This document shows positions 1 to 64,000 of a stretch of 64,000 bases of DNA, in pieces. The translations under genes and the position numbers were made by a program. Within the stretch, counting starts at the first letter, position 1. Each line of letters starts with the position of its first letter. This stretch comes from Octopus bimaculoides (taxonomy: Eukaryota), in NCBI RefSeq assembly GCF_001194135.2, contig NC_068983.1:146198374-146262373 (forward strand). The letters run 5' to 3'. The notes under the pieces are model-generated. The model did not search any database and was not told where the DNA came from. It saw nothing but the letters and a program-made list of their open reading frames with translations.

Positions 1-985
1 TGCTCAATAAAGAGAATGAAAGGGAGAAAGAGAGTCTGCCGAATGTTGACCCAACAGAGGAACCAGCTATCCGAATTTGACAGTACCTTGGTAGATAAAG
101 TAATTAAGAGTATGAAGACAGGGAAAGCCCCCGGCCCATCAGGAATCACTGCAGAGATGCTCAAAATATCTGGCAGTGTTGGCTATAGCCTAGTCACCCG
201 TATAGTTAACCAGGTGGTACACGAAGGAGTCATACCCAATGACTAGTGTAGCAGCACCATAGTCAACTGCTACAAAGGTACAGGTGACGCTTTAGATACA
301 AATAATTACAGAGGTATCAAGTTGTTGGATCAGGTAATGAAGGTTATGGAGAGGGTCATAGCCCAACTAATTAGGGAGAGAGTCAGTTTGGGTTCATGCC
401 AGGGAAAAGCACCACTGATGCTATATTTCTGGTAAGACAGCTGCAGGAGAAATACCTAGCCAAAGATAGCCTAGCTTTCATTGACATGGAGAAAGCTTTG
501 ACAGGATCCCCATTCCCTTATCTCGTGGTCAATGAGGAAACTAAGGATAGATGAATGGTTAGTGAGAGCTGTGTGAGCCATGTACAGGGACACTCTCAGT
601 AAGGTGAGGGTTGGCAACGAGTGCAGTGAAGAATTTCAGGTAGAGGTAGGGTCCACCAAGGTTCAGTCCTCAGCCCCCTCCTATTTATCATGGTCCTCCA
701 GGCAATAACAGAGGAATTCAAGACAGGAGGCCCCTGGGAACTCCTCTATGCTGACGACCTTGCTCTGATTGCTGAGTCACTGTCAGAACTAGAGGAGAAG
801 CTTCAGGCATGGAAGCAAGGATTAGAATCGAAGGGCCTTAGAGCCAACCTAGCTAAAACCAAAGTCCTAATAAGCAGGAAGGTAGACAAACCACAAGTCC
901 CTTCAGGTAGATGACCCTGCTCGATCTGTAGAAAAGGCGAAGGTAGAAACTCTATAAGATGTACTCAGTGTAAGCTATGGACACA
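1..985 (+). mobile_element. RTE-clade LINE, reverse transcriptase fragment (pseudogenised; cut by window edge)
   Basis: ORF pieces KAPGPSGITAEMLK (16-246) and PWELLYADDLALIAES (690-914). The intervening frames read FGFMPGKSTTDAIF and HQGSVLSPLLF-like, with stops and frameshifts. Confidence 0.92.
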
Positions 986-2187
986 TGCCTGCATCTATGT
1001 TGACTGAGATATTTTAGAGTCCTTAATAAAAAAAATGATTAAAATCAAAGCACTTGTATTTTCAACAATCTATGTTCAAAAGAAAAACCAATTCTCACAT
1101 ACACACAATGTATATTCATTCCCATAGCTTTTGTTCAGGGTTAAATGTTTTGCAAGTTGCTGCTTAGAATTATGTGTTTCTGATTTCCAAATAACTGGTT
1201 GTATGTAAGATGGTTGAAGCTATTTACATACAGCAGCTAAAATTACTTGATTCTTGGTGAAAATATATTAACAGTAAAATACAGGTTTCGCAAATGAATA
1301 TATAAACATATAAACCCAAGTTTTTATTATAATTATCACTATTCGGTCATATCCACACACACACACACAGAGGTTTATTCATCTTCACTTCCTAATAACT
1401 TCCTCTAGTTTTATGTTTTAAACTTATTTTTTCATCTCTATATTAATATATTCCCCCCATACAATAACATTTCTCTCTCTCTCTTCCTCACTTTCTGCAT
1501 ATATCATATTATATATCTATAATATATATATATCATCATCACTCACATTCTTTATCCACTTCCATTGTCAGTCTCAAGCTACCCACCATAACTACTGCTA
1601 ACTGTTAACTGCTACAGCTCATATTAATTCTCCATGACAAACAGTCGAATCTAAAAGGTCAATTTCTTTATGCTGATAACCTACACATATTTTACCAGGA
1701 GCCTGTTTAAAAGTAATCTCTCCTCCCAAAACTTGAAATAATGACCCCCTTAATCTTGAAACTGTTGTTTACCAGCACTCTAGACTGTAACAAGGCATAT
1801 AGCATTTTAAATAATAACATACAAATCATTATGCTTGTCAGAAAAACCTTACTCATCAACAAAAACTCTAGTTGTCTTTTGTTTAATTAAAACAAAAAAT
1901 TGACTACACCATTTTTTTTTTCCTAATATCAATATGGGATTAATAGTGCAAAGGTGATTGATTTTGGTGTCCTTTACAAGTGGATACACTTCAAATTATA
2001 TGCACAGCTATATACAACTGGCAGGTTAGCTCCATCGCAGCATACCTTTGGCAACACAATACATACATTTACCTTTTTTGGCTCAAAGGATCTGTTGTTC
2101 TTTTTAACCCAATATTTACATGCTGTTATTTATAGCTTCATCTGCTTCAAGATTCACTATTTCCAAAAAGAATTATTTAATGTTCTT

Positions 2188-2905
2188 CATCATCATCATC
2201 ATTGTCGTTTAACGTTTGCTTTCCATGCTAGCATGGGTTTGACGGTTTGACTGAGGGCTGGCAAACCAGAAGGCTGCACCAGGCTCCAATCTGATCTGGC
2301 AACGTTTCTACAGCTGGATGCCCTTCCTAATGCCAACTACTCTGAGAGTGCAGTGGGCGTTTTTACATGCCACCTGCACGAGGGCCAGTCAGGTGGTACT
2401 GGCATCGGCCAGGCTCAAATGATGCTTTTTACGTGCAGCCTGCACAGGAGCCGGTCCAGTGGCACTGGCAACGATCACGCTCAAATGGTGCTTTTTACAT
2501 GCCATCAGCACAGGAGCCAGTCAGCAGCCCTGGCAACGATCACGCTTGAATGGTGCTTTTGACATTCCACCGACACGAGTGCCAATAAGACGGTATTGTC
2601 ATCAGCCATGACAACGATTTCACTTGCCTCAACAGGTCTTTGCAAGTGTAGTTTATTGTCCAATGATTGAAAGGTACTCTTAAATAGGCTGGTTATACAG
2701 CACTGGCATAGGCCACGGTTCTGGTCTCACCTGGCTTGCTAGGTCTTCTCAAGTACAGCATATCTCCAAAGAACTGTCACTTGTCATTGCCTTGGTGAGG
2801 CCCAATGTTCAAAGGTCATGCTTCACCACCTCATCCCAGATCTTCCTGAGTCTACTTCTTCCACAGGTTCCCTCAGCTGCTAGGGTGTGACACTTTTTGA
2901 TGCTT
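2188..2905 (-). mobile_element. 5'-truncated RTE LINE: ORF2 C-terminus, 3' UTR and (GAT)n tail
   Basis: The minus strand reads IKKCHTLAAEGTCGRSRLRKIWDEVVKHDL*TLGL. It then ends AACCCATGCTAGCATGGAAAGC...(GAT)n, the same tail as the + copy at 24.8 kb. Confidence 0.85.
2357..2610. repeat. ~66-nt tandem repeat (about 3.7 units) inside the RTE 3' UTR
   Basis: Units begin GC(G/T)TTTT at 2357, 2424, 2490 and 2555 and share GCAC..GAGCCAGTC..CTGGCAACGATCACGCTCAAATGGT. Confidence 0.85.
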
Positions 2906-3994
2906 TTAAACTCTTATTACATTAACAATACACATTTAGGATAGGCTCAATGAGCAACTTTAACAATTTCAACCTAAAAATAATAATAACCACAAGCATA
3001 AATACATTTGTCTTTTTAGACATTTAATTTAAATATAAGCATTGAAAATAAAGGCAATTAAACAAAAAGCTCATGTGTGTCAAAAAAATTCTAGTAATCT
3101 ATGCATAGCTTTCAACAACCTAGTCAAAATATTGATAGAAGTATCTCTAACTTATTGTCAAATGCAAACATTTTTAAGTAGCAGCCCCTACTTAAAGCAG
3201 ACAAATAGATAAGATCCATTATGTCCCTAATAGTCTGCTACCCACGAACAGGAAAAATATGTCAGAAAACCCTCTGGTTGAATTAATCATTCTCATTAAA
3301 CTTTAAATCTAGCATATGTAATTCTTTTCGGGGGTTTAATCAATAAACATTTCCCAATAAACCTCTGTTACAGGAAATTATTGCATAGAAACAAGTAGAA
3401 ACTAATGAGACTAAACTGTAATCAAACAACAAACGTAAAAATGAAAATCAAAAGAAACCAAAACTATAGAGGTGAATTCACTGTGAAAATACAAGATGCA
3501 TGTCCTATCAATCAGTCATGCAATGCTGAGGTAATTATTTCTGAAGTCAAGGTCTTTGGAATGGCAGAAGGTAAATTCAAATACCATTGTTATTACCACA
3601 CTTTTTTTTTTCTGAAACATAAAGAAAGGGAATGTCACTAATAAGGAAAAAGAGTATCACACACACATACTGAAAGTCTGTGTACAGATGCTGTCATCAT
3701 TTGGATCAACAAAATTGAATGAATGGCTGACAACTCCAGGAATATAGAAGTTGCCAAGGCCCACATAGGAAGCCCATCCATTGAATAACATGTCACTTTT
3801 GTCACTTCCGGTTTTTATTGCAATTTGCTTTCATAATTCTCAGACAATTTACATTCATTTTTTACTACGGTAAACTATGTTAACCAAAATAAATATCAAT
3901 TGAACATTGGAGGCAATGTAATTAATTAGCACCCTCCCACCAAATTTCATATATTGTGTCTATAGTAGAAAGAATCATTGCTATTTTCAAGGCA

Positions 3995-4350
3995 GCCAAT
4001 AAAATGCTTAGCGGCATTTCTTCTGGGGTTTTATGTACTGAATTCAAATTCTGCCAGGGTCGACTTTGCCTTTCAAGTTTTCAGGGTTGATAAAATAAGT
4101 ACTAGTCGAGCACTGTGATTAATATGCTCGAATTACCCCACCCCTCAAAATCTTATAATAATTCTGCTTGTTCCTCCATTACTTAGCCCGTCGATGTGTT
4201 TACGTCCTCGTAATTTAGCGGTTCAGCAAAAAGACCGATAGAATAAGTACCAGGCCTAAAAAAAAAGTACTGGTGTCAAGTCATTCAACTGAAGGTAGTG
4301 CCCCAGCATAGCAGCAGTCTAATGGCTGAAACAAGTAAAAGATAAACATA
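3995..4350 (+). mobile_element. Degenerate octopus-type SINE pieces (family A head followed by family B tail)
   Basis: Matches AAATGCTTAGCGGCATTTC...GTCGACTTTGCCTTTC and CGGTTCAGCAAAA..GACCGATAGAATAAGTAC...CCCCAGCATAG, which recur elsewhere in the window. Confidence 0.75.
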
Positions 4351-4599
4351 CACTAACGGCTATTTTACTTTCAAAACGGTTAAAATCGAGTCTACCTTAA
4401 AATGTTCAACATGTCATGTTTCATTCAGTAGTCATTCACAATACACTGAGGTTAATCTTGTGAGAGAGAGAGAGAGAGAGAAATTAGCAAATAAAATCAG
4501 AGCGATGAAATAAAATAAGACTTCTGACCGTAACCATCTGGCTAGCAAGGGATATTCTTTCTGGGGTTTCGAAATAATGAACTGAGGTTTTCATTTACT

Positions 4600-5055
4600 C
4601 TTACTAGCAATTTTTGGTAAATTGATATTCGCGAAATAATCATACTTTTGATTTTTTAGTGCTAAAAACCTTCCTGACGACCATCTTTGTAATCCCCCAA
4701 AAATATCGTAACCATTTATCCAGCCGTCTGGCCGTGAAGAAGGAACAGACAAAGAGATGGACAGACGAACATTACGCCCATTATAGTAAGATAGCAAATC
4801 TGCCCATCTACGATGAGAAATAAAGGGATAGTATCGCAAATCTAAGCTCTTTAAATTCACGAATTATACAGCGTGGGGGGGGGGTGATTTATTAATACAA
4901 AACTCAATATCCACTAAATAATCATACTTTTTTGCATTTTTTCGCTCAAAAACCTTCCTGATTACTTCCTGCATAATCCCGAAAAACATCGTGACCATTG
5001 GTCCAGCCATTTGACTGTGAAGAGGAAACAGACAGACGGCCATTATAGTAAGATT
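4600..5055 (+). mobile_element. Two tandem copies of a non-autonomous Helentron/HINE-like element end
   Basis: Two ~190-nt similar units (about 4600-4795 and 4870-5055), each ending ACAGAC...CCATTATAGTAAGAT. The class is inferred from this terminus style. Confidence 0.45.
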
Positions 5056-6734
5056 TACGGTATCCGGTTTAGAATTTTTTCAACCACACACACAGTCACG
5101 GAAGTCTCTAACGAGCTTGAAAACTAGGTAAAATATTCTCGATGTAACTGAAGTGAAATTATCAATGATAAATTACTGGCATTGTTATGAGTGTCTGTAC
5201 CAGCTAGAGCTGAAATAGGTAATGAAAGACTTTGTTAGGATTTGATGGAGACCAAGATGAAATGATGACCGCCATGAAGATACAAACAGCATCTGTCAGG
5301 TCGTAACTTGTGTGAAATAACGTCAGATAAAATAAATGACACAAGGATACATTACAATAAAGACGAATCTTTCCAACAAAATAATTTAATTCGTTTAAAT
5401 TTAATACTGCTCAATTATAATAAATACCGCACGTATTTGCTAAATTAAACAGTTCATATTTGCTGTGCCATTAAGAATGCAACATCTTCTCAAGTTTCAG
5501 CTCCAGCTTTCTGGGTACATTTTTTTACTAATTCATAGAGAAAACTCTTCAGTAGAAGGCTTTTCATAAAATCTGATGAAAATTTCCTGGATTTTTCCTT
5601 TGGTGATGAATGTGAGGTATGTTGCGACGAGCTCGACCTTGCTAAGTCTAAAACTTCATCAACCAAGATAGACTACTATCCTGATTGTTTCTTCGCATCA
5701 TTTCTGTGATGACTATAGTCATGATATTAAGAATTTTGGAAAATAGATGAGATCCACTGCATACAGGCGTCTGACTTTATAGGATTTCTCCAACCAAAGA
5801 TGTATAAGTTCCAAAAATGAATACGGTTAACATTGGAAACTTCACCTAAATTCCTTTGGTCCTCTGCCTGACCCATTATGTTTTGCTAGATAATAAAGTT
5901 TTGAAGTTCTTTCAACTCCACGCTCCTAACAAATTTTTTTGCGTTTTCTTGAACAGTTATTCATTTCATCATGGCCTGCTGATGACAAGTACCTCTTAAT
6001 TGCCTTGGGAGTTGATTTGTCTAATAATTTTCAATAATAAAAGTCTTACTGCGCATGAACCCAAGAATTGTCCTGGGTATGACTTCAAACTGCACCCAGT
6101 AGTGGAGCTCTGGTTCGAGAGCTTTGAGGCTTGTGGAACCACCTTTTAGCCACTATTGTTCACAGGTTTACTCTGACCCAGAGGAATTACACCTGTCAGG
6201 GACCCAGCTACGGCTTAATTAGTGTGTAAATAGAAGTCAACTGTGAACACGGGAATAAACAACCCCGGACCAAACCATGGGTGGCCCCTTGACAACACCT
6301 AGCATCTGTAGGTAATTTCGCCACCGAAAATTTCAGCTATTGAAAGAACAATACTGGTTCAGACAAGTCGTTCAACCGGCTGATGATGCTTGCACATTAC
6401 ACATAACATCAAACATAATATTTGTCAATGATATCAGTAAAAGAACCAGAAAATTTAAACCAATTAGAATGAAATCTCTTAAACTAGACTCCTTGCTAGA
6501 TTTCTTTCGTTTATTATATTATGTCAGAATTGGCTGATGCGGTCTCATTTCAGTAACATTGTCCTGAGGTGGCACTGGAACCAGTGTAGATTCTTGGAGC
6601 ACATGAACTTCATTATTTTTGTCACTTGAAATATTTTCAGATGCGGAAGTGCCAGATTCTGTAGAGAGTCTCGGATTCTTTACAGTATCTTTATTAATCA
6701 TTGTGAACCATGTTCTGTCCAGTTTCTGGGATCT

Positions 6735-6860
6735 GGACAAAAGCCCCACGGTTATATTTTTCGGATATTTTTTTTTCTTTTTACTTGTTGCAGTCATTAG
6801 ACCGTGGCCATGCTGGAGCACCACCTTGATGTATTTTTAGTCGAATATATCGACCCCAGA
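6735..6860 (-). mobile_element. SINE family B tail plus GGGCTTTTGTCC module (inverted partial copy)
   Basis: The reverse complement matches 7290-7400 and 17540-17630. Confidence 0.7.
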
Positions 6861-7104
6861 ATCACTTTTAGGTGATTTTCAACCAGCACATGAAGTTAAG
6901 CCTAGAAGGTCTCTCTACATGCTAGAAATAACCAAATCTTTAAAAAAAAAATTTATAATTTCACGTAAACAAAAACGGAAATCGCGGTTGTAAAAATAGA
7001 AACATTTATTTACCAAAATTCTAATTTTTAAGTAAACAAAATATAATCAGTCGAAAATAAGTAAGTAGAATAGAATAAATTTTTAAATACTGATTTTTCT
7101 GCGA

Positions 7105-7455
7105 CAAAAAATTCTTCAAGGCGGTGTCCCAGCATGGCTGCAGTCTAATAACTGTAACAAGTAAAAAAAATTTTTAACTTCTGGCGTCGATACATCTGAT
7201 AAAAATTCTTCAAGGTGGTGCCCCAACATGGCTGCAGTCAAATAACTGCAACAAGTAAGAATAAAAAAAATTCTAGCGGCGATACGTTCGACTAAAATTT
7301 CTTCAAGGCAGTGCCCCAGCATGGCCACAATGTAATGACTGAAACAAGTAAAAGGTGAAAAAAACAAACCGAAAAATGTAACCATGGGTCTTTTATCCAC
7401 TTTCACACTTTTACTATGGCGCTTTTGTCCGAAGGACTTTTGTCCTAAACATCCA
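7105..7455 (+). mobile_element. Composite repeat: 3 tandem SINE-B tail units plus GG(G/A)CTTTTGTCC subterminal repeats
   Basis: The unit AAAATTCTTCAAGG(C/T)GGTG.CCCAGCATGGC.GCAGTC is repeated 3 times, followed by the same tail seen at 17580-17720. Confidence 0.75.
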
Positions 7456-7689
7456 GTTTCCACCTCCACTAGTACGTACAAACACCTATACATGTAATTG
7501 TTAGATTTCATCAAAGTATGAGTGTATTAGTTTTTGTCGATATATGTGTATGTTTTTGTCGATATATGTGTATGTTTTCATCGAAGTGTGTATGTGCATG
7601 TTTGCATACATATAATTTTTAAATCAGCAGAAACATTACCAAAGTAACTCAAGGGCAGAAAGTTCGTTTGAGAGCGCACACACTCATAC

Positions 7690-7715
7690 GTACATACACA
7701 TATACACATACATGC

Positions 7716-7765
<50 letters not shown>
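7690..7765. repeat. Compound (CA/TA)n-(GA)n microsatellite
   Basis: Seen directly. Confidence 0.95.
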
Positions 7766-7769
<4 letters not shown>

Positions 7770-9647
7770 GGGGTAAATAAGAATTGCAGTTATTGCTTTT
7801 TATAAGAAACTGAAAAGGATTTTTAACGGCTCAGAAATAAATTCTAATTCAATTTATGTTGTAATGGACAGGTGATACTACAACTTTTCCTGGTCCTACT
7901 CTGCATAAAGAGCATGCACGTGCCAGCAGCGCACTGTCTTTAAGATAGCGGGTTAGCCCTAGTGTATGCATGTGTGTATACATGTGTATGATCATATGGG
8001 TATGTGTGTGTGAGAGATCAAATATATACACACACGAAAGCCCTCAATAATCACACATGCATAGCCACATAAATACTCAGACACACACGAGCATATATGC
8101 CTTTTCGCTTGTTCGTAGTCGTGCGTGTATGTAGGTCTTCATAGATGTTTCCGAATTCGTTTGTTTCTAAGTGCATAAATGTATTTTGTGTGTGTGTGCA
8201 TGCGTGCGTGTGTTTATTAAGGGTTTTAGTTTATAAATAGGATTCCTGCCTGTCGGTGGTAACTTTTCCCTCTGCTGGAGAAAATTAGGGACATAAAGAT
8301 TACAGAGTACAAACATTAATGCTTTCTCACCTACTGGGAGTGTTTTCTCTATAATGAACACCTCAGTGCGCTAACCTTAAAAAGTATGTGTATAATGTGT
8401 ACACTGATGTATGTATGTATGTATGCATGTTTGTGTGTATGCATAGATGTGTGTTTTGTTTGATTTTAGGTTTATGAGTATCTATTTACTTGGGTATTAT
8501 GTAGGTACGTCTTCTGCGAAGCTAGCTAGGAAAAATACCTAGGGACATACTCTGCATGAAAACCAAATGTCAATTCTAGCATACTTAATGCACAGATCCA
8601 TAAACAGATTATTAGTCCTTGTGGAGCTTAGAGGGGCTCATATTTTTATAATCGTATACATATTTACTGAAATAGGAAAAAGTGCTACACACATTTTAAT
8701 ATAGCTAAGCTAAATTAGCCCCAGTCTCTTTTTGTTTTGTGTTACTGTTATGTGCCAATTAATCAAACTAAATGATAGATAAAATATGGACAACGGAGAA
8801 TTCTAACAACCTCAGACAAATTTCTCAAAATCATTTTACAGAGGTTTTGAGCATTACACTACTATTCTACATTAAGCGTAATTATTTAGTTACACTTTTC
8901 AAATTTCTCTTCAGTACAGCCAAACTCCAATCCAAAAAATAAGGTTCTTCCATTGGATCTGGGTAGTTAGATACGTATTTTCACGCGTATGTACGAGAGG
9001 GCATATACATTTGCAAACTTGCAAGCATGCATGTCATTGCTCGCGAATCTGCATACTTCAACTCATATGAGTACACATTACGCGTGTGTATGTGTAGTGT
9101 TCTGTTTTACAAAGTTTTACAATACCATCAATGGATTGTAATTGTAGTCATCAAATTAGTCGTGTCATATTAGATTTTGTGAAGTCCGATTTTTCAAGAT
9201 TAGTACAGTGGAGTTGGTCACACCACCAATGCCCTGATAATCGCAGTGTAAATTTACTATAATCACAAGTATAAGTTTAAGAATCCAGTGGGGAAAAAAG
9301 TCACAAGACAAAGTAAGGACGGGGAAAAAAAAAAGAAGAGTTCATCAATGCAATGTGCAGCTGTAATAACTTTATAATTTGTGTTTTACTCGACGGGAAA
9401 ACTACGAGACTGGTAGCGTTTCTTGGTGTGGTGTGGTGTTGGTTGGGATTTTCGTCTTAGTCGTCATGTAAGATGTGTTCAACCGATACGTCATGTATTG
9501 TCAATAAATAACTTTCGTTCATTGTCTTACTTTGTTTAAGAAATCTAATAAAAAGTTGTTTTTAGTCCCCCATGTGTAGTATCATTATAGATAAATTGTA
9601 TACAAATCATGTACTGTCAGTTAATAACTGATTTTAATTGTTTATAG

Positions 9648-9894
9648 CCGCGGTTCTCAACCATTTTTTTTTGCATATGGATCCCCATTGATTCCTATTT
9701 TGCTTGGTTGGATATTCATTATTTAAAAAGTCCTATTATATTTTTATAATTAGATGTTATTAGGAATTGTATAAAGAAATTAAAATAATTTTTGTGTGTA
9801 TTATAGAAATATAACCTGTTTATGGCACAAATTTTAGCAACAAAATTTTGTGTGGACCTTTGAGAATTACAAGGACCTCAGTTGAGAATCATTG
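9648..9894. mobile_element. hAT-type MITE (247 bp)
   Basis: Termini CCGCGGTTCTCAAC / GTTGAGAATCATTG form an imperfect TIR. The 8-bp flanks GTTTATAG (9640-9647) and GTTTATAT (9895-9902) match at 7 of 8 positions. Confidence 0.7.
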
Positions 9895-10489
9895 GTTTAT
9901 ATTAATAGTATTTAAATAAAATATAACTCTTATTATCTATTTAAAATTGTGACTTTTTTCTTTGACATTCCCCCCCCCCCAGATACTTAAGTTTAAAGGC
10001 TCGTGGATAGAATATAAGATTTCATATTAATTAACCATGTTTTCTTTTTATCGTTGACATTATGGGAACGTATAACTGAATTCTACCACAGTGCAGAATC
10101 TTTTCTTTATCGCAATGGTTTGTTTTGCTTATATTTTACAGAGATTTTGAGCATTGCACCACTCTTCTTTCATATTAAAGGTGAGTAGGTAATATATATA
10201 TATATATCACTATCTGCAAGCAAAGTTGTGTAAAATGTAAAATATATGTAGAGGTATGCGAGTGGTCGAAAAGTGTCAAATCCCGAGCTGATCTTGTCGT
10301 ACAGGTTTGACTGCCTCAGCAAGCCGTTGGCATTTTCATTTGGACTCCACCACACTGACTTGCACTTTGATAGATGGTGTAAGGAGAAAACTTTTGTATG
10401 GTGATATCTCAAATGAGAAAGAGAATCGCCGTCAGGGTACCAAATTAACAACTAAGACTGACACTTGACACTCGTCACTTTAGTTAATC

Positions 10490-10870
10490 TTATATGTTTA
10501 GCCCTGAGTCGACTCTGACCAAGCAAGTATATGATCGAAAGCATACCAGCTATGACCATCCTGTCATTTTTTCACGGATTGTGTATCTAGGACTACACCA
10601 CATTATGTATTGTGTTCCTTTTTCTTTTTTTAATGATATGATTTAAGTTGAGGATTTAGCTGCTATTCCTAGCAAGTTGAGTGACCACATAGAGACTCCT
10701 CCTTCCTAGTAGGTTGTAGCTGTTTAACCTCAGGTTAGCCCACATCAAGCAGACTTAGGATAGAAGGGCTTTTAACCGCGACCATTCCCCCTCTTTTCAG
10801 CAATAATATTCCCAGCTACATTATTCAGTTTGTCTTTCAAGACGGTAGGGTAGTAGTGTCAAACGAACTG
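10490..10870 (+). mobile_element. Old interspersed repeat family D (SINE/MITE-like), adjacent copies
   Basis: The motif TTTAACC.CAGGT.AGCCC...CAGC..TGACCATCC...GATTT.GCTGCTATT.CTAGCAGGT.GAG also occurs near 11.3, 19.6, 20.2, 28.1, 43.0, 46.9 and 48.05 kb. Confidence 0.6.
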
Positions 10871-11540
10871 CCCGTGGAAATCTTTAGTCCCACTCAGTTT
10901 TATAAAAATAAGTTATTAGTATTATTTTATTTCAAAATATTCTGTAAACTATATCGTCAACATGCGTTCAGAGTCGGAGCCCGATTGTAGTCCAGCTTAT
11001 TAATACTAGTCCTGATTAATAAAATTAGTGCAATATTTTAACACTAAGGACTCATAATAGGTATCACAATAGGACTCTACATTATCTCTATCCGGCTCAC
11101 GAGAATTAATTTATGCTTCAGTTTAGCTCACAAAAGTTAAACAAGTTTGATACCTCTGCAGTAAAGTGTGGTTTGAGAAAGATTTGTTAGGTCAAACGGC
11201 CATGTATAAGCTCTGTCAATGCGTCTTTTGTTCACACTCAAGTCAGCTCTACTTCCATTTGCTTTAATCACCACGATCAAACCGTGCTGGAGTACCGCCT
11301 GTGGTTAAAGGTATTCAACCATAACCATCCTGACTTTTTTATGTCTCAAACTACATTGTTTATCTTTTTTTTTAAAACAATTAATAGGGTGTAGCTTGAA
11401 GGCGATATGGCCATATTTCTAACAGGTCAGCGATCATATATTGGCACCCTCATCACGCCTGTCTGAAGTCTCTGGTGGTAACCATGATGTAGGAGAGCGA
11501 GAACTTTATTCGAAAGTGACAGTTGTTGCTCCTTTATAAT

Positions 11541-12309
11541 TGTAGCATGTCTGTATAAGCATAGCTTAAAACACATTTTTAATCTCAGGTAGGCTCAAAC
11601 GACACTAAAAGTTTATAGCTCAATTCAGCCTGTGATTGACTGAATAAACTAGCTCCCTCTGACAGGCGCTCTCTGCTACGTCAGATTGCCACCATGTTTA
11701 ATTGAGTTCCTTGAACTCATTGTCTCACTACTCTAAAGGACTCTCGGCATGCAGTTTTGCTTTATCGCGTTAACTCTGGCTTCTCTCACACAAGAACATC
11801 CTTCTTCCACGTGCACCGGCAGTATAGACCAAACTCAATGCCGTTATCTTATGCTAACTAGAAATACTTCTATCAAGTCTCTTATATACACAAAGTAGGT
11901 ACTACTAAAGCAGCGCGAACCCGAACGCGCTGCTTTAGTAGTACCCACAAAGTATAACTAATGCTTTCACGCATTCAATCATTCACCGTTACCAAGCTAC
12001 AGACATCTCTATAAAACATTAACATTGAACGTAACCCACACTGCTGTGAATAAACTTTACTACCAATCATCGTCAAGTTTGTCCATCTATTTCTGCATAC
12101 CAACCAATGTTGAAGTCCGTCTGTCTTTGTATACCACCAAATACCTATCGAACAGAGTTGGCGACCTGTGTCTGTCACACACACACTGCTATCAACAACT
12201 ACCGTCGCCGGCATCGTCATCTTCAACCAACAACTGTGGAGTCAACATAACCAACGGACAACGTTAAGGTGGTGGTATCAACAGACCACCACACTGATGA
12301 CATCTTACG
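11541..12309 (+). mobile_element. Probable solo LTR, copy 1
   Basis: Colinear with 25165-25882 (roughly 70-75% identical by eye). It starts TGTAG and ends CTTACG (CA in copy 2), with a TATA-like TATATA near 11883 and AATAAA near 12048. No TSD confirmed. Confidence 0.5.
11898..11945. mobile_element. 48-bp TIR-only micro-transposon with 9-bp TSD
   Basis: GGTACTACTAAAGCAGCGCG-AACCCGAA-CGCGCTGCTTTAGTAGTACC is flanked by CACAAAGTA on both sides (11889-11897 and 11946-11954). It is absent from the paralogous site at 25534-25542. Confidence 0.85.
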
Positions 12310-12846
12310 TTGAATTAGCGGGAAAGCGAACTACTAAAATGGTGGCCTCAGAACCTTATATTCATAGAGCAATCTTCATTGCTAAATAATTGTAAGTGTT
12401 GTGCATCCCAGAAAGAATATTTTGAGGCCAATAATACTATGAGAGAGAGAGTGTATGTATTTATATATGTACTGTATTGTTGGTTTTTGTCTTGAATGCC
12501 TATCTTTCTAGTGTATTGTAATGTCCTATTAATGCTCAAGAGTCTTTAGGAAAGTGGGTTATATATCATTAGATATACACCTAACTTTCCTATGTTAAAT
12601 TGGAAGTGAACTGAACGCAGAAACTCCAAACTGATCAACAACAACAAATATTTATTGTACGGTGGAAAATAAAACAGCTTCCAATTGTCCGGTTTTAGAG
12701 TAGCCTGAAATGTAGATGTACGGTTCCTCGAGCTGGTGTCGTTGTAGAGACAACTTGGTTCAACCACACTCAAATGGGAGAGCTTGCTTAGACGTCTTGC
12801 TTGGTAAGAGACAGTCTAATAGCGGGAACGCTTCGATGTTGAAAAT

Positions 12847-12910
12847 CCACGCATGCGTGGTTAAGGATTCAGCAATGGCGCCTATGCCTTTTGGCGCCAA
12901 TATGACGTCA
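12847..12910. promoter_or_regulatory. Orphan promoter-like motif cluster (NRF1-like, YY1 core, E2F, CRE)
   Basis: CCACGCATGCGTGG palindrome at 12847-12860, AATGGCGCC at 12874-12882, TTGGCGCCAA at 12891-12900 and TGACGTCA at 12903-12910, in a CpG-retaining patch. Confidence 0.5.
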
Positions 12911-13164
12911 CTACAAGTCGTTTGTGATATTTTTTTCTTTGGGATTCAGGATATTATATATGATATGTCTTCACCACGATTTGGTCTGAATTTCCTTTAC
13001 AGAATGCTTTAGAAATTAGAGAAATTCTGTATTGTGCTTGTAGCTAAGTGGGGAGGGGAACGAAAAACAAGAATACGATCGTGATTCGCGAGAATATTAT
13101 CAACGTTATCAAAAAGCTTGATCACTCAAGATTTCGTGTCCAACCGGATCTAACAACAATTTTA

Positions 13165-14368
13165 TCTCTGTGATGTAACTAAATGAGATTTATTTTTCAA
13201 AATAGTCCCTCTTGCATCCACATACGTCATCAGTGTTGCAGTGCTTGGATCCCATTGCTGAAGAAGCTTTCATCCTGTTGGTCAAAAATCATCACCAGCA
13301 GATATGACCTCATCATTGCGATACTGGTTCTCAGCTAAGTTTTTTTTTCAAGTTGGGCAACAGATGATAGTCAGATGGGGCCAAATCAGGGGAATATGGA
13401 GGGTGATCAACCAGTTCAAAACCAGTCACGCACAACAGCCATTGAAACCAAGAACTTGTGTGCTGGGACACTGTCCTGATAAAACATGAGCCCTTTCGTC
13501 ACTTTTCCTGGGCGTTTGGTCTTGATAACCTTTCGTAACTGTCTCAGCAAGTTGGCATTGTGCTCTCCATTAATGGTGTGACCCTTTTGAAGATAGTCCA
13601 ATAAACACAATGCCTTTTGGATCCCCCCCAAAACAGGCCATCACCTTCTCGGTAGGTGAAACGACTTTGACCTTCCTTGAAGCAGGTGAGGAGGTATGTT
13701 TTCACTGCATGGATCGTTTTTTTTTTGTTTTTTGTTTTGTTTTTTTTTTGTCTCTGGTTCAAAGTGATAAGGCCAACACTCATCTTGGGTTAGGAAACGT
13801 TCAAGGAGACCATCCGGATCTGCTTCAAACGATGTCAGATTTTTCTGCGGTGTGATCAGCCTGGTGCGCTTTTAATTAGGTGTCAAAAGACGTGGTATCC
13901 ACCGACCTAATAGCATTGGCTATTTGATTTATTGTCAATCGCCTGTCATCCATCTGCACGTAGTGAACCCAATCAATGTTTTTATCGGTAGTGGCAGTTG
14001 TAGAACGTTCAAACTTTGGGTCACCTTCAAGACTCTCCCATCCCCTCCTAAATTCAGCTGCTCACTTTTGCACTATTGATAAAGCTGAGCATCATCACCT
14101 AATTTAGCAACCATGTCAGCATGAATGTCTTTGGAAGCTTAACTGTTTTTTCTGCAGGTACTTGATAACACAACGATGCGAAATTTTGTCCATTATCAAG
14201 AAAAGTAGTTACTACTTATTTTTGACGTCTTCTTTGAACAGTGACATGTCAGTTTACCTGAAGAGAAACAATGCAGTTATTAATAAGAAGGGTTGAAATC
14301 AATGTATGCAAGGTTTCACTGCTCTAGTATCCATCTTTCATAGTCGGCCTATGAACTTTTTAGCCCAG
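13165..14368 (-). mobile_element. Mariner (DD34D) transposon, defective
   Basis: The N-terminal HTH MDKISHRCVIKYLQKK starts at ATG 14193. Catalytic-domain pieces include LLDYLQKGHTINGEHNANLLRQLRK, MFYQDSVPAH and HPPYSPDLAPSDYHL. One TIR-like end CTGGGCTAAAAAGTTCATAGGCCGAC lies at about 14343-14368; the other end is missing. Confidence 0.92.
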
Positions 14369-15419
14369 TGCATTTTAGCCACTACCAACAGGCGGAAGAC
14401 ATAGACCGGACACAGAAGACAGTAGCAAAAGTAGAGGCTAACCAGAGCGCTGACACAACACAAAAACAATGACCTGACAATGACAGCAACACACACTGAG
14501 CAACTAACTTCTTGACAGCTACTACTATCATACCAAGTCTAAGAACAATAAGCTTTGAACTATTTCAGTTGTAACAGAATGGTTACCAGAATGTAACGGT
14601 TGTTGTGTATGTTGAAAGCGAAGATGATGATGTTGATTCCATGAAAGAAAGACAGTGGCTGAAGTTGTAGATAACATATTCATTTCTCCATTACATATAA
14701 TTAAAGTCAAACCACGACGAGCAGACGTGTATAAAAACAGACAGAAAACATACGAAGTAACGAAAGTTATATTTTCCTGTATGAATGTTGCTGTTTTCGT
14801 GCTTAACTACTTGATGCTAAAATAGGGATCAGAGGAAGGTAGAGTGAATGTAAATTTAACAAGTGGATAGCGTAAGACTTACATGTCCCGCGTCATTTAA
14901 GCAGCAGATGGAGAGAGAGAGACAGAGTAATGTCGTCGAAACGAGAAGGACTAAGAGAGTGGTGGACAAGAAGGCTGTATCGCTGGCTGACCTTCTATAA
15001 CGTTTCGTTCGAGACGGTCACCCTCACTAACTGATTTTTCCTTGGAGAATGCTGGTATTTATAATTATGCAAACTAGCTAGAAAGGTGGCTAAATCAATG
15101 TAGGTCATTCCTTATCAATTTCAACTTTTCATGGCATAGAAAAAGTTAATTGTCAAGTTGAAAATACATATATCAGCGTTTTTCCCTGACAGAACAATAG
15201 GTCGTATGGCTAAGGAGAATTTACAGATTCAGTTTCGAATCTCAGGTAGGGCCAAGTTCCAACACAGTGTTTTCTCGTTCGTAGTAGCGACAATACTTTT
15301 TGTTAACGATAAAGATCTCAAACAGATTTCAGTGTTCTTTATCGTGACAGATCGTTAGTGTTATACTGAGGTATGTTTTATTTTCTGTATCATGTTTATG
15401 TGGAATTGATATGTTTGAT

Positions 15420-16300
15420 ACTGCTCCAAAGTGCTCCTACATCTATTCTTCATTTTATTTTTATCCTTACTCAAAAGGTGCCCCTGTATATCTCTAAATG
15501 AAAGCTATTTGTTTTTCTTAATCGCGCTCGTGATTTCTTTAATGGATTGATAAACCAATCTGATATTTCTCCCTCTTCCTCTCTATTCATTTGAACAATT
15601 TTGTTCAAGTATTTCCTCTTATCATGATTAGTGAGTTTTATTACGCTATTAAGGCTTACGTATTCAGTGCTTAAAATAGGTAATCTTTGATCATAATTAC
15701 TTACAGTTTCACATTTAAGTTTCGTTATCTTTCCTTTCTATCACTTCCCATGTTTCATTTGTAATCCATCATCTCTGACTTCTTCCCCTACTTCTAAGTA
15801 TTAGTTTTTTTCCCTGCTTGTAGAATCTCTTGATAATCTTTTCATATCTGATGTGCATCTCCTCTATTTCCTCTTCACCCATTAATGTCTGCAGAACAAC
15901 AAGTCTATTTCTACATTCATATATAAACTATTCTTTTCTGTTTTCGTTAATCCTTACTTTCTTTATTCGAAACTTTGGAACCGAGATTCAAGTTGTCTTC
16001 TTTTTAACTTGAATATTATAAATTTATAGTCGTTGCCAATATTGAAAACTCTCTTCACCTTCACATCTAGTGTGGTCCTGTATTCTTTATCAGTTGCAAT
16101 ACGATCTGTTTAATTTGATGTTTCCAAACTGTGCTAAAAAAATACATAGCTATAATGTAGCAAACCAATCCATTTTCATTCAATTATTCCATTATTTTCC
16201 CATATATTCAGAAAAGCCATCATAACATTTCAGTTGGATATCAAAGTCTCCTATACACAACTGTAAGTCACGTTTCCCTATCTGTCCAACTGTTTCTTGA
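15420..16300 (-). mobile_element. Highly decayed L1/Tx1-like LINE endonuclease region
   Basis: The minus strand is purine-rich with faint APE-like motifs (CIGDFD, TDRI). No intact ORF. Confidence 0.35.
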
Positions 16301-16684
16301 CGCTTTCGAATGTTGTTTCATTTGTTGCAACATAACACACAATGGTACAATCATTTCCAGGTGTAGACCTGAACCTAGCATACGAAATCCTTTCACTCAT
16401 TGGCTACCATTCACTAAGGACTTCACCATTTCATAATTGTACACTTCACTAACTCTTCCTAAGAGAGTTAATGTTTATTTACTCTTCCAATTTAAATATT
16501 TCAAGATCAGGCAACCTTGCCTCAATAATGGCACAGATGTCTAAATTTGATTGTCGGTTTTCATAAGACTCTTGATAGCATATCGCGACAAGCACTGCCA
16601 AAGATAATAAAAAACTGTGGCATACCGCAAAAATATATATTAACATAAGTACTTCAAACGTGCAATGAAGGAGCCTATGTCGGA

Positions 16685-16880
16685 TCATAGTGGGTGGAAT
16701 TCTCAGAGTACGCTTTGAAGTCAAGTCTGGTATTATTCAGGGAGACATACTGTTCCCTGTATACCCTGTGTTGGTGATCATGCAAGATTATACAAAGGGG
16801 AAAGCTTTGCAGAAGAGTGCTTGTGGAACACAATTACCAGGTAGTAAGGTGCTAGCCGACCCAGTTTACACTGGTGATAC
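16685..16880 (+). mobile_element. LINE reverse transcriptase fragment
   Basis: ORF 16690-16899 reads FEVKSGIIQGDILFP...LADPVYTGD, a decayed GVxQGDxLxP / xADD motif pair. Confidence 0.6.
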
Positions 16881-16981
16881 AAGCACAAAATGCAACTAAT
16901 ATTAGTTTGGTATTAGTTTTATCTGTCTTTACGTTCTGAGTTCAAATTCCGCCGACGTCGACTTAGCCTTTCATCCTTTCG

Positions 16982-17447
16982 CCCGCAGCCTGTGTTGTGC
17001 CCCGCACCGCTACTTCAACGTCCCTTACGGCAATTTCAAGCGATATGCCCAGTCTGCCTGCACCGGTAGCAAAGGAGTCCGGGCTCCGTCTCCGTGCAGT
17101 CCCTTGCCATATACGGTCCCTGGCACTTAAAGCACCGGCCCATGAACGGTCGCTGTCCACTCCACGGTAGTTTTCTTCTCACTGGTCGTTGCATTACGTC
17201 GCGGGCTTCCGCTGCTGCCATTGCCACTGCCTTCCACCCGGTGTCTTGTGTCGATACGCGGGCTTGAGCGCATCGCTCATCGCCGTTTTCTCGCTATCTG
17301 GCAGTTGTTGCAGTCGCATCAATATGTCGTCGTGAAAGCCATTTGCGAAGGCCAGACGTGCTGCCTTCTCTAGACCATCCCCTGTAAAATTGGACAGTAT
17401 GGCCAGTCTCCGAGCCACCGCAGCATACTCATCGACCTGTTCCCCTA
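16982..17447 (-). mobile_element. Gypsy-like gag fragment with two CCHC zinc knuckles (frameshifted)
   Basis: GEQVDEYAAVARRLA...LAFANGF, then CFKCQGPYMARDC and CYRCRQTGHIA*NC (CX2CX4HX4C with a probable CGA>TGA stop). Much more GC-rich than the flanks. Confidence 0.8.
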
Positions 17448-17720
17448 AAAATTCTTCAAGGTGGTGCCCCAGCATGGCCGCAGTCTAACAAGTAAAAAAG
17501 TAAAAAATTCTGGCGTCGATACGTTCAACTAAAAATTCTTCAAGGCGGTGCCCCAGCATGACTGCAGTCTAATGACTGAAACAAGTAAAAGGTGAAAAAC
17601 TAATCGAAAATTATAACCATGGGGCTTTTGTCCACTTTCACACTTTAACTATGGAGCTTTTGTCCTAGGGGACTTTTGTCTTAGAGGGTTTTTGTTCTAA
17701 GGGGCTTTTGTCCTACACAC
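17448..17720 (+). mobile_element. Composite repeat: 2 tandem SINE-B tail units plus GG(G/A)CTTTTGTCC repeats
   Basis: Homologous to 7105-7455. Confidence 0.75.
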
Positions 17721-18349
17721 TCCAGCTTGCTAGTTCACAAAATGTTGTTTTCTTGAGACTAGCTACAAGGTGAGGAGTTGTTTAACGCAAAATTATCCTG
17801 TATCCAGCAGATCTATAATTTAAGGTATTCCAGCTATGACCATCGCATTTTATGGGTTTTCTTTTTCTTTTTTTTTTTAACATTGTGTAAAGTAAAAAAT
17901 CTAAATTATGAGAACTGGTGATTTTTGCCTCTTCAGCAATTGGTCTATAAGAGAGTTCGCAGAAGGGTTCGATATATTCAGTTGCCGCGAGAAGTGTAGA
18001 TATGTCAAGGATTACATTACCCGTTCTTCTAAGTCAAGAGGATATTATTTGAATATGTTACTGCTTTTTCCAACGGAACGAGATCGTAGAGTGGCTTTTT
18101 CATTCACTCGACATGAGGTGCTATGTTGTAGTTTCAATGTAGGTCTGATTGATCGAATATGGAAAACAAAATTTCAGGAAAGCTCACAGAAAAAGTTACG
18201 CGGAAACGTCAAAGAATATCTTCAATAAAAGACCGATTCGTTGTTTTATTTAATAATAGGGTATAAAATGTGATTATTTACACGTGTGTATTTCCACCAT
18301 TCTATGAATTGTGTAGGCATACCTACACAAGCGTTTCCCTACGATCTGA

Positions 18350-18690
18350 ATTTGTTTCCTCATAACTTTTAGAAAAATGGATATTTGTTAATGAAATCTT
18401 TTACAAATACTTTTCACATGATGTAAATTACGATTATATCAGAATTTAAAATGAAAGAATAAAAATGGCGACGCGCACACATACATACTGATACATATTT
18501 ACAAAATGAAACCTGGAATTTTGAAAAATGGTGATGTGTGTCAATACGGATGTGCGCTTGTCCACCATTTTTGTTTCACATGAATTTCTTTTTTCAATCG
18601 TAATCTATACTATCTGAAATATATTAGTAAGTCTAATTAAAAATTATCCATTTTGCTGAAAATTATGGTAGGCTATTGTGTACAAGTCAT
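18350..18690. mobile_element. Non-autonomous element with internal inverted repeats (Helentron/HINE-like)
   Basis: Shares TTCCTCA.AACTTT.AGAAAAATGGATATTT...TACAAAA.GAAAC.TG with 31215-31520. Confidence 0.55.
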
Positions 18691-18967
18691 GAAGTGTTAT
18701 TGTTAGATAATAAATTATTTAAAATAGTAAATGTAACTTTTTGCAAGCCAGAATTATGTGTTTCTGTGTTTTCATTTTCGTTCTCTGATTCCAACCATGA
18801 TCCGCCTGACTTTTTGTATTTCAGGGACTATATTGGGATCTTTTTGGTTTGACGGGCAACATTTTTCATTACTGTTTTATGTAGTGTGTTTGGTACCGAA
18901 ACACTTTCAAACTTCGTATACTTGTATATTTTGTATTATAGAACAGATAAAAAATGTTGTATTCGAA

Positions 18968-19477
18968 GTTATTTCATGTAAAAAGTTGTCGTATTTCGGT
19001 AATTTCAACCAATCACTGACGTCTATTGAGGTGAAAACAATTAATGGCATGGAATGTAAACAACGGTGTCATGGGATCTTTTCCCTTGAATAAAATTAGT
19101 GCCGTTGTTTGTCAACAACAACTACCCATGTTACTCTTATTTATGACATTGTTCGTGCGTTTGTACTGGTTTTAGCTTTAGGGTTTTAGGGTTAGGGTTN
19201 NNNNNNNNNNNNNNNNNNNNNNNNNNNNNNNNNNNNNNNNNNNNNNNNNNNNNNNNNNNNNNNNNNNNNNNNNNNNNNNNNNNNNNNNNNNNNNNNNNNN
19301 NNNNNNNNNNNNNNNNNNNNNNNNNNNNNNNNNNNNNNNNNNNNNNNNNNNNNNNNNNNNNNNNNNNNNNNNNNNNNNNNNNNNTGTTTATAAAAAGAGC
19401 ACTAACTGTATTCAGCTGAATAGACGTCAGTGATTGGTTGAAATTACAGAAATATGACAACTTTAACATGAAATAAC
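18968..19477. repeat. 60-bp inverted repeat enclosing TTAGGG-like repeats and a gap
   Basis: Arms at 18968-19027 and 19419-19477 are about 90% identical. TTTAGGG-TTTTAGGG-TTAGGG-TT runs into the Ns at 19200. Confidence 0.8.
19200..19384. other. Assembly gap (185 N)
   Basis: Run of N. Confidence 1.
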
Positions 19478-20628
19478 TTATTAAGAACTAATTTTTGTTA
19501 AGAAGGCTAAGAGAAAACGATGTTTTATATGACACATTCTACCAATATCCCAAGTTTGAAAGTGTTTCGTTAAGAAAACAAGTGTTGCCCGTCAAACCAA
19601 AAAGATCCCTATATTGCCCGAAATGCTCTTACCTTAAAACAGTAGGGAGTGATTTGAGGGGCGTTTGGCTACTCATGCAGGTTGAGCGACCCTGTTAAAA
19701 CTCACTCTTTGGTGCAGATGGCTCATTCTCAGCGGTGGAGGAAAGAGGAGATGGTGACAATCATGCCCTTTTCAGGTACTTTAGTGTAGTTATTTAAAGT
19801 CAAATGGCTCTAATTAAAGTATCGAAATGTTGTTACGGTCTTAGCTCCATGGGAATTTAAGTCTTATTTTAGAGTCTATAGGGAATTCGCTGGAAAATAT
19901 GCTAAGAAACATATTGAAGGTATTACTCAGATATTCTTTGAAGTGGCAAATATTAATACTTCCGCCTTGCCAACAACTTTCAGTACATTTGAATTATCAA
20001 ACAGCAAATTAAATAAAACATTAACAAATATTTACACACATATAAGCATACACAGGCTGAAAAGTTTACACACACGTTACGTTTATGAGCCAACAAGGGA
20101 GTCTCTACAGTAAACGGTCGCTTGGTTTCTAAAAGTAGCAACCATATTCTAACTTAAAAAATAGAAAGACACAGTGATCAATGTAGCTTGAGATATATAA
20201 AAGAAAAAAGATAGGATGGCCGTGCCTGGAATATCTTTGATGACAGGTTTCCTGAATCTTTGTTAACTTGAGTCTAAACAACATTTAGGTAATCTCAGCT
20301 TTTGGAACCCGAGTAGCTCTTCGGCTCGCCAGCTCCTGTCAAACCGTCAGCCCATGCCAGCATGGAAAACAAGACATTAAATGATAATAATGATGATGGT
20401 GATGATACATACATAATACATACATACATACATATTAGTGTGGATTTTAATCATTAATTCTGTGTTGCTAGTTTATAATATATAAACTACATGTGAAGAC
20501 AAGAATGACCACGCTAATATTTTTTGTTTTTTTACATTTTTTTTATTAACCCATTTCATTTATATTTACATGTTGGCTATGTGACACAAGCGTACTGTGT
20601 CGTTATGTTTTCAAACAGGAGATAAGCA

Positions 20629-21517
20629 CGAGGTCTGATCAATAAGTATCAGGACTGTTACCATAGTAACGAAGATAAAGCACGCAGAGTGAAGCTGCTT
20701 GGCAAAGATTGACCTTGAACTCTGCTGTGCATGCGCACTAAGCTTTAATGTTCTAGCTCACTTCCACTGTTTACAGCAATGCTTGGAAGGAAGGTGTGTA
20801 GTGTGTGATCGTCGCATTGACTATGACAGAGAAAGTTGTCATGACGGTACCAGCTCAGAGGCCTACACAATGTTGCAGAAAGTGTATGGAGAGGAGTGTA
20901 TGAGCCGCACACAAGTGTACAAGTAGTTCAGACATTTCCAAGATGGCCGAAAAAAATGTCAATATTGACGAATATTCTAGGAGACCTGCAACCAGCAGAA
21001 CTGAGAAAAACATCTTGGATGTGCGTGCAGTTGTGAGAGGAAATCATCAAATCACTATCCGTGATTTGAGGATGTGCAGATTAGTTACAGTTCAGTTTAG
21101 TCCATTATCACTGAAGATATTGGTATGAGACACGTGTCTGCTAAGTTTGTGCCAAAACTGCTTTCAGCTGACCAAAGAGACACTCGGGTTTCAGCTGCAC
21201 AAGATCACCTTGATTGTGGCGAGAACGATGAAAAAACTTTTGGAAAACTTTGCTTTGAGCAGGTATCACCAAGCTTTTGGCAAAATTTGATGCAAATTCT
21301 CTGTTCAACTTTCTTTGTCATGGTAAATGTGATGATAACACACTACACATGTTCCTTTCAAGCACTGCTGTAAACAGCAGAAGTGAGTTAGAATGTCAAA
21401 ACTTTGTACACATACACAGCAGGGTTAAAGGTCAATCTGTGCCAAGTGACTTCCGTCTGTGTGTTTTAGCTTCGTTACTATGACAACAGTCCGGATACTT
21501 ATTGATCTGACCACATG
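20629..21517 (+). mobile_element. Internally deleted mariner with long (about 200 bp) terminal inverted repeats
   Basis: The left end CGAGGTCTGATCAATAAGTATCAGGACTG mirrors the right end CAGTCCGGATACTTATTGATCTGACC. Internal HTH pieces read AYTMLQKVYGEECMSRTQVYK and HVSAKFVPKLLS; there is no DDD domain. Confidence 0.85.
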
Positions 21518-22463
21518 TATACACATATTATGTGCAGTATAAGTAATATTAGTTTAAAATAGCGACCTGTGTATCATATTTAAAACATATACACCTTTGA
21601 AAGCCTAATTTACTGCAGTATTTGTCCTGAGGTAATATCTCTTATGTATGTAGACTGTTAAAAAACACAAAAATATATTAGTACCGGATGACGATTGTTC
21701 AACAGCAATAGTGACATTGCTAAATGTGTACTTTGGACTCTTTGGGCTTAATCAGTAACAAGTATCAACTGGCAACCATATGCTAAGAAAAAAATCTAAT
21801 ATTAATGATATAGTAATACAGTGATTGAAAAATCATTGATGTCACAGTTAGTCAGTAGGCTGAATAAAAATTTTATGTGCAATGAAAGCTATATTAGTTT
21901 AAAATAGCAATCTGTATATCATACTCAGAGCAGATTTATCATTAAAGGCCTAATTTATTGATATATCTTTGTTTTTTAACACCAAACGCTTATAAGAGAC
22001 ATTATCTCAGCACAAATACTGCAAGAAACTGAAACTGAAAGAAACCCATCATGTGTGTGGGTACTTGTGTGACTGACATACTTTCTTGTTGATTGTTGTA
22101 AATGAGCCTCACCATCATGCAAGCAGTGTCCCTCATTTCCAATCTTTTGTGAAAAGACTTGGTCGTGGGAAATGTTATCTTAGAAACAGGTAAGGGCTGG
22201 CAACAGGAAGAGGATCTGGCTGTACAAAATCTACCTCAGCAAATTCCGTTTGACACATGCATGCATGGAAAAGTGGGCATCAGAACGACAATGATGATGA
22301 TACATATACATTGAGATGGAGGGAGGTACAATAAAAAGGGATATATTAAAGTACATGTCACTAGTAAATTACTGTTTTGAAGATAGCATGTTTGTACATA
22401 AGTGTGTATACATTTGTATTTGTACATACATACATATGTATGTGTATATGTATATCAATGCAT

Positions 22464-22464
<1 letters not shown>

Positions 22465-22530
<66 letters not shown>
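22465..22530. repeat. (CA)n(TA)n microsatellite
   Basis: Seen directly. Confidence 0.95.
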
Positions 22531-22534
<4 letters not shown>

Positions 22535-23084
22535 TGTAAGTGTGTACATTTGTTTAGTGTCATTTATTTCTTTTGTATTATAGTTTGTTTCTTTTACTCA
22601 TTCACTCACACACACACACACAAACATACATTTAGTTATATACTTATTAATTTTCTTTTCCCTTTTGTTTTGGGTTTGTAAGTTCAGTTTTATCCCTGCC
22701 TTTCCTACATTTCTTTTTATATTTATTTAAACAGCTTTAAAGTGAGGAAATTGCCAAACAGAAGGAGGGCAGGGAGGAAGGAATGAAAGGCTGTTTGTTC
22801 TCCTTAAATCTGTGTGAGAGAGCTAGGTAGTTGGTGCGTGCTGTATACTTTGTGGGTAGTGTAGTGGAACTGGTTCTGGTCACCTGATGAAAAGGAGACA
22901 TGTATATATAAAAGGTGATAATATTCCAAGCGTTATCATCACTGATAACCTCTGGTATCATTAAAGGAATGCAGAACTCCATTGAAACTGAAAGAAAATG
23001 AAGAACAGCTGTTTCCAGTGGTATTGGATGATGTATCTGAATTATGACAGGGAGAGGAGCTTTGTGGATGATGTAGAGTGTGGT

Positions 23085-23590
23085 AGATATGGTAGAGGAT
23101 TATGTAGCATGGCATACTATGGTATCGCACATACTACAGTATGGCACATGGTAAAGGTATGATATTATACATCATTGCATTGTTTAGTATGAGATGGTAT
23201 AGCATTGTATGGCATTGTGTAGTATAAGATGGTATAGTGTTGTATAGTATTGTATAGAGTATGGCATGACATGATTATTGTATGGCATAGTATGACTATA
23301 GTATGATGCAGCATGATATGATATATTATGTTAGAGTATAATATAGCATGGTTTTTGTATGGTATGCTTATAGTACTATATTATATTGATCGAGGTGTCA
23401 TACTATGCTACATTATTTTATGGAATGGTACTGGATGGTGATATAGCATTGTAAAATATAGAGTGACATGCTTTGGTAATGTGTGCTATGGTTTGGTATG
23501 TCATATGGTTACGGTATGATTATGCTATGGATATGGTATTATCTGATACGATATTATAGGGATTATAGGATTATTGCAATGTTATGATGT
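23085..23590. repeat. Degenerate pentanucleotide satellite (ATGGT/ATAGT/ATGAT)n
   Basis: About 500 nt of 5-nt periodic variants. Confidence 0.75.
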
Positions 23591-23599
23591 GGTAATAAA

Positions 23600-23760
23600 G
23601 ACACGTGGCCTATTGATTAGGATGATGAGCTAACAATAAGATTGTAGGTTTGATCCCTAGACTGGGCAGCATGTTGTCTCCTTGGGAAAGGCACTTTATT
23701 TCCCATTGTTCCAGTTTGCTCAGCTGAAAATGTGTACCAGTCAAGTGCTGGTGTTGCCCT
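23600..23760 (+). mobile_element. tRNA-headed SINE with CORE/Meta-like central domain, degenerate
   Basis: GTGGCCTA.TG.TTAGG...GGTTTGATCCC...CCTTGGGAAAGGCACTTTAT...CTCAGCTG; a related copy lies at 42588-42830. Confidence 0.55.
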
Positions 23761-23936
23761 CTTTCCCTCTATCTGTCACATCCTAGATCAGACATGGGCA
23801 ACTTTTTACCCGAAACAGGCTGAATGAAACATGGTTCATCATCTTGCAGTTCGTACTACTAAAAATTCAAGGTAAGTTTTCATTAGACATGCCATTCAGA
23901 ATGTCCTGTGGGCCACAAGTTGCCCATGACTTTTCT

Positions 23937-24837
23937 ACAGGGTGCAGAAGACATTTGAGAACAGATTTATGTTACCCCTGCTGGCGACAAAGGGACTCTC
24001 ACTCAGAGTAAAAGGCAGACTGTATGACGCATGCGTACGAACAACCATGCTACATGGCAGTGAAACATGGGCTGTAACTGCTGAGGACATACGTAAGCTC
24101 GCAAGGAATGAAGCCAGTATGCTCCGTTGGATGTGTAATGTCAATGTGAATACCCGTCAGAGTGTAAGTATCTTGAGAGAAAAGCTGAACATTAGAAGCA
24201 TCAGTTGTGGCGTGCAAGAGAGACGATTGCGCTGGTATGGACATGTGGTGAGAATGGAGGAGGATNNNNNNNNNNNNNNNNNNNNNNNNNNNNNNNNNNN
24301 NNNNNNNNNNNNNNNNNNNNNNNNNNNNNNNNNNNNNNNNNNNNNNNNNNNNNNNNNNNNNNNNNNNNNNNNNNNNNNNNNNNNNNNNNNNNNNNNNNNN
24401 NNNNNNNNNNNNNNNNNNNNNNNNNNNNNNNNNNNNNNNNNNNNNNNNNNNNNNNNNNNNNNNNNNNNNNNNNNNNNNNNNNNNNNNNNNNNNNNNNNNN
24501 NNNNNNNNNNNNNNNNNNNNNNNNNNNNNNNNNNNNNNNNNNNNNNNNNNNNNNNNNNNNNNNNNNNNNNNNNNNNNNNNNNNNNNNNNNNNNNNNNNNN
24601 NNNNNNNNNNNNNNNNNNNNNNNNNNNNNNNNNAAAGACACCATTTCGAGCGTGGCCGTTTTCGTGCGGGTGACACGTAAAAGCACCCACTACACTCTCT
24701 GAGTGGTTGGCGTTAGGAAGGGCATCCAGCTGTAGAAACTCTGCCAAATCAGACTGGAGCCTGGTGTTGCCATCCGGTTTCACCAGTCCTCAGTCAAATC
24801 GTCCAACCCATGCTAGCATGGAAAGCGGACGTTAAAC

Positions 24838-24870
<33 letters not shown>
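23937..24870 (+). mobile_element. 5'-truncated RTE LINE (ORF2 C-terminus, 3' UTR, (GAT)n tail), interrupted by a gap
   Basis: LPLLATKGLSLRVKGRLYDACVRTTMLHGSETW...RRLRWYGHVVRMEED. The tail is CCATGCTAGCATGGAAAGCGGACGTTAAAC(GAT)11. Confidence 0.92.
24266..24633. other. Assembly gap (368 N)
   Basis: Run of N at the position where the ~66-nt 3' UTR array would lie. Confidence 1.
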
Positions 24871-24871
<1 letters not shown>

Positions 24872-25164
24872 TTCTTTAAAAACAAACAAAAAAAAAAGAT
24901 ATATAATAACAGATAATAATTTTCTTACCAAAAAATGCTATGAGGATAAAAATAAACCTTCTTTTCTATAACATTTTTCAATAAAGCTACCTTCAGCTTC
25001 AGTAACTGCTTTTATACGAGATCTAGATTGTCTACATGTGCTTGAACCAAGTGGTCCTGGTTCATTCTGAATGTTTCTCTGATTATTGTGGCTTTCAAAG
25101 AATCTTTGGTGTAATGTGTGTGTTCATTGACCTCTCTCTCAACAGCACTCAGCATGTAATAGTT

Positions 25165-25882
25165 TGTAGTATGTCTGTATTAGCTTAGTTAAAACATGCA
25201 TTTTTGGACTTCAAAGTAGGCTCAAATGACACTATCAGTTTACAGCTTTATTCAGTCTGTGATTGGCTGAATTAACTAGTTCCCTTGAACAGGCGTTCTC
25301 TGCTATGTCTGATTGTCACTTACATAATGTGCCTGCCACCATGATTTAATCGAGTTCCTTATCTCGCTTCTCTAAAGGACTCCTGGCATGCAGTTTTGTT
25401 CTATCATGTTAACGCTAGTCTCTCACACACAAGAACAGTCTTCGTCCACGTGCGCCAGCAGATTTGACCAAACTCAATGCCGTCATCTTTCACACTTTTC
25501 TAGAAACACCTCTATCAAGTTTCCTTCTATATATACAAAGTACAACTAATGTCTTCATGCATTCATTCATTTACTGCTAACACACCAGAGACATCTCTAT
25601 ACAGAACTCTATGCAAGGAAAATCATGTGTAATCCACTGCTACAATAAAACTTTATAATCTTAAAGTGAGTTGTATATCACCACACGGCTATCAAGCACA
25701 TGAACATAGTTGGCAACATCTGTCAGCCACCACTGCTATCGACAATTACCATCGCTAATATCATTATCTTCAACCAATGATCATTGAGTCAACCCGACGT
25801 GAAAACAACTTTTGTTGAACTAATAACCAACAGACTATGTTAAGATGGTGGTACCCACAAACCACCACACTGGTGACCTTCA
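25165..25882 (+). mobile_element. Probable solo LTR, copy 2 (lacks the 48-bp insert)
   Basis: Colinear with 11541-12309, with TG...CA ends and AATAAA near 25585. Confidence 0.5.
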
Positions 25883-26199
25883 GCAAACCTTTCTATTCAC
25901 ACACACAGCAAATCCATCCACTTTGCTAAAAATCCAATGGATTGAGATCTAGGGAATTAGGAAGCTAAATGTTAGGGGCTATGTGATCATGAGAATTTTC
26001 AGCCATCCTATGTCATGCCTCACTGAGCAAACATGTACATAGGTAAACATGTTTTGATCTTATCAGACTTTCTCAGTGAAGTATAGTCTTCTTGTACTTA
26101 CCAGACTTTACAATGTCTGTGAGAATTTATAAGATTATAGGCAAATTAGGCACAATTATCTTTGTATATTTTACACTACTAAATGTTATATATCTTACA

Positions 26200-26720
26200 T
26201 GAATATGCAGTTAAGAAGCTTGTTTTGCAACCATATGATCTCAGGTTCAGCACTATGCAGCATTTTGGATATCTTCTACTATAGCTCCAGGACAACCAGT
26301 GCCCATGAGTGAATTTGGTTGATAGAAATTGTATAGAAGCCCATTGTGTGTGTGTGACTGCATGGTAAGAAACTTGCTTTCCAACCACATGGTTCTGGGT
26401 TCAGTCCCATTGTGTGGCACCTCAGGCAAGTGTCTTAGCTATAACCTTGGGCCAACCAAAGCCCTGTGAGTGGATTTGGTACATAGAAACTGAAAGAAGC
26501 CTGTTGTATACACCACCGCTTGACAACTAGTGTTGGTGTATTTACATCCCCATAACCTAATGGTTCAGCAAAAGAGACTGATAGAATAAGAACCAGGCTT
26601 TAAATAGATAAATACTGGGGTTGATTCATTTGACTAGAAAAAATTCTGGGAGTGATTTGTTTGGTTAAACCCTTCAAGATAGTGCCCCAGCATGTCTGCA
26701 GTCCAAGTAAAAGATAAAAG
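26200..26720. mobile_element. Two adjacent SINE family B copies in opposite orientation
   Basis: About 26200-26360 (-) and about 26370-26720 (+; CTTGCTTTCCAACCACATGGTTCTGGGTTCAGTCCC...CCCCAGCATG). Confidence 0.75.
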
Positions 26721-26957
26721 CACAAAAAAAGATATAATACATGTAAATTCTTAAGCTGAAATTTGAATCCAGAAACCTTATCTTTATACAGGTTTCTAAT
26801 AACCTTAATCTCTGTGCTGTGGTATCCAGCCTACATCCTTCCATGTTTTCCAGCCTACAAGTAAAAGTTTTCAGATCATAGTTTAGTCAGAGAGGGCTAG
26901 TCAACATCAAGACAACTTTGGAGGTCCAAAAATTCTATGCATTTACACTATATACTA

Positions 26958-27191
26958 TGTCTACTTGAATGCTGGAAAATATGGTAATGTTGAAAATCCC
27001 AACATGAAAATGAAGGTTAATGACTCCAAAATCTTAAACATCATCATCATCGTTTAACGTCCGCTTTCCATGCTAGCATGGAAAGCGGATGTTAAACGAT
27101 GATGATGATGTTTAAGATTTTGGGGTCATTAACCTTTATTTTCATGTTGGGATTTTCAACATTACCATATTTTCCAGCATTCAAGTAGACA
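26958..27191. repeat. 234-bp near-perfect palindrome (117-bp arms, no loop)
   Basis: The axis lies between 27074 and 27075, inside CCATGCTAGCATGG. There are 3 mismatched pairs (27012/27137, 27025/27124, 27059/27090). Confidence 0.95.
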
Positions 27192-28809
27192 ACTCTAATA
27201 GTAACTCCTTTTGGAAATACATAAGTTTTAGTCTTTTTCCCATATTATATTACTTCTGTTCTGTTGCCAAAATTGATTGTTATTATTATTATTTTTCAAA
27301 GTTTTAGATGATGCTTAGCTTAATAAACATAAGATTATGAGTTACAGCTTTTACTACTGTTTTGTTTTGTGTTATGAACAATATACTTGTCTGTTATTTG
27401 CTTCTCAAAGTGAAATCCAAAAGATGTAAATTTATGGTTCACTGCTGCTCTGAGATCTTTAAAGGTACATATTTGTCAGGTATATTATATGGGGCAAGAA
27501 ATTTATCTTCAGCTTTACTGAAACGCAATGTTGATTTAAGCAAGTTTAGACAAGAGTCTTTTGCCAATGACTTTAACATGTGTACAAACGTTGTGTACCC
27601 AGGTGATGGGGGTTGTGTTTCTTGAAGCTTCACAATCTCCTTCTGGTCTACCTTTGCCCCTCTCCTTTCTTCATCGTCTTCTTATCCACCTCCTCATCTT
27701 TCTTCCTTTCCTTCTCTTCCTCATTACCACCATCCCATCACCATCATCATTTGTGATCCAGCAAAGGAGCCTCTATGCAGTCATTTGGCCTGCTAGAAAT
27801 AATAACCAAATCTCATGCAAAGAGAATACAATGTGTTTTGCTTTTTTTTTTTTTTTCTTAAGGGACACAACTAATAATGTAGTCTTAAATTCACTTTGTT
27901 TAAAGGTAAAATACGAGGGTCATGCCATGAACAGCTTTGGTCATATATCTGCTGGATCAGAGCTGCCCTATTATTATTACTATCTTCAGTATTGTTCTCT
28001 TTATCATGGTCTCCACCACCACCATCTTCATCCTCCTACATCCAGAACCTGTTCATTTATTTTCTTTGTGTTGTTATGTGTAGGGTAGATATTGCTTGTT
28101 GTTGTTAGAACTGTGTTGTTTACCCCATCCCAAGACTGACTCTAATTTAACAACTCTATGGTCAAAAGGACTCAAGCCACGACCATTCTGTCTTTATGTA
28201 TATCTAGAATTCCATTGTCTGATATAGCCTTTTTTTATTTTTTTAAGAGCAGTAGAGTGTGATTTGAGGGTAATTTGGTTGCTATTTGTTGCAGGTTGAG
28301 TGACAGCATAGCTCTCACTGTTGCTTTTGAATATTCTGAGTAATAGAATGGACCAAAGTAAACTACCAACAATACCTCAATGATTTAGTAACCAACTGGA
28401 ACTCAGGTTGGTTGAGTGGTTAACATAATCGTGTATCCTACTTCCTCATAGTTCATGACTGATATTTTACAAAGAAGAAGATTTAAAGAAGACTGCCTTT
28501 AACCATTGAGATCTAACTGAGCTGTTTCCTGATATCAAAGTTGTGGTCACCTCTTCTTTCACCAACAACCAAACCAAAACCAAACACAAACAATGTCTAA
28601 ATTGCAAAATTATACTAAATCAATTGGACAATTACTTTTTTGAACATTTAACAGTACCAGTTCAGCCTGAACTCCACTCATTACCTCTTACACACAAACC
28701 ACAGATCTTGTTTGTCTCCAAGATGTCAATTTATCTCTGTAGTCCAGATAACATTCTATATTCAATCTTCACTTGGAAAGCTGGTGTTTGAACATAGAAT
28801 CCTCTTTTC

Positions 28810-29140
28810 CTATTACTCACCTGAATATCAGCAACAAAGGCTTCCATTTACTCTGCTTCAAACATTTCCTTCCTTACTACTCTAGATTCATCAGCTGCAT
28901 CTACTAAGTAATTTCTCCAAGCCACCAGCAACTGTTTGATCACTTCCTGTCTTGCATCAAGGATATCTGTTTCACTTCAACCCTTCCTAAAGTCATCATC
29001 TTCAGTGATTTCAATATTTACAACTCCTCTTAGCTCTCACACACTGATACTGTTGGGGAAGATGGAGAATCTTTTGCTTTACTGAATGTTCTACAACAAT
29101 TAGCATAATTCCTGACAAACTCAGACATTCCCGGCACCTT
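28810..29140 (+). mobile_element. Jockey/L2-like LINE endonuclease fragment
   Basis: Reads LFDHFLSCIKDICFTSTLPKVIIFSDFNIYNSS*LSH, a decayed I-x-GDFN APE motif. Confidence 0.55.
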
Positions 29141-29466
29141 TCATTTCTTGTTCAACCCTCAACCAAACCAAATCAAACCATCACCAACTCTGTACCTCTC
29201 AGATTGACTAACCTCTGTCTAAATACAACTGCTTACACACATCCATAATTAATGCAGTGCTCATACCTTTCAAATTGAATGGTACTTCAATTCAATTGGC
29301 TAGTCAGAGCTTCCTCAGTTTTACATTAACTATTATTGGCAGTAAATCAGCTTCACTCTTGACCTATCCGAGATAGCCAAATAAGTGACTAAAACTATCA
29401 ACTTACTCATGTTCCTTCACATTTCTTATGCAAAGCCCATAACTCAGACCTTTCAAATAATTTATA

Positions 29467-29635
29467 TGCTGCAGGCATAGCTGAGTGATAAGAAGTTTGC
29501 TTCCCAACGACATGGTTCTGGGTTCAGTCCCATTGCATGGCACCTTGAGCAAGTGTCTTCTATTATTATAGCCTCGAGCCGACCAAAGCCTTGTAAGTGG
29601 ATTTGGTGGATGGAAACCGAAAGAAGCCCATTGAT
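29467..29635 (+). mobile_element. SINE family B head
   Basis: TGCAGGCATAGCTG.GTG.TAAGAAGTTTGCTTCCCAAC.ACATGGTTCTGGGTTCAGTCCC...GAAAGAAGCCC. Further copies lie near 30195-30355(-), 36255-36400(+), 44170-44420(-), 50690-50845(-), 57975-58130(+) and 58810-58960(-). Confidence 0.8.
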
Positions 29636-31214
29636 GCTTACAGGAAGGATCCCTACTAATGTTACAGAAACCTCCTACACATAATTCTTCAACCATCATG
29701 ACACTAAAATCTTCCATATTTGCTCTTCTTCCACCATTCATATATAGGTATCATTTAGATACCTCACATCAGATAATAACTACCACCACTACCAGAGACC
29801 TCAAAAAACTTCCTCCAATAGGGGATATAACAAACTTGCTCAGTCATGCAAAGATATGTTCACTGCATGTATAAAGGAAACAATCTTCTATTTTACCCCA
29901 TTACTCTCAGACAACATGAAATAAAAACCCTCCGATTAACTGTCAATGTAAGGCCTCAAAATCAGTGATGAAATTTGTTTGGCATTCTTATATTTGTAAG
30001 ATAGCAAAAAAAAGACTAACCTTCAACAACAGAGATAGAAAACCAGTCCTGAACATTTACTGACTCTTCTAGAAAGTTGAAATGAGACTTGCAATCTGAA
30101 ATGTCTCCCACATCTGGGACAGTGCCTGCTGTCACACACCAAAACAAACACACCTTTACCTTAAAGAAAGCCACCCAACAGTTGATAAATACTCATTCAT
30201 GGACTTCTTCCAATTTCTGTCTACCAAATCCACTCACAAGGATTTGGTTGGCCAGGGGGCTATAGTAGAAGACACTTTCCCAAAATGCCACACCATGGAA
30301 CTGAATCAAGAATCATGTGGTTGGGAAGCAAACTTACCATACATCCATGCCTACACTGATACATTAAAACAAAACAAAAAAAAAAAAATAACTGAGAGAG
30401 ATTAGTGAAATAATATATGAAGAGATCCAAAGACCTGGTCTTTGTCAATATGACTATTTATAGTTATAATTTTTAATGGTGGCACAAGACATGGTTAGGG
30501 CATTATCTGTTCTATCAACTGCATATTGTCAGTCATTAGAGTATCAGATGAAATGCCCTGCAGTATTTTGTTTCAAGTCTCTATGCTCTAAGTTCAAATC
30601 CTGCCAAAATCAGCTTTGCCTTTCATCCTTTTAGAATTAATATAAAGAACCAGGTGTTGAGTTCTCCTTCCCCATGACCATTTAGTTTCTTTGCATGTCT
30701 TTCTCAGAAACAGCTTTGTTGTGCAGTGAGATTGGAAGCAGGAGACCACTCACAACATCCCTTGCTCTAATTATTCTTTCCACTATGGGCACAAAGCCTG
30801 AAAATTTGGGCAAGTAGACCAATCGATTACATCAACCCCAGTGCTCAACTGGTTCATATTTTATTGACTTTAAAAGGAAGAAAGATAACGTCGACTTTGG
30901 CGGAATTTGAACTGGTTCTAATAATAGAATAGGGTTGAGAGAGTGGCTAGCAACCTCACATCGGTTTCAGTCAATTGACTGCAGCCACGCTGGGGCACCG
31001 CCTTGAATGGTTTTAATCCAACAAATCGACCCTAGGACTCTAAAGCCTAGTACTTATTGTATCAATCTCAAAGGCAAACTTTGAACTCAGCCATAAGGCA
31101 CTATTATTAAATACGCTGTATTTCTACCAGCATTTCACCAAATATGTCTCTTTAATTGCTCTCGATTGGCACTAACTTCAGAGGGTAGAATTATGCGCTA
31201 GTGGCTTACCTTCA

Positions 31215-31860
31215 AAAGTGTGCCCCACCCAACTTAGTTTCCTCAGAACTTTAAGAAAAATGGATATTTTTAATGAAATTTTCTACAAATACCTTCAGAT
31301 GATGTAGATTCCGAGTATATCAGAATTTAATTTGAAAAGAAAAAAAGAAATCGAAGGGTGTACACACACATACATACTGACACATTACATATCTACAAAA
31401 CGAAACTTGAAATTTGGAAAAAATTGTGATGTATGTATTTGTGCGCGTCCACCAATTTGAAAGATATTTGTAGAAATTTCATTAAAAAAATATCCATTTT
31501 TCTGAAAGTTATGAGGAAATGAAGTTGACTCGTGTGAATTTTCCGAAACTCCTCTCCGAAAAAATTTTCACAAATTCCGATATAATCGGAATCTACGCCT
31601 TCTGAAAGGTATTTGTAGAATTAAAATACCAATTTTTCAGAAAGTTATGGGGAAGTAAAGTGGGAGGGGCTACACTTGTTTAGGTATGCTGAATTAATTT
31701 TGAGGTCTATTTGAAAGTGAAGTCGATAAAGTTGGGATTCGAGTTCAGTATGTAAAGGGAGGTAACTGAGTTCCCCGCATTATCGCATTTTCACCGTAGT
31801 GAAAATCGTGCGGGTGTTAATCTGAAAATTTACCTAAAAATGTTCTAACGGGAAATTATT
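31215..31860. mobile_element. Helentron/HINE-like non-autonomous element(s) with internal inverted repeats
   Basis: AGAACTTT.AGAAAAATGGATATTTTTAATGAAATTTTCTACAAATA (about 31225-31272) is mirrored at about 31465-31516. Related to 18350-18690. Confidence 0.5.
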
Positions 31861-32191
31861 CTATTCAATGTCTTTCTGTTAGAAACGTTTAGACCTTTAG
31901 CTGGTATTTTTAGCATAACGAGTTTTCTGATGACAGTTTCATTGCTTGCCTCTTCAGTAGAAATCTACGGATGCACAAACGCACAAAACGGTTATGATCA
32001 TCCAAAGTCGGTGGGGCAGGAATCTGTAGTTATGCCAAAATTATGAGGGGTTGTATGGGGCGCGTAAACCAGAATACCGCCTAATTATACTTAATTTGCT
32101 TCACAAAATAAAAATAATATAACTGTCGGTCAAAGAACAACAATAGCGTTCAGTTATGTTTGTAACATGTAGTACCGAACGCAAACGAGAT

Positions 32192-32938
32192 CAGGGGTCG
32201 GTGAGCAATTACAGGGGGTCGATGATAGCCAAGGGGTTGAATGGGGGTCGGCGTGCGAAGGACCAGCTCACTCAGATGAATCGCTTGAAATACTTAGCGC
32301 CATGATAAATTTTCACTGCAGCAAGAAATCTGCTGTTGCTAACGTTCGAGGCCTGATTTAATCTGTATCGCAATCGAAGATTGAGAGGTGTGATTGAGGG
32401 GATGCGAACTGTTAAGTGTTTGCTTATAGAAATTGCCTGAACCTGAAGGAACGAGGTGATTTGAGACTGAAACTGACCAGCGGTCAGCATGGTATCAATG
32501 CCTTGGTTCAGGATCACCATGCTCATACCTCACATTGATGTTGTCAATTTCAATAAAAGATATTCCAGCAATACGATGCGTTTTCCACATTTTCTAACCG
32601 TGAAAACAATTTCATGAAAATTGAAAGTTTAACACTGTGTAGTCGTACACGTAGTTTTAAATGTAAAAAGTGTGTCATCTTCAATAGAATTTCTTAATTT
32701 TTCGTAAATGTATATTTTAGCTAACATTTTAATTGCTAGCATCAGAACCCGGTACGCATTTAAGATATGGTACGGTAGGGTAAAGTATTATGGTATTTTG
32801 AATGAGGAGGGTGATGCGGAAGGAGAAGTGGCTAAAAGGATGGGGGGGGGGGTCGATGTGGAAGAAATAGCTATAGGGAGTTGATGTAGAAGAAGTGGCT
32901 AAAGGGGGTCGATGGTCGAAAAAGTTTGGCGACCCCTG
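32192..32938 (+). mobile_element. Non-autonomous hAT (Buster/Charlie/ZBED-type) derivative
   Basis: Ends CAGGGGTCG / CGACCCCTG, with 8-bp flanks AACGAGAT and AACTAGAT (7 of 8 match). The internal frame RNCLNLKERGDLRLKLTSGQHGINALVQDHHAHTSH* resembles the Buster-type transposase C-terminus. Confidence 0.78.
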
Positions 32939-33429
32939 AACTAGATAGTCGCATAGCTTTGATAATGCATTTTCATGATCAAGTTAAAGTAAGCTAACAT
33001 AGCAGGCTATCTCGTCCTTTTTAAGTACAATGTAATTAGAACTAGATTATATTCTAGTGTCCTTCCCTTTCTAAGACAAAGGAGTTGATTTGTGTGTGGT
33101 TTGGCTGCTATTTCTAGCAGGCCGAATGACCAGCGAGAAGTCATGGGCAAACTGCGACTCGCGGAACTTTCTGAATGGAACGCCTAACGAAAAATTAACA
33201 TGATTTTTTTTTAGTAGTGCCGCTTGCTTGTTAAAAAGGGTTGTCTTTGTCGATTTAGAGGCAACTGTTGGATTGGCAGAAGTGTGAGGGCAATGGACAA
33301 AATATAGCGAGGCATTTAGTTCCAGCATTCTACTGAGTTCAAATCCTGCCGGGGTTAGCAGTTTCCTATCTTTCTGGAGAGGAGTGGTCGATAAAATAAA
33401 GCAGCAGTCAAGTAGTTGAGATTTAATAT

Positions 33430-33633
33430 TGATTTCAAACTTTGACACAAGGCCAGCAAGTTCGGGGAGGGAGTAAGTCGATTACACCGACCCCAGTATT
33501 CGATTGGTACTTACTTCATCAACCCCGAGGAGATGAAAGGCAAAGTCGACCTCAGCGGAATTTTGAACTCAGAATGTAAAGACGGGCGAAATGCCGTCAA
33601 GCATCGGTATACTAACGATTCTGTCAGCTCGTC
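33430..33633 (-). mobile_element. SINE family A
   Basis: Reverse complement of GAGCTG.CAGAATCGTTAG...CTGAGTTCAAA.TTCCGC.GAGGTCGACTTTGCCTTTCATC. Other copies lie near 30780-30915(-), 33280-33420(+), 37158-37370(+) and 41235-41468(+). Confidence 0.85.
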
Positions 33634-33753
33634 TCTTTTAGTAGAGATTTAATATTCCTATCAAGTATCTTAGATGTGAATGGAATTATAAATGGGAGAT
33701 AGGAGGTAGAGACGAAGTAGGTAGAAAATAATTCTCTTGCAATACTAAGTGAA

Positions 33754-48777
<15,024 letters not shown>

Positions 48778-49366
48778 TCTTATCAAAGATGGTAGGAGTC
48801 AATTGGCATTTTTGTTTCCTGGTAAAATATCTTATAACTTAACATAACGGCTGTCTTGCATCAGAATAATACATAGCTCCCTGCTTTATGACAAAATTCT
48901 TGAAGGAACCAAAACTGTTTAGTATTTCTTTGGAGTCATTGTTTGACATTTTAAAGAAATTTACTTCATGTCATTAAATAACACATTTACTGTAAAATTG
49001 GAGAAAAAAAACAAAACAAATATTTTGTCTGTCTTTAATGTTTAAAGTTTAAATGGACATTGGACTTCAAGTTTTCTTCAGTGATGCTAAACTGCATGGA
49101 TATGCACCTTTTTTAATCTAGCTGCAGAGAAGTTTGCAGTGAGTTACACTGTGATTGATTGTTAAAACAGCATTTAGTGCAGTCACTAAACTTGGGAACA
49201 AAGGGTATCTCTCTTCAACAAATCAGACACAAACATTTTTTTGATGTCAGTAAACTAAAAATTTTAGGTAAAAGCATCAAAACACTCTACGTTCATTCCA
49301 ATATGACAATAGAAACAATTGGGTGTCTCTGTGATAAACATAGCATCGATATTGTTTACTTGGGAA

Positions 49367-49397
<31 letters not shown>

Positions 49398-51711
49398 TAA
49401 TTTTTGTAAAAAAATTTTGCTTTCTACAATATGTAACTGAAATTTGCAGACATGTTTTGTATTTCCATGGCATCATAAATTATGTATCCGGATAGATTTC
49501 AGCAAGCTTAGTCAACAGTTTGGCTTTGCTTTTTGTTTGTGACTTTTTATTTAATGTAGATCACTAAGACTCTTGAGAAAGACATAAATATCATAACTCT
49601 CACTCTCTCTTTCTCTTTCACAGACACAGTCTAAGGCTAGTCATTGATTCAATCATATATGTGTGTGATGTAATTAAGATTCTGATCAGTCAGCTGGCAT
49701 AGGCTTATTGTCTCAGATTTTAATTATAGAAGCAGTAGATTATAAGCATTTCTAACTTTTTTTCTAATGCCATTAGTAACAATTAGGTACATACCATAAT
49801 CTCTCAGTTCCAAGTTTAGTATATGTATGTTGAAGTAAGTTAATAACAATGAAAGTTCAGTTTCTATTTAAAAGAAAAATAAACATTCTTCTTTATTTTG
49901 CTGTGTCTTTCAAATACACATTGAAGATATTTTGATGTTTCCTACAAAATTAGATTTTACATTAAGAAAAAGACTGATTTGAAAATATTGCTATTTTATC
50001 TATATCTTTTCTTCATTGTTGCGTTTGCCTAATGAAAATATCTCATTTTTCATTAAGTAATTTTCTTGGTAATCTCAAGAAAATATATATCATTAATACA
50101 AAATTCGTTATGATATTGTGTTGTTGCTTAGTTACCTATAATTAGATTGGAAATTACCTTCTAATAAGAAGTTAGCAAATATTTATTGACCAGCTTACAC
50201 ATTTTAAAGAACTTTTTCACAATTTTCAGGACCAATAAGTTATTTGTGACTTTGGAACTCTAAGATTATTCCATATCATCATCATTTTTATTAGTATCTA
50301 TTACAATAGTTTTATTTGTTTACTTGATTTAGATCTATTAGCACATAAAATCGAAACTTCTAAAAACAAAAAGAAAAATGCCAGTAAAAATTATCATTGC
50401 TTGTTACTTCTAGTCGTAAATTTGTTTTCCTGGTGGAATACTTTGGGACACTGAAAATGTTAACAATCATGCTTTGTCATAAAGTTTTCAGATTTTAATT
50501 TATCTTTTAATGATTTGGTCAGGAGAGGAATTACAGGTGATGGAAGGAGAGGAGGAAGTTATCTTCACACAGAAAAATTGGGCTGGATGCTTTCAACTGA
50601 GTTGACTCCTAATGACAACCGAATATCATGTAGTGGTATAAACCAAACGACAGGTTAATCCTATCATCCAAGAACTGGAGTGTTTACTCTGATAGGCTTC
50701 CACACAGTTTCCTTCTATCAAACTTCACTCATAAAGCTTTGGTCAAACTAAGGCTGCAGTAGAAGATATTTGCCCAAAGGGCCACCCAGATGCATTGATT
50801 CTGAACCCATGTAGTTACAAAGCAAACTAATTAATCACAAAGCCATCCAATTATAATAAATAGATCTTTCTAGCACTTCTAACTTAAAATTAACAAAACT
50901 ACAGATAAAACTGTACAGTGATTTGCGATTACTTTCCTTTAGCGGGGAAAATGTTTTAAGAACTTTACTCATCATAAATTGACAATATAATTATCTCCCT
51001 TCATCAAACAACATGCTTTGATGGACAAAGTTAACTGTTTACAGCTAATAAATTAGAAGGCCCTTTCAGATTATTTCTCATCAAATATTTATTATGCCTA
51101 TTTATGTAGTTTCATTTTAGTTTGTTTGATGCCTCCAAAGTTTGTGTTAACCCTTAATATATGTGATTGGTTTTCATTTAAATCTAATTGAATTGAAATA
51201 TTTTTCTTTTTTTATCAGGCAATTATGTGTCCTTTGTCTCTTCAGCACATGGTAGATCCTTTAATGAAGTTTAGTCCATAAATGTTACCCTGTTTGAGCT
51301 TTGATCCAATCATAGTAATGATTATTGGAAGAATGTTATTGTTACTCTGTAAATGTTGTGTTATCATAACCACAGTGTATAAATCAGTGGTTTTCAATTT
51401 GTATTCAAGTATACCCATTCCATCACTACCCCAATCATATTTAATTTGTAGTGTACTCTAATATTTTCATTGGAATATTTAAAACATTCTATTAACATAT
51501 TGACTTTATTCCAAGTCTTGAAACTCCTATAGGTACTAAAGGTGCTCTCCTGGCTGAAAAACAATGGTATTTCAGTATAAGGAGACATAGTTTTTAAAGT
51601 GAAATTTATCATGACATCATAAGGCAGAGCAAAAAATTGCAATATTTTTGTTTGCAAAATTTTTTTTATGTATTCATTTTAAAAATTTATTTAATTTGTT
51701 AAATTGACTTA

Positions 51712-51715
<4 letters not shown>

Positions 51716-51786
<71 letters not shown>
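51716..51786. repeat. (TA)n microsatellite (about 35 units)
   Basis: Seen directly; similar tracts at about 56816-56852, 61395-61424 and 62923-62960. Confidence 0.95.
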
Positions 51787-51790
<4 letters not shown>

Positions 51791-54559
51791 CTAGTTCTAG
51801 TCTTTCATTAGAATTTTACTTTTGTTACCCATCTCTTCTAAGTAACGAAGTGAGATCATTGACATGTTCATAGTGAAAACCCTTAAATCTTGCTGGCTTA
51901 GTACATTTACTTTATTGTAAATAGATATCTATTGCTAAATGCAATGAGTTCAAATCTCTGTAAGTTTGGAGAAAGAAATGGAAACACACTCCGTTTGTAT
52001 CATCTTCTGTAAACTCCTGTAAGTGTAGCATCCAAAGATTACTTTTTGAAGTTTAATCCACTTATTGTTTAAAGAATCACATAAATGTTTATCATCGTCA
52101 TTATCATTGTCATATGCCATATTCAGTCCCAATCTTGGTGACCACATTCCTTCAGTGTGATGGCATGAAAGTGGTTGTGTTGCAGAAAAGAAACACTGTG
52201 AGTGATCCTTTATGTCTCCCTACAACACAGTGCAAACATTTTGAAAGAGAGGAATTTATCCCAGTACTTGACTTATACTCTATTTTATCAAAGAACAAGA
52301 GGCAAAGTTGACCACTGTGTGAATATATGTTAATAAAATTATAATTGTTCAAACTAATTAACTTGCATGTTTAAAGATTAAAACAAAGCTTCAGTGTATA
52401 CATTTACACTACCCTACTTAACTGTAAATATTTTTTAAAAAATTATTTAAATATGAGGTTAAACAATTATAATCAGGCATTTAACACCATAAATGCTGTC
52501 ATAGGGAATGTTCCTAGGAATAATAACAACATACCACACATTTACCCATATTATATATATAGATATATATATAGTGACCAGGATATTTAAGTGCAGTGAA
52601 TGAAAAACAACAAATTTAGTGTTTGTACATTTGATATTGGAGATAATTAAGAGCTTGTGCATAAAAAGTAAACAACAAAATATTTATGTTCACCATTTTC
52701 TGTTTATATATTTATTAAAAGGTTTTATCTGTAGATCTTTAACTAGTTTTCCTTTCATATATTCGGATTATTTTTCTCTCATTGATATAATTTCTCCTTA
52801 AGATATTTTATCACTGATTGAGATTTAATTATATATACATTTACATATTTATTTGCATTAAATATTAATGGAAAACAAGTATCTTTCTGTTGTATTTGAA
52901 ACTATTTAATCCATGTTCTGACAGTGTTTTCATTTCAGTTTCTTCCATATATTAAGATGTTTTAATTCTAGCTGTTTGAAGCTAGGTATTTGTAAATCCT
53001 TAAACTACTAATAAATTTAATTTATTACTTTCAACAATTGATGTTTAATTATTTCCATTTCACAACTAATATATATTGTACATAACTGATGCAGTTCTTA
53101 AATTTTATTTTTACTCAGATCTTTTATTCACCTTTCTAGCCAAGTGAGATCAAAACACTTGATGTTCAGTTTAAATTACTGTATGTTAATGTAGGCAAAA
53201 TAAGAGAGGTTATGGGAAGTATGGCAGGGTTAGCAAATTGACAAGATATTTCTAATCTAAGAAGTAGATGGAGCTGAAAGGCCGACAACTTAGCTCTGAC
53301 CTTCTTGTGCCAGTTTACTCAAATAATTTGCACAACTTTGTTTTTATCAAAGTTCTCAAGAGCCAGGCAACTGGTGAATGCTAGTTAATACTTCAAGATT
53401 TGACTACTGAACCCATAATGGTTGTAACTAAAGAGGTAAAGAAACTCAGGATGTAAAAGTATTTGTTAATGATTGTCTTTTCATCTTTGAAACATCAGAG
53501 GTAAGAGAGGCTTTTAAGAACATTGCTTCTTTAGAATGCCACTGTAGATGAAGAAACATTGAAATGTCTGGTAAAACAGGAATTAGCTGTGAAGCATATT
53601 GTTTCATGACAGAGAAAGAAACTGTCAGATGTTGTTTTGTTAGGTTGGAATGATTGAAGATTTTGCACTTGGTGATTGTATGTGATTGTGAGAATAGAGT
53701 TTGGGAGAAGTCATGTTGAGGATGTGCAGTGTAGAATTGGGGAACAGTAGGCAGCAAATGTGGCAACATTTACAGCTGGCATGATACAGTGTTTTCTTAG
53801 AGTTATGGTACATATAAGGGTTGCCAATGAATCACAGACTGCACTCCTGTTAATCATGTATTGCTAATTTCAATTATTTATTCTGTATAACATTTATTGG
53901 CATTAGGAAGGACATTCAGCTGTAGAAGCCAAGCCAAACAAGACTATGATCAGAATAGTTTATTTCACCATGTTGCAGTTTACCTAGTCATCAAGAATAG
54001 GGGGTCATATTGAATAATATTGATTTCTAACATAGACACAAGATCATAGATTTGTAGTAGTAGTAGTGTAGTTGGCCATTTCAATCACTATTTGATTGCT
54101 GTTTATTTTATCAATCTTCTGAAGATGAAAAGTAAAACTGACCTTGATGAAATTTGAACTTAGAACAGGGGATTAGACACCGCAAGGTATTTTGGCCACC
54201 TATCTGCTACATCTGCTGTTGTTACTTGTGACAGACTAGTATCCTTTCTAAAGAAATTTATCTCTGATCTATTCTCATATCATTAACTAGACTTAGGTAT
54301 AGGCTTTCAAAATCTATTTACAATGAATGAACCATGATGACTTTCTTGACTTGTGCTTTATGTTTATCATTGAATTTTCATGGGGAAAATATAAAGGTGG
54401 TTTCTAGTTCCTTTCTTTTGGGTATTTTTTGCCAGACACCCTCCTGTCTGCTAGAAACAGATAGGTTCACTATATTTACCTGATTGCTCAGAAGACAATT
54501 AACTGAAACAAACTGCAAAGTATTTTATCCAATCCACTAACGATTCCACTAACTCACCA

Positions 54560-55060
54560 TTATCATCATCATCGTCAATTCTGTATCTGCTTTTCTATGC
54601 TTGCATAGTTTGGTGTGTCCTCTCCAACACAGTGTCAGATACCTGCTGCATTCCTTGAGGTTCAGTATCCTGAGATCAGAATTCGCCACTTCTGTTTACA
54701 ACTTCCTCAGTTACATTGTTTCCTCCAATGTGCATCTAGTATTTCTTTAACCAACTACTGCCAATTTATGTTTTACTTGTTCATACTAATGCAGCTGTCT
54801 CTCTCGTGCACCACATTTAACTCCTCTTACACTTAGTTTTTCTCTCATCTCATTTGTTCCTCTTCATTCATGCATACTAATATTACACATCCAGTGGATC
54901 ATATTTGCATCATTTCTCTGCATTTGGTATCTACATTTCACTACTATGTTGCATCACACTTCCTTACAAGCATCATACAAGTTATCCTTTTGATTAAAGA
55001 AAGAAGCCCCTTGTTGTCAGCAGAAGTAATTCCTGATATTCTTTGAAAACATCTCTGGTC
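54560..55060 (-). mobile_element. Decayed RTE LINE 3' fragment
   Basis: The minus strand carries GASFFNQKDNLYDAC-like coding remnants and a (GAT)n-type tail. Confidence 0.6.
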
Positions 55061-55399
55061 ATGGAAAAATATTAACTTGTCTGGAAACAGTTATGGGTTG
55101 GCAACAGGAAAAACATCCTGTTGTAAAAAATCTGCTTTAAAAAAAACTGTGTCTGATCCATGCAAACATAGAAAGGTGGATGTTAAAATGATGACAATGG
55201 TGATGATGTATCTCTTTGGTAGAGAATTATCAGGATTGGTACAGTGGTTTATATTATGTCTTGTAGTTAATTACATCATTTAACATACTGAATTTGAATC
55301 CTGCCAAAGTTTACTTTGGTTTCATCCTCTTGGAGGTTGATAAAGCAAGTACAAATCAGTTACTAAGGGTAGTATAATTAACTTTATCCCCAATTGATT

Positions 55400-55790
55400 A
55401 TATAAAGCTGTACAGAGCTATTACTTCTGTTGGTAAAAAAAGGATTCCTAAGTGAAAGACAGACTGTATGATGCTTGTGTTCAAACTGCAATGCTGCACA
55501 GTAGTGAGATATGGGTGGTGAATGTAGAGGCTCTGCAAAAACTAGAAAGATAAAAATAAAAAAAAGATGAATTGGATGTGCAAATGTTTTGACAGAAAAG
55601 CTGGACATTAAAGGAATCAGAAGTAGTGTGCAAGAGGAGTTTGGGTATGTGATGCATATGAATGAGGATAACTGTATAAAGTGCTGATTGCTTAAAGTAG
55701 ATGGAACCTGTGAAAGAGGAAGATATGAGATGAAGTAGTGAAGGCTGATCTCAGGATTTTGAGTTTCATGGAGATAATAAAGAAATGAGT
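55400..55790 (+). mobile_element. Decayed RTE LINE ORF2 C-terminal fragment
   Basis: GTGAAAGACAGACTGTATGATGCTTGTG...ATGCTGCACAGTAGTGAGATATGG is homologous to 24005-24070. Confidence 0.7.
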
Positions 55791-56814
55791 AGCAATATGT
55801 GGTGCTTAAGAAAACCCACTCTGCTACAGTAGTATAGTGTAACTGAGTTTTTCAAAGCATAATGTGTATGCACACCGCTTGGTCCCATTCCTTACCCATT
55901 GTCCCTGCCAGGTCTACAACTGCTGCTGCTTCCCAATTAAGACAAGTGGATCTCTTCTTTCAGCTATACACTATTGATATCCACAGCATTCTTACTGTCA
56001 ACCATCCTCACTCTTGTTTACATTCAGCTCACACTCTCCCCTACTCACTTGCAGATTTAACCCTACTCCTTGTCTTGTTACCACTCAGCTTGCCATTACT
56101 TTCCTATCTACAGTATTCTGTTGCTTTCAGTTATGAAAGCAGAACCTGTTGTACACCATATATTGCCATTTCTGTCCTACCAGCCACCACTCCCTATCTT
56201 ATATGCTACACCCTATCAACAAACATCCCAACAGGATATTTTTCCCCAATCAAAATCACTACATTCATCCCCTACATACATGTAAATACCTTCATGATTA
56301 CAACTATCTGTCACTCTCCCACACTCTTGCAACTTCCTTGATTATTCTGCATTCCTGCTTTCATGTTCACATTCTTAGATATACCACCTTGAGGGTACAT
56401 TCTGGCACCTCATTGCCAGATCCCTAATCTAAAAATTCAAATTAGAAATCAAGGTAGTTCAGGTGAATTCAACATACTGCTGAAATTGGAAAGAAAGGTA
56501 AAATCTGAATAGTGCACTTCCTTGTAAATACTATATTTATCCTGAAGTCCTAAAAGCAAAATCTAAAGGCCAGCCCAACCTCTCTCACATGTCAAGCAGG
56601 TCACACACATGCCAGTAGGTCACTCTACCACCATCCTATAATGTATAATTGTCAAGAGCTTAAAACAGCTTAAATATTGATATGCAATATAACACCTAAT
56701 TGTCAACAGCTTAACATACTTAAATGGTATAAACAGTATACCTTGTATGGCTGCAGGATATAGTTATAACAAGACATAAACAGTTTTGATTGTTGCTTAT
56801 TGTACTCTGCAGAG

Positions 56815-56857
<43 letters not shown>

Positions 56858-59529
56858 GACTGTTATATTTATGAAAGGGTGTATTTTATTTTGGTTGCCC
56901 AGCCACCAAAGTGATACTGGCAGGCTGACATAATGAATTATCTCCCTTTACGAGATTTACTGTCTGCTGATACGTAATATGGGGTCACCAAATGTCTTCT
57001 CTAAGTATAAGATATCTGTCTCTATTCCTCTGTTATGCTGTAACCTCTCAACCAGCACAAAAGCCTCATCCCTCAATAGCACACTCTCTCCCAGCTGTGG
57101 TGGGGGTCTTTGTTTTGCAAGTTACTTGGCAACCCTTGTGGTGCTGGGTCACATAAAAAGCACTCAGTTCACTCTGTAAAGTGGTTGGCATTAAGGGCAT
57201 CCAGCCATAGAAACCATGCCAAAACAGAGCCTGGTGCAGTTGGTCTTACTTGCCAGCTCCTGTTTTTACCATCCAACTCATGCCAGCATGGAAGGCAAAT
57301 GTTAAGTTGTGACTCTCACACAAGATTTGTGCAGTCAAAACATCACTGAGATTTTCATGCATAGCACTTAACTCTCATCCCTTGAGTCACTATGTAACTT
57401 CTGCTGATTAAAAGCAAAAAATACATATAATTTTGACAATCACTTTATGCTTGCATTGGGTGGATGGAATTTATTGAAGCGGATTTTCTACAGCTGGATA
57501 CCCTTCCTATCACCAACCTTTACCTGTTCCCAAGCTAAGTAATATTTCCTGATAGCTAGATATGTTTTCTGTATTATATTGAAAATGAATGACACTGCTT
57601 GTACGATAGTCACACTAATTTACAATCACCTGATATCACAATAAGGACACACACACGCACAAACAAACATGCACACACACACACACACACTGTGGATAAA
57701 CTGAGTATCAAAGTTTGAAATAAACTATATATATTTGTGGGTGTGTGTGTGTACATATATGTAGAGATTGGTTTTTAAGTCTGGATATTTTCAGTCATTT
57801 TATTTAACTACATTAATAACATTTTCAACATGGGTTTCTCCATTAGTGATGTAAAGTTCGAAGTACTTTGTGAGATGCACATGAATCTGATGCAGTAACT
57901 CTGTATTTCCGTCAATTTGAGAACATTCATTCATAATGGGTTCCGTCAGATGATCCAGACCTCATCATCCCTGTGCATGGCTACGTGATTAAAAAGCTCA
58001 TGTCCTAACCATGTGGTTTCAGGTTCATTCCCATTGTAAGCCACCTGCGGCATGTTTCTTCTCCTAATGTCACCACTGGCCAAAACTTTGTGAGTGGATT
58101 TAGATGACAGAAACTGAAAGCAGTTCATTGAATATGTATGTGATGTGAGCATCCTCATCTTGATGTGCGATGGTTGTGAACAAGTGTCATAATCATACAA
58201 TTCTGTTGGTTTCTAGATCTGTGAAAAACATGTCGGGCCATGGTGAATTTTTACTTTACTCGGAAACAAATGGTTGGCAACAGGATATCCAGCCATAGAA
58301 AATACATTTTGACAAAGTCCATCTGATCCATGCAAGCATGGAAAAGTGAACATTAAAACTATGATGAGCATAATTGTGAAATGTTTCTACAAACTGGTTC
58401 ACTTTGTAAAAATTATAAGCACAAGTTTCATCTGTTAAAATTTAATGAATGTTGATGACTGGAATTTTTCCAAATTAAATATACTTACACCACTAAAGTA
58501 ACGAGGTTTCAAATTTCAGAAGAACTGCATAGGAATTCAGGTCTTTCACATTTAACTGCAGTTCTACATGGAAAAGTGCATAAACAAACATACACATCAG
58601 GAGTACATTTAATCTCCCATTTTAACTTGTTTGAGGCAGTGGAATGCAGCCAGGCTTGAGCACTGCACTGAAGGATACAATTGAACAAACTGACCCCTTA
58701 TTTTTAAGTCTGGTATTTATTTTGCCAAAATGTTAACTCATGGGGATGTAAACAAACCAACAACTGTTGTCAAGCTGTGATGTTGGATAAACACAGACAC
58801 ACATACATAGCTATATGACAGGCTTCTTTCAGTTTCAGGCTACCAAATCCACTTACAGAGCTTTGGTTGGCCTGGGGCTATAAAAGACACTTGCCCAAGG
58901 TGCCATGCAGCGGGACTAAACATGAAACCATGTGGTTAGGAAGCAGACGTTGTAGCACATAACTGATGAAGTTTGTGATTGTACTTTTTACTAAGTTGAC
59001 CAGTTTGCAGAAGGGCATAGTGTTCCTGTGGTATATTTAAATATTTATATTTATTTATATATATCTATTTTTTTTATTCTGTTGTCTACTTAATAAAGCT
59101 CTAAATATTAGTTTATTAGCATTCTCTTAGAGTCCTCCCTCAGAAAGCATTTCTTACTGTATTTTGAAAAATTGTGTGTGTATGCACAAAGAGTTTCTGT
59201 ACCCGAGTAAATCTTAAAAAGGAAATTGGGGAAAGACATTTTTCTTCTTTCTCTAAGAAACTTACTTAAAATTGAAAACAATTAACAAAACTGTCATTTG
59301 TCTTACAAATCATTTATTAATAAATTTCGCAGGGCAGGGATTAATTAAAACACTTCTGCAACATTGACATTTCTACAACTGAAACAGTCTGAAGATGTGT
59401 AATGATTAACATAAGTGATAAGAACTGACTCAAAATAACAAGTGGAAACCCTTATTGACATGAATAACAGCTGTGTGCAGAGAGGTTCGAGAAAATCTCA
59501 TATAGCACTTGTTTGGTTTTATGTGTAGT

Positions 59530-59915
59530 GGAGGCGCAATGGCCCAGTGGTTAGGACAGCGGACTCGCGGTCATAGGATCGCGGTTTCGATTCCCAGACA
59601 GGGCGTTGTGAGTGCTTATTGAGCGAAAACCCCTAAAGCTCCACAAGGCTCTGGCAGGGGATGGTGGCGAACCCTGCTGTACTCTTTCACCACAACTTTC
59701 TCTCACTCTTACTTCCTGTTTCTGTTGTGCCTGTAATTCAAAGGGTCAGCCTTGTCACACTCTGTGTCACGCTGAATATCCCCGAGAACTACGTTAAGGG
59801 TACACGTATCTGTGGAGTGCTCAGCCACTTGCACGTTAATTTCACGAGCAGGCTGTTCCGTTGATCGGATCAACTGGAACCCTCGACGTCGTAAGCGATG
59901 GAGTGCCAACAACAA
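59530..59915 (+). mobile_element. Full-length young tRNA-derived SINE (family C) with 16-bp TSD
   Basis: A box TGGCCCAGTGG, B box GGTTTCGATTCCC and a (CAA)n tail. The TSD TGGTTTTATGTGTAGT is perfect at 59514-59529 and 59916-59931. Confidence 0.92.
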
Positions 59916-60444
59916 TGGTTTTATGTGTAGTTCTGTTCTCTTTGCAATTTTACTGCTGGCATTAAGACTGAAATGATGACCATCAGCTTTACTCTTATGA
60001 AGAATATTTCACAGTGACAATTTCAGTAAGTTGTTAGCTCAGTTAATCTGTAATCTATTTAGTAACTTGGAACAGATTACAAACTGGAGCAGAGGAGGGT
60101 CAATAACTGTAACAGATTATAGATCATGGAATCGCTAACTAATCTATAATCTAAAATAGATGTTGGTAGTTTGGATGAATCCAAAATACTATTGAGAGAG
60201 AGAGAGAGAGATTCTGAACCAAGAACATCTTAAACAGTCTCCAATAGTTTAGAAAAAATGGTTACTAAACAATCTTTCAGACACATTATTGAGGAACTGT
60301 TGCTTACACTGCACTAAACATTATCATGTCTGCAAGCTATGAGTAACAAATTTGCAACACTATTTGTTAAAGTATCTTTCTTCCAAGAGAGAAATCAAGA
60401 ATACTTGAGGTGGGGTGATACTAGTTTATTAGTTTATGGGCATT

Positions 60445-60468
60445 TCTCTCTCTCACTCNNNNNNNNNN

Positions 60469-60512
<44 letters not shown>
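60445..60512. repeat. (CT)n microsatellite containing a 10-N gap (60459-60468)
   Basis: Seen directly. Confidence 0.95.
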
Positions 60513-60515
<3 letters not shown>

Positions 60516-61391
60516 ATATGCTTATTAACAGATTTATTACTTTCTTATTCAATCATGAATTTGTGGATATGTGTGAGAGAGAGAGAGAGAGAGAGAGCGC
60601 ACACAGGAACTGAAATAATTTTATGGTGAAAGAGGTAGGAGGGGTTCAATTTATTTGGGTTTCATTCAGCATTAGTGCTGCTAAAACACTTGTATGGAAT
60701 TAATTCATATATTCCATGATTTTATACACACACAAACACACATATATTTATACACATTCAATTTATATATGTTCAATGTGGTATAGATGTAAGCATGAGT
60801 AAAAGAGTAAATACAAATAGATGAGAAGCAACAAAACAAATGGAAAGAAAAATGAAGTTATGAAGATAGACTGAAATGTGTATGTGAATCCAATGAATTT
60901 TTTTTTTTTTTTTGCTGTTTTATTCCAAGTGTTGGTTCTTTCTTGTGATGTCCTTTTGTTTGTTTGGTTAATATAAAGAAAACCAAATGGAAAAGTATAA
61001 AATATTGAATAAAAGGCATCAACTGAAAACAGACATTGGTTTTGAGCTAAAAAAGTTTATCAAAATGTAAACACACATACTCACACATGTAATTGCATAC
61101 ACACACATATACACATTCACTCATGCATGTATGCATGCACATGTATACATACACACAAAATAAAAATATAAGGAACTCCTCCCTAAAAAAAGTTAATGCA
61201 CCAGGCAGATAATAGAATGAAGAAATTGTGTTGCATTCTTAGTAAAGCTATATTATATATATAGCTAAGAAGATCTGAAGAAGGAATTGTAATTCCGAAA
61301 TATCATCGGACTATAGATAACCAAATTACAACAGGTATATAGTCCATTTCTTGTTTTATAGTGCATTGTTGTACCATTCTAAACTTTTATT

Positions 61392-61433
<42 letters not shown>

Positions 61434-62210
61434 AATAGATAAGACAGAAAGAAAAAGAAAATTCCTAGTTCTTAAATTATCAGAAGGCAGAGACATTTGC
61501 TGTCTTTATACTGCCAATAGGATCTCTGATAACTTTCTTCTGAATTATAGAGTTTCTATAATTCCACTTATTTGCTTTAAATAAAAGGAAAGATAAAAAA
61601 GACAAAATCAATGTTGTCAATGCCCAATTCTTCAGAGGGAAAAGAATAAAAATGATATGTGCTACACTGGAATGGGGCGAAGAATCAAACATATTTGTAT
61701 TTAGTTTTATTGGTCTACAAAGTATTATTTTTAAAGAATTGGAATTTTTAATATCACGAACTTAAAGAAGGTATTATGTATTATGTAAAAGAAATTGAAA
61801 GTGAAAAAATAAAAACACTCATAAGCGACTATTAGCATGTTCTTTAAAAAACTGAAAGAAAAATATAGAACTGTAAGAATTAAAAAATGATAACTGCTAA
61901 TTAACAAATCAAATAATTTTGGATGGAAACAAAAAAAAGAAGAGAAAATATATATAAATGTAATTATTAAGAACAATGTTCATAAAAGTTTAGAAATGAA
62001 AAATTTACTTTCCCTACCAACATCAGTAGTTTGGGGGATTTTAATGTTTTAAAACTAAATGGGAGAAAATCAGATGGACACATGTAAGTGTGCATGCATA
62101 TATATTTATATATACACACACGGACACATACATGCACAGATGCAAACACATAATACACATGTACAAATATACACATGTATGAACATGTATGTGTGTTTGT
62201 GTATGTATAA

Positions 62211-62241
<31 letters not shown>

Positions 62242-62695
62242 TACATTATACAATTACACAAACACATGTATATGTGTGCATGTGAATACACACCCACACA
62301 CAATGGAACATTTGGAAGAAAAAGCTGGAAAACAGGTTTATCTCAAATTTGCTGTTGGCTGACTGGATTATAAAGGAAAAAAAACAAGGTTTTAACAAAT
62401 CCCATGTATAGAAGAAAATATCACATGTAATGCTGAAGTATGAGGTGAATTTTTAAAAAATGACACATGCACACACAAACAACAAACAACTGAAGGAAAA
62501 TGTGAAGTGATAGTGAGTAATGATTTAGTGGGTAAATGAATCACCCAACGTCAACATTAGTGGTTGATGTAGTGGGTGATGGTGGCTGTTGTTTAGTAGT
62601 AAGCTTCTGATAATGGATAGGTAGACATAATAAATGGTTCTTCCAGTTCAGCTATTGTCACAGACAACTAATTACGAGGGACTAAAAGTAACATC

Positions 62696-62921
62696 CTATG
62701 TGTGTGTATATGTTTGCGTGTCTGTGTTTGTCCCCCCAACATCGCTTGACAACCGATGCTGGTGTGTTTACGTCCCCGTAACTTAGCGGTTTGGCAAAAG
62801 AGACCGATAGAATAAGTACTAGGCTTACAAAGAATAAGTCCTGGGGTCGATTTGCTCGACTAAAGGCGGTGCTCCAGCATGGCCACAGTCAAATGACTGA
62901 AACAAATAAAAGAGTAAAAGA

Positions 62922-62922
<1 letters not shown>
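62696..62922 (+). mobile_element. SINE family B 3' half, well preserved
   Basis: GTCCCCCCAACATCGCTTGACAACCGATGCTGG...TAAAGGCGGTGCTCCAGCATGGCC...AAAGAGTAAAAGAGTA. Confidence 0.88.
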
Positions 62923-62959
<37 letters not shown>

Positions 62960-63864
62960 TATATTAGATACATATACATACGATATATATATATATATAT
63001 ATGCGTGTGTGCATATACATATGTATGTATATATATACACATTCAGATGAATTAGGTACTTAAGTTGAGGCACCAGAATTTAGTACGGTATTATCCATAC
63101 AATATCAAAATAAGTACCCCCAAGAAACTATATCACATATGGATTAAAACTAATAACTTTTAAAACCTATAATATACCTTTTAGTTTATAATTAGTATGC
63201 CCTATAACATCAAGATTCTTTTAGCTAATACCAGGTATCAGTCTTTATTGATACAAACTAAATAAGTAAATAAACAATTTTTAGTTTATAATACTTAAAT
63301 TATTATACATTTTCTATAAATCTTCTCTGTTGATGTTAATAAGGTATATATACTTTATCATGGTTTTAGTGATTAAGCTATTTTATTCTTTTTCTATGGT
63401 TTTGTACCCTACCTGATCATTTTATTATTTCATAATAGCCTTTAATAAATCTAATTTTTTTACCCCTACAAAATTCATACTTAGCTTATACAAAACAATA
63501 CCGGTATCTTCACAACTTAAACTGATTAGATTATAATTTAATTAATATATAGTTAACAAATTCTTTCACCTCAGTGTTCCTTTATTAAAAACCAGTAAAA
63601 TCTAATTGATCAATCTCCGTAGATACCATCTAATAAGTTAATAATTAAGTATATAATATGTATAAATATTAATCTATTTCTATGTAATGTCTTTTCCTCC
63701 CTCTATTGTGGTAAGATTTGGTATACACTCAAAAGTATTCAAAGAAATTTTATCCATTTGTTATAATATTCTTCTTAATAACCTTCTTGACAACCCTAAA
63801 TTTTAACTTTATACAATATGGCATTATTGTCTAAAATATTTAACTATAGTACCCCATGATAAAA

Positions 63865-64000
63865 TGATTTATATATATATATGTATACATGTGTATATTT
63901 ATATATATATATATATATATTTATATTTATTTATATATATATATATATTTATATTTATTTATATATATATATATATTTATATTTATTTATATATATATAT
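63865..64000. repeat. (TA)n with higher-order ATTTATATTTATTT(AT)n units
   Basis: Seen directly; runs off the window edge. Confidence 0.9.

Follow-up and report, generated by a model that had tools for sequence, protein, structure and literature searches.

The locus and its palindrome

The window considered here, that is, the whole 64,000-nucleotide stretch of Octopus bimaculoides DNA that was analyzed, has ~36% GC and no long open reading frames (ORFs), and contains tRNA-derived SINE-like repeats, TA/GA microsatellites, and three N gaps (19200-19384, 24266-24633, and 60459-60468). Its repeats are 88-91% identical to an O. bimaculoides contig and ~70-77% identical to an O. sinensis contig, and a LINE fragment at 23942-24265 has an O. 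bimaculoides protein as its nearest named relative. As for mobile-element proteins, its ORFs encode only part of a reverse transcriptase (RT), remnants of mariner, and a zinc knuckle, with no Merlin or MULE transposase among them. The features that matter for the hairpin under study, including the paralogous site used for comparison, are the following:

11540-12301, plus strand: host repeat copy 1, an unclassified dispersed repeat of ~760 bp, with the insertion
11889-11897, no strand: left copy of the target site duplication (TSD), CACAAAGTA, 9 bp, identical to 11946-11954
11898-11917, plus strand: left arm, GGTACTACTAAAGCAGCGCG, read as the outer 20 nt of a Merlin-type terminal inverted repeat (TIR)
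11918-11925, plus strand: the "8-nt spacer" AACCCGAA, in the simplest reading positions 21-28 of the left TIR
11926-11945, minus strand: right arm, CGCGCTGCTTTAGTAGTACC, which mirrors the left arm as its exact reverse complement; read as the terminal 20 nt of the right TIR, without the inner motif
11946-11954, no strand: right copy of the TSD, CACAAAGTA, 9 bp, identical to 11889-11897
25164-25877, plus strand: host repeat copy 2, the paralogue without insert (75.8% identity without gaps)
25534-25542, no strand: the paralogous "empty site", a single TACAAAGTA

The palindrome at 11898-11945 is perfect (20 + 8 + 20 bp, 48 bp in total) and lies inside perfect 9-bp direct repeats; since neither the arms nor the direct repeats extend by one base on either side, their lengths are exactly 20 and 9 bp. 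The first-pass annotation, which had described a 48-bp unit with two perfect 20-bp TIRs and a 9-bp TSD, is confirmed on this point at 11889-11954, where we found no mismatch. Its count of three CpGs per arm has to be lowered: there are two per arm plus one in the spacer, hence five in 48 bp, which corresponds to an observed/expected ratio of 1.43 versus 0.42 for the window. Both arms start with GGTACT, and thus with 5'-GG. Small and non-coding, with its 20-bp TIRs, its 9-bp TSD, and no gene space, the unit has the size and structure of a MITE.

Within the window, the hairpin stands alone. The arm 20-mer has two sites in the 64 kb, which are the two hairpin arms, even when up to 3 mismatches are allowed (0 expected), and none of the 12-mers of the arm occurs elsewhere in the window. 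When the window was scanned for TIR pairs with flanking direct repeats, the hairpin came first by a wide margin and was the only candidate to combine a long perfect TIR with a long TSD. Folded as single-stranded DNA, it reaches -25.1 kcal/mol (z = -9.8). Matches to Rfam microRNA models span 11889-11953 on the minus strand, all below threshold; the best of them, mir-4703, scores 33 bits versus a gathering score of 88, and we rejected the reading as a microRNA precursor, the similarity being that of hairpins in general.

Insertion into the host repeat and its relative age

The hairpin is a foreign sequence, inserted with a 9-bp target duplication into the ~760-bp dispersed repeat. The BLAST alignment of the two host copies is broken exactly at 11897 and 11947, and both pieces lead to the single TACAAAGTA at 25534-25542; the 9-mer is doubled around the insert and single in the paralogue, which bears out the insertion with target site duplication that had been proposed. 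The "empty site" invoked at the same time is indeed a single 9-mer with no insert, but it belongs to a paralogue (75.8% identical) and not to an allele or orthologue.

Of 657 aligned positions, 159 are different between the two host copies (JC distance 0.29), which are also separated by several other indels. If the insert were as old as the split of these copies, 0 mismatches in 29 pairs (20 in the arm and 9 in the TSD) would be observed with P = 3e-4. Because of these perfect pairs, of the C shared by both 9-mers of copy 1 at TSD position 1 (T in copy 2), and of the five intact CpGs, we conclude that the sequence was inserted into copy 1. The insert clearly postdates the split of these copies: 0 mismatches in 29 pairs imply a pairwise divergence <9.8% (95%), that is, less than ~40% of the age of the host-copy split. 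The event can therefore be called recent, as the first-pass annotation did, in comparison with that split, but in this relative sense only, the bound on divergence being ~10%. We do not retain the "still active" transposase that was deduced from the same observation, since 29 pairs with 0 mismatches only limit divergence to < ~10%.

The host repeat itself had been taken for a long terminal repeat (LTR) with a TATA box next to the insertion. It has no LTR hallmarks, and this "TATA box of LTR" is thus unsupported: the copies are 13.6 kb apart and 76% identical, their boundaries show no matching flanking TSD and no PBS-like sequence, and the 12.9 kb between them contain no set of RT, integrase, and protease, with only mariner remnants, a minus-strand zinc-knuckle ORF, and a LINE fragment in that interval. 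The TATATA that adjoins the insertion site is plain AT-rich sequence.

Similarity of the arms to Merlin termini

Merlin elements are described as having 5'-GG termini, 8- or 9-bp TSDs, and TIRs of 24-462 bp, and O. bimaculoides is reported to have an unusually high number of Merlin protein hits, namely 191 (PMC8101967). Octopus Merlin proteins from the supplement of that study served as queries for relatives and for the loci that encode them, and the Merlin loci that we examined include two from octopods and 80 further metagenomic relatives. For the octopus Merlin proteins P0032 and P0088 no gene record was found, and the O. bimaculoides Merlin copy that was recovered (L002) has lost its ends. 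The O. sinensis Merlin of VCDQ01004827.1 (L003, 9415-11751) is a gene with a PF12762 (DDE_Tnp_IS1595) domain between 42-bp imperfect TIRs:

L003 9415-9456: left TIR, GGTACTATTTAAGAAGAGTG..., longer stretch GGTACTATTTAAGAAGAGTGGTCCCGGT...
L003 11710-11751: right TIR, GGTGCTACTTGAGAACAATG..., longer stretch GGTGCTACTTGAGAACAATGGTCACGGT...

The hairpin arm is identical to the left TIR of L003 at 15 of 20 positions, with the match starting at the very terminus and running in the same direction, and to the TIR of a second Merlin (L010) at 14 of 20. The latter belongs to a complete 1,059-bp element found in four sequencing runs (L008-L011), with perfect 29-bp TIRs, GGTACTTCTACAGAACAGCCCACCCATGG, that start with GGTACTTCTACAG... 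Among metagenomic relatives, five (L020, L029, L042, L060, and L091) start with GGTACTT and L016 with GGTGCTT, and more distant ones with GGCGCT or GGTCAC. The terminal motif that the hairpin arm has in common with the TIRs of its Merlin relatives can be written GGTACT.CT..AG.

How specific is this motif? In the window, GGTACTNCTNNAG is found at the two hairpin ends only, the right one at 11933-11945 (0.04 expected), and among 11 loci it is found only at the ends of the Merlin elements L008-L011. A motif built from L010 and L003 alone, the hairpin being left out, fits the hairpin at 12 of its 15 specified positions, a match with a chance of ~1.2e-5 per position, for which 1.5 matches would be expected over the whole window. 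Since the arm matches Merlin TIR termini and since these tests of motif specificity point the same way, we favor Merlin over Mutator. Of the two candidate superfamilies put forward in the first-pass annotation, Merlin is in this respect strengthened, as the arm aligns with the TIRs of DDE_Tnp_IS1595-encoding elements precisely from the end and correctly oriented. Overall, we consider the hairpin to be a Merlin-derived insertion with a probability of roughly 0.85, in which case the activity of a Merlin family postdates the divergence of the host repeat. Given that the nearest TIR is only 75% identical, the parent family itself was not found.

Several other matches were encountered along the way. 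Window 20-mers with at least 15 of 20 positions identical to the L003 terminus (3933, 6576, 10179, and 47898) were rejected as AT-rich chance matches without a partner. At 33506-33527, GGTACTTACTTCATCAACCCCG fits a Merlin end loosely (GGTACT...CCCG), yet it lies inside an abundant SINE-like repeat (D9) and is a false positive, a case that calls for caution when octopus DNA is scanned for Merlin ends. As for the compact 1,059-bp Merlin, L008-L011 are Logan contigs from SRR22455136/38/40/41 with an identical 299-aa transposase in the four runs, and the element looks recently active. In a further relative (L006, 5045-8012), the 3' part of the Merlin and its flank, including the 8-bp TSD, occur three times in a row at intervals of 1,473 bp, as a tandem duplication that takes in a transposon end.

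A probable inner TIR motif on one side of the hairpin

The similarity to Merlin may continue beyond the perfect arms. At TIR positions 19-26, (C)ACCCGAA is present in both TIRs of L042, L091, and L060, and L029 has CACCCGA; at positions 21-26, L010 has CACCCA and the left TIR of L003 GTCCCG, with CCC at 23-25 in both. Counted from the left end, the center of the hairpin reads AACCCGAA at positions 21-28; counted from the right end it reads TTCGGGTT, which does not fit the motif. Over the whole window and both strands, ACCCGAA has two occurrences. Because the spacer AACCCGAA looks like positions 21-28 of a left TIR, the right TIR appears truncated, and the earlier description of the unit as "only two TIRs plus spacer" would have to give way to one with a shortened right TIR. 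In the simplest parse of the sequence, positions 1-28 of a left TIR would be joined directly to positions 20-1 of a right TIR, and the unit would be an internal-deletion derivative; this parse is based on a 7-nt motif that was noticed after the fact.

The lengths are to be read in the same light: the perfect inverted repeat is 20 bp long, and the left end counts 28 nt with the spacer and the right end 20 nt, for a described range of 24-462 bp. The 20-nt arms are shorter than every Merlin TIR measured here (29-120 nt in the relatives).

TSD length and target sequence

All five relatives with readable TSDs (L005, L006, L015, L049, and L091) have TSDs of 8 bp, namely CAAAAGTT, GGACTTTG, AAAGTACG, GACCCTTT, and GGTCATCC. 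The idea that a 9-bp TSD fits Merlin thus holds insofar as 9 bp is inside the 8-9-bp range of the superfamily (PMC8101967), but the relatives that were measured make 8 bp in 5/5 cases. An 8-bp reading of the hairpin TSD would imply that one end of the element carries an additional, unpaired base, and we kept 9 bp.

Regarding the target sequence, AAAGT occurs in four of the six TSDs of the clade, those of the hairpin (11889-11897), of L005 (1555-1562), of L006 (2062-2069, as the reverse complement), and of L015 (2323-2330), and a fifth carries AAAGG. The chance that L005 and L006 both share one 5-mer with the hairpin TSD is ~1e-3, for a pattern that was noticed after the fact. Judging from these sequences, AAAGT may reflect a target site preference of this Merlin clade.

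In-place deletion or mobile unit

Taken together, these features are best explained, as far as can be judged from sequence comparison, if the hairpin is a miniature internal-deletion derivative of a cut-and-paste transposon of the Merlin superfamily (IS1595-like, DDE). The deletion could have taken place at the site itself or before transposition, and we prefer the former, though as no more than an even bet. It would involve the insertion of a longer Merlin at this site, where staggered cleavage of the target and fill-in would produce the TSD. The element would later excise and leave a double-strand gap, whose repair from a sister or homologous copy by synthesis-dependent strand annealing would abort after 20-28 nt per end. 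The joining of the two short ends would then give TSD, both termini, and TSD, that is, a fixed remnant. Abortive gap repair followed by end joining is an accepted origin of deletion derivatives and of the founders of MITEs (PMC3814204). A dead remnant is in keeping with arms below the TIR lengths of Merlin and with the absence, on the right, of the inner motif present in both TIRs of relatives; because its right end is without this motif, such a remnant would probably no longer move. Deletion in place predicts a single copy, which need not be mobile. Against it, the site would have had to undergo first an insertion and then an excision with aborted repair, and both so recently that no mismatch has accumulated.

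Alternatively, the 48-bp unit could have been formed elsewhere and mobilized here in trans by a Merlin transposase, as one member of a multi-copy family of micro-MITEs, an origin that we regard as possible but rather unlikely. It would require just one event at the locus, and the perfect TSD and TIRs are what a single recent transposition should leave, in an octopus that has many Merlin transposase genes. There is also a precedent for a unit made of TIRs only, MADE1, which is 80 bp long (two 37-bp TIRs plus 6 bp), has ~8,000 copies in human, and is reportedly favored as a substrate by the Hsmar1 transposase (PMC1784062, PMC5224488). However, the right arm is without the inner motif that relatives have in both TIRs, the 20-nt arms are below every described Merlin TIR, the 8 nt between the ends leave no room for a DNA loop in the synapsis of one element, and some transposases, such as Sleeping Beauty, mobilize MITE-like substrates poorly (PMC5224488). 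Moreover, neither the 64-kb window nor 29 kb of DNA from other octopod loci contain a second copy, a result that bounds the copy number at tens of thousands only.

Other searches for further copies also returned nothing. The 20-nt TIR has 0 exact matches in metagenome, prokaryote-genome, and viral contig collections, which do not include the host genome and are silent on copy number. A proxy at the protein level consisted in comparing the translations of the hairpin in its context (open in 4 of 6 frames) to 5.8 billion proteins, which gave 11 word-sharing candidates, none of them scoring. This proxy is weak because the collection covers the non-coding ORFs of octopus very sparsely: even an abundant octopus LINE fragment gave only a handful of matches. 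None of the 20 ORFs that adjoin the hairpin or lie within 10 kb of it has an exact match in the collection. When 316 kb of Merlin loci were scanned for very small TIR-TIR derivatives, only SINE-related inverted copies came up.

That the 48-bp unit belongs to a currently or recently mobile family, moved by a Merlin transposase despite one end limited to the outer 20 nt and a gap of 8 nt, is in our view doubtful. Such a unit would be the smallest TIR transposon described in eukaryotes, below the 80 bp of MADE1; 20 terminal nucleotides would be enough for the recognition of a Merlin end; and synapsis would proceed via ends located on different DNA molecules or via an extruded cruciform. We know of no experimental study of the end requirements of the Merlin transposase or of the biochemistry of Merlin transposition.

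Origins outside Merlin

Mutator/MULE and Drosophila Foldback elements typically produce TSDs of 9 bp, and the hairpin could accordingly be an insertion of that kind, or another non-Merlin insertion with a 9-bp TSD, whose terminus resembles Merlin by coincidence. Its TSD of 9 bp is inside the 9-11-bp criterion for MULEs when the five measured Merlin relatives make 8-bp TSDs, and its foldback shape is consistent with such an origin. Still, the coincidence would have to extend to terminal and inner motifs that match DDE_Tnp_IS1595-encoding elements (chance rate ~1e-5 per position), 9-bp TSDs have been described for some Merlin families (PMC8101967), and no MULE-type sequence or domain was found among the ORFs of the window, so that this origin appears improbable to us.

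An artefact of library or assembly, be it an adapter or tagmentation junction or a chimeric palindrome, would be another way to obtain a palindrome between short direct repeats, and the N gaps of the window do show that the assembly is a scaffolded draft. A 9-bp duplication is also what Tn5-type tagmentation produces. The hairpin arm, however, is not the Tn5 mosaic end nor, as far as we know, any adapter. Because motifs of natural Merlin elements, terminal as well as inner, are present in the insert and because its flanks are colinear with the paralogue, the nearest N gap being 7 kb away, we give an artefact very little credence.

Least probable of all, the hairpin and both 9-mers could be ancestral to the host repeat, copy 2 having lost them when the 9-mers recombined or slipped, for a single 9-mer is just what remains after a deletion between direct repeats of this length, other indels separate the copies, and the comparison relies on a single paralogue; but at 24% substitution divergence the perfect 20 arm and 9 TSD pairs have a 3e-4 chance, five CpGs are intact in a CpG-depleted genome, the arms bear a transposon-end motif, and position 1 is C in both 9-mers versus T in copy 2.

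Comparison with known elements

The hairpin resembles the Merlin elements L003 and L008-L010 by its 5'-GG, by GGTACT.CT..AG, and by an inner CCCG(AA) ~21-28 nt from the end; its TSD is in the 8-9-bp range of the superfamily, with an AAAGT core that recurs in the TSDs of 3 of 5 relatives, and the superfamily is abundant in the host lineage. Unlike its Merlin relatives, it has neither a transposase nor any internal sequence, its arms are 20 nt long instead of 29-120 nt, and its TSD 9 bp instead of 8 bp.

In architecture it recalls MADE1/MiHsmar1, likewise a palindrome of two TIRs and few bases (6 bp in MADE1, 8 in the hairpin), produced by internal deletion and able to form a stable hairpin. MADE1, however, is a Tc1/mariner element derived from the mariner Hsmar1, with a TA TSD, both 37-bp TIRs complete, and a proven multi-copy status, when the unit described here has one TIR apparently truncated and is 48 bp long versus 80 bp. 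A second parallel is provided by the abortive-gap-repair derivatives and large excision footprints of Ac/Ds, P, Tc1, and Mutator, as well as by the Ozma-derived MITEs of Aedes, in which the TSD and termini are kept and the interior is lost, with a junction between short stretches copied inward from each end; compared to these, the hairpin is extreme in size, with 20-28 nt per end. Finally, the 9-bp TSD and the palindromic foldback shape are shared with Mutator/MULE and Foldback elements, from which it differs by motifs that match Merlin and by the absence of an associated MULE transposase or MULE-type long TIR.

The hairpin would thus be a micro-element derived from Merlin in octopods, a lineage for which an unusual wealth of Merlin transposases had been reported before. 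If it were multi-copy, the unit would define the minimal cis requirements of Merlin and lower the size limit of MITEs. For annotation purposes, a Merlin clade in molluscs may be recognized by GGTACT.CT..AG, an inner (C)ACCCGAA, mostly 8-bp TSDs, and the recurrent target AAAGT.

Other repeats in the window

The window contains several further repeats. Between the host copies, mariner-type transposase remnants are found at 13419-13640 (minus strand) and 20943-21373 (plus strand), with a match to Pfam Transposase_1 at E = 2.7e-6, and include mariner-like N-terminal ORFs with a weak HTH_48 match. Zinc-knuckle Gag-like ORFs (17036-17475 on the minus strand) lie beside ~94-bp tandem repeats (7063-7435 and 17432-17670) that recur at a 10.2-kb spacing (families D6, D7, and D14). 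At 18833-19609, across the N gap 19200-19384, there is a foldback-like inverted repeat of ~775 bp with 27-nt perfect outer arms and a possible 6-bp TSD, TATATT, and members of its family also occur on an O. bimaculoides contig (L002, 5572-6284) at 88-91% identity. A perfect 54-nt inverted repeat, whose arms are 126 nt apart, is located at 26958-27191, and a 43-nt inverted match links 24808 and 27081; the inverted repeat and the match at 24808 probably represent a common octopus repeat that is present twice in inverted orientation.
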